From: Candidatus Latescibacterota bacterium | Lineage (GTDB): Bacteria; Latescibacterota; UBA2968; GCA-2709665 | Reading direction: 5' to 3' | Length of the DNA stretch: 64,000 bases | Assembly (NCBI GenBank): GCA_963662665.2 | Contig: CAXXJS010000010.1 | Span: 160,001-224,000 of the forward strand | In this document: positions 1 to 64,000 of the stretch, in pieces | Layout: each line of letters starts with the position of its first letter | Position numbering within the stretch: the first letter of the stretch is position 1 | The notes under the pieces: generated by a model | What the model was told of the DNA's origin: nothing | Database searches by the model: none | The model's input: the letters and a program-made list of their open reading frames with translations, nothing else | Program-made: the position numbers and the translations under genes

Positions 1-46
1 CAACGGACTGCTAGCTCGATACGCCTGGCCACCACATCTGAACGGA

Positions 47-1267
47 ATGGAAACGATGGCACGTCTCAAGGCAGATGGATCCAACCCGACCTGGCCCGAC
101 TCCGCGGGGCATTTCGGACCCTACGGCGGGCGATATGTCCCGGAAACGCTGATGCCCTTGTTGGAGGACCTGGAGGCGGCCTACCGCAACGCGAAGGACC
201 GCCGGGATTTTCGGGAGGAACTGGACCGTTATCTCAGTGAATTTGTGGGAAGGCCCACGCCACTCTATTTTGCACAGCGACTGACCGCCGAACTGGGCGG
301 CGCCAGAATCTACCTGAAGCGGGAGGATCTCGCGCACACCGGCGCGCACAAAATCAACAATACGATGGGCCAGGTTCTGCTTGCCCGGCGGATGGGCAAG
401 ACGCGCATCATTGCGGAAACGGGTGCAGGTCAGCACGGCGTCGCGACGGCAACCGTGGCGGCAATGTTCGGTATGGACTGCGAGGTTTATATGGGCACCG
501 AAGACATGGACCGGCAGGCGTTGAACGTGTTTCGGATGCGGCTCCTGGGGGCAAAAGTGACGGGCGTGGATTCGGGAAGCAGGACTCTGAAAGATGCGAT
601 CAATGAGGCCATCCGGGATTGGGTGACGAATGTAGAGGACACCTTTTATATTTTCGGATCCGTCCTGGGACCTCATCCTTATCCGATGATCGTGCGCGAT
701 TTTCAGCGGGTAATCGGGGTGGAAACGCGCGAACAGATCCTTCAGGCCGAAGGCCGGCTACCGGACTGTCTGATTGCATGCGTAGGCGGCGGCAGCAATT
801 CGATCGGGTTGTTTCACGCCTTTTTGGAGGACTCGAAGGTTCGGATGATTGGCGTCGAAGCCGGAGGCCATGGAATCGCCTCCGGCGACCATGCGGCGCG
901 ATTCCAGGGCGGGGATCTGGGGGTGCTGCACGGAGCAAGGATTTACCTCCTGCAGGACGACGACGGGCAGATCGCGCTGACCCACTCGGTTTCCGCGGGC
1001 CTGGATTATTCGGGTGTCGGCCCCGAGCACTGTCTACTGCGGGATGCCGGCCGGATCGAGTATGTGTACGCAACGGACGACGAGGCTCTTAAGGCCTTTC
1101 AGTTGTTGAGTCGCACGGAGGGTATCATTCCCGCACTGGAAAGCGCGCACGCGATCGCTCATGTGTCCCGAACAGCGCCCGGAATGGGCAAGAATGCCGT
1201 AATCGTTGTGAATCTGTCCGGTCGCGGCGACAAAGACGTACAGCAGGCGGCTAAGTACCTGGACTAG
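47..1267 (+). CDS. trpB: tryptophan synthase beta chain
   Basis: [31 protein letters not shown] (PLP Lys), [19 protein letters not shown]. Confidence 0.98.
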
Positions 1268-1314
1268 CGGCCCGTCTGGTTCACCGGATCGGATCGAAGC
1301 ACGGAGTTGACCTG

Positions 1315-2127
1315 ATGACAAGGATCGGGAAACGGTTCGAAGCGTTGAGGAAAGCCCGAAAGACCGGATTCGTCGCCTATATTACGGCGGGCGATCCGGA
1401 CCTGGCAACCACCCGGAAACTTGTGCCGGAACTGGAAAGGCGCGGGGTGGACATTCTGGAGTTGGGCGTGCCGTTCTCCGATCCACTGGCGGACGGGCCG
1501 GAGATCCAGCGGGCATCGCAACGGGCCCTGCGGCACCGGGTGTCCATCAGCGATGTACTGGATCTGGTGGCCGACCTGCGTCAGGAGACCGAGATACCGA
1601 TTGTGCTGTTTACGTATTTCAATCCGATGCACCGCTATGGTCTGAAGCGGTTGGTCGACCGGGCGGCCGAAGCGGGGGTGGACGGCATTCTGGCGCTGGA
1701 TCTTCCGCCCGAGGAAGCGGCAGACTACAAGGATCTGATGTCGGAACGGGGAATGGATACGATTTTTCTGATCGCGCCTACGAGCGGTGAGGAACGCATT
1801 CGACGGATCGCGTCTCACACCAGCGGATTTGTGTATTACGTGTCGCGCACGGGCGTAACCGGGGAACGGGACAGTCTGGAGGAAACGCTTGGAGACAGGG
1901 TGGCGGCCATCCGGCGACATACCTCTCAACCCGTAGCGGTGGGATTCGGAATTTCGACGCCCGAACAGTCCCGAGAGGTTGCAGGTTATGCGGATGCGGT
2001 CGTCGTTGGCAGCGCAATCGTGCGGCGTATTGCGGAGCGGCACGGAGATCCGGACCTCGTTTCGCACATCGGGGCATTTGTCGAAGAACTGGCGCAACCG
2101 CTTAAGGGAGCATCCGATGGATCTTGA
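1315..2127 (+). CDS. trpA: tryptophan synthase alpha chain
   Basis: ELGVPFSDPLADGPEIQ, YYVSRTGVTG, VAVGFGIS, VVVGSAIV; follows trpB. Confidence 0.97.
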   Translation: MTRIGKRFEALRKARKTGFVAYITAGDPDLATTRKLVPELERRGVDILELGVPFSDPLADGPEIQRASQRALRHRVSISDVLDLVADLRQETEIPIVLFTYFNPMHRYGLKRLVDRAAEAGVDGILALDLPPEEAADYKDLMSERGMDTIFLIAPTSGEERIRRIASHTSGFVYYVSRTGVTGERDSLEETLGDRVAAIRRHTSQPVAVGFGISTPEQSREVAGYADAVVVGSAIVRRIAERHGDPDLVSHIGAFVEELAQPLKGASDGS

Positions 2128-2386
2128 CGACTGGAGGAAAGAAATCGACCTGCTGGACCAGAAACTTTTGGAGCTTCTGAATCGACGTGCCGGATGCGCC
2201 ATTGAAATTGGCAGGATTAAACGGGCAATTGAACAACCGATCTTCGTGCCGGAACGGGAGATGTCGATCCTGAACCGGATCCTTGAACTGAATATGGGGC
2301 CCATGGACGACGAGGCGGCGCGACGGATCTTTCAGCAGATTATCGATGAATCCAGGCGCCTCGCACAGGAAAACCACGAAAAATAA
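2117..2386 (+). CDS. chorismate mutase (AroQ / CM_2 type)
   Basis: MDLDDWRKEIDLLDQKLLELLNRRA...IGRIK...PERE; ATG at 2117 after GGGAG, overlapping the trpA end. Confidence 0.9.
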   Translation: MDLDDWRKEIDLLDQKLLELLNRRAGCAIEIGRIKRAIEQPIFVPEREMSILNRILELNMGPMDDEAARRIFQQIIDESRRLAQENHEK

Positions 2387-2479
2387 GCGGGGCGCGAAAC
2401 CTTATTGAATGCGTTCGTGAGCCCGGCTGAAACCGTTAACCGGATTGGCGGCCGCCCGAAAAACCGGAGGTGATGAACA

Positions 2480-3508
2480 ATGGCCTTTAATAAAAACGCA
2501 AGGCTGCCCACGCCGGAAACCGTACTGGAAAAGATGTCGCTGCCGAAAAGGCTGAAGAGGATAAAGGAGGAACGCGACGCCGAGATCAGGGAAATCTTCG
2601 AGCGGAGGAGCGATAAGTTCCTGCTGGTGATCGGCCCGTGTTCGGCGCACGATGAAGATGCCGTGTGCGAGTTCGTGTCCAGGTTGGCGAAACTCCAGGA
2701 GGCTGTCCGGGAAAGGCTGGTTCTGGTTCCCCGCATCTATACCAACAAACCGCGAACGACCGGCGAGGGGTACAAAGGCATGGGACATCAGCCGGACCCG
2801 CGGAAGGCGCCGGACATTTCCGAAGGCATCTATGCGGTCCGTCAGATGCACATCCGGGCGGTCGGGGAGTCCCACCTGACGGCTGCCGACGAAATGCTCT
2901 ACCCCGAAAACCTGCCGTACGTCGAGGATCTGCTGAGCTACATCGCCGTCGGCGCACGGTCCGTGGAGAATCAGCAACACCGATTGACCTGTAGCGGCGT
3001 TGACGTCCCCGTTGGGATGAAGAATCCGACGGGAGGAGATCTCTCGGTGATGTTGAACGCGATTCACGCCTCGCAGATACAACACGTCTTCATCTATAAC
3101 GGATGGGAGGTCAGCACCGGCGGCAATCCAATGACACACGCCGTGCTTCGCGGGGCCGTGGACGTTAACGGGCGAAGTATGCCGAACTATCATTTCGAGG
3201 ACCTTATGTACGCGGCGGCACTCTACGGTCAACGGCAGCTTGCCAATGCCACAGTCGTTGTGGATACGAATCACAACAATTCCGGCAAACAGTTCAGTGA
3301 ACAGCCCAGGATCGGGTTGGAGGTGATCCGCAGCCGGCGGAGTTCAGCGATATTGAACGACATGATCCGAGGGTTGATGGTAGAGAGTTATCTCGTTGAG
3401 GGTGCTCAGAACGTTAATGAAGGCGTGTTCGGCAAATCCATTACAGATCCTTGTCTGGGGTGGAAGGAGTCCGAGGCGTTTGTCAAAGAACTGGCTGATG
3501 GAATTTGA
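2480..3508 (+). CDS. 3-deoxy-7-phosphoheptulonate (DAHP) synthase, class I alpha
   Basis: IGPCSAH, RIYTNKPRTTGEGYKG, AVGARS, VGMKNPT, GKSITDPCLGW; GGAGG RBS. Confidence 0.95.
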   Translation: MAFNKNARLPTPETVLEKMSLPKRLKRIKEERDAEIREIFERRSDKFLLVIGPCSAHDEDAVCEFVSRLAKLQEAVRERLVLVPRIYTNKPRTTGEGYKGMGHQPDPRKAPDISEGIYAVRQMHIRAVGESHLTAADEMLYPENLPYVEDLLSYIAVGARSVENQQHRLTCSGVDVPVGMKNPTGGDLSVMLNAIHASQIQHVFIYNGWEVSTGGNPMTHAVLRGAVDVNGRSMPNYHFEDLMYAAALYGQRQLANATVVVDTNHNNSGKQFSEQPRIGLEVIRSRRSSAILNDMIRGLMVESYLVEGAQNVNEGVFGKSITDPCLGWKESEAFVKELADGI

Positions 3509-3585
3509 AGTTGTTCGGGTCAGGAATCCTGCGGCGTCCGGAATGTCATTTAAACGCTTTTGCCAGCTCTTCCGAGGATGACGGT

Positions 3586-4698
3586 ATGGCCAATGATCCT
3601 CCGTTTTCGGGTGAGACGATTGCCATTGTAGGTGTCGGTTTGATCGGCGGATCTCTTGGCGTGGCGCTCAAGGGACTGGGCATCGGGCGAAGTATCGTCG
3701 GCATCAGCAGGCAGGAGACGCTGGATGCGGCCGAGGGGTTGAATGTAATCGACACGGGCTACCGCTATGACGACCTCGAAAGGGGGATTGCCGAGGCGGC
3801 GCTGGTTTTCCTGTGTACTCCCATCGTACGTATTCTGGACCTGCTGCCAGGGGTGCTGGGGGCGGCGCGAAAAGGTGCGGTTGTGACCGACGTGGGCAGC
3901 ACAAAACACGCGATCGTTTCCACGGCGTCGGCCCACAAACGGGATGGCGTGTACTTTGTAGGCGGGCACCCGATGGCCGGGTCCGAACACCGCGGTGTGA
4001 GCGCGGCGGATCCGTTTCTGTTTCAGAACGCGATCTACGTATTGACGCCGTCGCCGGACACACCCGATTTCGTGGTCGAAAAGCTCGCAAACCTTGCAAA
4101 GGCGCTTGGAGCGAGACCCATGAGGATGGCGCCTGGGGAACACGACAGGGCGGCTGCGGCGGTGAGTCACCTGCCGCAGATGATGGCTACAAGCCTGGTT
4201 TCCATGATCGGGCGCATGACCGAGGCCGAAGGGTTGCCTATAAGGATGGCGGCGGGCGGGTTTCGGGATCTGACGCGCATTGCATCCAGCCCGTTTGAAA
4301 TGTGGCGGGATATCTGCCATACGAACGCGGATCCGATCCGTGAGATGATCGATCTGTATATCGAATCGCTCACAGCGATGCGCGGTGCAGTGGACCACGA
4401 CCGTCTCGAGCAGGCATTTGCCTATGCGAATCGCGTTCGCGGGCAGATTCCGACGGATTCCAAGGGGTTTCTGCACCCTTTGTTCGAAATTCTCCTGGTG
4501 GCGGAAGACAGGCCGGGCGTGATTGCCGACGTCGCCCTGACCCTGGCCGGGGATAACATAAACATCAACGATATCGAGGTGTTGAACGTTCGGGAGGGCG
4601 AAGGCGGCACCATCCGGATGGGGTTCGATTCACGGCCTTGCGCGGAACAGGCCGTCGACGTCCTGGAGAAGGCAGGATACAGCGTCAGGCTGAGATAG
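3586..4698 (+). CDS. tyrA: prephenate dehydrogenase with C-terminal ACT domain
   Basis: IVGVGLIGGS, TDVGSTK, GGHPMAGSE, SHLPQ, GFRDLTRIASS, ACT motif EDRPGVIA. Confidence 0.93.
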   Translation: MANDPPFSGETIAIVGVGLIGGSLGVALKGLGIGRSIVGISRQETLDAAEGLNVIDTGYRYDDLERGIAEAALVFLCTPIVRILDLLPGVLGAARKGAVVTDVGSTKHAIVSTASAHKRDGVYFVGGHPMAGSEHRGVSAADPFLFQNAIYVLTPSPDTPDFVVEKLANLAKALGARPMRMAPGEHDRAAAAVSHLPQMMATSLVSMIGRMTEAEGLPIRMAAGGFRDLTRIASSPFEMWRDICHTNADPIREMIDLYIESLTAMRGAVDHDRLEQAFAYANRVRGQIPTDSKGFLHPLFEILLVAEDRPGVIADVALTLAGDNININDIEVLNVREGEGGTIRMGFDSRPCAEQAVDVLEKAGYSVRLR

Positions 4699-4740
4699 TC
4701 GGAAGGATCAGGAACCGAAAAGAGATCGCCGTCCGTCCTT

Positions 4741-6078
4741 TTGCAGCTCAATTTTGAAGAAGGCGTGGCTTTGAAATTCGCTGCTTCCGAAATTTCCCGG
4801 AGCACGAACAGTCCTTCACCGGGGCTTGTGGGGGCGTGCGACCTCCCCGGCGATGCCAGCATATCCATTATGGCTCTTGTACTGTCGTCCGCCGCCGACG
4901 GCATCTCACGGATTCACAGATGTTCCCGGAGACGCGAAGTCGAGCGGACCGGAGAGTTGCTGGCGGATCTCGGTATTCCGGTGGCGTGGGTCGGCGAGAC
5001 CGCAACGGTTACCGGCGGCCACTTCACGGCGACGGACGACAGACTCCACGTGGGCGGGTCCCTTGTTCTGTTTTCCTGTCTCGCGGGATTGCTGTCGAAT
5101 GCGCCTTTTGTGACCAGACTCTCAGGGGTCCGAACGGATGCCCGCATCGACGGGCTTTTCAACGCACTCACCGCGTTGGGCGCACCCCTGGACATTCCGC
5201 CTGAAGAACGGACGTCGGCATGTTTCGGAGGCGGAAAGTTAACGCCCGGATCCTTCCGTGTGGGACTTCCGGATATTGCGGTGAAGTGTGGAATACTTTT
5301 GGCCGGGCTGGGTGTGGACGGGCCGGTTGAACTGCTGCAGGACACTGGTGGGGACGACAACCTGGAAGTGCTGCTGCAGGCAGCAGGATGCGAGCTGAAA
5401 AAGAGCCGGATGAAGGGCGCCCCGGGTCATCGATTGTTACTGGAAGGACCGGTACGGCTCCGTGGCGTTGCGCATGAATTGCCGGGCTGCCCGGACGCGG
5501 GGCTGTTTCTGGCTCTGGCTGCGGCCATGTTGAAACGGTCTGAGTTGACAGTAACCCATTTTGGAATGGATTCGAGAAGCCGCAGGATCGTTGACATATT
5601 ACGCCGTATGAACGTCTCAATGGAAATAGAGCAATGCAGGACGGAATCCGGTTTCCCCGTTCGACGGGCTCGGATCAGGGGGTCCGAACTGCGTGGCATA
5701 AAAGTTGCGGGCGCGCATGCCAGACGCCTCCTGGACGTGCTCCCACTCCTGGCGGTCGCGGGTGCGGTTTCGAGGGGCGAAACGATCATACGGGATGCCG
5801 GGGCGTTGAGAGACGGACCGGTAGACTGCATTTCTGTACTGGTGAAAAACCTCAGGAAAATGCAGATTCAGGTCGGGGAGATACAGGATGGGCTGGTTGT
5901 GAAAGGCGGGCAATTGCAAGGCGCCGAACTGGATGCAGCCGGCGACGTCCGTGTGTCTATGGCACTCTCGCTGGCGGCGCTGTCGAGCGAAGGAGAAACC
6001 GTTATAATGAACCCGGGGGCCGTGGACCGGATTTTTCCGGGTATCACAAATCGACTCGCTGCGTTATTGGAGTCGTAA
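4741..6078 (+). CDS. EPSP synthase (AroA)-like protein with degenerate active site (probable pseudoenzyme)
   Basis: Colinear with class II AroA over its full length (LPGDxSIS, VKxxxLLAGL, LxDxLP, GxTxIRDA, GDxRxxM) but most substrate-binding residues are replaced; start uncertain. Confidence 0.85.
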   Translation: MQLNFEEGVALKFAASEISRSTNSPSPGLVGACDLPGDASISIMALVLSSAADGISRIHRCSRRREVERTGELLADLGIPVAWVGETATVTGGHFTATDDRLHVGGSLVLFSCLAGLLSNAPFVTRLSGVRTDARIDGLFNALTALGAPLDIPPEERTSACFGGGKLTPGSFRVGLPDIAVKCGILLAGLGVDGPVELLQDTGGDDNLEVLLQAAGCELKKSRMKGAPGHRLLLEGPVRLRGVAHELPGCPDAGLFLALAAAMLKRSELTVTHFGMDSRSRRIVDILRRMNVSMEIEQCRTESGFPVRRARIRGSELRGIKVAGAHARRLLDVLPLLAVAGAVSRGETIIRDAGALRDGPVDCISVLVKNLRKMQIQVGEIQDGLVVKGGQLQGAELDAAGDVRVSMALSLAALSSEGETVIMNPGAVDRIFPGITNRLAALLES

Positions 6079-6164
6079 ATCGATTGGATGATTCTGTTGC
6101 CCGCCGCGTAAGGCAGCGGCCGCCTGAGACAGTGCGGGTCAATCATCGGAACGAGGAGAGTCTT

Positions 6165-6305
6165 ATGAGACTGGTTGTCAGGTTGTTCCTTCTGGCGTTG
6201 CTCGTGTTCTTCGGAGGCGTGATTTTCATTCGGTATACCTACAATTGTTCCTGGAAGGAGAGTTTTGCAATTGCCGACCAGTTTGTGTCGGATCTGACCC
6301 GTTAA
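6165..6305 (+). CDS. small single-pass membrane protein (46 aa), hypothetical
   Basis: GAGGAGAG RBS upstream of ATG; MRLVVRLFLLALLVFFGGVIFIRY hydrophobic N-terminus; lies inside the aro operon. Confidence 0.65.
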   Translation: MRLVVRLFLLALLVFFGGVIFIRYTYNCSWKESFAIADQFVSDLTR

Positions 6306-6364
6306 CAGTCCTTTGATAAAGTCGCTCTGCAGGCGAGGCGCTGAACAGGTTATGGGAGTCTGTT

Positions 6365-7231
6365 TTGGGAATCGTCTCAACCACGCAACTGCTTGGGGTA
6401 ATAGGCGATCCGATCGCCCATTCGTTTTCGCCGGACATGCACAATGCGGCCATAAACGTCCTTGACATAGACTACTGCTATGTAGCCTTTCACGTTTTGC
6501 CGCATAGGGTTGAATCGGCAATTCAGGGCATGCGCGCCCTGCAGATCCGGGGCTTGAACGTAACCCTTCCTCACAAGACCGCGGTAATGGCGCACCTGGA
6601 CCGGATTTCCGAAGCGGCGCTGGCCGTGGGCGCGGTGAATACGATTTCGTTCGAGGATGGTGAACTCGTCGGCCACAATACGGACATATACGGGTTGGCC
6701 ACCGCGCTGGAGCGGACGGCGGGACTCGCCGTGCTGCCGGAGCATTGCGTGATTCTCGGTGCAGGCGGCGTGGCGCGGGCGGCCGTCTATGCGCTGGCCG
6801 CGCAAAACGAGGTACGGAGGATAAGCATTCTCAATCGAACCGTTGCCCGGGCGGAGGCGCTTGCTCGAGAAATGGAGCGGATCACGGGCAAGGCTATCGA
6901 CGCAGGGGATCTGTCGATAGACACACAGACGAGGCGGTTCGCGGATGCCGGCCTGGTCGTGAACGGTACTTCGCTGGGGATGTATCCGGACCTGGAGGGC
7001 ACGCCCCTTGCGGATTCAGACGCGATACACTCACACCTGGTACTCTACGATACGGTGTTCAACCCGCTGGATACGCTGCTGATGCGGCAGTTTCGATCCG
7101 CGGGTGCGCCGGCATATGGAGGACTGGATATGCTTGTTCACCAGGGTGCGCGTTCGTTTGCCATCTGGACGGGTATCGAGCCGCCCGTCCACGTTATGAA
7201 GCAGGCGGTAATCGGCCGGTTTCGAGCGTAA
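6365..7231 (+). CDS. aroE: shikimate dehydrogenase
   Basis: GDPIAHSFSPDMHN, GLNVTLPHK, GAVNT, GHNTD, LGAGGVARA, GLDMLVHQG. Confidence 0.96.
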   Translation: MGIVSTTQLLGVIGDPIAHSFSPDMHNAAINVLDIDYCYVAFHVLPHRVESAIQGMRALQIRGLNVTLPHKTAVMAHLDRISEAALAVGAVNTISFEDGELVGHNTDIYGLATALERTAGLAVLPEHCVILGAGGVARAAVYALAAQNEVRRISILNRTVARAEALAREMERITGKAIDAGDLSIDTQTRRFADAGLVVNGTSLGMYPDLEGTPLADSDAIHSHLVLYDTVFNPLDTLLMRQFRSAGAPAYGGLDMLVHQGARSFAIWTGIEPPVHVMKQAVIGRFRA

Positions 7232-7232
7232 C

Positions 7233-7952
7233 GTGGCGGAGACCGATCTACAGGAACGCTGTGCCCGGCGAACCTTTGTGCGCCAGATGTTCGACGGCAT
7301 TGCCGGTACGTACGATCTGTTAAACCACCTGTTGAGCGCCGGCGTGGATATTCTCTGGCGGCGGTGGACAATCGACGCACTGGAATTACAGGCCGGCTGG
7401 TGGATTCTTGACCTTGCAACGGGAACCGGCGACCTCGGCCTGGAGGCGACCGCGCGTGATCCGGGGGTGCGGGTTGTGGGTGCGGACCTGTCCCTGCCGA
7501 TGCTTCGGCTTGGAAACAAAAAACTGAAAAAAAGATCCGGCCAACTGTCTCTCCTATGTGGAGACGCAGAACGGCTGCCGTTTACCGACGGGCGGTTTCA
7601 CGCTGTAACTATTGGTTTCGGCGTACGCAATTTTTCGGACCTGTCGGATGGCCTGCAGGAGATACAACGGGTTTTGCGTCCAGGGGGCCGGTTGGCAATT
7701 CTGGAGTTTTCCCGGCCCAGGTCGTTCCTGTTGCGCAGGGTCTACTTCCTTTATTTCAGATTTGTCCTGCCCGGTATCGGTCGGCTTGTTTCCCGGAATC
7801 CTCTGGCGTACCGGTATCTGTATGAATCCGTGATGCGTTTTCCGGAGGGCGAAGCATTCCAGAGGAGTCTGAGGCAAGCCGGTTTCGTCGAGACGGAAGA
7901 ACGCCGGCTGACATTCGGAATCGCCACGCTCTACCTGGCTTCAAAACCGTAG
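7233..7952 (+). CDS. menG: demethylmenaquinone / ubiquinone C-methyltransferase (MenG/UbiE)
   Basis: MFDGIAGTYDLLNHLLS, LDLATGTGD, FGVRN, LAILEFSRP, AYRYLYESV. Confidence 0.9.
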   Translation: MAETDLQERCARRTFVRQMFDGIAGTYDLLNHLLSAGVDILWRRWTIDALELQAGWWILDLATGTGDLGLEATARDPGVRVVGADLSLPMLRLGNKKLKKRSGQLSLLCGDAERLPFTDGRFHAVTIGFGVRNFSDLSDGLQEIQRVLRPGGRLAILEFSRPRSFLLRRVYFLYFRFVLPGIGRLVSRNPLAYRYLYESVMRFPEGEAFQRSLRQAGFVETEERRLTFGIATLYLASKP

Positions 7953-8081
7953 AAACGACAAAAGAAGCGCGCCGCTCGGCGCGGGCCGGGAGGGGGGTAC
8001 GATGTGGTCCTCTACGCCTCTCCGATTCAAGCTGACAGCTGATGGCTTTGTCTGAGGGATACGGGGGAGAGATCGTCCTTT

Positions 8082-9785
8082 ATGGTTAATTCCTTTACCG
8101 AAGAAATCGTATCGCAGGTGACACAAGCGACCGGCATGCACCCCGATGAGGTAAGGGCGCTTATCGAGGTACCTCCAAAACCCACGCTGGGGGACTACAC
8201 CCTTCCGTGCTTCAGACTTGCAAAATCGCTGAGAAAGCCGCCGAATCAGATCGCCGCGGATCTTGGCGAACGGGTAAGGACGGGTGGACGCATCGCCCGT
8301 GTCAGGGCCGAGGGCCCATATCTGAATTTCTTCGTTGACCAGACCGAATATGTGCGGGAGACACTTTCGGAAATTCTCGACGGGGGCGAGCAATTCGGCC
8401 GGAGCGACGAAGGCGCGGGGAAGACGGTCGTGATCGATTTTTCGTCACCTGACATCTCCAAACCATTCACCGTAGGTCACATCCGTTCCACGGCAATCGG
8501 AAATTCGCTCTGCAGGATTTACAGGACCCTTGGTTGGAACGTGCGTGGGATTAACCACCTTGGCGACTGGGGCGCCAAGCAGGGAATGAATATCGCGGCG
8601 TACAAACGCTGGGGAGATGAAAACGCAGTTCGCAGGAATCCTCCCTATGAGCTTTTTAACCTGTACGTCAGATTCAATGCCGAGTTGGAACGGGATCCGT
8701 CTCTCAGAGACGACGTGAAGGACTGGACCAGGAAGCTGGAGGCGGGCGATCCCGACGCAATCCGCCTGTGGAGCTGGTTCCGTGAGGAGACCTTGAAGGA
8801 CTTCAAGCGAATTTATGAACTGTTGGACGTGGAATTCAGCGAATACGCGGGTGAGAGCTTCTTTCACGATAAGGTGGCGCCGGTTATCGATGAACTTAAG
8901 GCGAAGCGGCTGGCCGTGGAGAGTGAGGGCGCCCTCGTGGTGATGCTGGACGATGAAGATATGCCTCCCGCCATTATTCAGACCGGCCATGATACCAGCG
9001 TTTATCTCACACGTGATCTGGCCGCGGCGATTTACCGCAAGGATACCTACGACTTCGATCGGTTGATCTACACGACCGACGCGGGACAGTCCCTGCATTT
9101 TCGCCAGCTATTCAAGGTGCTGGAACGGATGGGTTATGCCTGGGCGAAAGACTGTGTTCACGTCCCGTTCGGTATTATTGCCTTCAAAGATGGAAGGATG
9201 TCTTCGCGCAGGGGCAACGTGATTTTCCTCGAGGATGTGTTGAACCGCGCGATCGAGCTGACACGGGATATCATAGAGGATAAGAATCCGGATCTCCCCA
9301 ACAAAGAAGGGATCGCAAGGGACGTGGGCATCGGTGCGGTGGTCTACGCGGATCTCGATTCCCGCCGGATGCGGGACGTGGTGTTCGACTGGGATGAAAT
9401 CCTGAATTTCAACGGAGAAACCGGCCCCTACGTTCAATACACCCATGCCCGCTATTGCAGTGTATTGCGCAGATATGAAGGCGCCCTGCCGCCGTCCGAG
9501 GCAGACCTTTCTCTGTTAAGGGAACCGGAATCCGTGGCAGTGGTGAGGTGCCTGGAACGGTACCCGGCGCGAATCCGGAGCGCGGCCGAGGCCTGCGAGC
9601 CGTCTCTGATTGCCGGATTTCTGATCGAACTCTGTACAGAGGCGAACCGGTTTTACAACGCCCATCGTGTTATATCGGACGACCTGACCCTGACGCGGGC
9701 GCGTGTCGCTCTGGTCTATTCCATCACGGTCGTTCTTGCTGCCGGCCTTCATCTGCTGGGGTTGCGGGCGCCGGAGGAAATGTGA
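8082..9785 (+). CDS. argS: arginine--tRNA ligase
   Basis: DFSSPDISKPFTVGHIRS (HIGH-like), NHLGDWG, MSSRRG, GETGPYVQYTHAR, APEEM end. Confidence 0.96.
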   Translation: MVNSFTEEIVSQVTQATGMHPDEVRALIEVPPKPTLGDYTLPCFRLAKSLRKPPNQIAADLGERVRTGGRIARVRAEGPYLNFFVDQTEYVRETLSEILDGGEQFGRSDEGAGKTVVIDFSSPDISKPFTVGHIRSTAIGNSLCRIYRTLGWNVRGINHLGDWGAKQGMNIAAYKRWGDENAVRRNPPYELFNLYVRFNAELERDPSLRDDVKDWTRKLEAGDPDAIRLWSWFREETLKDFKRIYELLDVEFSEYAGESFFHDKVAPVIDELKAKRLAVESEGALVVMLDDEDMPPAIIQTGHDTSVYLTRDLAAAIYRKDTYDFDRLIYTTDAGQSLHFRQLFKVLERMGYAWAKDCVHVPFGIIAFKDGRMSSRRGNVIFLEDVLNRAIELTRDIIEDKNPDLPNKEGIARDVGIGAVVYADLDSRRMRDVVFDWDEILNFNGETGPYVQYTHARYCSVLRRYEGALPPSEADLSLLREPESVAVVRCLERYPARIRSAAEACEPSLIAGFLIELCTEANRFYNAHRVISDDLTLTRARVALVYSITVVLAAGLHLLGLRAPEEM

Positions 9786-10339
9786 GTCAGACCGCGCATT
9801 CTTCTCCGTTGCGGGGCAGGCAGATATTTCTGACCGGGTTCATGGCGACCGGCAAGAGCAAGATCGGGCCAATTCTGGCTGTCCGCCTGGGTCGGATATT
9901 CGTCGATACGGATGCGTTGATCGAGAACGCGGCCGGAAAGTCGATACCCCGGATCTTCGCTGAAGACGGAGAACCCGCCTTCCGTCGTATCGAGCACAGT
10001 TGCGTGGTGCGGGCGGCCGGGATGCGGGAGGCCGTGATTGCTCTGGGCGGCGGCGCGGTCACGCACGAGATGAACTGGGATACGATTCGCGCATCCGGTG
10101 TGTGCCTGTGCCTGAGGGCTTCGCCGGCGACCATCTTCGCGCGCCTGCGCAGGACAGAGGGCGAACGGCCGCTGATGGCCGGATTGAACGACGAAGACCG
10201 GATGGAAAAGATCCGGTCGATGCTGGCCGCCCGGGCCCCGTTTTACGACCGAGCGGATGCATTCGTGGAGTCGACGGAGCGCCGCACGCCGGAAGAGACC
10301 GTTGAACTGGCAGTATCGGCATTGAAATCCTTGAACTGA
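9782..10339 (+). CDS. aroK: shikimate kinase
   Basis: IFLTGFMATGKS P-loop, DTD, GEPAFR, ALGGGAV, RPL; GTG overlaps the argS stop. Confidence 0.94.
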   Translation: MSQTAHSSPLRGRQIFLTGFMATGKSKIGPILAVRLGRIFVDTDALIENAAGKSIPRIFAEDGEPAFRRIEHSCVVRAAGMREAVIALGGGAVTHEMNWDTIRASGVCLCLRASPATIFARLRRTEGERPLMAGLNDEDRMEKIRSMLAARAPFYDRADAFVESTERRTPEETVELAVSALKSLN

Positions 10340-10365
10340 AATAGCGGTTTGGAAGGCAAATTCGT

Positions 10366-11502
10366 ATGGCATCTGGGGTCGTACAGAACGGTATGCGGAC
10401 CGTGCGGGTCGACTTGGGGAATCGCAGTTATCCGATCCTGATCGGTCACGGGATTCTGTCCGGATTCGGCGAGGCGTACGCGGCGGCCGGATTGGGATCG
10501 ACCGCGGCGATAATTACCAACCCGACGGTGGCGCCGCTCTACCTGGATCCCTTAAGGGCCGGTCTCGTGGCACAGGGTGTTGCCGTGACGGTGATGGAGA
10601 TTCCGGATGGTGAGGAATTCAAGACCCTGGAGACGGTAGAGAGCATATATGGCAAACTGATTGGTGCCGGCCTGGATCGGCGCAGTTGTATCGTAACGCT
10701 GGGGGGCGGTGTTGTGGGAGACACGGCCGGGTTCGCGGCGGCGACGTATCTGCGCGGAATCGATTTCGTGCAAGTCCCCACCACCCTGGAGGCGCAGGTC
10801 GATGCCAGCGTGGGGGGAAAGACCGGGGTAGATCACCCGCTGGGAAAGAATATGATCGGGGCGTTTCATCAGCCAAAGCTGGTCTATGTCGACACGGAAA
10901 CACTGATGACCCTGCCGAGGCGGGAGGTGGTTGCCGGGTTGGCTGAGGTGATCAAGCACGGACTGATCCGCGACGCGGGACTCTTCGAAGTCCTGGAGAA
11001 AACGATCGAGAATGTGGTGGATCTCGTGATGGAACCGGAACAGCTGGTCAGATTAATCGCACGAAACTGCCGCATCAAGGCGGACGTCGTGGCGGCGGAT
11101 GAGACCGAGGCCGGATTGAGGGAAATCCTCAACTATGGTCACACGGTTGGCCACGCCATAGAGGCGGCGACGAATTACACGGTTTACAAACACGGAGAGG
11201 CCGTCTTGCTGGGCATGATCGCCGCCGGTAGAATCGGGGTTATCAAGGGGTTCTGGAAATCCGCGGAATTTGAACGGCAGAATGCGCTAATAGGAAGACT
11301 CGGAATTCCGTCCGGCGTTGGCCGCCTCGAAGCCGACGAACTGCTGGGGCGAATGGCGAGCGACAAGAAAGCGCGGGACGGGGTTATCCGGTTTGTCCTG
11401 CCGGAGACGATCGGCCGTGTGGTGTCGTGCGACACCGTGAATAAACAGGAAATCGAGGCCGGGATTCGCTATATGCAGGAACGCTCTCCCGAACCGGTCT
11501 GA
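10366..11502 (+). CDS. aroB: 3-dehydroquinate synthase
   Basis: GGGVVGDTAGFAAATYLRGI, VPTTLEAQVDASVGGKTG, LNYGHTVGHAIE; start may be 10393. Confidence 0.97.
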   Translation: MASGVVQNGMRTVRVDLGNRSYPILIGHGILSGFGEAYAAAGLGSTAAIITNPTVAPLYLDPLRAGLVAQGVAVTVMEIPDGEEFKTLETVESIYGKLIGAGLDRRSCIVTLGGGVVGDTAGFAAATYLRGIDFVQVPTTLEAQVDASVGGKTGVDHPLGKNMIGAFHQPKLVYVDTETLMTLPRREVVAGLAEVIKHGLIRDAGLFEVLEKTIENVVDLVMEPEQLVRLIARNCRIKADVVAADETEAGLREILNYGHTVGHAIEAATNYTVYKHGEAVLLGMIAAGRIGVIKGFWKSAEFERQNALIGRLGIPSGVGRLEADELLGRMASDKKARDGVIRFVLPETIGRVVSCDTVNKQEIEAGIRYMQERSPEPV

Positions 11503-11531
11503 AATTCGCCGCGGCCTGACGGTCATCGGCT

Positions 11532-12035
11532 TCAACGGGTCAATCGTTCGATGATGGAATGGTGTTCGGGAAAACTCCCTGTCAGGTCTGCACGATTCGC
11601 CAGCACAAAGTCCTCGAATTCGAAACCTGGAGCAACCGTCCCGCCCACGAGCGCATACGAATCGGGCTCGTTCAGCGTAGCGCCGTACCAGCAGCCCGCG
11701 TTGATGACCGCCGCGAACGATTCATCGTTTTCGAGGTTGTTACCGAGCAGAATTCGGTTGTATTTTCCGCATTGGCCAATGGTGTGGATGGTGATGGACG
11801 ATCCCTCATAGAAGTGCCAGATTTCGTCGGATTGAATGCGGTGGAGGGCGGAAAAGTCGTCACCCTCAAGCAGGAAGTAGATCGCGGTTGAAAACGGCCG
11901 GGGACCATTGAACCGCTCCGGGAGGGCGTGGGCCCCAATGGTCTCGTCCGAACGGTAAATCTCCCGGTAATAGCCACCCTCGGGATGCTTCTTAAGATTC
12001 AGCTTTGAAATCCAGTAGTCGGCGTTCCGGCTCAT
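11532..12035 (-). CDS. cupin_5 / DUF985 family protein
   Basis: LNLKKHPEGGYYRE, STAIYFLL, SALHRIQSDEIWHFYEG, VAPGFEFEDF. Confidence 0.9.
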   Translation of the reverse strand: MSRNADYWISKLNLKKHPEGGYYREIYRSDETIGAHALPERFNGPRPFSTAIYFLLEGDDFSALHRIQSDEIWHFYEGSSITIHTIGQCGKYNRILLGNNLENDESFAAVINAGCWYGATLNEPDSYALVGGTVAPGFEFEDFVLANRADLTGSFPEHHSIIERLTR

Positions 12036-12153
12036 TGCAATTGGAAAAACGTCTGGTTCAGGGGCGAGGCGACCTCGCCCCTTTTTCTTTATGGAAAACG
12101 ATCGGTTGACGATATCAGTACCGAGGATGGAAACAAGGCGTGTGGATAGGTGC

Positions 12154-13206
12154 TTATGCGATCGCGCCACGCCCCAGACAAATGTCATCATCGTAAAAGA
12201 CGGCCGATTGTCCGGCGGCCACACCCTGGTCCTTTTCCGACATGCGAACGTTCAGCCGGTTTTCGCCGGCGGGTGTGATGAGACAAGGGACAGTCCGTGG
12301 GCCGTGTCGGATTTTGACGTGAACGTCGCGACGATCGGGGGCGCCGGAGATCCAGTTCAGATTTGAAACCGTGAAACGACTCGACGCCCTGTTCGCCAGG
12401 TTTGTCTTGTGGGACACGTAGACAACGTTGCCTTCCGTCTCTTTCCCGACCACGTACCAGGGGCCCGCGGCAAGGCCCAGGCCTTCGCGCTGACCGATGG
12501 TGTAAAACCAGTAACCCCGATGACGGCCGAGCCGGACGCCCGACTCCTGTTCAACGATATCACCGGGCGTTTCTCCCAGATGCGCCCTGACAAAGTCGGT
12601 ATAGCTGATTTTTCCCAGAAAGCAGATGCCCTGGCTGTCTTTGCGGTTGTGATTGGGCAGAGCGATGCTCCGTGCGTGTTCGCGGACCTGCGGTTTGGTG
12701 AGGTGTCCGATGGGGAAACAAGCGCGTTTGAGCTGCGCCTGGCAGAGCGCGGAAAGAAAATAGGTCTGGTCCTTGACGGGATCCGGCGCACGTTTCAGAT
12801 AGCACGTACCGTCTATTTCATCGATTCGCGCATAGTGCCCCGATGCGACTTTGTGATAACTGCGATCGATTCGGGCAGCGAACTCGCCGAATTTGATACG
12901 CCGATTGCAGACGATGTCCGGACTGGGGGTCCGCCCTGCTCTGAGTTCGGACACGGCGTGCGTGACCACCCGGTCCAGGTATTCGGCCTGAAGAGGGACA
13001 ATCCGGAGCGGCACGCCGGCCTGTTCGCAGACAGCGCGCGCGTACTTGAGGTCTTCCTCCCAGGGACAGTCGCCCAGGAAGGCAAGTTCTTCCTCCAGCC
13101 AGACCTTGAGATAGAAGGCGGTGACGTCGTGGCGCCCTTCGCTGCACAACAGATTAAGGGCTACTGAGCTGTCAACGCCGCCGGAGAGCAGAAGGGCGAT
13201 TTTCAT
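12154..13206 (-). CDS. mnmA: tRNA 2-thiouridylase
   Basis: SGGVDSSVA, TPSPDIVCN, SGHYA, KDQTYFL, DSQGICF, YTIGQR. Confidence 0.96.
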   Translation of the reverse strand: MKIALLLSGGVDSSVALNLLCSEGRHDVTAFYLKVWLEEELAFLGDCPWEEDLKYARAVCEQAGVPLRIVPLQAEYLDRVVTHAVSELRAGRTPSPDIVCNRRIKFGEFAARIDRSYHKVASGHYARIDEIDGTCYLKRAPDPVKDQTYFLSALCQAQLKRACFPIGHLTKPQVREHARSIALPNHNRKDSQGICFLGKISYTDFVRAHLGETPGDIVEQESGVRLGRHRGYWFYTIGQREGLGLAAGPWYVVGKETEGNVVYVSHKTNLANRASSRFTVSNLNWISGAPDRRDVHVKIRHGPRTVPCLITPAGENRLNVRMSEKDQGVAAGQSAVFYDDDICLGRGAIA

Positions 13207-13415
13207 GGCTCTAATCGGCACTCGGCCAGTGGTTCGATTGTTTTCAAATCTGCACGACCCGACACGATCCCAACCAGATGCTCCGTATGGAATCTGTCCG
13301 CGACACGATCAACGGGACGATGTTCTTCGATGATGAGGTCGTCAAGGGTGATGCCGTTGTCCGGATCCCCCGGGGCGGGTAGGGGTCCCGTCCCGTTTGT
13401 CCATCCGGACGGCAT
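13203..13415 (-). CDS. possible small hypothetical protein (70 aa)
   Basis: Fills the gap between the aminotransferase and mnmA; its TGA overlaps the mnmA ATG (ATGA); no recognised motif. Confidence 0.3.
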   Translation of the reverse strand: MPSGWTNGTGPLPAPGDPDNGITLDDLIIEEHRPVDRVADRFHTEHLVGIVSGRADLKTIEPLAECRLEP

Positions 13416-13486
13416 AAGGAAGATCGCCGTATCCGGCGTGCGCGATAAAACGGGTTGAAGGATGTAAGAGATCCGGTCTTCCTGCT

Positions 13487-14401
13487 TTATTCCATGAGAA
13501 TCTGTTTCTCAATGTCCAGTCCCACCCGGTTGCTCCAGGCAGCTATCATATCTCTGTAAAGCGGGCCGGGCTTACCGCTTCCAACGGGTACGTTGTTGAA
13601 TATTGTGCAGGGGGCGATGCAATATGGCGTGGTGGTCAGCCATGCTTCATCGGCGTTGGCAACGTCGTATGGCTGGAGGTCCTTTTCAATCCAGTGCAGA
13701 CCGAGGTCGGCTGCCAGTTCCTTGACCGTGAGGAGGCTGACGCCCTGAAGAATGTTCCGCGTGGTAGGGGAGTAGATTGTGCGGTCCACAACGATGACAA
13801 AGTTGGATCCGGCGCACTCCGTGACGTTTCCGTCCAGGTCCAGTAGTAGCGTTATCGCTTCCGGGTCTACCGCGTGGGTCTGCTGGTCGGCCAGCCACCA
13901 GTGCAGGCGGGACCGGTTCTTGGACTTTGGGTCCAGGCATTGGGGCGGAACGTGACGCACGGACGGAGTGACAACGTGGGCGCCAGCTTCGAAGAGATGA
14001 CGCCAGACGCGGAAGGGCAGCGGAAAGGAGTGGATACAGACGGTTGGCGTTAGGCGCACGCTCCCCGCGGCGCTTCCCGCATAGATTTCGTTCTCACCCG
14101 CCGTGATGAAATGTACAATCCCGAGGTCGGCTTCAGGTCCGATCAATTCACGATTGGTTTCAATGAGTTCGAGGGTTTTCTCCCGCATGTCGTTCCGCGT
14201 CAGCTGTGGTTGAATGCCGGTGTATTTGCACGATCGGAAGAGCCGGTCCAGGTGATCGTCCAGGCGAAACGGCGCGTGGGCGAAGGTGCGGGTCATTTCG
14301 GTGAGCGTGGCGCCCAGAATGATGCCCAGGTCGTAGATCTTGATTGCGGCCCGGGAGGCGGGCACGAAATCTCCGTTGAGGTAGACGATGGGTTCCTTCA
14401 T
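13487..14401 (-). CDS. class IV PLP aminotransferase (IlvE/PabC-like)
   Basis: VYLNGDFVP, FRLDDHLDRL, LDPKSKNR, GNVTECAGSN, ILQGVS, ADEAWLT. Confidence 0.9.
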   Translation of the reverse strand: MKEPIVYLNGDFVPASRAAIKIYDLGIILGATLTEMTRTFAHAPFRLDDHLDRLFRSCKYTGIQPQLTRNDMREKTLELIETNRELIGPEADLGIVHFITAGENEIYAGSAAGSVRLTPTVCIHSFPLPFRVWRHLFEAGAHVVTPSVRHVPPQCLDPKSKNRSRLHWWLADQQTHAVDPEAITLLLDLDGNVTECAGSNFVIVVDRTIYSPTTRNILQGVSLLTVKELAADLGLHWIEKDLQPYDVANADEAWLTTTPYCIAPCTIFNNVPVGSGKPGPLYRDMIAAWSNRVGLDIEKQILME

Positions 14402-14954
14402 TTTCTCGCTCTGGATGCAAGATGACAACTATCGTCACCATGGGTGTTCATCCTGCCGTTTCCTCCGTGATATCGGCACCGGAGTCTGATTTGGATTTTA
14501 ACGGGAAACGGAAGGTGAGGAGTTGGGAAATACGGACGCCCAACATCTTTCAATTAATATACCGGATGGGTGACGTCAAGACAAACGGAAAGGGATTTTT
14601 CGGGGTCAGAAGGAGGAAGGCATGCTTCACGGCCCTGGGCATTTGTTGCCCACGATGCAGAGAAAGACGCCACCGGATTTACAGATGATGCCTCAGCCGC
14701 TTAAGGTGTTCAGGGCGTGAGGCGTCGGGGGCAAATCAATCAGCTTGGTCATTCGTGACGGATAGAACCCGGACGAACGGCATTGAGTCCTTCTCGTCAC
14801 TTTTGAGGCGCGGTTACTACGGGAATGTACTACGAGATGAACATCCAGAACCTTGTTTGTTATATCTATGAATCATGCGGACGGTACAACGTCCGTTGTG
14901 TCGATACAGCCGTACATGGGAGTCTTGTAATCTCTGGCATAGTTGGCAAGAAAA

Positions 14955-15248
14955 TCAGGTGCCACGCTTCGGCGACTTGAAATTGCGAATGAGTTTGAGT
15001 CTTTGGAGATCTGATTCAGTCCATCTGGCTTGATCTATCAACAGTCTTTCCAAGAAACCTACGTTATAGGTTTTTTTGGGATGATAGTGAATGGTTATAT
15101 ACTTCCTGTGTTCGTACTCCAATTTGCTGAATGCTCGTGCGCCTCCTCTCTTTAATTCTTCTTGCCATCCATCCCTTTTGAGCGCTTGGATAATTTGTCT
15201 TGCCGTAACGTTTCTCAATTGGCTGCGAGTAGCTCTTGAGTAGGCCAT
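14955..15248 (-). CDS. HicA-like toxin (atypical: GGA in place of GSH)
   Basis: TARQIIQALKRDGW...ITIHYHPKKTY...LL pattern of the HicA fold; downstream of a HicB-like gene. Confidence 0.7.
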   Translation of the reverse strand: MAYSRATRSQLRNVTARQIIQALKRDGWQEELKRGGARAFSKLEYEHRKYITIHYHPKKTYNVGFLERLLIDQARWTESDLQRLKLIRNFKSPKRGT

Positions 15249-15601
15249 GGCATCGTTGTCCAATCACTCGAACCTGAATATGGTTCAGGATTGCCAAATC
15301 TCGAAAATCCCATATTCGCATTGCGATGCAACTCAATTGTCAAATCTGGTCCAACTGGAAGAGGGTCACCATTTTTGGCAAGTGCCATCAGGTAGACAAG
15401 AATGCCATTTTCGACGCGACTCTTGACCTGTTTTATTGTATCTCCGTCGATAATTAATCCTGGAAGTGCCGGTGCCGTGGCAAAGTATTTATCGTCGTCT
15501 TTTTCCATAACGATTCTAACGGAGATCTTGTAACCAATATCGTCAATATGCTCTCCCCCTGCGCGTTTCCGACGCCGCTTCGGGAATCTCAGGATCGACA
15601 T
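15215..15601 (-). CDS. HicB-like antitoxin (N-terminal domain only)
   Basis: EKDDDKYFATAPALPGLIIDGDT...YL...GDPLP is the HicB partial RNase H fold signature. Confidence 0.8.
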   Translation of the reverse strand: MSILRFPKRRRKRAGGEHIDDIGYKISVRIVMEKDDDKYFATAPALPGLIIDGDTIKQVKSRVENGILVYLMALAKNGDPLPVGPDLTIELHRNANMGFSRFGNPEPYSGSSDWTTMPWPTQELLAAN

Positions 15602-15679
15602 GACAGTTACCCCTTGTGCTTGATCAATTCCAGCCAAGAAAAATGTTTTTCACACACTCTTTCTTAGATACAGCTTACA

Positions 15680-15708
15680 ATAGTAACAAGAGTTGCAATT
15701 CCAGTCAA
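15680..15708 (-). promoter_or_regulatory. sigma70-type promoter for hicBA
   Basis: TTGACT-17 nt-TACTAT on the minus strand. Confidence 0.7.
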
Positions 15709-15857
15709 GTCTACACAACATGAACGTCATATTAGTTCGCTTCTTGCGTGTATGTCAAGAACAATAACGTGTACCGTTGCAAATGTATCCCCTTCCTTTC
15801 CGCAAGAATATCAATAGCTGCCTTCGCGCGGGCATCTCCTCGGCGGTCGCCCGTACG

Positions 15858-17393
15858 TTACATCCAGAGATTCCGGTCCAGACTGCGGTACTGAATGGCC
15901 TCCCCGACGTGCTGAGGTTTGATTTCAGATTCCTCCTCCAGGTCCGCAATGGTGCGGCTGACTTTCAGGATGCGGTCATAGGCGCGTGCGGACAGGCCGA
16001 GTTTTGTAATTGCCATTTTCAGGAGTTCCTTGCCTTTGCCGTCGACTCTGCAATATTGTCGAATCTCCGCGGACCCCATGTGCGCATTGCAGAACAGGTG
16101 TTTTTTCTCCTGGAAGCGATGAAGTTGTACCTGGCGCGCCGCGTTCACCACTTCACGAATGGCGTGGGATGATTCTCCGCCGGGTTCATCGGCGAGTTCA
16201 GTGTAGTCAACTCCCGGTACTTCAATGTGAATGTCGATGCGGTCAAGGAGTGGACCGGAAATCCGGGCCATATACCGCTGTATGATCGGCGGGGAACACG
16301 TGCATTCGTTCTTGGGATCGCCGAAGTATCCGCAGGGACACGGGTTCAGGGCGCATGCGAGCATGAATTGGGCCGGGTAGGTCAGAGAGACCATGGCGCG
16401 GGCAATGGTGACGAATCCGTCCTCGATAGGTTGCCGGAGAACCTCGAGGACATGCTTCTTGAACTCGGGAAGCTCGTCCAGGAAGAGAACCCCGTGGTGT
16501 GCAAGGGAGACTTCGCCAGGTCGCGGGTGAGGTCCGCCGCCGATCAGGCCGGCGTCAGAGATAGTGTGGTGAGGCGAACGGAACGGCCGGATGGCCACCA
16601 GTGTGGTATCCGGAGGCAGCAATCCGGCCACGGAGTGTATTTTGGTGGCTTCGAGGGCTTCATCCAGCGTCAGGTCCGGCAGGATGGTGGGGAGGCGGCG
16701 GGTGAGCATGGTCTTGCCGGAACCGGGCGGACCGATCATAATAATGTTATGGCCGCCGCTGGCCGCTACCTCCAGGGCGCGCTTGGCATGCACCTGGCCC
16801 CTGACGTCGCGGAAATCGATGCGGTAGTCCAGAGCCTGGCTGAAGATCTGGTCGATATCCACCTGGAGTGGCGGAACGGCCCTATAGCCTTCGAGGAAGT
16901 CCAGTGTCTCCATCAGGTCGCCGACCGGATGGACGTCGATGCCGCCCGCAATGGCACCCTCGCGTGCATTTTCCCGAGGCAGGATCATGCCCTTCAGACC
17001 TGCCTGGCGGGTCTCGACCGCCATCGGCAGAGCGCCCCGGATCGGTCGGACGGCCCCGTCAAGAGCAAGTTCTCCGAGAATCGCGTATTGGGATAGGATT
17101 TCAGGCGAGATGTCCCCGGCAGCGGCGAGGATGCTTACGGCAATGGGCAAGTCGAAGGCCGAGCCTTCCTTACGGATATCCGCAGGAGCGAGATTGACGG
17201 TTACACGACGATTTGGAAACGACCGGCCGGTGTTCTTGATGGCGGCGGTCACACGATCCCGGCTTTCCTTGACGGCGTTGTCGGGCAGACCTACCACCGA
17301 GAATGCGGGTAACTGGTAGTCCAGATCAGTTTCAATGCGAACGATATAGGCGTCAATACCCAGAGTGGCGCAACTCAACACGCGGGACATCAT
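15858..17393 (-). CDS. comM: YifB/ComM family Mg-chelatase-like AAA+ ATPase
   Basis: VGLPDNAVKESRDRV, NLAPADIRKEG, GPPGSGKT, RPFRSPHH, GVLFLDELPEF, NPCPCG. Confidence 0.93.
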   Translation of the reverse strand: MMSRVLSCATLGIDAYIVRIETDLDYQLPAFSVVGLPDNAVKESRDRVTAAIKNTGRSFPNRRVTVNLAPADIRKEGSAFDLPIAVSILAAAGDISPEILSQYAILGELALDGAVRPIRGALPMAVETRQAGLKGMILPRENAREGAIAGGIDVHPVGDLMETLDFLEGYRAVPPLQVDIDQIFSQALDYRIDFRDVRGQVHAKRALEVAASGGHNIIMIGPPGSGKTMLTRRLPTILPDLTLDEALEATKIHSVAGLLPPDTTLVAIRPFRSPHHTISDAGLIGGGPHPRPGEVSLAHHGVLFLDELPEFKKHVLEVLRQPIEDGFVTIARAMVSLTYPAQFMLACALNPCPCGYFGDPKNECTCSPPIIQRYMARISGPLLDRIDIHIEVPGVDYTELADEPGGESSHAIREVVNAARQVQLHRFQEKKHLFCNAHMGSAEIRQYCRVDGKGKELLKMAITKLGLSARAYDRILKVSRTIADLEEESEIKPQHVGEAIQYRSLDRNLWM

Positions 17394-17659
17394 ACGGACC
17401 TCCTCGGAGCCTGTGAGGAACGCATCTGAACTCCGTGGAAGCGTGTTGTTCTGCAAGGAGTCCGGTGGTGGTGAAGCGAATCCCCGACAAGCCATAATAA
17501 CGCAAAGGCCGTGCCAGAGAAGTCGGATACACCTAACTTGCTGTACGAAAAAGAGATGGGGATGACGACAGGAGCAATGGAGGGAACGTTGGGAAAGGGA
17601 TTTTCAACGATCGGCGATGGGTTTGAACAAAATGTCGTTCGACCGGACCTGCCGACACC

Positions 17660-18838
17660 CTAGAAAGACTGGTCTGGGTTTACGTCGGCAGCATAGTCAA
17701 CCGCAGGAAGTCCAAATCCGAAGAGCTTGAGGAATTCCTCGCGATAGCCCTGCAAATCCGATACCGTTTCCAGATTTTCGGTCGTGACGGATTCCCAGAG
17801 CGCTGAGATGCGCGACTGTACGTCGTCTCTGATCTCGAGGTCATCGATACGGATGCGCCCGCTCTCATCGGTCGGAACAGCTGGTTCGGCGCAAATCCGA
17901 TCTTTCAGAAGCCTGTACATCTGTTGTATACATCCTTCGTGGATGTTTTTGTCCTTCATGACTTTGTAAAGCAGGGAAATGTATAGGGGCACCACCGGAA
18001 TCGCAGCACTGGATTGGGTGACCACGGCCTTATTTACAGAGATGCAGGCGCTCCCGTTTCTCTTCTTCAGCCCGGCGCTCAATTTCCGAGCCGTGGCCTC
18101 AAGGTGAGTCTTCGCTCTTCCAATGGTGCCCTCTCCGTAGATCGGGCGGGTCAGTTCCGGTCCGAGATAGGTGAAGGCGACCGTGCGCACGCCCTCGGAA
18201 AGCACGTCTGCCGCGTCGAGGGCCCGAATCCACAACTCCCAATCCTCTCCGCCCATCACGGCAATGGTATCGTCGATCTCTTCGTCGGTGGCCGGTTCTA
18301 TGGTAATCTCCGAGACGGTTCCCGTGTGAATATCGACCGTTTTGCCCGTGTAGGACGCGCCCACGGGTTTCAATACGGAAGTGTATTGCGCTCCGGTCCG
18401 GGGATGGGTTCGACGCGGCGACGCCAGGCTGTAGACGACGAGGTCGACTCCTCCCAGGTCTTTCCTGATGGTAGATATAGTCTCTTCCTTAATATCATCG
18501 GAAAACGCGTCACCGTTGATGCTCCTTGCATAGTAGCCCGCGTCCCCTGCGGCTTTGTCGAATGCGACCGAATTGTACCACCCCGCCGAGGCCGTGCGAT
18601 TTCTGAGGGCCGGTCTTTCAAAGAAAACACCTACGGTCCCCGCCCCTGCGCCGAAGCAGGTTGCAATCCGGGAGGCCAGCCCGTAACCCGTCGACGCGCC
18701 AACAACCAGCACATTCCGGAATCCATTCAGGACCCGCTGTTTTCTGACCCAGTCGATCTGTTCGTGTACATTGTACGCGCACCCGATGGGGTGAGCGGTC
18801 GTACATATGAATCCTCGAATTCTGGGCTTGACAATCAT
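17660..18838 (-). CDS. fabV: enoyl-ACP / trans-2-enoyl-CoA reductase FabV
   Basis: MIVKPRIRGFICTTAHP, GASTGYGLASRI, SINGDAFS, VMGGEDW, HEGCIQQM. Confidence 0.95.
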   Translation of the reverse strand: MIVKPRIRGFICTTAHPIGCAYNVHEQIDWVRKQRVLNGFRNVLVVGASTGYGLASRIATCFGAGAGTVGVFFERPALRNRTASAGWYNSVAFDKAAGDAGYYARSINGDAFSDDIKEETISTIRKDLGGVDLVVYSLASPRRTHPRTGAQYTSVLKPVGASYTGKTVDIHTGTVSEITIEPATDEEIDDTIAVMGGEDWELWIRALDAADVLSEGVRTVAFTYLGPELTRPIYGEGTIGRAKTHLEATARKLSAGLKKRNGSACISVNKAVVTQSSAAIPVVPLYISLLYKVMKDKNIHEGCIQQMYRLLKDRICAEPAVPTDESGRIRIDDLEIRDDVQSRISALWESVTTENLETVSDLQGYREEFLKLFGFGLPAVDYAADVNPDQSF

Positions 18839-18888
18839 TGCGCCGTCCTTTTCCAAAAATCAGGCCTATTCAGCTCGTTGAAGTGGAA

Positions 18889-20307
18889 TCACGTTTTTCC
18901 CCCGGGTTCTGCAGCGGGCTTTGTTTCACGCCATGGTGAAAGCGATTCAAAGGCGGCGGAGGCGCGCAACACTCCCGCGTCGTCGCGCCAGCGTCCAACA
19001 ATCTGCAAGCCCACCGGCAAGCCGTTGCATGCAAAGCCGGCCGGAACGGTTGCCGCCGGCTGGCCCGTGATGTTGAACGGATAGGTGAAAGCGGTCCAGC
19101 CGAGATAACTGGTCGGCTGTCCCGCGACGTCGGCCGGATGGTCGTGCCCGGCGGTAAAGGCCGTAACCGGAAGCGTCGGGCTGAGAAACAGGTCGTAGGC
19201 TTCCATAAATTCACGCCAGCCGTGGTAGTAGTCATTGCGCCTGGCGTAGGCGGTCGCCAGGTCGGCGCCTGAGATGCATTTCCCGCTATCGATCACGCCG
19301 ACAAGGCCGTTGTCCAGCAGGTCCCGCACGTCGTTCATATTGTCCTTGAACACGCCCGCGAACGACGCGGACCAGATCGTGTCGGCAATATCCCAGGGGT
19401 CGGGCAGTCCGGGATGGGCTTCTTCGACGAGACAACCGAGATCCTGGAACCGCGCCGCCGCCGCCGCCGCGATCGTTCGGACCTCGGGGTCGATCGGGGC
19501 GTACCCGAAATCGGGAGACCAGGCAATGCGCCAGCCGGTGATATCGCCGTCCATTGCGCTGAGATAGTTGGTGGAATCGGGCAGCGAGAGGCGGTCCATG
19601 GGGTGGGCGCCGGCCATGGCCGTGAGCATCATCGCGGCATCCTTCACCGTGCGGGTGACGGGACCGGAGTGAGAAAGCAATTCGACCACACTGGCAGGGT
19701 ACTGTGGAACCCGCCCCCAGGACGGTTTGAGTCCGTAGAGGCCGCAGAAACTGCACGGGATGCGGATGGAGCCGGCGCCGTCCGTTCCCTGGGCGATCGG
19801 TCCCATTCCCAGGGCGACGGCTGCCGCCGCGCCGCCGCTGGACCCGCCGGCGGTGCGGCCGTACATCCAGGGATTGTGTACCGGACCGTTGACGCGGTTT
19901 CCGGAGTCTCCCTTCCAGCCCAGTTCCGGCGTGGTGGTTTTGCCAAGAAGGACCATTCCGGCGTTGGAGAGGCGCTTTGCCAGCGGTGCGTCGTAATCCG
20001 GAACCCAGTTGTTGTAGAGCAGGGATCCCCTGGCGGTGCGGATGCCCTTTGTGGGCGTGAGATCCTTGAGCGAACCGGGGACACCCGCCAGAATCCCTGC
20101 ATCTCCCCTGAAATAGGCCCGTTCGGCGCAATTCGCCTGTTCAAGGGCGCGTTCGCAGGTGACCGTGACGTAGGGGTTGAACGCAGGGTTCAGCCGTTCA
20201 ATCCGGTGCAGCAGCGCGTTGGTGACTTCGACGGGCGAGAGTTCGCGCTTCTGATAAAGTTCGCGCAGTTCGAATGCTGAAAGATAGCAGAGGTCGGCTG
20301 AATTCAT
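18889..20307 (-). CDS. amidase signature family protein
   Basis: SLKDL, GKTTTPE, GGSSGG, GTDGAGSIRIP, GLPVGLQIVG. Confidence 0.93.
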   Translation of the reverse strand: MNSADLCYLSAFELRELYQKRELSPVEVTNALLHRIERLNPAFNPYVTVTCERALEQANCAERAYFRGDAGILAGVPGSLKDLTPTKGIRTARGSLLYNNWVPDYDAPLAKRLSNAGMVLLGKTTTPELGWKGDSGNRVNGPVHNPWMYGRTAGGSSGGAAAAVALGMGPIAQGTDGAGSIRIPCSFCGLYGLKPSWGRVPQYPASVVELLSHSGPVTRTVKDAAMMLTAMAGAHPMDRLSLPDSTNYLSAMDGDITGWRIAWSPDFGYAPIDPEVRTIAAAAAARFQDLGCLVEEAHPGLPDPWDIADTIWSASFAGVFKDNMNDVRDLLDNGLVGVIDSGKCISGADLATAYARRNDYYHGWREFMEAYDLFLSPTLPVTAFTAGHDHPADVAGQPTSYLGWTAFTYPFNITGQPAATVPAGFACNGLPVGLQIVGRWRDDAGVLRASAAFESLSPWRETKPAAEPGGKT

Positions 20308-20933
20308 CCTGCCGCTCCGGGTTGGAAACCACGCACGCCCGGGGTAGACGGCGTTGAACGGATGGGGTGTCCCGTAAGCGCAAGCAACTGTGCCACCAGG
20401 CGGTAGGAAATGCCCCAGAGGACACGCCGCCCGGGACCCGGCAGATCGATGGTGTTGAAGCGGCGGTCCTCTTTGTCAATGCGGAAATTGCGTTCACGAT
20501 GGCATCCGGTGTCGGCGAGTTCGCTCAACCGGACCCGGAAGGCATCCTTCACTTCGTCGTTTGGAAGAAGCCGGGCACAAGTTTTCACGTTGTAGACGAA
20601 ACCCGACACCAGGATGGGTAACGTGGCGCCGATGACGTCGTCCAGGCGGCCGAGGTACTCCGCGCACCGGAGATCCAGGCCGATTTCTTCCCGTGTCTCG
20701 CGCTCGGCAGCCATTCGCGAATTCCCGTCCCGGGGGTCGACCCTGCCGCCGGGAAACGCCACGTGACCCGACCACGGATCGTCATCACGCTGTGACCGCT
20801 CGATAAAAAGCAGTTGAACCCCTTCTTCCTGTTGATGCAGAACCAATGCAACCGCCGCGCGGGCCCTGTCTCCGGCGGCCAGACGCGGCTGATATCCATC
20901 CAGGACCCGGCGGATGTCTGCAATTGAGGTCAT
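20304..20933 (-). CDS. Nudix CoA pyrophosphatase (NudL-like)
   Basis: AAVAL, DPWSGHVAFPGGRVD...AAERETREEIG, LWGISY. Confidence 0.9.
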   Translation of the reverse strand: MTSIADIRRVLDGYQPRLAAGDRARAAVALVLHQQEEGVQLLFIERSQRDDDPWSGHVAFPGGRVDPRDGNSRMAAERETREEIGLDLRCAEYLGRLDDVIGATLPILVSGFVYNVKTCARLLPNDEVKDAFRVRLSELADTGCHRERNFRIDKEDRRFNTIDLPGPGRRVLWGISYRLVAQLLALTGHPIRSTPSTPGVRGFQPGAAG

Positions 20934-21028
20934 AAAGGCATGGACGGGGGGCAATTCCCGTGCCGGCGACGATTGGGCCGCATTCCTGGGAAATCCGCTT
21001 AAGCGAGATACTATCTATGGGTTAATTG

Positions 21029-21466
21029 TTAGGTTGCCGGCTTGTACTTCCGATATTGGTTGAAGAGGAGAAATCCGAGGCCGAGTCCTCCAATAATCAA
21101 AACCGGAATGCGGTATATGCTGACCACTTCGTACCTGAACACGGCGCCCGAGGCGCCCGCGGAAACGATCAGAAACGACAGAATGATTAGGGGTTTACAG
21201 ATCACGGATGGTACAAACGCCGCGGCTACGATAAACAGAAGCGCCGAGTGGAAAATGAAGAACCCGGCGTAGCCGTTTCGGACGGCCATGGCGAACTGCC
21301 AATCGTACCGGCAGGCCCAGACCAGATAGACGTGGGCGACGGCAATGAGCGCAGCCAGGGCGACGGCCGTGCGGCTGCAGGTACCCCGGGTGACGAGTAC
21401 CAGATTCACCAAAAGGCCGAAATAACCCAGAAAAGCCAGAAGAAACGTGAAGGTTTCGAGCGTCAA
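21029..21466 (-). CDS. hypothetical polytopic membrane protein
   Basis: About 5 hydrophobic segments; start uncertain (TTG at 21466 assumed). Confidence 0.7.
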   Translation of the reverse strand: MTLETFTFLLAFLGYFGLLVNLVLVTRGTCSRTAVALAALIAVAHVYLVWACRYDWQFAMAVRNGYAGFFIFHSALLFIVAAAFVPSVICKPLIILSFLIVSAGASGAVFRYEVVSIYRIPVLIIGGLGLGFLLFNQYRKYKPAT

Positions 21467-21902
21467 GACGAGGTCGCTATAGGCAACGTGAAGGCTTGCC
21501 GAGAATGCACGTACCGGTGGACGGCGTGCAGGAGAAGTGCGCAAAAACCGTGAATGGGACTCTGCCCGTGGAGGCATTCGGCCTACCTGTGGCAGAAGGC
21601 CGGGCGCCTTGCCCTGAGCCGACTATAGAGACGGGAAATAGAAACCTGAGGGAATGGGATAGAACCTGGACGCGCGCCGGCACTTGACCGGTGGCTGAAG
21701 AGCATTTCGAGGTGGATGTTTGTCCCGCAGCCGGCTTTTTTGGACCAGGTTCCGGCAGGAACGGTGCGGACATCAGGCTCTTCTGTGAACGCGGCCTAAG
21801 AGATTTCTGATTTCATCGAACTCAAGACGCGTTTATCCTGGATGGCGCCGCATCGAGCGGCATCAGCCGCCGTGGAACCGGTCACCCGGCTTTCCCGCCG
21901 TA

Positions 21903-23120
21903 CTATTCTTCTCCAGTATCCACCGGATTCTTGATCCGGTCGATCTTATCTTCGCAGTACTTCTTGAATTTGCGGTCTCGGAGTCCCTTCTGATAGTACC
22001 GTATCGCTTTTTCCTTCCAACCCTGCGGCCGCCAGGCGTCGTATACGTCGCCTATAATGACGTTCGCCGGAACCCCGAACCTGCGGTCCGAGACGGCTCT
22101 TCTGGCGAGGTTGAGGGCATTCTGGTATTGTTTGAGTTCGAAATAGGCGACCGACGCCCGGTACTGGGCTTCGCTGTCTCTGGAGTTCAGCGCGAGCGCC
22201 TGCTGGTACGCGGAGACCGCGCTTTTGTAGTTTTTCCCCAGTGCATGGGAGTGTCCCAGCGCCGTGTAGATCCTGACCTTGTCTCTCCTGGTGGGGGCCA
22301 CCGCAACGGCTTTTCTGAGCGTAGCAACCGCCTTCGAAAATTGTTTCGTTCGATTGTATACGACGGCCAGGCTGCGATAGGCGTTGATATTCTTTTTGTC
22401 TTTGCAATTCGGATCGCTATCGATCGCCCGGTTGTAACTCCGGATTGACCGGCTGTTTCTCTTTGTGATCCGATACAGGTCTCCCAGTTGTCGATGGGCC
22501 TTGGCGTATTTCGAGTTGAGCTCGACGGCCGTTGAAAACGCATTCTCCGCCTGTTTGTACTTTCGGGCTTGACTGGCGGCCAACCCCAGGTTGTAGTAGT
22601 TGGTGGCATCCGTCGGATCGAGTTGGGTTGCATTTTCGTACTCTTCGATCGCCTTCCTGTAGTTTTTGCGAAGCAGATAATCCCTGCCCTGCCTTGAATA
22701 GGCCGCTTTCAGGAGTTTCTTGGCGCCGCCGTCCTGAAAGTTGGCGTCCAGGTTCAGGGCCGCCTTGAACGACGCCTGTGCGTCCTTGTATTTTTTCAGG
22801 TTGTAATACATGTTGCCCAGTTCATAGTGGGCTTCTACGTAATCCGGTTTTACCGTTGTGGCCATCTTGAAATTGCCGATGGCCTTGTCATTATCTTTTA
22901 GCTTCTGGTAGGTCTTGGCGATGCCGCGATACGCCTGGGCGTTGTTACCGTCCAGTTTGACGGCCTCTTCGAACGCCTGAAGGGCTTGCTGATAGCGTCT
23001 TTTCTCGAAAAGGGCCTGACCGGCGTTGTACTTTTCCGCCGATTCGGGAGCCACTTGACCCCACGCGGGCTGGCAGAATAGGAGACACAAGAGCAGGGGT
23101 AAAAAATGTCGACAACGCAT
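21903..23120 (-). CDS. exported tetratricopeptide repeat protein
   Basis: Signal peptide plus many 34-aa TPR units (e.g. AHYELGNMY, NYYNLGLA). Confidence 0.9.
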   Translation of the reverse strand: MRCRHFLPLLLCLLFCQPAWGQVAPESAEKYNAGQALFEKRRYQQALQAFEEAVKLDGNNAQAYRGIAKTYQKLKDNDKAIGNFKMATTVKPDYVEAHYELGNMYYNLKKYKDAQASFKAALNLDANFQDGGAKKLLKAAYSRQGRDYLLRKNYRKAIEEYENATQLDPTDATNYYNLGLAASQARKYKQAENAFSTAVELNSKYAKAHRQLGDLYRITKRNSRSIRSYNRAIDSDPNCKDKKNINAYRSLAVVYNRTKQFSKAVATLRKAVAVAPTRRDKVRIYTALGHSHALGKNYKSAVSAYQQALALNSRDSEAQYRASVAYFELKQYQNALNLARRAVSDRRFGVPANVIIGDVYDAWRPQGWKEKAIRYYQKGLRDRKFKKYCEDKIDRIKNPVDTGEE

Positions 23121-23176
23121 ATCAGGTGATCCTCTCGATGATACGGGTTAACTGGAACGCGATTTACAAACTGGGA

Positions 23177-23204
23177 ATATTGCCAAATACAGGGATGATG
23201 TCAA
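23177..23204 (-). promoter_or_regulatory. possible internal promoter for the TPR gene
   Basis: TTGACA-16 nt-CAATAT, downstream of a hairpin at about 23220-23252. Confidence 0.4.
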
Positions 23205-23279
23205 CCGCTTTGGACATGCGGAAAGGCCACCACCGGTTGTGTGATGGCCTCCGCGGAGCCGTAACTGTCCGGCTCGGGT

Positions 23280-23951
23280 TTAATCGTGCAGCTTGAAGGC
23301 GATGCGCTGGGTCATCCAGACATTCACGGGTTTGTCGTTCTGTATGGCCGGCTTGAATACGAATTGTCTGACCGCGTCAATAGCCGACTGCCTGAAAATC
23401 TCCTGTCCCTTCAACACCTGAACCCTGTCCGTCCGCCCGTCTCTGCGCACCATGAACTTGACGAATACATTGCCCTCCAGCCCTGCTTTGCGCGCAATTT
23501 CAGGAAATTTGGGGTTGACCCCCTTGATCAGTTCCGGTTTTTCCTCAACGCTCCAGAACTCCATCACTTCTTCTTCCATCGGTGCGTCGGTCGCGCCCGG
23601 CGGAGGGGGCGGAAGGTCTACCGGCGCCTGATCCAGATCGAGATCGGTCGTTTCGATGGTCACATCGTCGGGAACGTCGTCGCTCTCGGTTTCAACCGGC
23701 ATTGCCGGCCTCGGCGGAGGGGGCGGACGCTGAATCTGGCGTGTCTCCGGAATCTCCTCCATCTGGATGATGATCTGGTCTTTCTTTCCCGCCGAGGCCC
23801 GTATATCGAACGTGGGGAAAAGAATTGCCATAAAAAGGTGCAAGGCGCAGGAGATGCCGACGGACGACCAGAAGACTTTGGGATAACGGCTTCTGAGGTC
23901 GTGCTCAGGGTACTTTCCGCGGACGATATCCTTCCCTTTGATATAGGCCAT
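23280..23951 (-). CDS. tonB: energy transducer TonB
   Basis: N-terminal TM, Pro-rich linker, TonB_C domain (PKFPEIARKAGLEGNVFVKFMV...FKPA). Confidence 0.92.
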   Translation of the reverse strand: MAYIKGKDIVRGKYPEHDLRSRYPKVFWSSVGISCALHLFMAILFPTFDIRASAGKKDQIIIQMEEIPETRQIQRPPPPPRPAMPVETESDDVPDDVTIETTDLDLDQAPVDLPPPPPGATDAPMEEEVMEFWSVEEKPELIKGVNPKFPEIARKAGLEGNVFVKFMVRRDGRTDRVQVLKGQEIFRQSAIDAVRQFVFKPAIQNDKPVNVWMTQRIAFKLHD

Positions 23952-23956
23952 ATGCG

Positions 23957-24367
23957 TTACCTCTCTCGATCGGTGGCAAAGTTGACGCGGAGGGCGTCGG
24001 CTTTGCGAAGTTCCTCGATCACTTCGGATACCAGCCCGTAGGGCGCCCGCGTATCGCACTTCAGAGAAACGATCAGGCGCGGGTTCTGTACCCGACGTTC
24101 GTAGAAGATTGGCGCAACCTGGTTGACCTGGGCGATTTTATCGTCTATGTAGACCTTCCTGTCTGCTGAAATCCAGACATAGGAAATGTGGCGCCGGGTC
24201 TTGATTTCCTCGACTTTTTCAGCCCTGGGCAGCACGATGCCGGTGACCCGATAGCGGACGAAAACCGTCGTAACCATGAAAAAGATCAGGAGGAGAAAGG
24301 CGATATCCGCCATCGAACCGGTCGGAATGGACGTATGTACCCCTGACTTTTTTGTAAAATCTGCCAT
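23957..24367 (-). CDS. exbD: biopolymer transporter ExbD
   Basis: IPTGSMADIAFLLLIFFMVTT. Confidence 0.92.
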   Translation of the reverse strand: MADFTKKSGVHTSIPTGSMADIAFLLLIFFMVTTVFVRYRVTGIVLPRAEKVEEIKTRRHISYVWISADRKVYIDDKIAQVNQVAPIFYERRVQNPRLIVSLKCDTRAPYGLVSEVIEELRKADALRVNFATDRER

Positions 24368-24395
24368 GCTGAGGGTCTCCTGTTGCCGGACGGGC

Positions 24396-24812
24396 CTACT
24401 TTTCCGGGGATGCTAGAGAGATCCGCGTTGCACCCGATAGCTTGATCTCATCCAGAACGTCTATGAATGCGTTGTAGGGCGTCTCCTCGTCCGCCTTGAG
24501 AGAAACGATCAGCTTGTCGTTTTCGCTCAGACGCCGCTCGATGTCGGCGCGGAGTTGCGCCAGTGGAATTTCCTGTTCCAGATTGATAAGAATATCACCG
24601 GCGGCATTCACCCAGATGTTGCAGATATTCTTCTTCTGGATCTTTTTGTTCTCTCCGGCGGGCGGAAGCTGCATACCAATGCCCTTGTCCTGATTCATTG
24701 TGGTGGTCACCAGGAAAAAGACAATCAGCAGAAAGGCGATATCCGCCATGGACGAAGTCGGGATTTCGGGGTTGGATTTGTTCCGCCTCCCCAACGCTGG
24801 CTTGTTGGCCAT
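24396..24812 (-). CDS. exbD: biopolymer transporter ExbD
   Basis: IPTSSMADIAFLLIVFFLVTT, LKADEETPY. Confidence 0.92.
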   Translation of the reverse strand: MANKPALGRRNKSNPEIPTSSMADIAFLLIVFFLVTTTMNQDKGIGMQLPPAGENKKIQKKNICNIWVNAAGDILINLEQEIPLAQLRADIERRLSENDKLIVSLKADEETPYNAFIDVLDEIKLSGATRISLASPEK

Positions 24813-24815
24813 GGC

Positions 24816-25442
24816 TTATTCTCCCGCAGGCGTATCGTAGCCGGCCTGAATCAGTTCATCTACGAATTGAGAGGAACTTTCCTGCATATCGATGATGATC
24901 TTGTCTATTTTGGAAACGAAAAGGTTGTGAAATGCCTGAATTGGAATGGCGATCACCAGGCCGGAGGCCGTGGTAATAAGCGCTTCGGAAATACCCGCAG
25001 CGACAATACTCGGCTCGACGTCGCCGGCTTTGGCAATGGCGTCGAAGGCGCTGATCATACCGCTCACGGTCCCCAGGAATCCGAGCAGCGGCGCAATATT
25101 GGCCACCGTGGATAACCAGACCATGCCTTTTTCAAGGAACGCCATTTCGATGGCGCCGGATTCTTCGATGGCCTTTTCCACGTGTTCGATCCCTCGATCC
25201 AGACGGAGAAGGCCGGCATGGAGAACCGAGGCGACCGGGCCGCGGTGGCTTGCGCAGACTTCCGCGACGCCCTCCGGCCCTCGCTGCTTCAGTGCCTCCT
25301 GAACCGCAGTGAAAAACTCCCTGGTGTCGATTGACGACCGCCACAGCGACCAGAAACGTTCGATACTAACCGCAATTCCGAAAAGCAACATCAGCAGGAG
25401 CGGGTGCATAAAGGGCCCGCCGTTTACATAGAGTTCAACCAT
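24816..25442 (-). CDS. exbB: MotA/TolQ/ExbB proton channel protein
   Basis: GGPFMHPL, APLLGFLGTVSGMI, GISEALITTASGL. Confidence 0.93.
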   Translation of the reverse strand: MVELYVNGGPFMHPLLLMLLFGIAVSIERFWSLWRSSIDTREFFTAVQEALKQRGPEGVAEVCASHRGPVASVLHAGLLRLDRGIEHVEKAIEESGAIEMAFLEKGMVWLSTVANIAPLLGFLGTVSGMISAFDAIAKAGDVEPSIVAAGISEALITTASGLVIAIPIQAFHNLFVSKIDKIIIDMQESSSQFVDELIQAGYDTPAGE

Positions 25443-25630
25443 GCTTCAATCCCCCAGATAATGTTGTGAACATTCGCTGCGGTGGAATATTGCGCGCAAG
25501 AAGCGCAGGCCGCCGACAATCGTCCACGGTTCAATTATGGGTCCCGGACGGTCCGCAAGCCTCGGAATTCGGGATGGTGTCGCGACGGAAGAACGGAGAA
25601 TCCGTCGCGTTGCCAAAGGCCGGGTATGCC

Positions 25631-26836
25631 TTATTTTTTGCCTTCGATATCTACCTCCTCCTCTTTCTTCTTTTTATTAAAGAATTCCTTTCTCTTTTTC
25701 TCCTCCTCGGACACGGGAGGGTTAATTTCATCGATCATCCGCCTGGCGTTTCCGGCCCAGAGAGGATCCTTCCCGGCTCTCTTGAACCATTTCAGCGCGT
25801 TGACGGAATCCCGGGCGGCATTGGTTTTCTTCCATTTTTTGTAGTGGAACTCTCCTCGCATGTAGTTGAATTTCCCGTTTCCCGGATCCAATCTGAGCCC
25901 TCTGTCGACCAGATTGATATCTCCGGTCAGATCGGCGAGTTGCTCCACAACGCTGAGGTTATCGGGCTGAAGCCTGATCAATTTTCTCAAGATGCCGATT
26001 TGAAACCGTCCGGATTTGTTCAGCTGTTTCCCGAGCGTAAGCAACTGGTCCAGAAAGAGAAATTCCTCCGGGTTGTGGGCGTGGAGTTTCTGATATGCCT
26101 CGAACGCCTTCTGTTCCATTCCCATGCGGAGGTACAACTTGGCGAGATTGTCCAGCGTGCCGTAATCTTCGGGGTTTATTTCCAGAAGCCGCTCCATCTC
26201 CTTGAGGGCTTCGTCTTCGTCTCCCATAAACAAGGTGAGCTTTGCGATCGCATCCTGGACGTCGGGATTGTCCGGTTCCAGTTCGGACCAGCGGCGCGTA
26301 TGCTTCAACGCCGAATCGTAGTCTTCCATTTCGATGTAGAGCGCAACCAACTGATGTAAATACTGGATCTTCTGTTCCGGTTTCTTGGCAATGGCGAGCA
26401 GCTTTTCGTATACCTCTATCGCCTCTTCCCACATTTCTTCCAATAGGTAAAGCTGGCCGAGGTAATATAGCGAATTTCGCGCATTGGGACCTGCCGGATT
26501 CAGTCCGATTGCTCTATTGAACCATTCAATGGCGTCGTCCGGTTTTTCGGTTTCATTGTACAACTTACCCAGATAGTAGGCGGTTTGGGCATTCCGGGGA
26601 TTGAAGTCCCAGGATTTCGTTAATTGCACGTGGGCGTCTTCGTATTGTTTGTTATCCAGATATCGCTTGCCGAAGTATACGTGTTTCCTTGACATCGCCC
26701 CCGAGTCTACGGGCGCCTCGCGTGGCTTGTGCTTGTCCTTTTTCGATTTTCTTCTGGCCTGGACCGGTGAAAGCAGGCCAAGGACAAGGAAGCCGCACAG
26801 AAAAAAGATGGCGACGTCCGAAAGCCTTAATTTCAT
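25631..26836 (-). CDS. exported tetratricopeptide repeat protein
   Basis: Signal peptide MKLRLSDVAIFF...VQA, then TPR repeats. Confidence 0.88.
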   Translation of the reverse strand: MKLRLSDVAIFFLCGFLVLGLLSPVQARRKSKKDKHKPREAPVDSGAMSRKHVYFGKRYLDNKQYEDAHVQLTKSWDFNPRNAQTAYYLGKLYNETEKPDDAIEWFNRAIGLNPAGPNARNSLYYLGQLYLLEEMWEEAIEVYEKLLAIAKKPEQKIQYLHQLVALYIEMEDYDSALKHTRRWSELEPDNPDVQDAIAKLTLFMGDEDEALKEMERLLEINPEDYGTLDNLAKLYLRMGMEQKAFEAYQKLHAHNPEEFLFLDQLLTLGKQLNKSGRFQIGILRKLIRLQPDNLSVVEQLADLTGDINLVDRGLRLDPGNGKFNYMRGEFHYKKWKKTNAARDSVNALKWFKRAGKDPLWAGNARRMIDEINPPVSEEEKKRKEFFNKKKKEEEVDIEGKK

Positions 26837-26936
26837 GACAACCACTCCTCGGCGAGACAACCCCGCCGCACCGCCGATTCCACGTAAATCGCTGGTATCA
26901 AGACGCATAGACGTTTGAGCCTCTTAGAAACATAGA

Positions 26937-26965
26937 AATCTAACGAATAGGAAATTGGATGTCAA
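26937..26965 (-). promoter_or_regulatory. sigma70 promoter of the TPR/Exb/TonB operon
   Basis: TTGACA-17 nt-TAGATT on the minus strand. Confidence 0.7.
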
Positions 26966-27094
26966 GGCAAAATCCATACCTATCTATTACGAATCCTTTA
27001 CGAATTTGGGACGAGTTGCGGCAGACGGGTTGAATCCGGCCGGTACGACGGATGTGCCGAATGCTCCTTCAAGGAAATGCTCTGCTGATGCCGG

Positions 27095-27123
27095 TTGACA
27101 CAACCCGGCAGATCCGGTATATT
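27095..27123 (+). promoter_or_regulatory. sigma70 promoter upstream of candidate ncRNA copy 1
   Basis: TTGACA-17 nt-TATATT. Confidence 0.75.
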
Positions 27124-27140
27124 GGAACACTTTAACCTTA

Positions 27141-27320
27141 AGATTCGCCATTTTTCGGGGACGTTAAATCGAACATATGCAAGTTAACAAAGGCGATTTG
27201 ACCTGGGATTTCCAGGTTGCCTATGGTCACTGGACGTGAACGGAAAAAATGTCCATTTAAACGACCTTTTCGGCCCGTTTCGGAAGGATTTGTCGCGGTG
27301 CCGCGTTGCTGTTTTGTCGA
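27141..27320 (+). ncRNA. candidate structured RNA (6S-like rod), copy 1
   Basis: 135/180 identical without gaps to 61641-61820; four coaxial stems centred at about 27244; own promoter. Confidence 0.5.
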
Positions 27321-27488
27321 ATGCAGGTTAATCCGGGAACAGGATGTACGACCATAGGAACCGCACCCGGGAGATGCGCATGCGCAATAGAATCTGGGCG
27401 CCCGGACTTGCCGTAAATGGCCGGTCTTCTCCGCCCTTGCTCACCTGCGCGCGGAGGAGGCGCCCGGCCATGTAACGGGAAACTATGC

Positions 27489-27518
27489 AAACCCCTTGAC
27501 ACGTGTGTCAAGGGGTTT
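27489..27518. promoter_or_regulatory. perfect 14-bp inverted repeat upstream of guaB (operator or hairpin)
   Basis: AAACCCCTTGACAC-gt-GTGTCAAGGGGTTT. Confidence 0.6.
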
Positions 27519-27586
27519 CTTGTATCCGGATGCGCCGTGGCGGCAAAGTGTGAATGCGAAGCATTACTTTAACCAGGGAGACATTT

Positions 27587-29059
27587 ATGGACAGATCCTC
27601 GGAAAAAATCGGCAAAGAAGGACTGACTTACGACGATGTGTTGTTGATTCCGGGAAAATCCGAAGTATTGCCCAACCAGGTGGATCTGACCACGCAACTC
27701 ACCCGCAGGATCAGGCTGAATATCCCCCTGGTGAGCGCCGCCATGGATACGGTTACCGAAGCCCGGCTGGCCATTGCGCTTGCCCAGGAGGGCGGTATTG
27801 GAATTGTCCACAGGAATCTGTCCATCGAAGAACAGGCCGAAGAAGTGGCCAAGGTGAAGCGCTCGGAAAGCGGGATGATCGTCGATCCGTTGACGCTTTC
27901 ACCGGACAATTATATTCGAGAAGCGCTTGAGATGATGTCCAAGTATCGAATTTCCGGTGTGCCGATCGTAGATGGCGTCAATCGGCTGGTGGGCATCCTG
28001 ACGAACCGTGACCTCAGGTTCGAGAAAGACGTCCATCGGAAGGTGTCCGAGGTGATGACGCACAAGGGGCTGGTGACGGCGCGGTTGGGGATCTCACTGG
28101 AGGAAGCACAGGAGATTCTCCAGGAACATCGAATCGAGAAGCTGCCCGTTCTCGATGATAACGGTGTGTTAAAGGGCTTGATCACTGTAAAGGATATAGA
28201 GAAAAAAATCCAGTACCCGCACGCCTGCAAAGACAAACTCGGTAGGCTTCGCGTGGGCGCCGCGGTGGGGGTGGGGAACGATCTGGAAACCCGCGTCGGA
28301 ACACTGGTTGACAGGGACGTGGATGTCATTGTCGTGGATACGGCGCACGGACATTCCAGGGGCGTCCTCGAAGCCGTCGAACGCATCAAGAATGCCGTTC
28401 CCGGAACCGAAGTGATTTCCGGGAACATCGTAACCGCCGAAGCGGCCCGGGACCTGATTCTGGCTGGAACCGATGCCGTGAAGGTGGGTATGGGGCCTTC
28501 GGCAAGTTGCACCACCCGGGTGATCGCCGGAGCCGGAGTACCCCAGGTATCGGCCATTATGGACTGCGCTGAAGTTGCGGAGGAGGCCGGCGTCCCGGTG
28601 ATCGCGGACGGCGGAATCACGCAGTCGGGCGATATCACCAAAGCCGTCGCGGCCGGCGCCAATTCCGTGATGATCGGATTCCTGTTCGCCGGGACGGACG
28701 AGAGTCCCGGCGAGACGGTTATCTACCAGGGACGTACGTTCAAGGTCTATCGGGGTATGGGTTCGCTGGGGGCCATGCAGCGTGGAAGCAGGGACAGATA
28801 TTTCCAGGGAGACGTTGAAACCAACAAGCTGGTGCCCGAGGGAATTGAAGGCCAGGTCCCGTACAAAGGGTCGATTTCAGGGTTCATCTATCAGCTCATT
28901 GGCGGGCTGAGAGCAGGCATGGGTTATTGCGGCGCGAGAACCATTACGGAACTCCGCAGAAACGGCCGATTCGTGAGAGTGTCGTCTGCCGGCGTTCGTG
29001 AGAGCCACGCGCACGACGTGTCGGTTACGAAAGAAGCGCCAAACTACCGGCTGGAGTAA
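27587..29059 (+). CDS. guaB: IMP dehydrogenase with CBS domains
   Basis: [50 protein letters not shown]. Confidence 0.97.
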
Positions 29060-29144
29060 AACAGCGGCGGCGGAACGGCACACGGCAGATGGTACGTTAC
29101 ATCTGCCGTTTCATTTGGATATCCCTGGTACCCGGGAGGCGAGC

Positions 29145-30272
29145 GTGCATATCGACATCGAGGAAATTCGGGCCGGGTTCCCGGTAACGCGGAATTGGAT
29201 TTACATGAATCACGCTGGTATCGCACCCATCTCACAGTCCGTCTACCGGGCAATGGACGGCATGCTCCGGGACCTGACCCGCAACGGCATGGCAAACCTG
29301 CCCGAATGGGACGAGGTATGTTTGCAGACGCGGGAATCGGCCGCACGCCTGATCGGCGCAAACGCGGCGGAGATTGCCTTCGTCAAGAATACATCCGAAG
29401 GTATCCTGATGGTGGCCAACGGATTGGCGTGGCGGAAGGGCGACAACGTCGTAATCCCCGACAGGGGATTTCCAGCCAACGTCTACCCGTGGCTGAACCT
29501 GAGTTCGGAAGGCGTAGAGGTCCGGCGAGTTCCCGAGACAGACGGCCGGATTCCGCTGGAATGCCTGTTGAACGCCGTCGACGAACGGACGCGTGTGCTC
29601 TCCGTAAGTTCGGTGGAATTCGCAAGCGGATTCCGGCACAACCTGCGGGAAATCGGGAGATTTTGCCGAGCGCGGGGCGTTCTATTCTTTGTGGATGTTA
29701 TTCAAAGCCTGGGGGTGCTGCCCCTGGACGTGGCGGAAGCCGAGATCGATTTTCTTTCGGCCGACGCTCACAAATGGCTCCTGGGTCCAGAGGGGATCGG
29801 CGTCTTCTATTGCTCCCACCGCGCCCGGCCACACCTCCGCGTGGTGAACCTGGGCTGGGCGAACGTGGTGGAACCGAGGGATTTTCTGTCCTACGATACC
29901 ACGCTGTTGCCGGATGCGCAGCGGTTTGAATGCGGCACGTTGAATACGGTTGGCATCCATGGGCTGAAGGCCAGCCTTGAACTCCTTCGTTGCGTAGGGA
30001 TCGAGCGGATCGAAGGGATTGTGCTGTCTTTGACCGATCGACTCTGTGCCGGGCTGAACGAAAAAGGCTATCGGGTGGTCAGTTCGAGAGCCCCCGGCGA
30101 AGGGTCGGGCATCGTCGTCTTTCACCATTCCCGAATCGACACGGAGGCGATTTATCGGAAGCTGTGTGACGCACGGGTCGTCTGCGCGATTCGGGGGGGA
30201 CGTATCCGGCTGTCGCCGCATTTCTACAATACCGAAGAGGAAGTCGATCGCGTGCTGGGAATCATCCCTTAA
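29145..30272 (+). CDS. class V PLP aminotransferase (cysteine desulfurase-like)
   Basis: YMNHAGIAP, KNTSEG, VDVIQSLG, DAHKWLLGPEG, RLSPHFYNT; GTG after GGAGG. Confidence 0.9.
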   Translation: MHIDIEEIRAGFPVTRNWIYMNHAGIAPISQSVYRAMDGMLRDLTRNGMANLPEWDEVCLQTRESAARLIGANAAEIAFVKNTSEGILMVANGLAWRKGDNVVIPDRGFPANVYPWLNLSSEGVEVRRVPETDGRIPLECLLNAVDERTRVLSVSSVEFASGFRHNLREIGRFCRARGVLFFVDVIQSLGVLPLDVAEAEIDFLSADAHKWLLGPEGIGVFYCSHRARPHLRVVNLGWANVVEPRDFLSYDTTLLPDAQRFECGTLNTVGIHGLKASLELLRCVGIERIEGIVLSLTDRLCAGLNEKGYRVVSSRAPGEGSGIVVFHHSRIDTEAIYRKLCDARVVCAIRGGRIRLSPHFYNTEEEVDRVLGIIP

Positions 30273-30286
30273 TGTCAACGGCGAAA

Positions 30287-30506
30287 ATCAGCAATCAGCA
30301 ATGAGCTCTCAGCCGTCGGCCAAAACCAGACCTCTCCCCCCGGCCCCCTCTCCCAAGGGAGAGGGGGAGCAAGGCGGGATGTCGCCATGTCGACTTTCCG
30401 AAAACTATCTGAATGATAGGAAATCGCCGTCCCGGCACGTGCGCAAGCCCTGTACATTGGCCCATCACCATTCCCCCTTCCTTCAGGAAGGCGGTTACGG
30501 GGCAGG
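30287..30506 (+). repeat. composite heptamer array plus REP-like hairpin element, copy A
   Basis: AATCAGC AATCAGC AATGAGC TCTCAGC, GCCAAAACC, then CCCCCTCTCCC-aa-GGGAGAGGGGG and a second TCCCCCTTCC hairpin; inverted homolog at 55372-55571. Confidence 0.7.
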
Positions 30507-30548
30507 TGTCACCTGATTCGACATTTCCGAACCGTGAAGGATTGTATC

Positions 30549-30965
30549 ATGACGGAACTTGCGACCGGCGAGGTCCAGGATCTTCTGGATGTTCTGAAAA
30601 GTGCTGTAATCGAGGGAAATTCCCACGCGTTGGGGCAGGTCCTCGCAAAGGACGTGTGCGCGTTTTTTTCGGGAGGAGACACACCGGTACGCGGCAGGGA
30701 GGCGGTGCTGGCAACATGGGATCGGCACTTCAAGCGCTGGACCGACGTTCGAATCGTGCGAAGGGATACCTTGGTGGGAACACAGGGGTGTGTGGCCTGG
30801 GGGCACTTTCTCTGGGACGGCGAAGGCACGATGGGCGAGCAACGCTACAGGTTGGAAGGCGAGCGGTGGACCGTGGTTCTTCAATTTAATAGCGGATCCT
30901 GGCGGTTCGTACAGATGCATTCGTCCATGCCATACAGGGATTGGGAATCCCATCGGGCGGAGTGA
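30549..30965 (+). CDS. SnoaL/NTF2-like (DUF4440) protein
   Basis: VRGREAV..W, RWTVVL....GSWRFVQMHSS. Confidence 0.8.
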   Translation: MTELATGEVQDLLDVLKSAVIEGNSHALGQVLAKDVCAFFSGGDTPVRGREAVLATWDRHFKRWTDVRIVRRDTLVGTQGCVAWGHFLWDGEGTMGEQRYRLEGERWTVVLQFNSGSWRFVQMHSSMPYRDWESHRAE

Positions 30966-31013
30966 TTTTCCCGGAAATGCGTAGGCGACGACCGATTTCA
31001 GGAGGGGCATGCG

Positions 31014-32132
31014 GTGGAGGGATTGCCCGAGACGATTCTGCAATTTGGCGGTGGCAATTTTCTCCGGTCGTTCGCCGACGTGTTCGTTCACGAGGCGAAT
31101 GCCGGCGGTGATGCCGTGGGGCGCGTCGTGGTCGTACAGTCCACCGAGGGCAATCGTGCGGCGCTGCTGAACGCGCAGGGCGGGCGGTATCACGTGGTTT
31201 TCAGGGGTCTGGTGGATGGGCGGGAAATTGACAGAACGCTCGAAGTTCGGAGTGTCAGCCGGGCAGTACTCGCGAAATCCGAGTGGACGAAGGTGATGGA
31301 GGTCGCCCGGTCGCCGGCTTTGCGCCTGGTCATTTCCAATACGACCGAAGCGGGTTACAAGCTCGTTGACCAAGACATTCCCGAAACCCCCCGCTCCTTC
31401 CCCGCCCGACTGCTCTGCGTTCTTCGAGCACGCTACGAAGCCGGTCTGACGGGTCTTTCGGTGTTTCCCTGCGAGCTGGTAGAGCCGAATGGCGAGTTGC
31501 TGCGGGAACTGGTGCTTGCCCAGGCCGATGCCTGGCGTATGGAAGCGGGGTTTCATGACTGGATCCTCCGGGAGGTGGGTTGGGTGAACACGCTGGTGGA
31601 CCGGATCGTAAGCGGCAGAACGCAAGCGCATCCGCATCTGGCGTCGGACGAACTGCTGACGGTAGCGGAGCCGTTTGCACTCTGGGTGGTGGAGGGGGGA
31701 GCGGGGGATCTCTTCGCGCACCGTTGTGTCCGATTCGTTGACGACGTCCGACCGTATGCATTGCGGAAGGTGCGCATCCTGAACGGAGCGCATACGGCAC
31801 TGGTGTGCAAGGCGCTTCCATTGGGATTGGAGACGGTCCGGGAGGCGGTTGAGGATCCGGTGGTCGGACCGTGGCTGAGGCGCCTGGTTTTCCAGGAAAT
31901 CGTGCCCACGCTCGAGGATGTCGTGGAAGATGCCGGACGGTTCGCGGAACAGGCCCTGGAGCGATTTGCCAACCCCTTCCTGGATCACCGGCTTGAGGAT
32001 ATCGCGTTGCACCATGCAGAGAAAGTAAGGGTCAGGCTGATGCCGACCTGCGAGGCGTTTCTGGACGCATTCGGACGGCCGCCGGACTTGCTTGGGAAAC
32101 TGGTCGCCCCGTATCGGGAAGCGTGGCGATGA
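31014..32132 (+). CDS. uxaB: altronate / tagaturonate oxidoreductase (mannitol dehydrogenase family)
   Basis: ILQFGGGNFLRSFAD, ISNTTEAG, PCEL, NTLVDRIV, RKVRILNGAHT, ERFANPFL. Confidence 0.88.
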   Translation: MEGLPETILQFGGGNFLRSFADVFVHEANAGGDAVGRVVVVQSTEGNRAALLNAQGGRYHVVFRGLVDGREIDRTLEVRSVSRAVLAKSEWTKVMEVARSPALRLVISNTTEAGYKLVDQDIPETPRSFPARLLCVLRARYEAGLTGLSVFPCELVEPNGELLRELVLAQADAWRMEAGFHDWILREVGWVNTLVDRIVSGRTQAHPHLASDELLTVAEPFALWVVEGGAGDLFAHRCVRFVDDVRPYALRKVRILNGAHTALVCKALPLGLETVREAVEDPVVGPWLRRLVFQEIVPTLEDVVEDAGRFAEQALERFANPFLDHRLEDIALHHAEKVRVRLMPTCEAFLDAFGRPPDLLGKLVAPYREAWR

Positions 32133-32374
32133 CGGACTCCGATAGTCTCCGATATGCGATTCCTGCAGGCATCGGCCGGTACGAAAAAGAGATTGAACGC
32201 AGCCGGTTCATTGCTACATTATCCCACGCAGGAACGGCGCATGCGGCGAAGTCGTTCATAGACCGGATACGTGCGGAGTTCCCCGACGCAAGTCACCATT
32301 GCCGGGCATATCTGATCGGGCTGCCGGGGGTCTTTATGACAAATGCCCAGGTCAAGGGAGGCGTTGATGGATAA
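32129..32374 (+). pseudogene. yigZ: N-terminal fragment of YigZ/IMPACT family protein
   Basis: EIERSRFIA...FPDASHHCRAYLIG; similarity stops before the SDDGEP-GTAG motif. Confidence 0.75.
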
Positions 32375-33596
32375 GGCAGCACTATTGGGCGGCACGCCAG
32401 TCAGAACCAAGCCGTTTCCATCCTGGCCGCAGTCGGACGGGCGCGACCTGGACTATCTGCGCGAAGTGCTGGGTACCAGTCTATGGGGAGGTACCATTCA
32501 CGGTCCGAGGGTCTCGGCGTTCTGCGATGCGTTCGCACAATATGCGGATGCGCGGCACGGCGTGGGTATGGGCAGCTGTACGGCCGGGCTGGAGTTGTCC
32601 CTCCGCGCATTTGGCATCGGACCGGGAGACGAAGTCATCGTCCCGGCATACACGTTCATCGCAACCGCGCTGGCGCCGCTTGCCATCGGCGCAGACATTG
32701 TTTTCGTGGACATCGACCCGCGGACGTTCTGTGCAACACCGGAGACGATAGAAGAAGCCATATCACCGCGCACGAAAGCGGTGATTCCCGTCCATTTTGC
32801 AGGGCACGCGGCCGACGTGGAAGGAATTCGGGCGTTGGCGGACAGGCACGAGCTGAAAGTTGTATGGGACGCGGCCCACGCGCACACGTCCGGTTGGCGG
32901 GGCAAAATGATCGGCGGTCTGGGGGACGTGGCTGTCTACAGTTTCAACCATGCGAAGAATCTGACCTGCGGCGAGGGAGGGATTGTTACCACGAACGACG
33001 AAGGGCTGGCGGATTTTCTGAAGTTCACGCTGTCTACCTTCGGACGGAAGAAGGACCGGCCATGGTACGAACATCACCATCTGGGGTTTTCGGATCCGTT
33101 GACGGAGTTTCAAGGCGCCATTCTGCAGGCGCAGTTTGAGCGGCTGGAGGAGCAGAGCCTGAAGCGCGAGGCCAATGCCAGTTTGCTGATTCGAGGGCTG
33201 ACTGAAATTGAGGGGGTCGATCCACCATTTATCTCGCCCGAGGTCACACGCCACGGCTGGCACGTGTTTGTCATGACCTATAACGGAGACGCGTTCGAGG
33301 GGCTTCCCAGGGAGACGTTCCTGAGGGCGCTTGAAGCAGAGGGAATTTCGAACGGCGGGTATACCTACCCATTGTATGACAATCCGATGTTCAACACGGA
33401 AACGGGCGAGGTTGCCGGAGCGCAGGGCAGGTGCCGCGTGATGCCCTGTCCGGTGAGCGAATGGGCCTGCAGGGACGGCGTATTCAATATAGCACAATCG
33501 GCGCTTTTGGATGAGCCCGACGGGATGAACGATATCGTGACCGCGATCGAGAAAGTGAAAGCCAATACCAAAGAGCTGATGGACCTGAAGGAGTAA
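32367..33596 (+). CDS. DegT/DnrJ/EryC1/StrS family sugar aminotransferase
   Basis: GDEVIVPAYTFIATA, PVHFAG, DAAHAH, SFNHAKNLTCGEGG. Confidence 0.93.
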   Translation: MDKAALLGGTPVRTKPFPSWPQSDGRDLDYLREVLGTSLWGGTIHGPRVSAFCDAFAQYADARHGVGMGSCTAGLELSLRAFGIGPGDEVIVPAYTFIATALAPLAIGADIVFVDIDPRTFCATPETIEEAISPRTKAVIPVHFAGHAADVEGIRALADRHELKVVWDAAHAHTSGWRGKMIGGLGDVAVYSFNHAKNLTCGEGGIVTTNDEGLADFLKFTLSTFGRKKDRPWYEHHHLGFSDPLTEFQGAILQAQFERLEEQSLKREANASLLIRGLTEIEGVDPPFISPEVTRHGWHVFVMTYNGDAFEGLPRETFLRALEAEGISNGGYTYPLYDNPMFNTETGEVAGAQGRCRVMPCPVSEWACRDGVFNIAQSALLDEPDGMNDIVTAIEKVKANTKELMDLKE

Positions 33597-33599
33597 GCG

Positions 33600-34415
33600 A
33601 TGGCCGAGACGGTTGCACTGACACTGTCACAGCGGTATCATTTCGATACCTACGGGTACGTGCTGCTGGAAGACGCGTTGACGCCGGACCAGGTGGAGCG
33701 AATGAAGGCGGCGCTTTACCGTCTGAAGGCCAACCCGGCGGCCGCTTTGGGTGTTTATGTTCGTCCAAGAGGCGATCATCATGTGCTTTTTGGAAACCTG
33801 GTGGAGTACGACCCCGCCTTGCTGGAATATGCCGCCCACCCCGGGCTTGTGCCCCTGGTGGAAGAGGTGGTAGGCGGTGCGGTGCGGCTGGAGGAGACTG
33901 AGGCGATAATCAACCGGCGTGACCCGCAGGCGGATCTGAATCAACTTCGGAAGCGCCGGACCAATCCGACGGGTTTTCACAGGGGCACAACGGCGACGTG
34001 GGGCTGCTATACGGAGCAGGATCGGTACCACTGTATCTTTGTAAAGACGCTCGCCTATCTGACGGACGTGGGGCCGGACGACGGAGGCACCTGCCTGATT
34101 CCCGGCAGCCACCGGTTGACGTGGCCCCGGGAGGAGATGATCCGGGCGGCCATGGACGACGAACGGCTGATCCACCAGGTAGAGGCCAGGGCAGGTTCGG
34201 TGCTCCTGTTCGGGGAGTCGCTGATTCACAGCACTACTGCGATCCGGAGCGACAGAGAGCGGGTGATTCTGGTTGCGGGATACACGCCGCCGATGCTCCG
34301 CGAGTGGATGGGCAACGAAGTCAGCCCCGAATTTGTCGCGTCCCTGCCGGAAGAGATGCGCCCGCTGATTTCAGGCAGCGACAGCTGGAACTGGCGGCGG
34401 AATTATTCACAGTAG
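33600..34415 (+). CDS. PhyH-family Fe(II)/2OG oxygenase with HxG motif
   Basis: FDTYGYVLLEDAL, FHRG, YLTDVGPDDGGTCLIPGSH, AGSVLLFGESLIH. Confidence 0.88.
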   Translation: MAETVALTLSQRYHFDTYGYVLLEDALTPDQVERMKAALYRLKANPAAALGVYVRPRGDHHVLFGNLVEYDPALLEYAAHPGLVPLVEEVVGGAVRLEETEAIINRRDPQADLNQLRKRRTNPTGFHRGTTATWGCYTEQDRYHCIFVKTLAYLTDVGPDDGGTCLIPGSHRLTWPREEMIRAAMDDERLIHQVEARAGSVLLFGESLIHSTTAIRSDRERVILVAGYTPPMLREWMGNEVSPEFVASLPEEMRPLISGSDSWNWRRNYSQ

Positions 34416-34442
34416 AGTTGATTCTTTCAAGGAGTTTTCCCA

Positions 34443-35186
34443 ATGGCGGACGAGCGTGTATTTGTAGGGGATCTGACCCGGACCGAATTTCGGGAGCGTA
34501 TGGAGTCGGGTGTGATTCAGGCGGCAATTGTGCCAACCGGCGCCACGGAGCAGCACAACGAGCACCTGGAGATGATTCACGATGCATTTCACGTGAGTCA
34601 CGTCGCGGAACAGGCTGCCAGACGGCTTCATCCCCGGGTTGTGGTGGCCTCACCCGTAAGCATTGGCGTATCGGAGCAGTGGATGGCGCATATCGGGACC
34701 CTGACGGTTCGGCCGGAGATCTTCTGCGAGTACGTTTACGACGTCTGCGATTCACTCCGGCGGGCGGGTATCGGGAATATACTGATTCTGAACGGCCACG
34801 GGGGCAACGTGAAGCCACTCATGCGCCGCATCGACGAGTACCGGGATCGGCTGGGCGTGAATCTCCGGTTTCAGTCGTACTGGGACGTGTACGATCCCGC
34901 GCTCGTTTTTTCGACGATGGAAACCAGACGTCTGCCCGGACATGCCTGTGAATACGAAACCTCAACGATGATGGCGCTCGCTCCGGAAAGGGTACACGCG
35001 GAGGCAATTGTCAATGAGGCTGCGATGCTGGCAACGAAGGAAAAAGGCGATCGGCTGCTCGGTCCGGCGGTTGAGGGTGTTGCGGACGTGCTGAGCAGCA
35101 TGATTGCGGGAAAAGCGGTGAACAGGCCTCCGGTCACGTACGTGGATGGGCAGCGCATTCACATGGTAACCGGCGACACGGTCTAG
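34443..35186 (+). CDS. creatininase family amidohydrolase
   Basis: PTGATEQHNEHL...D, ILNGHGGN, GHACEYETS. Confidence 0.9.
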   Translation: MADERVFVGDLTRTEFRERMESGVIQAAIVPTGATEQHNEHLEMIHDAFHVSHVAEQAARRLHPRVVVASPVSIGVSEQWMAHIGTLTVRPEIFCEYVYDVCDSLRRAGIGNILILNGHGGNVKPLMRRIDEYRDRLGVNLRFQSYWDVYDPALVFSTMETRRLPGHACEYETSTMMALAPERVHAEAIVNEAAMLATKEKGDRLLGPAVEGVADVLSSMIAGKAVNRPPVTYVDGQRIHMVTGDTV

Positions 35187-35206
35187 CGTCCCATGGCGTT
35201 GCGCGT

Positions 35207-35243
35207 CACGCCGCCGCGCCTGTGCCGAAAGCGTGGTGGCGTG
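35207..35243. terminator. hairpin between convergent creatininase and tRNA genes
   Basis: CACGCCGCCGCGC...GCGTGGTGGCGTG, followed by an A-run (U-run on the minus strand). Confidence 0.55.
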
Positions 35244-35253
35244 TGGGAAAAAA

Positions 35254-35328
35254 TGGAGCCGCCCGGGGGGTTCGAACCCCCGACCTACGGATTACAAATC
35301 CGTTGCTCTACCACTGAGCTAGGGCGGC
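35254..35328 (-). tRNA. tRNA-Thr(TGT)
   Basis: GCCGCCCTAGCTCAGTGGTAGAGC-ACGGA TT TGT AA TCCGT-GGTTCGAACC-GGGCGGCTCCA cloverleaf with encoded CCA. Confidence 0.97.
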
Positions 35329-35406
35329 TTGAATTGACGACCTGTTTCGTCACATTTGAAATGAACGCCAGGGCAGCGATACTGCCCGGATGGCGCTTGC
35401 GGTTCA

Positions 35407-36819
35407 TCAAGACCGCTTCCAGATCGTACCCTCCGGTGTGTCCTCCAGCGTGTAGCCCATTTCGGTGAACCGGTCCCGAATCTCGTCCGCCCGAGCCCAA
35501 TTCCTCTCCTCCCGCGCCTGGTCGCGTTCCGCGATCAGCACCGCAAGATCCCCCGGAAGTTCCTCCTCCCGGGCATCGTCTGCAGCCCCGTCGAAAACCC
35601 CCAGGACCTGATCGATCTCGTCCAGAAAGCCGTCGATCAGGCCGGCGCCGTCCCGGTCCATTCGTCCCGCACGGAGCAGATCCTCTACCCCATTTACCAT
35701 CTCAAATACGGCGCTCATCGCGCGCGGCGTGTTCAAGTCGTCATCCATAAACCCGACGAACCCCTCGCGGGCCGCGTCGACCTGCGACGTCACGTCCTCC
35801 CCTCCGCACTTCCGCGTGACTTCGCTCAGCCTGCGCCTGAAGTTGTCCAGCCTTCGCATGGTATTCCGGGCGGCGTCTAGCACTTCCGCGGAGAAATTGA
35901 ACGCGGTACGATAATGATTGCTCACCACCAGGTACCGGAAAGCGCGCGCGTCATCGGGCGTATTCACGATATCCCGCACGGTCAGGAAGTTGCCGAGGCT
36001 CTTGGACATCTTTTCGTCGTCGACATTGATATGCGCGCCGTGCAGCCAGTAATTGACGAAGCGTTTTCCCGTGACTGCCTCGCTCTGCGCGATCTCGTTC
36101 TGATGGTGCGGGAATATCAGGTCCACCGCCCCGGCGTGGATGTCGATGGTTTCCCCGAGATATCTGATGGACATGCAGGAGCACTCCATATGCCAGCCCG
36201 GCCTTCCCGTACCCAGATCCGTTTTCCAGAAAACGTCTCCGTCCTCCGGCTTCCACTTCTTCCACAACACGAAATCCCGTGCGTCGTCCTTGTCGTACTT
36301 GTCCGTATCCACACCGCTGGCGCCTGCCTGGAGTCCGGAAACGTCCAGTCGCGCCAGTTCCCCGTACGAAGGAAAGCTCCGTATCGAAAAATACACGGAT
36401 CCGTCGTGCACGTATGCGTGACCGTCTTCAATCATCCGCGCGATCATTTCCACCATATCGGGGATGTGGTCCGTCGCTCTCGGATAGTGATCGGCCGGGC
36501 GCACGTTCAACGTTTCCATATCCTCGAAAAACGCGGCTGTAAACCGCTCGGTGAGCGCCTTCAGCGTTGTCTTTTCTTCGCGCACTTTACCGATAATATT
36601 GTCGTCCACGTCCGTGATATTCATCACGTGGCAGACCTGATAGCCCCGGTAATCCAGATAGCGCTTGATCAGGTCGAAGACGACAAATGTCTTGAAATTC
36701 CCGATATGGGAATAATCGTGAACCGTGGGCCCGCAACTGTAGAACGTGACCTTGCCGGGCTCAATCTCTTTGAAGTCCTCTTTTTCCCGGGTCAGACTGT
36801 TGAAGAGTCGAATGGCCAT
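35407..36819 (-). CDS. cysS: cysteine--tRNA ligase
   Basis: YSCGPTV, HIGN, NITDVDD, GRPGWHMEC, FPHHQNE, KMSKS. Confidence 0.97.
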   Translation of the reverse strand: MAIRLFNSLTREKEDFKEIEPGKVTFYSCGPTVHDYSHIGNFKTFVVFDLIKRYLDYRGYQVCHVMNITDVDDNIIGKVREEKTTLKALTERFTAAFFEDMETLNVRPADHYPRATDHIPDMVEMIARMIEDGHAYVHDGSVYFSIRSFPSYGELARLDVSGLQAGASGVDTDKYDKDDARDFVLWKKWKPEDGDVFWKTDLGTGRPGWHMECSCMSIRYLGETIDIHAGAVDLIFPHHQNEIAQSEAVTGKRFVNYWLHGAHINVDDEKMSKSLGNFLTVRDIVNTPDDARAFRYLVVSNHYRTAFNFSAEVLDAARNTMRRLDNFRRRLSEVTRKCGGEDVTSQVDAAREGFVGFMDDDLNTPRAMSAVFEMVNGVEDLLRAGRMDRDGAGLIDGFLDEIDQVLGVFDGAADDAREEELPGDLAVLIAERDQAREERNWARADEIRDRFTEMGYTLEDTPEGTIWKRS

Positions 36820-36822
36820 TGA

Positions 36823-36860
36823 CGTTCCCTCGTACTCTCGTTCCCTCGTACTCTCGTTCC
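36823..36860. repeat. 16-bp tandem repeat (2.4 copies) at the cysS RBS
   Basis: CGTTCCCTCGTACTCT x2 plus CGTTCC. Confidence 0.8.
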
Positions 36861-36879
36861 GCAACCCTGTCGCGCACGG

Positions 36880-37983
36880 CTATAAGGAGGTTTTCAACCG
36901 CCGCTCCCGACCGTGTCGTTTAAACGCGAGCTGAATCAGGCGGTCGACCAGTTCCGTATAGGACATTCCGCTCGCTTCCCACAGTTTCGGATACATACTG
37001 ATCCGCGTAAAGCCGGGAATGGTATTGATTTCGTTGATCAGCACGTCGTCCCGGCCGCGCACAAAGCAATCCACGCGAGCCATTCCCTCACAGCATAGCA
37101 CCTTGTAAGCCTGAATGGCCAACGCCTGAACGGTGTGTACCGTCGCCCGTGGAAGATCCGCCGGAATTGCCAGTCCGGCTCCCTGCTCATCGATATATTT
37201 CGCTTCATACGTGTAGAACCGGTGATGCGGTATAATCTCACCGGGAACGGACGCGACGGGATCTTCGTTGCCCAGCACCGAGACCTCGATTTCGCGGCCC
37301 CCCGCGTCTGCCTCGACCAGGACCTTGTGGTCGTACTGAAACGCAAGTTCGAGCGCATCGGCAAACATCTCAGGCCCGTCTACCCGGCTCACGCCCACCG
37401 ACGAACCCAGATTGGCCGGCTTTACAAAAACGGGCATTCCGAGCCGGCTCACAACCGCATCGAAATCAATTCGAACGCTGGACCGGGAGAATGCCAGAAA
37501 GTCAGGAGTCGGAATGCCGGCTTCCCGCAGCAGGCGTTTCATGACGTCTTTATCCATCGCAACGGCCGAACCCAGTACACCGGCGCCAACGAATGGAATA
37601 TCGGCCAGTTTCAACATACCCTGAATGGTGCCGTCCTCGCCAAACGGCCCGTGCAGAACGGGAAACACGACGTCCAGCGCTTCCAGCCGTTCATGGTCGG
37701 ACGAACGAACGAGATGTGCACCGCCGGCGCCCCGCGGCACCAGCATCACGCCGGCATCCGTGTCGTCTGCCGTCAGCGCGGGGAGTTCCGACCCGGCAGC
37801 TTCTACATAGAGATCAGACGGAGCACTCAGGCGCCAGTTTCCTCCTCGGTCGATTCCAACCAATACCACTTCGTATTTGCTCTTGTCAATTGCCTGTATG
37901 ACGTTCCTGGCGGATTTCAGCGACACTTCGTGTTCGGCTGACTTTCCCCCGAAAAGCACACCCACGCGGATCTTTTTGCTCAT
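36880..37983 (-). CDS. ddl: D-alanine--D-alanine ligase
   Basis: [49 protein letters not shown]. Confidence 0.96.
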
Positions 37984-38053
37984 CGAGGTTTCCTCAACTG
38001 AAAATTGGCGCCCGTACGCTCAATTCCGGTAGGCCCTGCAATGCGGCCGGCTG

Positions 38054-38740
38054 TCAGGGCGCCCCGGAATCCGATGGTGTTTGATCTCCGCAATCCTTCG
38101 ATGCTGACCGGCCCTTCTTTCTTCGCCACAGCCAGAACCCGATCCCGCCTGCGACCATCAGTACCAGTATTACCCGATTGTAGGCCCTCATTACGTCGAC
38201 CACCAGACCCCAGTTTTCGCCCACCTTCAAACCGAAATACACCAGCAGGCTGTTCCAGAGAAGTGTACTCAGGACGACGTATATGAGCATCCTGACCGGG
38301 TGTACCCTGCTGATCCCGGCCACGATCCCGACAAACGCTCGTACGGTAGGCAAAAACCGGTTGAAAATCACAATCCGATCGCCATACCGCAAGAAACCTG
38401 CCTCCACCCGGTTCAGGTTCTTCTCTGAAAAAACCCGGGACCTGATACCCAGAAAGAATGCACGACCTTTCCAGTACGCCACCGCGTAAACCAGCAGACA
38501 TCCCAATGTGCTGCCCAGCCACATCACCACGTATGCCGGCGCCAACGGTACAATACCCATACCCGCGAGATAAGCGCCAAATACAATAAGGGTATCTCCC
38601 GGAATCGGCGGTATCAGATTCTCCAGGAAGGCGCCGAGAAACAAAAAAAAACAGATCAATTCCGGGGGCTGATCACTCAGAGTCAGCAACAACTGCTCCC
38701 ATGCCCGCGACACCCACGAAAGATCGAACAGAAAATCCAA
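38054..38740 (-). CDS. DedA family membrane protein
   Basis: FLENLIPPIPGD, FNRFLPTVR...AG. Confidence 0.9.
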   Translation of the reverse strand: MDFLFDLSWVSRAWEQLLLTLSDQPPELICFFLFLGAFLENLIPPIPGDTLIVFGAYLAGMGIVPLAPAYVVMWLGSTLGCLLVYAVAYWKGRAFFLGIRSRVFSEKNLNRVEAGFLRYGDRIVIFNRFLPTVRAFVGIVAGISRVHPVRMLIYVVLSTLLWNSLLVYFGLKVGENWGLVVDVMRAYNRVILVLMVAGGIGFWLWRRKKGRSASKDCGDQTPSDSGAP

Positions 38741-38754
38741 CCAGTCCTCCAGGT

Positions 38755-39960
38755 TTATTCCGCAGTTGCTCTTCCCTGATCCTGCGCCGGAACCCCCGGC
38801 GCGACCAGCGCGATCGCCTGAGCGGCAATTCCTTCCTCCGCTCCTACAAATCCCAGACCCTCGGTCGTGGTTGCCTTTACCGAAACCCGTTCCGCCGGGA
38901 CTCCGAGCGCCCCGGCTATTTTCACCCGCATATCCGAAATGTACGGCGAAATCTTCGGGCGCTGTGCAATAACGGTTGCGTCCACGTTCATGATCTCCGC
39001 ACCGCCGTCACGGACCAGCCCCGACACCCGCTCCAGCAGAATCAGACTCGAAATACCCGCATACGCCGGATCGGCATCCGGAAAGCGCCTGCCGATGTCG
39101 CCCAGGCCCATAGCACCTAGAACGGCATCCGCAACCGCATGGGAGAGCACATCGGCGTCGGAGTGCCCCTGAAGACCCCGGTCGAATGGAACCGGCACAC
39201 CGCCCAGAATCAGAGGGCGGCCCGCAACCAGCCGGTGCACGTCGTAACCCTGCCCGGCGCGCAGATTCGACGGTACGTTCCCGGCTCTGGATCTCAAGAT
39301 GGATTCGGCCATTGCCAGATCCTCAGGCGCCGTAATTTTCAGATTATCCTCCCGGCCCGTCACCACGTATACCGGCACATTCAGTTGTTCCAAAAGCGAC
39401 GTGTCGTCGGTACCTGTGTACCCACATCGGGCGGCCACTTCGTGTGCCCGATGCAATATCGGTGCGCGAAACGCCTGAGGGGTCTGGACGCGCCACAGCC
39501 GTGAACGGTCCAGCGTATGCAACACACGCCCGTTGTCGATTTCCTTGATCGTATCCGTTACGGGCGTACCCAGAACCGCCGAACCCTTCTCACGCGCCAG
39601 ATCGATGACAGCGTCAATCTGTTCGGGCAGAACCAGCGGCCGCGCCCCATCATGCACGACAATGACGCCGGCGTCTTCCGGTACCGCCCGAAGACCCTCC
39701 GCAACAGAATCCTGGCGCTGCTCCCCTCCCGTCACCACGGCGGTTACCTTGCTTATGCCCCACTCGCGAACGACCTTCCTGCATCGATCCACGCTATCCG
39801 CCAGCGTGACGAGCACAACGCGTTCGACCTGTTCTGCACGCTCGAAGGCCGCTAACGCATGGACAAGCATCGGCCGCCCTGCCAGGTCAATGAATTGCTT
39901 CGGCAGGACGCTCCCCATCCGCCGACCGGAGCCGGCGGCAAGCAGGATCGCGTAAACCAT
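38755..39960 (-). CDS. ispDF: bifunctional IspD/IspF
   Basis: LAAGSGRRMG, VHDGARP, VQTPQAF (IspD); GQGYDVH, GHSDADV, VKATTTEGLG (IspF). Confidence 0.95.
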   Translation of the reverse strand: MVYAILLAAGSGRRMGSVLPKQFIDLAGRPMLVHALAAFERAEQVERVVLVTLADSVDRCRKVVREWGISKVTAVVTGGEQRQDSVAEGLRAVPEDAGVIVVHDGARPLVLPEQIDAVIDLAREKGSAVLGTPVTDTIKEIDNGRVLHTLDRSRLWRVQTPQAFRAPILHRAHEVAARCGYTGTDDTSLLEQLNVPVYVVTGREDNLKITAPEDLAMAESILRSRAGNVPSNLRAGQGYDVHRLVAGRPLILGGVPVPFDRGLQGHSDADVLSHAVADAVLGAMGLGDIGRRFPDADPAYAGISSLILLERVSGLVRDGGAEIMNVDATVIAQRPKISPYISDMRVKIAGALGVPAERVSVKATTTEGLGFVGAEEGIAAQAIALVAPGVPAQDQGRATAE

Positions 39961-39986
39961 AGAGAACCACGAATCTTTCCCGCCGC

Positions 39987-41024
39987 TCACAAAATCAACA
40001 TCGCGTCACCGTAGCTGTAGAATCTATACCGCTTCCGCACCGCCTCTTCGTACGCCTCCAAAATGAACGTACGATCCGCAAATGCGGAAACAAGCATCAG
40101 CAGCGTCGATCCGGGCAGGTGAAAATTGGTGACCAGCGTGTCTATCAGCTTGAACCTGTACGGAGGATAGACAAATAACCGGGTCCAGCCCGATCCGGCA
40201 TTCAGATTCCAGCCGCCGGTCGTTCGCGACGCCGACGACTCGAGTGCACGCACGGTGGTTGTGCCCACCGCCACCACGCGCGCGCCATTCCGCCGGCATG
40301 CGTTCACCTTTCCCGCGGCGTCCGGACCAATCTCGAAGTATTCCGCGTCCATTTCGTGCCGCCGGGGATCTTCCGCGTCCACGGGCCTGAACGTGCCCGG
40401 ACCCACGTGGAGCAGCACCCGGACGATCTCCACGCCGGACGCCCGGATCCGATCCAGGAGACCGGACGTAAAATGCAGACCGGCGGTAGGCGCCGCAACC
40501 GCCCCCGGGGTTCGCGCATACACCGACTGATATCGATCTCTATCCGTCGGCTGCTCTTCACGTCTGATATATGGCGGCAGTGGGATGCGTCCCTGGCTCT
40601 TCAGTACCGCTTCCACTGTCACACCGCCCTTGAACCGGACCAGCCGCCGTCCGGACGGTAGAACAGCCGTCACTTCCGCAACGAGATCCACGTTGGGGAA
40701 GGCCACCTCCGCGCCCTTCCGAAGCCGGCGGCCCGGCCGCGCCAATACTTCCCAGCATTCCCCGTCGCCACGGACCAGCAAGAGTTCCACGGCCCCTCGG
40801 GTGCCGGGGCGGTACCCATTGAGGCGGGCAGGAAAAACGCGCGTTTCATTGACGACCAGGCAATCTCCGGGACGCAGAAAATCCGGAAACGACTTGAACA
40901 CGGTATGGTGAAGCCGCCTGGCTTTCCGATCCACAACCATCAACCGGGCGCCGTCCCGTTCCGGGGCCGGGTACTGGGCGATCAATTCCTCGGGAAGCGC
41001 GTAATCGTAGTCGGCAAGGATCAT
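39987..41024 (-). CDS. queA: S-adenosylmethionine:tRNA ribosyltransferase-isomerase
   Basis: LPEELIAQYP, PLPPYI, AVAAPTAGLHF, TNFHLPGSTL, YRFYSYGDAM. Confidence 0.97.
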   Translation of the reverse strand: MILADYDYALPEELIAQYPAPERDGARLMVVDRKARRLHHTVFKSFPDFLRPGDCLVVNETRVFPARLNGYRPGTRGAVELLLVRGDGECWEVLARPGRRLRKGAEVAFPNVDLVAEVTAVLPSGRRLVRFKGGVTVEAVLKSQGRIPLPPYIRREEQPTDRDRYQSVYARTPGAVAAPTAGLHFTSGLLDRIRASGVEIVRVLLHVGPGTFRPVDAEDPRRHEMDAEYFEIGPDAAGKVNACRRNGARVVAVGTTTVRALESSASRTTGGWNLNAGSGWTRLFVYPPYRFKLIDTLVTNFHLPGSTLLMLVSAFADRTFILEAYEEAVRKRYRFYSYGDAMLIL

Positions 41025-41199
41025 GGAACCCGATGTTCGGAGTCAGGAATGCCGGGACATTATCGCCGCCGTTACGGCCCGACCGGCGGTTTTGCAGGTC
41101 TGCTGATTTCTGTGTGCTGACCCGCGAGCCCTCGCCCGCGGCATCTGCCTGTCAGGACGGCCTTGAGAACCACTTCATGCCGGCGCCGCCCCACTTACG

Positions 41200-41424
41200 T
41201 TACCGCCGGGAAATCAGGTTCAGAACCACGGTCAGGACGATACTGACCACAATACAGGTTACAATTGGAAAATAAAGCCTGAAACCCTCCCGGCGGACGA
41301 CAATATCCCCCGGCAGCCGCCCTGCAAAAGGAATCCTGTCTCCGACCCACAGCAAAAAACCCGCCGCAAACAATAGAATTCCCACAATCATCAGGGCCCT
41401 GCCAATGCAGGAAAACCCGCTCAC
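41200..41424 (-). CDS. DUF2905 family small membrane protein
   Basis: GRLPGDI....FRLYFPIVTCIVVS; upstream of queA, a common position for this family. Confidence 0.85.
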   Translation of the reverse strand: MSGFSCIGRALMIVGILLFAAGFLLWVGDRIPFAGRLPGDIVVRREGFRLYFPIVTCIVVSIVLTVVLNLISRR

Positions 41425-41449
41425 GACGTCCGCCTTTCATAGAAGGCAG

Positions 41450-41478
41450 AACTTACAGAAATCTCGAACCGGCGTCAA
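41450..41478 (-). promoter_or_regulatory. sigma70 promoter of the DUF2905-queA-ispDF-dedA-ddl-cysS run
   Basis: TTGACG-17 nt-TAAGTT. Confidence 0.6.
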
Positions 41479-41602
41479 GGCATTGCGTCCCGAATTGAGA
41501 TTCTGCAACAAGAGGGCGGAAAGCCGGAGCCTGGCACGTCCGGCCTTTGTGAATACCCCGAACGCCAGGTCGCAGCTTCTGCTGTTTTCGCCGTGTGCCC
41601 AC

Positions 41603-41661
41603 AAAAACACCAGACGTGAATCACGCCACGCCGCAACGGCGGGCCGATTCACGTCTGGTGT
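41603..41661 (-). terminator. intrinsic terminator
   Basis: Perfect 16-bp stem ACACCAGACGTGAATC/GATTCACGTCTGGTGT followed by TTTT on the minus strand. Confidence 0.7.
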
Positions 41662-41856
41662 CTCGCACGGGACGTCCAGCAGCCCGCTGAAAGAGTCCAT
41701 CCCGACTGCTCGTGTCCTGTCCCCAAAATATCTCACCATTCGGCCGCCGATTCATCCGGTCTTGCTACGTTGGGCCGACCTGCCCAGGTCGGAGGCGCCT
41801 TGCGAAACGGGCGACTCGACGGCCGAATTCAGACAACTTATTTCCCGGACAGAACA

Positions 41857-42891
41857 CTAGGGCGTAAATACGACCTTCAACGCCTCCATATTCTCGGCGG
41901 CCGCGAACCCTTTCTCCCACTCTGTAAGGGGCAACCGGTGTGTAACTATCGTATCGACCTCGATCTTTCCGTCGGCAATCATCCAGATGGTCTTGTCCCA
42001 ACTCGCGTATTCCGTCGACATATTGAAAAAGAGCGTCACGACCTTGGTCATTGCCGCATCCCAGTCCAGCTGCACGGGACGCTTGCCTGTAAGGCCGATG
42101 GCGCAAATCCGACCCCATTTACACACCAGATCCACTGCCTGAGCGATGGCCGGCGGCGCGCCCGAGCACTCAATTACGAGATCCGCCCCCTTGCCGCCTG
42201 TCAGTTCCATGCAGCGCTCCACCGGATCCGCCTCTGCGAAATTTACAACGTGTTCCACGCCCAGCCTGCGAGCCGCCGCCAGGCGCAATTCCTCGTCTGC
42301 CGGGGCGCCCACGATCATCACTTCGCGGGCCCCGGCGACCCGGGCTACCTGGGCCGCCAGCAGGCCGATGGGCCCGGGCCCCAGCACCACCACGAAATCC
42401 CCCACCTCAATCGCTTGCCGGTCGATGATATCCGTTACCGTATTGGCCGCAGGTTCAACCAACGCGCCCTGCTCAAAGCTCATATGGTCCGGTATCCGGT
42501 GCAACAGGTTGGTGGGATATTTGATGTATCTGGTGAACGCGCCATCGATACCCCAACCAGGAGATCTCTTCTCGAGACAATTCTGAATATGCCCTTTCCG
42601 ACACAGGAAACACTTGCCGCAGTGGAGTGTATGCGGCTCGCCAACCACGCGGTCGCCGACCTTCCAATCCAATACCGAATTTCCAACTTCGACGATCTCA
42701 CCCGAGAACTCATGGCCCAGGATCACGGGCGGCCAGTACGGAAACGTATCGTGTTTCACGTGTACATCGGTACCGCAGATGCCCGCCGCCTTTACTTCAA
42801 TCAGAACCTCATCATGCGTGATTTCGGGCTCCGGCACGTCGCGCAGTTCCAGAAATCCAACGCCTCGTTTGGTCTTGACAACCGCCTCCAT
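41857..42891 (-). CDS. zinc-dependent alcohol/polyol dehydrogenase (Tdh/SDH-like)
   Basis: GICGTD, GHEFSG, CGKCFLC...C, GPGPIG. Confidence 0.93.
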   Translation of the reverse strand: MEAVVKTKRGVGFLELRDVPEPEITHDEVLIEVKAAGICGTDVHVKHDTFPYWPPVILGHEFSGEIVEVGNSVLDWKVGDRVVGEPHTLHCGKCFLCRKGHIQNCLEKRSPGWGIDGAFTRYIKYPTNLLHRIPDHMSFEQGALVEPAANTVTDIIDRQAIEVGDFVVVLGPGPIGLLAAQVARVAGAREVMIVGAPADEELRLAAARRLGVEHVVNFAEADPVERCMELTGGKGADLVIECSGAPPAIAQAVDLVCKWGRICAIGLTGKRPVQLDWDAAMTKVVTLFFNMSTEYASWDKTIWMIADGKIEVDTIVTHRLPLTEWEKGFAAAENMEALKVVFTP

Positions 42892-42952
42892 AATCTACTC
42901 CTTATTTATGTTGGATCTCGCAACAGTTGCACGCACAAGGCACGAATTCCCC

Positions 42953-42981
42953 TTGAAATCCGGGGTTGGATAATGTATAAT
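42953..42981 (+). promoter_or_regulatory. near-consensus sigma70 promoter
   Basis: TTGAAA-17 nt-TATAAT. Confidence 0.65.
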
Positions 42982-43040
42982 CAATTTTACAATACGGCCG
43001 ACCGGCGTTTAACCGGTCGGCTGATCCGATTATGAGGAAA

Positions 43041-43232
43041 TCATCCGCAATCCAGACAACGCACTTCGTCGAAAATCCGACCTTGCTCATCCGGCTCGTC
43101 GATTGCGAAATTTACGAGGCACCGAACCGCCTTCGAAGCGTCTTCCAGACGGTATTTGGCGGCGACCTCTCCCAGAAACGCCATCTGGTGTGTTTCCAGC
43201 AAGATCTCGAAAGTCTGCTTTTCCTTGAACAC
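43041..43232 (-). CDS. small hypothetical protein (RHH-like, C-terminal CxxC)
   Basis: GGGAGGT RBS before GTG; SKAVRCL...EVRCLDCG. Confidence 0.7.
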   Translation of the reverse strand: MFKEKQTFEILLETHQMAFLGEVAAKYRLEDASKAVRCLVNFAIDEPDEQGRIFDEVRCLDCG

Positions 43233-43429
43233 GCCAACACCTCCCTGTCGAGTCGGATTCCACCTTGCAGGCAGTGATTTTTCTGCGTTTCCAAAGATTC
43301 ATGATAGGGTTTCGGCAGTGCATTGTCAATGGGGATTCATTTCCCCGCACCCCGCTTCTTGCGGTCCGGCCGGCACCCGGCACAGCAAATCGAAAACAGC
43401 GCGTTTACTGATCGTCGGCTCCTGAATTC

Positions 43430-46288
43430 ATGTCAATACTTGAATCTTTCATTGCCATTGACCTCGAAACTTCCGGCCTGGAACCACCGCGCGCCGAAAT
43501 CCTGGAAATCGGCGCTGTACGTGTGGAAAACGGTCAAATCGTCGACCGTTTTCAAAGCTACGTCAAGCCGAAAGGCGTCATTCACGACGAAACCATCCGT
43601 CTCACCGGCATCACGGCAGCGACGGTCCGCGATGCGCCGCCAATCGACGCCGCTTTCGGAAATTTTCGGGGTTTCGTTGCCGATCTGCCCCTCATTGCCC
43701 ATCAGGGCCGTTTTGAATCCCGTTTCCTTACAGCCTTTGCCGACTTACCCATCGCGAATTCGGTACACAGCGTCCGCGAACTCGCCCGCGCCGCCCTGCC
43801 AACCCTCCATGATCACCGCGTTGAAACCCTTGCCGGACACTTCTCCGTTCAGTGCGAAGCACCCCACAAAGCACTTACCGACGCCGAAACCCTGGCGGGG
43901 ATCTACCTCAATCTGGTTGAACTGCTACGTTCCGTGTCCCTGCATTTGAAGCAGCAAATGCTGAGTTTGCTGCAGGGCTCCAGGTCGGGGCTGCTTCCCA
44001 TCCTGGTCGAATTGGCCAGTGAAGGCGCGAGGAAGGAGTTCATGAGCCCGAAGCGGGGCGGGCGGCCACCCGACACCCGGTTATTCAACGCCGGCGGGGA
44101 GACGCCTCAGATTGAGGGCGACCCGTCCGAACAGCCGCTGGATCCAGCGGTGGTCTGCGGCATGCTCGAACCCGGAGGATGCTTTGAGGAGGAGATCTCC
44201 GGGTACGAATATCGTCCCCAGCAGGTCGACATGGCGCAAGCGGTGACCGAAGCCATCAATGACGGGCGGCACCTGGCGGTGGAGGCCGGTACCGGCGTGG
44301 GTAAATCGATCGCCTACCTCGCGCCGTCCATACTCTATGCCGTAAGGAACAATGTACGATTTATCGTTTCGACCAACACAAAAAACCTCCAGGAGCAGCT
44401 CTTTTTTAAAGACTTGCCATTGCTGGCGTCGATCCTGGACGCGCCGTTCCGCTACGCGCTGCTCAAGGGTCGAAACAACTATATTTGTCTAAACAGGTGG
44501 GATTCCTCGCTGGCCAATCCGGACGCCAGCTTTACGCCGAACGAACGCATCGGTGCGTTGCCCCTGGTGCTGTGGGCGGAAACGACCGGCACGGGGGACA
44601 TCACCGAGAATACAGGATTCGACCTGGGACGAAATGCAGGCCTGTGGGCTAAAATCTGTTCCGACTCGGGCTTTTGCCGAAGCCAGCGATGCCGCAACAA
44701 CGGACGGTGTTTCGCCAACAACATCCGGAGAACGGCTACTAGAGCGCATCTGGTGGTAATCAATCATTCGTTGCTCTTCTCCGATCTAGTCACCGAGAAC
44801 GCCATCCTGGGTGAGTACTCCCACCTGGTTCTGGATGAAGCGCACAATCTGGAAAAAGTCGCCGCGCACTACCTTGGGAAGGAACTCAGCCTATGGCGGG
44901 TCAAGAACGTCACCGATCAATTGTGCGGCCCGGGTTCGTCGGACGCGGGAACTCTGCCAGCCCTCAGACACTGGATCGCCGTTGCCGATCCGGAACCGGC
45001 CACAGTCAAAGCCTTTGACGCCGGCATCAAGTCGGCGACCATTGCCGCACAGGACCTCTGGCTCCGGGCACGGACATTTTTCGAGGAACTTTCCCGCCAC
45101 GTGCTGCAACGTGTGGGCGCGCCGGGAAATGCATACAGGGAGAAGGTCCGATATCGACCCGGGGAGCCCACCTTCGATGCCATGGACGAATCGCTGGTGC
45201 CGTTTTCGGTGTCCCTGGATGCGCTCTGCAGCCGTCTTAGGGACCTCTCCGACTGGCTTCGAGACCTGCCGGGGCACACCTTTGTCAACCAGGACGAGAT
45301 CGGCAACGAACTCGTCGGTTGCATCGAAACCGCCCAGACCATTAAAGACGACCTGATCGACCTCGTCGCCGCCGGCGATGAGAACGCCGTCTACTGGCTG
45401 GAGTTACCGGGTACTGAAAAGAGCGCCGATACGCGGCTTTTTTCCGCTCCGCTGGATGTATCGGAGATGCTGAACATCGGGCTCTACGAAGGTAAGTCCA
45501 CGATCGTCTTCACGTCCGCCACGCTGGGTATCCGGGGCAGGCTTACCTATTTTCTGCGGCGCATGGGCCTCGAAACCATGCCCGGGACCCGCCTGCAGAC
45601 CCTGTGCCTGGGATCCCCGTTCGACTACCGGAAACAGGCCTTCGTATGCACGCCGCGCTTTATGCCGTCGCCCAAATCAGCCGATTTCCAGGAAGCCGTG
45701 GACGCATTGCTGTACGAACTGATGCTCAAGACGAAACGTGGCACCCTGGCCCTCTTCACGTCGTACGGTATGTTGAACCGGACGTATGACGCCATAAAGC
45801 CGGAACTGCGCGCCAACGGCGTTCTCGTGCTGGGACAGGGCATCGACGGATCCCGCACGAATATCACGAACCGCTTCAAACTCGAAGAAGCCGCCATGCT
45901 CCTGGGTACCGACAGCTTCTGGGAAGGCATCGACGTTCCGGGCAACGCCCTCCAGGTTCTGGGCATTGTACGTCTGCCGTTCGCCGTGCCCTCGGAACCG
46001 CTTGTAGCCGCCCATATCGAGGAACTCGAAAAGCAGGGCAAAGACCCGTTCCTGAATTACTCGGTACCCGAAGCCATCCTGAAGTTCCGGCAGGGATTTG
46101 GTAGACTGATCCGCAACAATACCGACCGGGGGGCGGTCGTGGTGTTGGACAGCAGGGTACTCAGCACCCGATACGGCCGGGCTTTTCTGCAGGCCCTCCC
46201 GGTGGGTCATCATACTTTCAATTCCCGGGAAGAAATGATCGGGGCCATTGCCGCCTGGTTTGAAGACGCAAACGGGACAAACCATTGA
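43430..46288 (+). CDS. dinG: DinG-family helicase with N-terminal DEDDh exonuclease
   Basis: IDLETSG, HKALTDA; EAGTGVGKS, Fe-S Cys cluster, LDEAH, SFWEGID, QGFGRLIR. Confidence 0.93.
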   Translation: MSILESFIAIDLETSGLEPPRAEILEIGAVRVENGQIVDRFQSYVKPKGVIHDETIRLTGITAATVRDAPPIDAAFGNFRGFVADLPLIAHQGRFESRFLTAFADLPIANSVHSVRELARAALPTLHDHRVETLAGHFSVQCEAPHKALTDAETLAGIYLNLVELLRSVSLHLKQQMLSLLQGSRSGLLPILVELASEGARKEFMSPKRGGRPPDTRLFNAGGETPQIEGDPSEQPLDPAVVCGMLEPGGCFEEEISGYEYRPQQVDMAQAVTEAINDGRHLAVEAGTGVGKSIAYLAPSILYAVRNNVRFIVSTNTKNLQEQLFFKDLPLLASILDAPFRYALLKGRNNYICLNRWDSSLANPDASFTPNERIGALPLVLWAETTGTGDITENTGFDLGRNAGLWAKICSDSGFCRSQRCRNNGRCFANNIRRTATRAHLVVINHSLLFSDLVTENAILGEYSHLVLDEAHNLEKVAAHYLGKELSLWRVKNVTDQLCGPGSSDAGTLPALRHWIAVADPEPATVKAFDAGIKSATIAAQDLWLRARTFFEELSRHVLQRVGAPGNAYREKVRYRPGEPTFDAMDESLVPFSVSLDALCSRLRDLSDWLRDLPGHTFVNQDEIGNELVGCIETAQTIKDDLIDLVAAGDENAVYWLELPGTEKSADTRLFSAPLDVSEMLNIGLYEGKSTIVFTSATLGIRGRLTYFLRRMGLETMPGTRLQTLCLGSPFDYRKQAFVCTPRFMPSPKSADFQEAVDALLYELMLKTKRGTLALFTSYGMLNRTYDAIKPELRANGVLVLGQGIDGSRTNITNRFKLEEAAMLLGTDSFWEGIDVPGNALQVLGIVRLPFAVPSEPLVAAHIEELEKQGKDPFLNYSVPEAILKFRQGFGRLIRNNTDRGAVVVLDSRVLSTRYGRAFLQALPVGHHTFNSREEMIGAIAAWFEDANGTNH

Positions 46289-47760
46289 ATCCCCAGGGCG
46301 TGACATCCATCAAAGAGCCACTGGCGAAACTGCTCACGCAGGTGCCCCAGGTGAACCATCCGCTGATCGGCCAGGCCTATCACCTTGCCAGCGCGAGTCA
46401 CGAAGGACAACACCGGGACGAGGGGCAGCCGTTCATCACCCATCCCATCGCCGTTGCGCTCATCCTGGCATCCGAACTCGGATTCGCCAGAGATACGGAA
46501 ATGATAGCCGCAGCCCTTCTCCACGACGCTGCGGAAGACTCCGTGCTGACCCCGGACGAGGACATTCTACCCACGTTCGGGCCGGGGGTAACGGAACTCG
46601 TGAAGGGTGTAACCAAAGTTGACGAACCGAGCACCCGCAGCCGGTCGGCCCGCCGGTCGGCAACGCTCCAAAGGCTATTCACCGCCGCACACCGTGACCC
46701 GAGGGTACTCATTCTGAAACTCGCGGACCGGGTGCATAACATGCGCAGTATCGCGGGCATCAAGGACGCCAGACGCCAGAATCGAATTGCACAGGAAACC
46801 ATAGACGTCTACGCGCCGCTTTCCCGCCTGCTGGGCATGGACCGCATACGCAGAGAACTGGAAGACCGCAGCTTCGGCTGCCTGCACCCGCGCGTCTACG
46901 ACCAGCTTGACCGCCTCATGCAAGAGGGTCCGCCTCAATCCTTTCTCGACTTTCAGACCGGAATGCGCGATATATTCGCGGACCACGGAATCCGCACACG
47001 CATCCGGCTCCGGACCAGGACACTAAGAAGTATCTACGGTAAAGCCACTACTGGCACGCGTTCCGGCGACAAACGCCTGCCTGCAGACAACGTCCACGAC
47101 CGATATACCGTCATCGTTATCGTCTCCAATCGTTACGCGTGCTACAGGACGCTGGGAATTATCCATCACAGGTTCTCCCCTCTGATGGACGGCGTAAAAG
47201 ACTTTATCGCCTTGCCCAAACGGAACGGTTACCAGGCCCTGCAGACAACCGTCATCGACAAGGGGCGGCGCTTCGAAGTCGCCATCCAGACTCCCTCTAT
47301 GTACAGAATGGGTGAACTGGGCGTGGCGACCCTTCGCGGCGGAGAACTTCAGGAAGAACGGCGGACCCGCTGGCTTCAGGAACTGGCCGAGTGGCATGAA
47401 CACGGCGGCTCCGGCGTGCAATTTCTGGACGAGGTCAAACGCATGCTCTTTATCCATGAAATGGCCGTTTTCACTCCCAACGGCGATCCCATTATTTTGC
47501 CGGAAGGCGCCACCCTTGCGGATTTTGCATTTGCGGTCCACACGGACCTGGGCTTGCACTGCATCGGCGGGCGCATCAACGGCAAGCCCGCATCGCGTTT
47601 TTCGGTTCTGAGCTGGGGTGACACGATCGAAATAGATACCGCGCCCCACCAGCAGCTTAAACGCTCCTGGCTGCGTTACGTGAAGACCTACCGCGCCCGC
47701 CGCCTGATACGGCGTCACATCACCCGCGCGGAATCGTCCGGCGAACAGATCATCGAGTAA
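46285..47760 (+). CDS. RelA/SpoT homolog: intact HD hydrolase, degenerate synthetase, TGS; no ZFD/ACT
   Basis: HEGQHR, ALLHDAAED, LKLADRVHNMR; VFTPNG...DFAFAVHTDLG. Confidence 0.88.
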   Translation: MNPQGVTSIKEPLAKLLTQVPQVNHPLIGQAYHLASASHEGQHRDEGQPFITHPIAVALILASELGFARDTEMIAAALLHDAAEDSVLTPDEDILPTFGPGVTELVKGVTKVDEPSTRSRSARRSATLQRLFTAAHRDPRVLILKLADRVHNMRSIAGIKDARRQNRIAQETIDVYAPLSRLLGMDRIRRELEDRSFGCLHPRVYDQLDRLMQEGPPQSFLDFQTGMRDIFADHGIRTRIRLRTRTLRSIYGKATTGTRSGDKRLPADNVHDRYTVIVIVSNRYACYRTLGIIHHRFSPLMDGVKDFIALPKRNGYQALQTTVIDKGRRFEVAIQTPSMYRMGELGVATLRGGELQEERRTRWLQELAEWHEHGGSGVQFLDEVKRMLFIHEMAVFTPNGDPIILPEGATLADFAFAVHTDLGLHCIGGRINGKPASRFSVLSWGDTIEIDTAPHQQLKRSWLRYVKTYRARRLIRRHITRAESSGEQIIE

Positions 47761-47849
47761 CCGGAAATCCACGCGCAAATGTCGATGTCGGTGTTTTCTT
47801 TCAACAATCCTTCATTCCCGTTACTACTGAATCGCGGAGGAGTCACGAT

Positions 47850-48191
47850 TTGAAATCCCACGCTTTCTTCTTCGCTGCGATCCTTTTCCTCGCGGCCTGT
47901 GGCGAGGGCGCCGAACGCGTCCGGGCTGAAATCTCCGTACAGGAAAAGAGGATCGTCCATGCAAAAACGGTTCTTGCGCTCGAACAAAAGCGCCTGGCGG
48001 CGTTGCAGGACAGCCTTGAAATCAATGTCCGGCAGAATATTTCCCTGAATATGGACACAACCACCGCCGCGTCGATCGAAAAGGAACGCTTGCAACTCCA
48101 GGAGACAATTGTCGAAACGGCCAGGCGCAACCTCGACAGCCAGAAGGAGTTTCTGGCCCTCCTGCAAAAACGCCTTCAAGCCCTCAGATAG
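47850..48191 (+). CDS. coiled-coil lipoprotein
   Basis: GGAGGAG RBS, TTG start, lipobox LAAC, heptad-rich body. Confidence 0.75.
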   Translation: MKSHAFFFAAILFLAACGEGAERVRAEISVQEKRIVHAKTVLALEQKRLAALQDSLEINVRQNISLNMDTTTAASIEKERLQLQETIVETARRNLDSQKEFLALLQKRLQALR

Positions 48192-48324
48192 CCCCTGACA
48201 ATACCGGATGGATCAATCCCTTGCCCAGGGGTACTGTCACGCCCGGCGAAGAACCCGATGTACCGACCCCGGACCCCCGTGGCTCGCCCCGCGGTCCGGA
48301 TCCGGTCTTCGTTCGAGGTCCATC

Positions 48325-50568
48325 ATGAAAATCCCATCGAGAGAAATTACGGTTGCGAATCGATTCATTTATTACTACGCCAACTTCGTGGAACGATTCT
48401 ACGGCTACGTCATGCGACGGGACGGTCGCAACGTCGCCGGCGAACACTACGTGGGGCGCTTGAAAGAATCAGCGCTATCGACGCGCTCCCGGCCCGGAAG
48501 GAAAACGTCCCATCCGGCGATTCGCCGCAGGTTACGGGAGCGACCTCTTCAGGTAACGCCTTCAGGTCGGAAAACCATCGCCGAGGCCGTACGTGGTGAA
48601 ATTGTACTGTTTCTGTATCGGAAGCGTCTGATGCTGGGATACTATTCACATCCGCTCTGGGGAAAACGCATCTGTATCGCCGCGGAGGACGGCAGGCGCC
48701 TGGTAATTCGAAGAAGATCCCTGGTCTACCTTACCGGGGTCGGTGTAAATGGCAATCGCGACTTCCTCCGAACCTACGAAGCGTCGGTACGCACGCTGGC
48801 AAAACACATCGACCTCGAGGAAATCTGGCATGTCCTTAGAGACGACCAGCCTGTTTACCAGATCTCTGACATCGGCGCGCTCCTTTGGGGCGACGACCCG
48901 GACCCCTCGCGTTGGCTTGCCCTTTACATCCACCTGGATGCCGCCTGCCCATACTTCGTACGGTCCCGAACGGACACCTGTCGTCCCCTCGAATCAGATG
49001 AAGTGAAGAACCGAATGAACCATCTCGCCGGGAATGAGACGCTGACTCACGAGCTGGCGGAATTTCTCTACTGGCTGGGGGACGACGAGGAGCCCTACGA
49101 TCCGAAGTCGCTCACGGGCAGGCAGCGCGACTGGCTCGAACAGATCAGGGGATACGCCCTTTGGGGAATCGAAGCGGACCGCGGCGGGCGCGCCCGGGAA
49201 ATGCTCCGTCAACTGGATACTGCGAAAGGCGACCGTCGGCGGTATGCGTTTGAGTTGATGGTCAGGAAACGCATTTGGGATCCCGATGAGGACCTGGATC
49301 TCCTCCGGGCGGATCTCTCGCCCGATTTCACGGCCGAAGTCCTGAGTGAGGCCGACGGAATCGATCTGGCGGGGATCCTGAAAGGCCGGCGAAGACTCCG
49401 TCGCGGGTTCTTCTCCATACAGACGCCAGCCGGAGACCAACCCGAACTCGCCTTCTCGCTCAAGCGCCGGTGGCGAGGCGGATACGAACTCGGCGTACAC
49501 ATCCCTGACGTTACCGCGTATGTACCGACGGAAACCGCGCTGGACAGGGCTGCGTCCGATCGGCTGGCGACACTGCAACTTCCCGACCTCACGCTTCCGA
49601 TGCTGCCGCCACGCCTGACAGACGACATCGGGCGGTTCAAAGTGGATAGACGGCGACCCGCGGTAAGCCTGCTCTGGATACTCGATCGGAATCTGAACCT
49701 CGGGGACCTGCGCGTTGTACTTTCGTCGATCAAACTGCGAAAACGTCTGACTGCCGGGGAAACGGAGGCAATCGACACGGGGGAACATCACAGGCTTTCC
49801 GGACCCCTGCGGATTCTGGGCAGTCTGACGCGTTCCCTCCGTGAACAACGCGAACGCCGCGGGGCAATTGAGAATTTCGGCCAGATACGGGTCAAGACCG
49901 GAAACGGCGGGATCGTCGTCCAACAGACGGACCCCGCCGACCCCGGAGCCGGCATTCATCACGAGCTGGCGCTTCTTGCCGCCGTTGAACTGGGAAGGTG
50001 GTGCGCGCACCGCAACATCCCTGCCATTTACCTGACCCAGGACGCGGTCCTGAACCGGCTCGAATTGGATAAAATCCACCATCCGATTGTTCGCCGGCAC
50101 GAAATCCGTCGCAAGACGCCGTATCCGACATACAGCGCCGAGCCCGATGACCACCACGGATACGGGATTCGCGCGTGCTGCGCGGCCGTCGCGCCGTGCG
50201 ATCGTTATACGGACCTGATGGTTCAGAGACAGATCGTCCATTATCTGAGAGTTGGCGCTCCACTGTACACAGCCGGTGAACTCGACGCCGTCCGCTACCG
50301 CGCCCGGGAAGAATACGTGCGCCATGCCGACCTGCGCCGCCGCCGTGAGCATTTCCTCGTCCTTAACCAGCTTGAGACGTTAAAAAATCGGACGCTTTCC
50401 GCCATTGTGCTTCATTCAGGGCGCGACGGCGCACTGATTGAACTTGAGGAATTCCCTATCAAGACCCGGGTCCAAGCACCCCGATCCGTAAGAGCGGGAG
50501 ACACGCTCAAACTTCGCGTTACCGGCGTCGACCGCTGGCGGCGCGACCCCCATTTTCTTGTATTGTAG
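48325..50568 (+). CDS. RNase II/RNB-family protein with degenerate active site
   Basis: VHIPDV, LPMLP, RRPAVS, RYTDLMVQRQI, C-terminal S1-like region; start uncertain. Confidence 0.8.
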   Translation: MKIPSREITVANRFIYYYANFVERFYGYVMRRDGRNVAGEHYVGRLKESALSTRSRPGRKTSHPAIRRRLRERPLQVTPSGRKTIAEAVRGEIVLFLYRKRLMLGYYSHPLWGKRICIAAEDGRRLVIRRRSLVYLTGVGVNGNRDFLRTYEASVRTLAKHIDLEEIWHVLRDDQPVYQISDIGALLWGDDPDPSRWLALYIHLDAACPYFVRSRTDTCRPLESDEVKNRMNHLAGNETLTHELAEFLYWLGDDEEPYDPKSLTGRQRDWLEQIRGYALWGIEADRGGRAREMLRQLDTAKGDRRRYAFELMVRKRIWDPDEDLDLLRADLSPDFTAEVLSEADGIDLAGILKGRRRLRRGFFSIQTPAGDQPELAFSLKRRWRGGYELGVHIPDVTAYVPTETALDRAASDRLATLQLPDLTLPMLPPRLTDDIGRFKVDRRRPAVSLLWILDRNLNLGDLRVVLSSIKLRKRLTAGETEAIDTGEHHRLSGPLRILGSLTRSLREQRERRGAIENFGQIRVKTGNGGIVVQQTDPADPGAGIHHELALLAAVELGRWCAHRNIPAIYLTQDAVLNRLELDKIHHPIVRRHEIRRKTPYPTYSAEPDDHHGYGIRACCAAVAPCDRYTDLMVQRQIVHYLRVGAPLYTAGELDAVRYRAREEYVRHADLRRRREHFLVLNQLETLKNRTLSAIVLHSGRDGALIELEEFPIKTRVQAPRSVRAGDTLKLRVTGVDRWRRDPHFLVL

Positions 50569-50646
50569 ACGACCCGGACGCCGCGGACGTGAAACTGCAG
50601 CCCCCGGCCGGCAGGGCAGCCTCACGCACCACGACAGGAGACCCCG

Positions 50647-52212
50647 ATGAACGATGACACAGCATTGATCTCACACTGGAAACTGGACGGCGACTGCCGG
50701 GACCACGCAGGCGTCAACCACGGAGAGAATCACGGCGTTGCCTTTTCACCCGACGGCGCCCGGTTCAACGGCCGAGGCGCCCATATCCGGGTGCCCTCCA
50801 CACGTTCGCTCAACTTCGGCGTCGATGATTTCACCATATCGGTACACGTGCATACCGACGAAATCCTGGACGACGTGCCGGGAGACATCCTCAGCAAATA
50901 CGACCCCGACTCCCGCACGGGCCTTAACTTCGGACTGGCGAACAGCGCGGGCGTCACGGCGGCGCAATCCAACTACCGCCACCTCCAATTCGGCATTGAC
51001 AGCGGCCATCCGGGCGAATGGATCGACTGCGGTCGCCCCGGCAACAACCTGCGCGTCTACTCGCTCTGCGTCTACGACGGCGACCTCTACGCGGGTACGT
51101 TCGAAACCGGCGCGAACGAGTCCGGCGGCGTCTACCGGTACGACGGGACCGCCGGATGGATCGATTGCGGGCACCCGGACATGTGCAATACCATGGCATC
51201 GCTCTGTGTTTTCGATGGAACCTTATACGCGGGATCCTCCCGCTACAAGGCCGGTGGTTCCGCCCTTCCGGAATCCGAAAACCAGAATCCGGGCGGAAAC
51301 ATGTTCAGGTACGAAGGCGGTTCCCGCTGGACGCCCGTAGGCCGGCTGGAGGGCGCGGATTCCTGCGCCGGAATGGCCGTCTACAGGGGACGGCTCTATG
51401 CCATCCCGCTCTACAGCCAGGGCGTATTCCGCTACGACGGCGGTGACGCCTGGACTTACTGCGGCACCCCGGGTAGACGCATGATGTCACTGGGGGTATT
51501 CAACGGCCATCTCTACGGCGCCGGAAACGAAGGAGAGGCAGCCGGCGGCGTGTTCCGCTACGACGGCGGAACCGGGTGGGCGCATGCGGGCGGTCAGGAG
51601 GGCGTGACGCAGGTCTATTCGTTCGCCGCCCACAACGGCAGACTCCACGTGGGCACCTGGCCCCAGGGCAAGGTCTTCCGGGACGACGGTGAAGACCCAT
51701 GGACGTGCGCCGGACGCCTGGGCGAGGAACTGGAAGTCATGGCGATGGCCGTTTACAACGGCAAACTCTACGCCGGCACCCTGCCCCTGGGCCAGGTCTA
51801 TCGGTACGACGGGGGTGACACCTGGACCCTCACGGGCCAGCTCGACACAACCCCCGACGTGAAATACCGCCGTGTCTGGTCCATGGCCGTTTACCGGGGG
51901 AAACTGTTCGGCGGCACGTTGCCGTCCGGCCGCGTCTACGCAATGGAGGCCGGCGCCAACGTGAGCCACGACCGCGAACTCGCGGCCGGGTGGCGTCATC
52001 TCGTGGCGGTTCGCCATAGCAACCGCCTCCTGCTCTACGTCGACGGCAAACAGGTTTCCGCGTCGTCGGCCTTCAATTCCTCCGAATTCGACATCGCGAA
52101 CGACGTGCCCCTCAAGATCGGCGACGGCGGCGTCGACACCTTCAACGGGCGGCTCAGGGATCTTCGTCTTTATGGCCGCGCCCTTTCGGGGGCGGAAATC
52201 GCGGACCTGTAG
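50647..52212 (+). CDS. LamG-like jelly-roll protein with inserted beta-propeller
   Basis: HWKLDG...FTIS N-half and WRHLVAV...LYVDG...FNGRLRDLRLYGRALS C-half flank about 7 AVYxGxLY..G.VYRYDG...W repeats. Confidence 0.85.
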   Translation: MNDDTALISHWKLDGDCRDHAGVNHGENHGVAFSPDGARFNGRGAHIRVPSTRSLNFGVDDFTISVHVHTDEILDDVPGDILSKYDPDSRTGLNFGLANSAGVTAAQSNYRHLQFGIDSGHPGEWIDCGRPGNNLRVYSLCVYDGDLYAGTFETGANESGGVYRYDGTAGWIDCGHPDMCNTMASLCVFDGTLYAGSSRYKAGGSALPESENQNPGGNMFRYEGGSRWTPVGRLEGADSCAGMAVYRGRLYAIPLYSQGVFRYDGGDAWTYCGTPGRRMMSLGVFNGHLYGAGNEGEAAGGVFRYDGGTGWAHAGGQEGVTQVYSFAAHNGRLHVGTWPQGKVFRDDGEDPWTCAGRLGEELEVMAMAVYNGKLYAGTLPLGQVYRYDGGDTWTLTGQLDTTPDVKYRRVWSMAVYRGKLFGGTLPSGRVYAMEAGANVSHDRELAAGWRHLVAVRHSNRLLLYVDGKQVSASSAFNSSEFDIANDVPLKIGDGGVDTFNGRLRDLRLYGRALSGAEIADL

Positions 52213-52311
52213 AACCTGCGATCAAGAGTTCATTTTCAACAGCAGCCTCAATGGGACACCGCCCGCAGTCAGAAATCAAAACCAAACCCCTACACGTCCC
52301 GGAGGACACCG

Positions 52312-53638
52312 ATGCTCAAGGCAGGCGCATCAAAAGTCAACATTACACCATTTCTGGGCGGGCCGATGGCCGGTTACGGGGCACGCGACCGCGGCAGTGA
52401 GAGCATCCACGATGAACTCTATGCCAAAGCCCTTGTGCTGGACGACGGCAAAACCGCGGTCGCGATGATTACTACCGACCTCATCGGCATTGATCGGGAT
52501 TTTTCGAAAAACGTCCGTGCGCTTGTCGAAGAAAGGGTCGGATTGCCTTCGGACCGGGTTTGGCTGTGCGGGTCTCACACCCATTTCGGGCCGTCCGTGA
52601 GTCCGGGCCGGACGAACGAAAGTAATGTCGATCCCATTGACCGGGCCTATGCGGACGTCCTGGCGGCAAAGCTGTCCACCGCCGTACAGTTGGCCCATAG
52701 CCGGTTGCGTCCGGCCCGCCTGGGTGCCGGCGCAACCCGCGCCGAAGGCATCAGCTACAACCGACGGCTCATCCGCCACGACGGCAAGGTGGAAATGAGC
52801 CTCACGCTGCCGCCGCCTTACGAGGGCTTGAAGTTCGGCCCGATGGATCCCGAGGTGGGCCTCTTGAAAATAGATGGGGCAGACGACGGCGACATCATCG
52901 CCTCGCTCGTCAACTTTGCCTGCCATCCCGTCTCCAGCACCGACCGCATGTATGAATTCACCGCCGACTACCCTGGTTACGCCATGGACCTGATCGAGTC
53001 CGTGGAAGGCGGCATCTGCCTGTTCGCCCTCGGCTGCGCGGGCAATATAGTTCCGATACAACGGCAGGGCCGGTCGAAACGCCAGGTGGGCCTGTCGCTG
53101 GGCGGATCCGCGCTCAATGCACTCCAGTGGATTCGGACGAGCGGCCAGGTCCGCATACGCGCCGCCAGAAAGTCGATCGAATTGCCACTGCGCAGGTTTC
53201 CGGCAACCACGCGAATGGAGCAGCAGATTACAGACGCGGAAGCCGCGCTGGACAGTGCCGTGGAGAGGAAGGCGCCATCACGAGAAATAACCGAAAGCCG
53301 GGAAGCCCTGGGCCTGGCCAGAAGTCTGCCCGGCTGGGCCGAACGCTTCGGACGACGCAAGACCCGAACCACGGAAATCCAGGTGTTCTGGCTCGGCGAT
53401 TTCCCGATCATCGGGCTCCCGGGGGAAGTCTTTGTCGAACTCGGACTCCGGATCAAGAAGGCCGTGGACGCCTTCCCGGTTCTGGTGGTAAGTCTCAGCA
53501 ACGACAGCGCGGGGGTACATACCGATCCGCCGCGCATACCGGCAGGGAGGGTATGAATCCAACGTGTCGGCCTTCGCCCCCGGTTGCGGCGAACACCTCG
53601 TCAGAGAAGCCCTGGACCTGGCCGAATCGATACGTTAA
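52312..53638 (+). CDS. neutral/alkaline ceramidase-like hydrolase, frameshifted near the C-terminus
   Basis: HDELYAKAL, GSHTHFGP, NFACHP, ADYPG, PGEVF; removing one G at 53511-53515 restores GYIP...GGYE and a stop at 53638. Confidence 0.85.
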
Positions 53639-53665
53639 CCTTTCTTGTTTTTCCGATGGAATTTA

Positions 53666-53692
53666 CATGGATGGACAGGATGCACAGGATAA
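53666..53692 (+). repeat. degenerate nonamer tandem repeat
   Basis: CATGGATGG ACAGGATGC ACAGGATAA. Confidence 0.5.
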
Positions 53693-53937
53693 GTACCCAC
53701 GGGCCGGAATACTTCCTCTTCCGGGTTGCAGCGATAAATCCGTCCACCATCGTCCGCGCAACATTGCGATAACCAGCACAATTGCAAGTGTTCAACGTCT
53801 GTCGTTTGTTTATACGCTACGATCGTTGAAAAACTACCGATTAACATCAGATCCACCGGTTCTCGTAAATCATTGAAACCTAGCGATCGAACCACCAACC
53901 TGCGCCATGGGGCGGGGCTCACGATAGGTCTACGCTT

Positions 53938-55242
53938 ATGTCGATACTTACGTGTCTGTTATTCTTGGTTATGTTCCTTTACTTCGCCAGAACCCGTGCG
54001 GCCGCCGCCGAGGTTACGCTTGCGGCCGGCACGGCCAGGGCCGACATCACACCCGATCCCGCGATGGTGAACTGGGTGGATGGCAGACCCTATGACGGCG
54101 TTCTGGATCGCCTCACCCTGCGCGGACTCGTTCTTTCGGACGGATCCACAGAATTCGCTTTGATTTGCTGGGATCTCATCGACGCGACGGAGGAATGCGT
54201 CGTCGACGTACGGCGGGCGGTTCGCGGCGCAACGGGCATCCCGGAAACGCACATCCTCGTGGCCGCCTCGCACACCCACTCGTCGCCCCGTTCCCCATAT
54301 GCCGCAACCACGTTTCCCGGACGCAGGAGCGAACGGCTGAGAGCCATACTGGACGATCCCGTCTTCCAGGCCTGGAGCCGGCGCCTCCCCGAACAATGCA
54401 CGGATGTCCTGAAACGTGCGCAGGAACGCCGGCAGACCGTCACATTGAACATCGGCCGTGCGAATGTCTCAGAATGGCTATTCAACCGGCGGCCACTCGA
54501 TCCGAACGGCAACGCGGTTACGATGTTTAAACCGGAAGATCCGCGTACGTTGCCGGGCGGCCTGCGTTTCGGTTCGCTGGATCCGACCCTTACGGTCCTG
54601 ACCCTCACAGGCGCGGACAACACGAATGTTGCGACTGTTTACAGCGCGCCCTGCCACCCCGTCTCCATCTATCCCTATCACCGCGGGGTTTCGGCAGATT
54701 GGCCGGGACCGGCCAGTGAACGGATTTCGGAAGTCCTGGGCGGCGAAACCTTCTTTCTGCAGGGCTGCTCGGGAGACATCGTCCCCGCCAGCCGAGGTGA
54801 AGGAGCGCGCAAGGAAATGGCCCGTTTCTTCGCGGAACGGGCCATTGCGGCGGCACGGCGGTCCCACCGCCTGCCCTCGTCGCCTCTGACGGTAGCAACA
54901 GGGATTGTCGGCCTGCCGCTCGTACCCGAAGCGCGAAGGGTGGCCGGCGCCGACGTCCGACCGGTCGAAATCCAGGCGGCTGTTTGCGGGCCGTTCGGCC
55001 TCGCCGTACTGCCCGGCGAACCCCTCAACGGGCTCGCGCGGGAGATTCAGGCGCGCTCACCCCTCCCGCACACGCTTGTTATCGGCTACGCCAATGGCCG
55101 CGGGGTGAGTTACGTTGGTCTTCCCGGAGAAAAAGCCAGAGGCGGATACGAAGCAGGCGCGGGCCAGGGTACCGAAGAAGCCGGCGACTTTATGATTCAG
55201 ACCGCCCTTCGGCTTCTGGGGGAACAGGTCGAAGACATCTAA
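53938..55242 (+). CDS. neutral/alkaline ceramidase-like hydrolase (second paralog)
   Basis: AGTARADITP, ASHTHSSP, FNRR, CHP, SADWPG, LPGEP, GGYE. Confidence 0.85.
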   Translation: MSILTCLLFLVMFLYFARTRAAAAEVTLAAGTARADITPDPAMVNWVDGRPYDGVLDRLTLRGLVLSDGSTEFALICWDLIDATEECVVDVRRAVRGATGIPETHILVAASHTHSSPRSPYAATTFPGRRSERLRAILDDPVFQAWSRRLPEQCTDVLKRAQERRQTVTLNIGRANVSEWLFNRRPLDPNGNAVTMFKPEDPRTLPGGLRFGSLDPTLTVLTLTGADNTNVATVYSAPCHPVSIYPYHRGVSADWPGPASERISEVLGGETFFLQGCSGDIVPASRGEGARKEMARFFAERAIAAARRSHRLPSSPLTVATGIVGLPLVPEARRVAGADVRPVEIQAAVCGPFGLAVLPGEPLNGLAREIQARSPLPHTLVIGYANGRGVSYVGLPGEKARGGYEAGAGQGTEEAGDFMIQTALRLLGEQVEDI

Positions 55243-55371
55243 ACGGAACAAACGTCCAACCCTGAAGTCTACGACTGACCGTGACCTGGCAGGTCGCCTG
55301 TTGGCGGGCAAGCACCCTTAGGAACTACACTCCGGGGTTTCACGCGCTTTACCTCTCCCAACGCCATCACC

Positions 55372-55571
55372 CACCTACCCCCTTTCCCCCGTCTTGAGGA
55401 AGGGGGAAACTGTGATCGCTTGATGTACGCCTGCTTTTCTCCCCCTCTCCCCGGGGAGAGGGGGCCGGGGGGTGAGGTCCGCGCCCTTCGCGTTCGTCCA
55501 CACAACAGTGCTGACGTCAACTGATTCGGTTTTTGGTTTTGGCTGACAACTGACCATTGACAACTGAAAGC
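55372..55571 (-). repeat. composite heptamer array plus REP-like hairpin element, copy B
   Basis: CCCCCTCTCCCCGGGGAGAGGGGGCCGGGGGGTGAGGTC and TGACAAC TGACCAT TGACAAC TGAAAGC; inverted homolog of 30287-30506. Confidence 0.7.
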
Positions 55572-55574
55572 CCT

Positions 55575-55733
55575 TTATTCCTTTTCATCTTCGATTCGAT
55601 GTTGTCGATCGATGGATTCGAAAAGGGATCTGATGTCGAAAAAGCCGCCGATGCCCACAACAACGGCGACGATTGCGAAGATGAAAAGCCCGATCAGGAG
55701 CACGACGCCCCAGAAAGGAACCCAGAATGCCAT
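55575..55733 (-). CDS. small membrane protein (52 aa) coupled to the SSS transporter
   Basis: MAFWVPFWGVVLLIGLFIFAIVAVVVGIGGFFDIRSLF...; AGGAGGAG RBS; 3 nt after the symporter stop; not in the ORF track. Confidence 0.8.
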   Translation of the reverse strand: MAFWVPFWGVVLLIGLFIFAIVAVVVGIGGFFDIRSLFESIDRQHRIEDEKE

Positions 55734-55736
55734 GGA

Positions 55737-57284
55737 TCACTCCTCCTTTTCACGCCGAGACCGATCGGGAAACAGAAGAGAACCGAGAACCATAAGGCCC
55801 ATCGCCAGAACGGTTGCGCCGAGACCGATATGTGCGCCGGTGAAGGCGCCCAGACCCAGGGCCCTTTTCACGGGCGTCAGGCCGGTAACGGCAGCGGCTC
55901 CGGCAACAAGGGCGAGGTACGCACCGGCGGTGCTGGCGCGCTTCCAGTAGAGCCCGGTGAGGAGTAAGGCGAATGCGCCGGTGAAATAGATGGCGCCGCT
56001 GACCAGCATATAATCCCACAGGTCCTGGCCAAGCTCGTACCACAGTCCCCAGACGAGCAGAAAGGCGCCGATGAGAAATATGAAGATCCGGGACAGGGTC
56101 AGGCGTGCACGGGTGGAGAGGGTGTCGCCGGTGGCGGGTGCGACTACGTCGTGGGTGAGTACCGAGGACCAGCACAGCAGATAGCTGTCGTGCGTGGACA
56201 TGAACGCGGCAAGCAGTCCCGCGCCGATAAGGCCGATGAGACCGGCAGGAAGAATCTGGCTGAGGAAAACGGGCATGGCCAGAAGGGTGAGATCCGCATT
56301 CCCCGTGGGTACGCCTGCGGCTGAAAAAAAGACCGCACGGGTCACCTCGTTCTGGTAGAGGTAGACAAAGGCGCAGATGCCCAGAAACTGCGGCACCATG
56401 AATCGAACGAGGAAGCCGATGGCAGACCAGGCGTAGAGTTTTTTCACCACGGCCGGGCTTTCGGCGGCGCAAGCCCTCATAACAGCGGTCTGCCAGACCG
56501 CGCATGATACAATCCCGGCGGTAAAGATCATCCAGACGACGTACGAGGGTCCGAACCCGCCGCCTTCATGCAGCGGATTGAAGCCGGCCTCCCCGTGAAG
56601 GGTCGCTACCGTGTCGACGATTACCGACCATCCGAGCCTGTCTACGGCGATACCGCAGGTGAGAATGACACCCACAGACAACACGATAAACTGGATATAA
56701 TCGGTGATGACAACCGAAACCATGCCCCCGAGAATGGTATAACTCAGAACAAGCAGGAGCATTACGGTCATAATAATGGCAACGGACGTGGGATTCGTGA
56801 TACCGGTGAGACCGGCGACAAAGATCGCGCCCGCTTTCAGGAACAGACCCATATTGAGGATGCCCGAAAGGGCGAGCAGAAGGCCGCCGAAGATGCGGAC
56901 GCCCCGGCTGAACCGCTTTTCGTAGAATTCCGGAATCGTCATCACGCCCAGTTCGCGCAGCGGAACCACGATAAATCCGGTGAGGCCGATGATCAGGGTG
57001 ACAATGCCTGCGATAAGGCCGATGTGAAAGGCGGCGAATCCACCCGTGAAGCCCTTCTGGGCGGAATACATGACGGTCACGAGCCCGAGTTCGCTGCCGA
57101 TCATGGTTGCAACGGCGAGGTAGGGCTTGAGCGAACGGCCGGCGACAATATAGTCGCTCATGTTGCGGATGTACCTGTTGGCATAGAGGCCGATCGCGAC
57201 GGTGCCGAGCATGTACAGACCAACAATTGCCCAATCAACGGCGCCGAAGTTCGAACTGATCCGCGAAACGAGATCGGACGTCAT
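55737..57284 (-). CDS. sodium:solute symporter (SSS)
   Basis: DYIVAGR, TIPEFYEKRF, YTILGGMVSVVITDYIQ, LAAFMSTHDS. Confidence 0.93.
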   Translation of the reverse strand: MTSDLVSRISSNFGAVDWAIVGLYMLGTVAIGLYANRYIRNMSDYIVAGRSLKPYLAVATMIGSELGLVTVMYSAQKGFTGGFAAFHIGLIAGIVTLIIGLTGFIVVPLRELGVMTIPEFYEKRFSRGVRIFGGLLLALSGILNMGLFLKAGAIFVAGLTGITNPTSVAIIMTVMLLLVLSYTILGGMVSVVITDYIQFIVLSVGVILTCGIAVDRLGWSVIVDTVATLHGEAGFNPLHEGGGFGPSYVVWMIFTAGIVSCAVWQTAVMRACAAESPAVVKKLYAWSAIGFLVRFMVPQFLGICAFVYLYQNEVTRAVFFSAAGVPTGNADLTLLAMPVFLSQILPAGLIGLIGAGLLAAFMSTHDSYLLCWSSVLTHDVVAPATGDTLSTRARLTLSRIFIFLIGAFLLVWGLWYELGQDLWDYMLVSGAIYFTGAFALLLTGLYWKRASTAGAYLALVAGAAAVTGLTPVKRALGLGAFTGAHIGLGATVLAMGLMVLGSLLFPDRSRREKEE

Positions 57285-57305
57285 AGGCGATACCGGGAGT
57301 TAAAC

Positions 57306-57338
57306 AGAAAAGCACCCAGCCATGCCGGGTGCTTTTCT
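57306..57338. terminator. bidirectional intrinsic terminator-like hairpin
   Basis: AGAAAAGCACCC-9 nt-GGGTGCTTTTCT. Confidence 0.7.
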
Positions 57339-57340
57339 TG

Positions 57341-57958
57341 TTAGGGCCAGGTGGGGCGTTCCATCGAAAAGGATTCGGTGACGCATGCGTAGTCCAGGTA
57401 CCCGAGTCGCCCGACCGGTCTCAAAGCTACCGTGTCGACGTGGCCATCCTTAATAGCCCGGTCGGCAATGTGGATGCCGACAACCTGACCGAAGACAACC
57501 GTGTTCGGATCGTCCGGATTGTCCGTTGGCAGGTCCACGGTGCGGGTATGGATACATTCCAGATGCACCGGGCTTTCCGCCACACGCGGGGGCTTCACAA
57601 GCAATGAAGGCGCCTGGGTGACGCCCGCGTATTCGAATTCGTTGACGTTCGCTGGTGCGGGCACGGCGGTCGCGTTCATCTGTGTTCGAAGTTCCCACGT
57701 GGCAAGGTTTACCACGAATTCGCCGGTTTCCTGCGCGTTCTTTATGGAATCCTTTAATCCGCCGTGGGTGTGTGTGGTTGTGGCGGCAAACATGACCTGC
57801 GGCGGGGTATAGGCCACGGCGTTGAAAAACGAGTATGGGGCCAGGTTGATCGTTCCCTGCGCGTCTATCGACGAAATCCATCCTATCGGTCTTGGTACAA
57901 CGATGGCGTTGAAGGGATCGCGGCGCAGCCCGTGGCCTTCCGACGTCCTGTAGAACAT
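57341..57958 (-). CDS. flavin reductase family (DIM6/NTAB)
   Basis: VPRPIGWISS, NLAPYSFFN, KDS..N..ETGEFVVN, GRLGY. Confidence 0.92.
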   Translation of the reverse strand: MFYRTSEGHGLRRDPFNAIVVPRPIGWISSIDAQGTINLAPYSFFNAVAYTPPQVMFAATTTHTHGGLKDSIKNAQETGEFVVNLATWELRTQMNATAVPAPANVNEFEYAGVTQAPSLLVKPPRVAESPVHLECIHTRTVDLPTDNPDDPNTVVFGQVVGIHIADRAIKDGHVDTVALRPVGRLGYLDYACVTESFSMERPTWP

Positions 57959-58008
57959 GCTTGTGGTCTCTCATTCCGGAGGTTAACCCACTTTCCTTCC
58001 AGCAGGGC

Positions 58009-59010
58009 CTATTTCCACTTGAAAACAACACCCAGCGCGGCGCTCGGATCGTCGGCGAGCATCGTGTAGATTTCCTGGCACTGTTCCGGATCCGCGACGT
58101 GGGTGATGAGGTCTTCGACCGGCAATCTGCCCTCTCCCATCAGGCGCATCACCAGCCTGCGGTCCCGTTCTTTCGCCCACCGGTAGTAAATGTGGTCGGC
58201 CTCCGGCGTCTTGGGCTGGTGGGCGCCCAGGATGCTGACTTCCCTCAGGTGTACGTCGGCCAGGAAATCCATGTCGACGGTGCCGCGCGGCGAACCCAGC
58301 GCGACCACACGGCCTGCCGTGCATGCGATTCGGACGGCGGTGGGATATACCGCGGGTTTTCCGGTCGCTTCTATAACGACGTTGGCGCCGTCTTCCACGC
58401 AGTGTCGCCCGACGGCGTCCCGGACGTCGTCCACGGCGCCGGGGTTAATGCAGACGTCAATTCCGCGGCTTTGCGCCTTGCCCAGACGAAAGTCGTCCAG
58501 GTCCACCGCGATTACCGGCACGGCGCCGGAGAGTCCCGCGAGCGTCGACGCGAGTTGGCCGACAATCCCAAGGCCGATGACGACGACAACCTCGCCCAAT
58601 TCGATGCGCGCCACACGGATCCCGTGGATGGCGATAGCGCCCATGACCATGAAGGCGGCGGCTTCGGACGACACGGAATCAGGGACTATCTGGTGGAAGG
58701 ACCTGGGGCCGGAGAGAACGCAGTGGCTGGCGTGGTTTCCCTGCCCCGCGACACGGTCTCCCGGCCGAATGCCCTCAACGTCCTTGCCGACTTCCAGCAC
58801 GGTGCCGACGTTGCAATAGCCGGTGGGGCGGGGAAACCGTACCGGGTTTCCGGGTTCGCCGCCTCGGGTCCACCCGTGGATCTCGGTACCCACGCTGACT
58901 GCTGTGTACTCGTTTTCGAGAAGGATACCGTCATCCGGTACCGGACCCGTTTCGAACGACGCGACTTCCATCCGGCGAATATCCGGAACGAGGAGACGTC
59001 TGGCTTTCAT
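58009..59010 (-). CDS. MDR-family dehydrogenase (SxGTE type, zinc-ligand poor)
   Basis: VSVGTE, TGYCNVG, GLGIVG, VIEATG. Confidence 0.88.
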   Translation of the reverse strand: MKARRLLVPDIRRMEVASFETGPVPDDGILLENEYTAVSVGTEIHGWTRGGEPGNPVRFPRPTGYCNVGTVLEVGKDVEGIRPGDRVAGQGNHASHCVLSGPRSFHQIVPDSVSSEAAAFMVMGAIAIHGIRVARIELGEVVVVIGLGIVGQLASTLAGLSGAVPVIAVDLDDFRLGKAQSRGIDVCINPGAVDDVRDAVGRHCVEDGANVVIEATGKPAVYPTAVRIACTAGRVVALGSPRGTVDMDFLADVHLREVSILGAHQPKTPEADHIYYRWAKERDRRLVMRLMGEGRLPVEDLITHVADPEQCQEIYTMLADDPSAALGVVFKWK

Positions 59011-59099
59011 TTTCAAGTCCTTTCGAGTCGGTCGAAGGGGGCACAGGGAGCGGTTCGTTGAGATGGTCGCGGAATCCCTCGGGAAGTCCGGGATGGCCG

Positions 59100-60137
59100 C
59101 TACGCCTGCCGACAGTCCAGGGTGTCCCGGAAAAGTCGAAGGAAGTTGCCTCCCCACACCTTTCGGATTTCGTTTTCCGTGAGGCCGCGAGAAAGCATGG
59201 CACGGGTGAGGCGCACAAGCCTTGAGACGTCTCCGAAAACCGGTGTAACCGAACCCATGCCGTCGTAGTCGGAGCCGACGCCAACGTGGTCGATGCCGAC
59301 CAGGTCCGCCACGTGACAGATATGGTCGACCATTCGGTCCGCGGAAGAATTTTCAGGATCGATAAAGCCAGGGAGAAAGGCAATGCCCATCACCCCGCCG
59401 GCGGCGGCCAGCGCCCTGAGCTGATCGTCGGTCAGGCAGCGCCAGTGGTTGCATTCGGAGAAAACCGCGGTGTGGGTCATTGTCACCGGGAGTGAAGACT
59501 GTTCCAGCACCTGGTAGAAGGCTTTGTCGTTAATGTGAGCCAGGTCCGTGATGACGCCCAACCGGTTGCTTTCCTGGAGAACAGCTTTGCCGAAGTCCGT
59601 CAGCCCGCCGGCATTCCTGCGTTCACGTTCACGGTCGCCAGACGTGCATGGGCCGAATGGACTCCTGCTGCCCTGAAGGTAGGCCGGGTCGTCGCCGCCT
59701 TCGCCGTGGGTGATCCCGATGCAGCGCACACCCAGACGGTAGTAGAGGCCCAATACATCCATCTCGCCTTCCAGCCAACGCCCGGCGCCTTCTATTGTAA
59801 GCAGGATGCCGATCTTGCCGGCTTCTCTCGCCCGTTCAACGTCCCGTGACGAGAACACCAGCATCAGGTCCGCGGGATACCGCTCCACCGAGGCCAGGGT
59901 CTGCTCGAGGGTAACGCGGACGTTTGCCGTGGGGCCGTTGCCGACCACGAAGAAGCCGGCGTCGAACCCGCCTTCCTTCATCCGGGGAATGTCCATGTGA
60001 TACGCGAGGTCCCGTTTCTTCAGGTCCATCGGGCGATCCCCCCGGTGGACGTGCTCTACGGGCGTGTCGTTGTGGCCGTCGACGATAAGGCAGCGATCGT
60101 GGACCGCCTGCGCTTCTTCAAGAGTGATATCCGGCAT
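59100..60137 (-). CDS. membrane dipeptidase (peptidase M19)
   Basis: VDGHND, TIEG, GLTDFG, DLAH, HVGVGSDYDG, GGNFLR. Confidence 0.92.
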   Translation of the reverse strand: MPDITLEEAQAVHDRCLIVDGHNDTPVEHVHRGDRPMDLKKRDLAYHMDIPRMKEGGFDAGFFVVGNGPTANVRVTLEQTLASVERYPADLMLVFSSRDVERAREAGKIGILLTIEGAGRWLEGEMDVLGLYYRLGVRCIGITHGEGGDDPAYLQGSRSPFGPCTSGDRERERRNAGGLTDFGKAVLQESNRLGVITDLAHINDKAFYQVLEQSSLPVTMTHTAVFSECNHWRCLTDDQLRALAAAGGVMGIAFLPGFIDPENSSADRMVDHICHVADLVGIDHVGVGSDYDGMGSVTPVFGDVSRLVRLTRAMLSRGLTENEIRKVWGGNFLRLFRDTLDCRQA

Positions 60138-60203
60138 GTGAATTGTCCTCTGATGGGGGCGACAGTGCGCCCTTGTGGGTCGGAATGACGCTCTGAGTGT
60201 TGT

Positions 60204-61526
60204 CTAAGGTGGATCGACGGGTACTTTCTGGTTCTTGCGGACCAGCGGATCGTATGTAAATCCGTCAGACCGTTTCTCGAACTCCGCACGGGCCTTTTTC
60301 AGGTTCTCCGGGCCCCGGCAGAGGTCAACCGCGCTCCCCGCGAAGACCTTGGCGGTCTGCTGGATCGCGCGCTCGGCGAAAGGAAGGGCGGCCTGCGCGG
60401 CCATGTCCCGATGATGGCCGGGCGTTCCCTTTGCATAACAGACCATCTGAAAGCGTCCCAGAGGGGCCAGCCAGGAAACGTTGTCCTCGTCCGTCGATCC
60501 CCGGCCCTGCGAGCCGCTGCCCTTCGCGATCTTTGTATTGAACCCCTTTTTATAGCCGAGTGATTCAGCGTGCTTCCGGTCGGCTTCCGTGGGTTCGGGC
60601 GGTCCGAAGCGTTTCAGGTTCTTTCGGACAATCTCGCACATCGCCTTGTTGGGCAGACGCGGGTACACGGCGGTGATGCGCGACCACTTCATCTTCGTGT
60701 CCGTGGCCCTGGCGGCGCCCCGGGCGCAGGCGGTGAGTCGTTCACGCACTTCGTCGACCTGCTTCCGGTCCTTTCCCCGCACGAAGTACCAGATTTTGGC
60801 ATAGGCCGGCACCACGTTGGGGGCGTCGCCTCCGTTGCGAATGACGGAATGGATCCTGACGTTTTCGGGGACATGCTCCCGAAGATAGTTGGCTGCAATA
60901 TCCGTAAGCATCACCCCGTCCAGGGCGCTACGGCCCCGGTGAGCCGACGCGCCGTGGGCGGTGCGGCCGAAGAATTCGTAAACGACGGAGTCCAGCGACG
61001 ATCCGCCGAAATTGTTGACGCCCGAAGAATTTCCCGGATGCCAGGCGAGGCAGGCGTCCAGGTCCCGAAAAGCGCCGTCGCGGGCCATATACACTTTGCC
61101 CGCCAGCGTTTCCTCCGCCGGACAGCCGTAGTAGACGATTTTTCCCGATGTTCCGGTTGACTCGAGAATTTTCGCAGCGGCGACCGCACCCACGGCCGGG
61201 GCAACGCCCAGCAGGTTGTGGCCTCAGCCGTGACCCCATTGGCCTTCTTCGGGACCGCAGTTGGGCAGCGCGTCGTATTCCCCCAACATCCCCACCGCCG
61301 GATCCCCGACGCCCCGGGTTGCGCGAAATGCCGTTGGGATTTTCTTGAACGGAAATTCGACGTCGAAGTCCCTCGAGGCCAGGTAGTCCGCGATGGCCTT
61401 AGAGGACCTGACTTCACGGAAGGGCCGTTCCGCAAAGGCATGTACCTGCGTGGAAAGGTCCCTGGCGCGTTTCGACTCGGCAGCCACGGCGCGATTGACC
61501 AGGCTCTTTTTTTCTTTTGCGGTCAT
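60204..61526 (-). CDS. AbgB-like M20D amidohydrolase with in-frame TGA at codon 101 (candidate selenoprotein)
   Basis: EYDALP...GHG*GHNLLG...GCPAEE...WHP...GRSALD...GSTD in one frame; SECIS-like hairpin follows the TGA. Confidence 0.85.
61182..61223 (-). promoter_or_regulatory. putative bacterial SECIS element
   Basis: GGCCACAACCUGCUGGGC-GUU-GCCCCGGCCGUGGGUGCGGUC directly 3' of UGA; apical loop starts with GU at +19. Confidence 0.6.
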
Positions 61527-61554
61527 GGAACGTTCCCTTTGTGAAAAACGCCGG

Positions 61555-61584
61555 TTGACAGTTTTCGGGTCTTCCGGATAGAAT
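61555..61584 (+). promoter_or_regulatory. sigma70 promoter upstream of candidate ncRNA copy 2
   Basis: TTGACA-18 nt-TAGAAT; preceded by CCGG as in copy 1. Confidence 0.65.
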
Positions 61585-61640
61585 CGTCAGAGGTTCCGAT
61601 TCGACTTTCCCCTCGAGTCTACATACGGCGCATCTAGCCT

Positions 61641-61820
61641 TGATTCGTAATTCTTCGGGGAAGTAAAACCGAATATATGCAAGAAGATAAAGACGATTTG
61701 ACTTCGGATTACCAGGATACACCAGGTCACTGGACGTGATCTGAAAAAACGTCCTCTTTGACGACCGTTACGCCCCGTTTCAGGGGTTTTCGTCGCGTCG
61801 CCGAGTTGCTGTTTTTTTAG
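61641..61820 (+). ncRNA. candidate structured RNA (6S-like rod), copy 2
   Basis: 75% ungapped identity to 27141-27320; ends in a T7 run. Confidence 0.5.
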
Positions 61821-61828
61821 AATTGAGG

Positions 61829-62917
61829 CTAACGTCCAGCGACGGCATCAGCCACCGCATCGCCCACTTCGTACGTCCTGGCGGCGCCTCCCAGATCGAC
61901 CGGGTGGTTCTTCGGATTGTCCAGCGTTCGATCGACGGCGCGGTCAATCGTCTCGGAAGCCGCGACGGCTTCAGGATCGTTGTGACGCGCTCCCAGCCAG
62001 GACAGCATCATCCCGGCGGAAACGATCTGGGCCATGGGATTGGCGATGCCCTTCCCGGCTATGTCGGGGGCGGTACCGTGGGAAGGCTGGAAGACGCCGT
62101 AGCGGTCGCCTACGTCGGCCGAAGGCGCCATACCCATCCCGCCGATGGTTGCGGCGGCCAGGTCCGATATGATATCCCCGAACATATTTTCCGCAACGAC
62201 AACGTCGTACCAGGCCGGGTTGCGCAGCTGATACACGGTGAATGCATCCACGTAGGCATAATCCCGTTCGATTTCGGGATACGATTCGGCGATCTCGTCG
62301 TAGATCTGCCGGAAAAAAGCCATACTCTTCAGAATGTTGGCTTTGTCAACGGAGGTGACGCGGCTCCTGCCGTCTGCGGGCGCCCCCTTCCGTTGTTTCG
62401 CGATTTCAAAGGCGTACCGGACGATCCGTTCGGTACCGGCGCGGGTGATGACCATATTGTCCACTGCAAGGCTGTCGCCCAGGCGGACCCCGGCGCCGCG
62501 AGAGGCGTAGAGTCCTTCGGTATTCTCACGCAGGATGACGTAGTCGAGCGGCGGATTCCCATCGAGAAGCGGAGGCACACCGCGAAATTTCCTGATGGGT
62601 CTGATCCCGGCGTAAAGGTCGAGTTCGAAGCGCAGTGTCAGTTGCGGGGCGATTTCCGTGCCGTCGGGAAACCGGATATCGGGGTCGCCCGCGGAACCGA
62701 AGAGCACGGCGTCGGCCTGCTTGCACGCGTCGAGGGTGGGATCGGGCAGGTCATTACCGGTTTCGGCGTAACACCTTGCGCCTACCTGGTGTTCGGAAAA
62801 GGTGAACCGGAGACCGGGATGCGGCTCCTCGAGCGCCAGGAGGACTTTAAGCGCTTCCCCCACTACTTCCGGGCCGACGCCGTCTCCGGGGAGTACCGCG
62901 ATGTTATACGTTGGCAT
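61829..62917 (-). CDS. isocitrate/isopropylmalate/tartrate dehydrogenase family
   Basis: LPGDGVGPEV, RENTEGLY, DKANIL, NMFGDIISDL, HGTAPDIAGKG. Confidence 0.92.
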   Translation of the reverse strand: MPTYNIAVLPGDGVGPEVVGEALKVLLALEEPHPGLRFTFSEHQVGARCYAETGNDLPDPTLDACKQADAVLFGSAGDPDIRFPDGTEIAPQLTLRFELDLYAGIRPIRKFRGVPPLLDGNPPLDYVILRENTEGLYASRGAGVRLGDSLAVDNMVITRAGTERIVRYAFEIAKQRKGAPADGRSRVTSVDKANILKSMAFFRQIYDEIAESYPEIERDYAYVDAFTVYQLRNPAWYDVVVAENMFGDIISDLAAATIGGMGMAPSADVGDRYGVFQPSHGTAPDIAGKGIANPMAQIVSAGMMLSWLGARHNDPEAVAASETIDRAVDRTLDNPKNHPVDLGGAARTYEVGDAVADAVAGR

Positions 62918-62927
62918 GTACGTCCTT

Positions 62928-64000
62928 TCAAAAGATACGGAATCCGCCCTCGGATCTTACGCCGCGTTCCAGCATGTCCGGCTCGACGTCGAATCCCGCA
63001 CCGGGGGTATCGGGTACGATCAGCCTGCCGTTTCGCGTCTGCCATCCGTCAAGGACGATGCCCGGCATGTTTGCGGGAGCCGCCTCCAGGAGGCTGAAAT
63101 TGGGTATGGATGCGGCGAAGTGGGCGTGTGCGTAACGTTCGATAACACTCCCCCAGCAATGAGGGGCGCACTTCGCACCCCAGGGCTGGATCCGATCCGC
63201 GGTTGCTTTCCACCAGGTCAGACCCTTGAATCGGAAGTCGTGCTGAACAACGTCGATCCACCCCTTTTCGACCATATCGAAGAAGTCGGGCGGTGGCGGC
63301 CCGGATTCGCCGTCGGCCACGAGCGTATCGCACCCGCTTTGTTCGATGGCTTCCTTAAGGGCCTGGTTGAACGCCCGGTCTTCGGGAAACGGTTCTTCGA
63401 GCCAATAGATCTCCGCTCCCCCGCAGCGTTCGAGGATGCCCAGAGCGATGTTGAGCGTGGTACCGTTGTTGGCGTCAATGAGAATTTTTGCATCCGGTCC
63501 CGCTGCTTCCCGAACCGCGTGGATTACCAGAACGTCCCGGTCCGTTCCCTCCCGGACGGGCATCCAGCGCGCGCCGCGACCGATTTTTATTTTGAAATTG
63601 CGATAGCCGTGGCTGTGACCGGTCCGGACCTCTTCGTGAAAGATGCGCCGCGCCTGGTCGTCGTCGGCTCCGAGGTCGTCGATGTAGATGGAGCCGTCAT
63701 AGAGTTCCACTTCGCGGGCGCCGCGCGCGCCCAGAAGTTGATACAGAGGTGTCTCTTCACATCTGGCGGCAAGGTCCCACAGGGGCAGGTCGATGGCCGC
63801 GCCGGCCCCTCTTGAACCGCGGGGAAGCTCAAAGAAGTCCGATGGACGTTTGCCAAGCAGCGTCGCGGCACGCTCCCTGTCAAGCGATGACCAGCCGATA
63901 CCCACGGCGCCGCCGCCGGTGGAAATGCGCACAACCGGGTCGGTGACGGCACGGCCATGCGCGCCGATGCGGGCGTTACATCCGACGTTGCGCGGACGCT
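62928..64000 (-). CDS. mandelate racemase/enolase superfamily protein (5' end outside window)
   Basis: DLPLWDL, FKIKIG, IDAN, WLEEP, ADGE, APH. Confidence 0.88.
   Translation of the reverse strand, partial: RPRNVGCNARIGAHGRAVTDPVVRISTGGGAVGIGWSSLDRERAATLLGKRPSDFFELPRGSRGAGAAIDLPLWDLAARCEETPLYQLLGARGAREVELYDGSIYIDDLGADDDQARRIFHEEVRTGHSHGYRNFKIKIGRGARWMPVREGTDRDVLVIHAVREAAGPDAKILIDANNGTTLNIALGILERCGGAEIYWLEEPFPEDRAFNQALKEAIEQSGCDTLVADGESGPPPPDFFDMVEKGWIDVVQHDFRFKGLTWWKATADRIQPWGAKCAPHCWGSVIERYAHAHFAASIPNFSLLEAAPANMPGIVLDGWQTRNGRLIVPDTPGAGFDVEPDMLERGVRSEGGFRIF

Follow-up and report, generated by a model that had tools for sequence, protein, structure and literature searches.

A UGA codon at the metal-ligand cysteine position of an M20D amidohydrolase gene in Candidatus Latescibacterota: a probable selenoprotein

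Results

In this study, a gene for an M20D amidohydrolase/dipeptidase (HmrA/PM20D2/AbgB-like) of Candidatus Latescibacterota was found to carry a single in-frame UGA, and it is very probably an intact selenoprotein gene. The UGA is codon 101 and is most likely read as selenocysteine (Sec), as judged from comparison with related sequences. The gene lies in a 64,000-nucleotide stretch of contig CAXXJS010000010.1, referred to below as the window (Table 1). Its source organism is represented solely by metagenome-assembled genomes.

Table 1. Coordinates in the window of the amidohydrolase gene, its UGA codon and the candidate RNA elements
Feature	Position	Strand	Remarks
M20D-type amidohydrolase coding sequence	60204..61526	-	440 codons + TAG stop, single in-frame TGA
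In-frame UGA, codon 101, proposed Sec codon at the conserved M20D Cys column	61224..61226	-	
Candidate bacterial SECIS region, 42 nt after UGA	61182..61223	-	MFE + comparative pairing
Apical hairpin, C-U-G-G-G-C / G-U-U loop / G-C-C-C-(C)-G-G	61196..61211	-	Four G-C/C-G pairs invariant
Second conserved hairpin, GGCCG(U/C) / (G/A)GGU loop / GCGGU(C/U)	61182..61197	-	RNAalifold consensus

Gene structure and family assignment

The initial annotation had joined two open reading frames (ORFs) that share one frame on the minus strand, 61224-61526 (100 aa) and 60204-61193 (329 aa), through the junction TGG GGT CAC GGC TGA GGC CAC AAC CTG CTG GGC, and had stated that the motifs EYDALP, PAEE, WHP and GSTD are kept in the two halves with no other lesion. 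Rereading of the sequence and its translation agrees on all of these points. From the ATG at 61526-61524, read-through gives 440 residues that contain all four motifs, with codon 101 (context W-G-H-G-U-G-H-N) as the sole internal stop; the 38 distinct orthologous coding sequences (CDSs) show no second lesion either. The neighbors of the gene include an isocitrate/isopropylmalate-dehydrogenase-family gene and an M19 dipeptidase gene.

The read-through protein scored 189.8 bits against the TIGR01891 amidohydrolase HMM (curated cut-off, 153.75), which places it in M20D. It also matched the lid/dimerization domain PF07687 (M20_dimer; E <= 0.001) and the HmrA structure PDB 3RAM (E = 7.4e-42). The Pfam catalytic domain PF01546 stayed above E 0.001 on this protein and is precomputed for many of its close homologs. 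The metal-site motifs H-x-C-G-H, (P)AEE, H-P and the C-terminal His align to the solved members with U in place of C. As the initial annotation had claimed, the TGA falls on the metal-binding Cys of M20D: codon 101 and the Cys of HACGH share one column in the alignments to S. aureus HmrA (3RAM), the Xaa-Arg dipeptidase PM20D2 (7YH4/8XZC), the C. striatum N-acyl-glutamine aminoacylase CsAga (6SLF) and Arabidopsis ILL2 (1XMB). Apart from the bridging Cys of CsAga, the assignment of individual motif residues to the metals is presumed here. In CsAga, the cysteine bridges both zinc ions, according to a review (PMC11511702); the passages of PMC7804941 that were consulted contain nothing on Cys ligation. 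S. aureus Sapep, considered at first as a further M20D member whose metal site includes Cys, was set aside: PMC2937973 describes it as PepV-like, with cysteines that are not active-site residues.

JGI homologs carry the automatic label aminobenzoyl-glutamate utilization protein B. Identity with AbgB itself was considered and rejected: the aminobenzoyl-glutamate utilization protein 3IO1 reached only 30.8 bits against the family profile, and neither a second M20 gene nor an AbgA-like partner was present among the 9 neighboring ORFs scanned (50.6-64 kb).

Conservation of the UGA codon and of both halves of the gene

The initial annotation had proposed a search for homologs with TGA at the same column, and such homologs are numerous. 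Orthologs were found in 37 of the 41 related genomes searched, each match with exactly one TGA, and the motif W-G-H-G-*-G-H-N-L-L-G was present in all 30 of the loci fetched from this search. In a scan of the phylum, 68 of 168 genomes gave 69 matches at E <= 1e-80. Fifty-five of these matches (68-100% identity) have one TGA at the same column, so the codon is not a singleton; the remaining 14 (38-67% identity) have no stop at all. The TGA is invariant in the 38 distinct orthologous CDSs. In fetched DNA, this column is occupied by TGC or TGT in homologs at 67% identity or below. Among 80 loci from genome contigs, 23 have TGA, 54 have TGC/TGT and 3 lack a motif match; 80 metagenome loci gave 4 with TGA, 73 Cys-codon motif matches and 5 without a motif match. 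Full-length Cys forms are also present at 70-77% identity in the public protein collection. In a quick tree, Cys and Sec forms are intermingled; the state changes at least 4 times, and 2 of these changes are forced by well-supported branches. Sec is therefore dispensable for the fold.

As for independent assemblies, also named as a check in the initial annotation, two studies each yielded a contig that spans the stretch without a single difference, TGA included, and either study is possibly the window's own source. Two further contigs were noted. One of 1292 nt, from a separate run, has 6 differences, and among the 5 that are listed none is at the TGA. The other, of 1386 nt and from an RNA-library run, belongs to a relative that is ~90% identical and covers 60315-61526; it is no proof of transcription.

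Purifying selection acts on both halves of the gene. Where it could be computed (7 of 9 pairs), dN/dS lay at 0.12-0.26 upstream of the UGA (codons 1-100) and at 0.05-0.14 downstream of it (codons 102-440); synonymous sites were near saturation in distant pairs (pS 0.6-0.78). The UGA is conserved among orthologs and coding constraint is present on both sides of it, which is the pattern by which selenoprotein genes are recognized. These data bear directly on the explanation that the gene is a pseudogene, an ordinary Cys-type amidohydrolase inactivated by a TGC/TGT to TGA nonsense mutation. Such a change takes a single substitution, and Cys forms at 70-77% identity are at hand. However, the same TGA is found in 55 of 55 orthologs from three taxonomic families, none of the 38 distinct CDSs has a second lesion, and dN/dS remains at 0.05-0.26 across the two sides. 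Nor are the genomes copies of one assembly, given the near-saturated synonymous divergence between them. A pseudogene is therefore extremely improbable.

The conserved segment just after the UGA also weighs against a split gene, in which termination and reinitiation would yield a 100-residue N-terminal peptide and a second, downstream-started polypeptide that associate. Of the 120 proteins listed, 18 are indeed gene-caller products that cover only a downstream ORF, of 294-336 aa. Yet the residues G-H-N-L-L-G-V-A-P-A between the UGA and the candidate starts, which include the metal-motif His, are invariant or nearly so in the protein sequence; the internal GTG (codon 112) is not conserved, with Val in 20 and Ala in 18 of the 38 CDSs; and Cys-type homologs are all single chains. 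We consider a split gene very unlikely.

Selenocysteine machinery and genetic code

The initial annotation had called for a search of the genome for selA, selB, selC and selD, and all four were found: selA (483.5 bits), selB (371.7 bits), a tRNA-Sec with anticodon tca, and selD (355.6 bits), which itself contains one TGA. Of the 55 TGA-form genomes, 54 have SelA, against 3 of the 13 in which every form is of the Cys type. The TGA-form genome in which SelA was not found is an assembly of 430 contigs with 91% completeness.

If TGA were read as a sense codon throughout the genome in this lineage, the frame would also be open, which is all that speaks for such a reassignment. In this genome, TGA is the commonest terminator of long frames (it ends 499 of the 955 open frames that reach 500 codons) and the G+C content is 58.8%, and each ortholog has one in-frame TGA, always at the same column. 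The probability of reassignment is thus practically nil.

Candidate SECIS element

The initial annotation had drawn a stem-loop in the 42 nt after the UGA. This region can indeed fold as drawn, with a computed energy of -16.7 kcal/mol; the unconstrained minimum is -18.7 kcal/mol and has a slightly different apical loop. Over 36 orthologous sequences, the minimum free energy (MFE) of the region lies between -13.2 and -18.7 kcal/mol. Pairing in the drawn structure amounts to 93.3% over the 36 distinct orthologs and falls to 36-56% if the 3' partners are shifted by 1-3 columns. Not every part of it held equally. The apical GGGC/GCCC stem stood, with four G-C/C-G pairs invariant in 36/36 and 2 further pairs beyond a bulged C. 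The lower stems are only partly conserved (alignment pair G21-C38 is broken in 28/36 and C12-G49 in 7/36), and a second hairpin is conserved as well.

The apical loop is GUU at 61205-61203, beginning 18 nt after the UGA (its first base is the 19th), and has 3 nt, or 6 nt in an alternative register. It reads GUU in 32 sequences, GUA in 3 and ACA in 1, the last being without the canonical G. The limits for bacterial SECIS (bSECIS) elements quoted in PMC13188914 are an apical loop of 3-9 nt, an upper stem of 4-16 bp, a G in the first two loop positions, a distance of 16-37 nt from the UGA and an MFE <= -7.5 kcal/mol. The candidate falls within these limits, with a 3-nt loop, an invariant 4-bp stem, a suitable G in 35/36 sequences, a spacing of 18 nt and an MFE of -13.2 kcal/mol or lower. 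The earlier statement that loop spacing and the G(U) start fit the bSECIS consensus therefore holds, with GUU or GUA in 35/36. In the same genome, selD also contains a UGA, and the hairpin that comes after it has the loop GGUC at a spacing of 17 nt.

The loop of the second hairpin lies 32 nt after the UGA, and all 6 of its pairs are kept in 36/36. Its changes are each one-sided, from U-G to C-G in 17 sequences and from G-C to G-U in 7. It may be an alternative or additional part of the SECIS element, or a stabilizing stem.

Constraint on this region was also seen at synonymous sites. Third-position entropy reaches its minimum for the whole gene at codons 106-114, with a value of 0.081 in the 6-codon window from codon 106 against a gene mean of 1.20 (38 CDSs). 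In the Cys-type control (26 CDSs), the same window has 1.47 against 1.31 and ranks 337th of 377 from the lowest. The synonymous constraint acts at the RNA level and is specific to the UGA-bearing genes. The search for a conserved hairpin in TGA-bearing homologs, another check named at the outset, thus had a positive result, and the synonymous invariance is confined to the TGA genes.

Compensatory double changes were absent in the 36 sequences, both at the 15 pairs of the drawn structure and at the 17 pairs of the RNAalifold consensus. What supports the structure is thus invariance, together with one-sided changes that wobble pairing can accommodate. Covariation shuffles were uninformative (500/500 equal) because the 3' sides never vary. 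A single-sequence fold of 66 nt, which includes 6 nt upstream and pairs the UGA itself, was no better than its shuffles (z = -1.29). Support for an RNA element is comparative rather than thermodynamic.

It may be asked whether the UGA is instead decoded by a selenium-free programmed read-through, with a near-cognate residue such as Trp or Cys, or whether it serves as a regulatory attenuator through the RNA element. Sequence analysis does not tell the inserted residue apart, and the hairpin is without compensatory covariation. However, the column is that of an invariant metal-ligand Cys, where only Cys or Sec is chemically plausible; SelA follows the UGA form (54/55 genomes against 3/13 with only Cys forms); and the loop agrees in identity and spacing with the bSECIS model as well as with the element found in selD of this genome. 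Selenium-free decoding or attenuation is thus unlikely, and recoding of the UGA to Sec is the reading followed below.

Discussion

The following mechanism is proposed. As the ribosome nears the UGA, SelB-GTP with Sec-tRNA(Sec) would bind the conserved stem-loop just downstream. The hairpin recognized by SelB would be the one with the GGGC/GCCC stem and the G-U-N loop 18 nt after the UGA; this choice between the two conserved hairpins is our working assumption. SelB would then deliver Sec in competition with release factor 2, and codon 101 would be recoded to selenocysteine. In the folded enzyme, Sec101 would stand in for the conserved Cys of the H-x-C-G-H motif, which in Cys-type M20D enzymes is a ligand of the two catalytic metal ions and in one solved case is reported to bridge them. 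From the alignment of Sec101 with this metal-ligand Cys column, we propose that the selenolate is a ligand of a Lewis-acid hydrolytic dimetal center and not a redox residue.

Characterized selenoproteins are nearly all oxidoreductases, and redox chemistry is the usual explanation for the cost of Sec. If the proposed role is true, a hydrolase with Sec as a ligand of its catalytic dimetal center does not fit this explanation, and a hydrolase is added to the known selenium-containing proteins. The Sec and Cys forms, at 70-77% identity, would also make up a natural series of enzyme pairs in which the contribution of selenium to a non-redox Lewis-acid metal site could be tested directly; metal selectivity, ligand pKa and resistance to irreversible oxidation are possible contributions. 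With Cys forms of such identity available, comparison of activity, metal content or preference, and oxidant sensitivity is straightforward.

The finding also has a bearing on annotation. In the public collection searched, orthologs of 71-92% identity are present solely as N-terminally truncated ORFs, two of which are named 'peptidase dimerization domain-containing protein' by NCBI. The truncated ORFs are without the metal-binding motif, and metabolic reconstructions of Latescibacterota would overlook them or count them as fragments.

The initial annotation had regarded the family as undescribed. No M20 peptidase or amidohydrolase is among the 119 prokaryotic selenoprotein families and subfamilies of the 2026 list in the main text of PMC13188914, whose supplements may add families. 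Similarly, no amidohydrolase-type selenoprotein was found in the main texts of PMC12013277 and PMC13326102; further candidate families may be listed in the supplements, such as the Table S2 of either BSepDB or deep-Sep. The view of the family as undescribed is thus upheld by its absence from the list, but among predicted families there is some precedent for Sec outside redox enzymes: the 2026 list (PMC13188914) includes a glutamine-amidotransferase-type selenoprotein and a TonB-receptor selenoprotein. Two apparent precedents were dismissed. In PMC5658510, on C. avium, selenoproteins are said to be absent, and an M20 hippuricase comes up in an unconnected place; YgeY is an M20 hydrolase neighboring selenium-dependent molybdenum hydroxylases and is not a selenoprotein (PMC2276186). 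We lean toward the view that this is the first metallopeptidase/amidohydrolase-type selenoenzyme in which a selenolate replaces a ligating or bridging thiolate, and that its origin lies in one Latescibacterota lineage, with a single homologous SECIS, followed by several reversions to Cys.

The protein shares with Cys-type M20D enzymes (HmrA, PM20D2, CsAga, ILL2 and AbgB-like proteins) the family model, the H-x-C-G-H/PAEE/HP/GSTD motifs and the lid/dimerization domain. It differs from them in that UGA encodes the metal-ligand Cys position and a SECIS-like element lies downstream, and from AbgB systems in that no AbgA-like partner gene adjoins it. Like bacterial SECIS elements of the E. coli fdhF type and the bSECISearch consensus, the candidate is a stem-loop inside the CDS directly after the UGA, with a small loop that starts with G-U, at a spacing of 18 nt. 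It is distinguished by its short loop, the single ACA ortholog and the second hairpin that follows; SelB is its proposed binding partner.

The same logic of a UGA/Cys pair with a bSECIS underlies the predicted families of the CTP-synthase-C-terminal-related glutamine amidotransferase, the SO_0444 Cu/Zn efflux transporter, MbdU and SaoB/SaoC, for each of which PMC13188914 proposes a role of Sec other than classical thiol-redox chemistry, as nucleophile or metal ligand; none of them is an M20 peptidase or amidohydrolase. In formate dehydrogenase FdhA (Mo/W-Se) and the [NiFeSe] hydrogenases, Sec likewise takes the place of a metal-ligand Cys, and Cys homologs coexist (PMC13188914); here, ligation is predicted from the alignment. 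Those, however, are redox enzymes with redox-active metals, whereas the present protein would have a hydrolytic dinuclear center, of zinc in the case of CsAga (PMC11511702), at which no electron transfer is expected.

Gene structure and residue 101

The M20D amidohydrolase gene is very probably a genuine selenoprotein gene, with predicted selenocysteine (Sec) incorporation at UGA, that has been unannotated until now. Its two open frames share one reading frame, and the junction sequence and read-through translation bear out the initial annotation, which had joined them across a TGA. Codon 101 is the sole in-frame stop of a 440-residue protein; EYDALP, PAEE, WHP and GSTD are all found in the translation, with no other lesion in either half. 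The product matched the NCBIfam model TIGR01891 'amidohydrolase' (189.8 bits; cut-off 153.75), Pfam M20_dimer, and the solved M20D proteins HmrA (3RAM, E = 7.4e-42) and PM20D2 (7YH4/8XZC); PF01546, the Pfam model of the catalytic domain, fell short of the E <= 0.001 threshold.

Coordinates of the gene and associated features
Feature	Position	Strand	Remarks
434-aa ORF	53938-55242	+	no Pfam match at E <= 1e-5
Co-directional cluster	55737-63932	-	seven genes, MR_MLE to SSF
C-terminal ORF, 329 aa	60204-61193	-	frame shared with 61224-61526
N-terminal ORF, 100 aa	61224-61526	-	frame shared with 60204-61193
In-frame TGA, codon 101	61226-61224	-	junction TGG GGT CAC GGC TGA GGC CAC AAC CTG CTG GGC
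selA, selB and tRNA-Sec	contig C16:126249-129542	-	adjoining, as one cluster
selD (locus L007)	contig C40:300099-301019		one in-frame TGA, locus 1528-1530, in C-G-U-A-A-K

Profile alignments placed column 101 on the Cys of the metal-site motif, which reads G-H-A-C-G-H-N in HmrA and PM20D2, and M-H-A-C-G-H-D in CsAga (6SLF) and ILL2 (1XMB); the TGA is therefore exactly on the motif Cys, as had been recognized from the sequence. This Cys is presumably a metal ligand in M20D structures other than CsAga. In CsAga, the cysteine bridges two cocatalytic zinc ions, according to the review PMC11511702. By homology, Sec101 would bind to the hydrolytic dimetal centre, and ligation of the catalytic metals is the most likely role of the Sec.

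Conservation of the UGA codon

This genome uses TGA as an ordinary stop codon: among 955 open frames of at least 500 codons, 499 end in TGA. A six-frame search detected an orthologue in 37 of 41 related genomes, with exactly one TGA in each of the 37 matches; at the 30 loci fetched from this search, the stop always fell within W-G-H-G-*-G-H-N-L-L-G. A scan of 168 genomes of the phylum (E <= 1e-80) gave 69 matches in 68 genomes. All 55 matches at 68-100% identity contained one TGA, at the same column, so that the codon is no singleton; the other 14, at 38-67% identity, contained none. Among 80 loci from named genome records, the Sec column was TGA in 23 (71-92% identity; Candidatus Latescibacterota MAGs, part of them labelled Gemmatimonadota) and TGC/TGT in 54 (32-67% identity; Latescibacterota, Kiritimatiellae, Planctomycetota, Lentisphaerae, Armatimonadota, Aminicenantes, Clostridia and Alphaproteobacteria), with the motif match absent in 3. 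Among 80 metagenome loci, TGA was found in 4, together with 73 Cys-codon motif hits; the motif match was absent in 5 loci.

Both halves of the gene are under constraint. Relative to the window's gene, dN/dS was 0.12-0.26 before the TGA (codons 1-100) and 0.05-0.14 after it (codons 102-440); the value after the TGA was obtained for 7 of 9 pairs, dS being saturated in the other two. In distant pairs, synonymous differences rose to pS 0.6-0.78. None of the 38 distinct TGA-bearing CDSs (1311-1326 nt) had a second lesion. The conserved column across orthologues with no second lesion rules out the TGA as a nonsense lesion.

RNA element downstream of the UGA

Third-position entropy averaged 1.20 bits across the 38 CDSs and fell to its gene-wide minimum, 0.081 bits, in the 6-codon window that begins with codon 106. 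The windows ranking next all overlap codons 105-116, and the four-fold degenerate sites of Gly107, Ala109, Pro110, Ala111 and Ala114 are invariant. In 26 Cys-type control CDSs, the equivalent 9 codons showed 1.47 bits versus 1.31 gene-wide (rank 337 of 377 from the lowest); therefore, the nucleotide constraint is specific to TGA-bearing genes.

For 36 distinct 72-nt segments (alignment A1), the RNAalifold consensus kept two hairpins, an apical GGGC-NNN-GCCC and a second GGCCG(U/C)-(G/A)GGU-GCGGU(C/U). The three-stem structure drawn in the initial annotation held in part: it was 93.3% paired versus 36-56% with slid partners, but one pair could not form in 28 of the 36 sequences and a second in 7. 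No pair of this drawing showed a compensatory double change in the 36 sequences, and variable pairs were all altered on one side only, wobble-compatibly. The apical loop sequence was mostly GUU (32 sequences), less often GUA (3), and ACA in a single case.

As quoted in PMC13188914, the bacterial SECIS model has an apical loop of 3-9 nt (here 3 nt), an upper stem of 4-16 bp (4 invariant bp plus 2 beyond a bulge), a required G in the first two loop positions (35 of 36 sequences), a spacing of 16-37 nt from the UGA (18 nt) and an MFE <= -7.5 kcal/mol (-13.2 to -18.7 kcal/mol for the 42 nt after the UGA). The G(U)-starting loop expected at this distance is thus present.

Sec machinery

The initial annotation had named selA, selB, selC and selD as genes to look for; all four were found, on contigs C16 (selA, 483.5 bits; selB, 371.7 bits; tRNA-Sec, anticodon tca) and C40 (selD, 355.6 bits). 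In the phylum, SelA (E <= 1e-60) was detected in 131 of 168 genomes, including 54 of the 55 with the TGA form (the exception, G032, consists of 430 contigs at 91% completeness) and 3 of the 13 with Cys forms only; since related genomes are not independent, this co-occurrence is a matter of consistency, not a statistical test.

Evolution and public annotation

Full-length Cys forms occur at 70-77% identity (public proteins P0002-P0022). In a quick, unrooted maximum-likelihood tree of 120 rows (42 Sec, 78 Cys; LG+G4, short search), Sec and Cys states were interleaved inside one clade, with at least 4 changes of state needed, 2 of them forced by well-supported branches. Because all Sec forms have the same SECIS sequence, the simplest history would be a single gain with several later reversions from Sec to Cys. 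One metagenome orthologue (L131:1800-1850, ~70% identical to the Cys-form query) encodes Cys, as TGC, at the Sec column and retains CTGGGCGTGGCCCCGGCC, one base off the SECIS core; this suggests that Sec gave way to Cys recently and that the SECIS persists as a fossil. Another metagenome contig, L135, carries two Cys-type amidohydrolase paralogues in tandem (positions 367 and 1723).

Among the public matches listed, no full-length record exceeded 77% identity, and 18 of 120 were N-terminally truncated ORFs (294-336 aa, 71-92% identity). Truncated Sec-type gene calls (P0024, P0034, P0049, P0060-P0065, P0071, P0078, P0080, P0081, P0089, P0095, P0108, P0113, P0116 and P0121) begin within the SECIS or beyond it; one cluster of them has 217 member sequences, and NCBI names two 'peptidase dimerization domain-containing protein'.

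Gene neighbourhood and possible expression

The cluster runs in the order enolase-superfamily (MR_MLE) gene, Iso_dh-family dehydrogenase, Sec amidohydrolase, M19 dipeptidase, Zn-dependent dehydrogenase, flavin reductase and SSF symporter. Upstream of the amidohydrolase lies the isocitrate/isopropylmalate-dehydrogenase-family (Iso_dh) gene; the last four genes, ending with the sodium:solute symporter, lie downstream on the same strand. Sec-type loci kept the Iso_dh neighbour in 19 of 23 cases and the M19 gene in 14; at other loci, the Iso_dh neighbour occurred in 0 of 57, and the sole M19 match was weak (26% identity, L090). The cluster may be a catabolic operon acting on a peptide-like or N-acyl compound, and the amidohydrolase could plausibly help to break down a peptide or N-acyl amino acid. 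A 414-aa ORF adjoins the 434-aa ORF of the table; its match to neutral/alkaline ceramidase is confined to the N-terminal part.

The metatranscriptome library X15 yielded a 1386-nt contig over window 60315-61526, which takes in most of the gene of a relative ~90% identical, TGA region included; this is no more than a hint of expression, with DNA carry-over possible.

Comparison with known selenoproteins

The initial annotation knew of no such selenoprotein family, and no M20 peptidase or amidohydrolase is among the 119 prokaryotic selenoprotein families and subfamilies tabulated in a review of May 2026 (PMC13188914, Table 1), whose main text does not mention M20, amidohydrolase, peptidase, hydrolase, AbgB, aminobenzoyl, deacylase, aminoacylase, PF01546 or TIGR01891. 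The deep-Sep and BSepDB main texts do not mention amidohydrolase, M20, peptidase, hydrolase or Latescibacter, and a full-text literature search, covering main texts, found no report of an M20D selenoprotein. NCBIfam release 20 holds no dedicated model for the Sec amidohydrolase, the best match being the generic TIGR01891. PMC13188914 notes predicted binding of atoms or chemical moieties for ~20% of known selenoprotein families, with ~70% of those interactions involving metals, and predicted non-redox selenoproteins are already in its list. The unusual feature of the amidohydrolase would be its chemistry, with Sec in a hydrolytic dimetal site.

SelD is a known selenoprotein family. In the selD of this genome, the UGA is followed by the hairpin CAGUCC-GGUC-GGACUG, with its loop 17 nt downstream; this element and that of the amidohydrolase are alike in spacing class and in the G-rich start of the loop.
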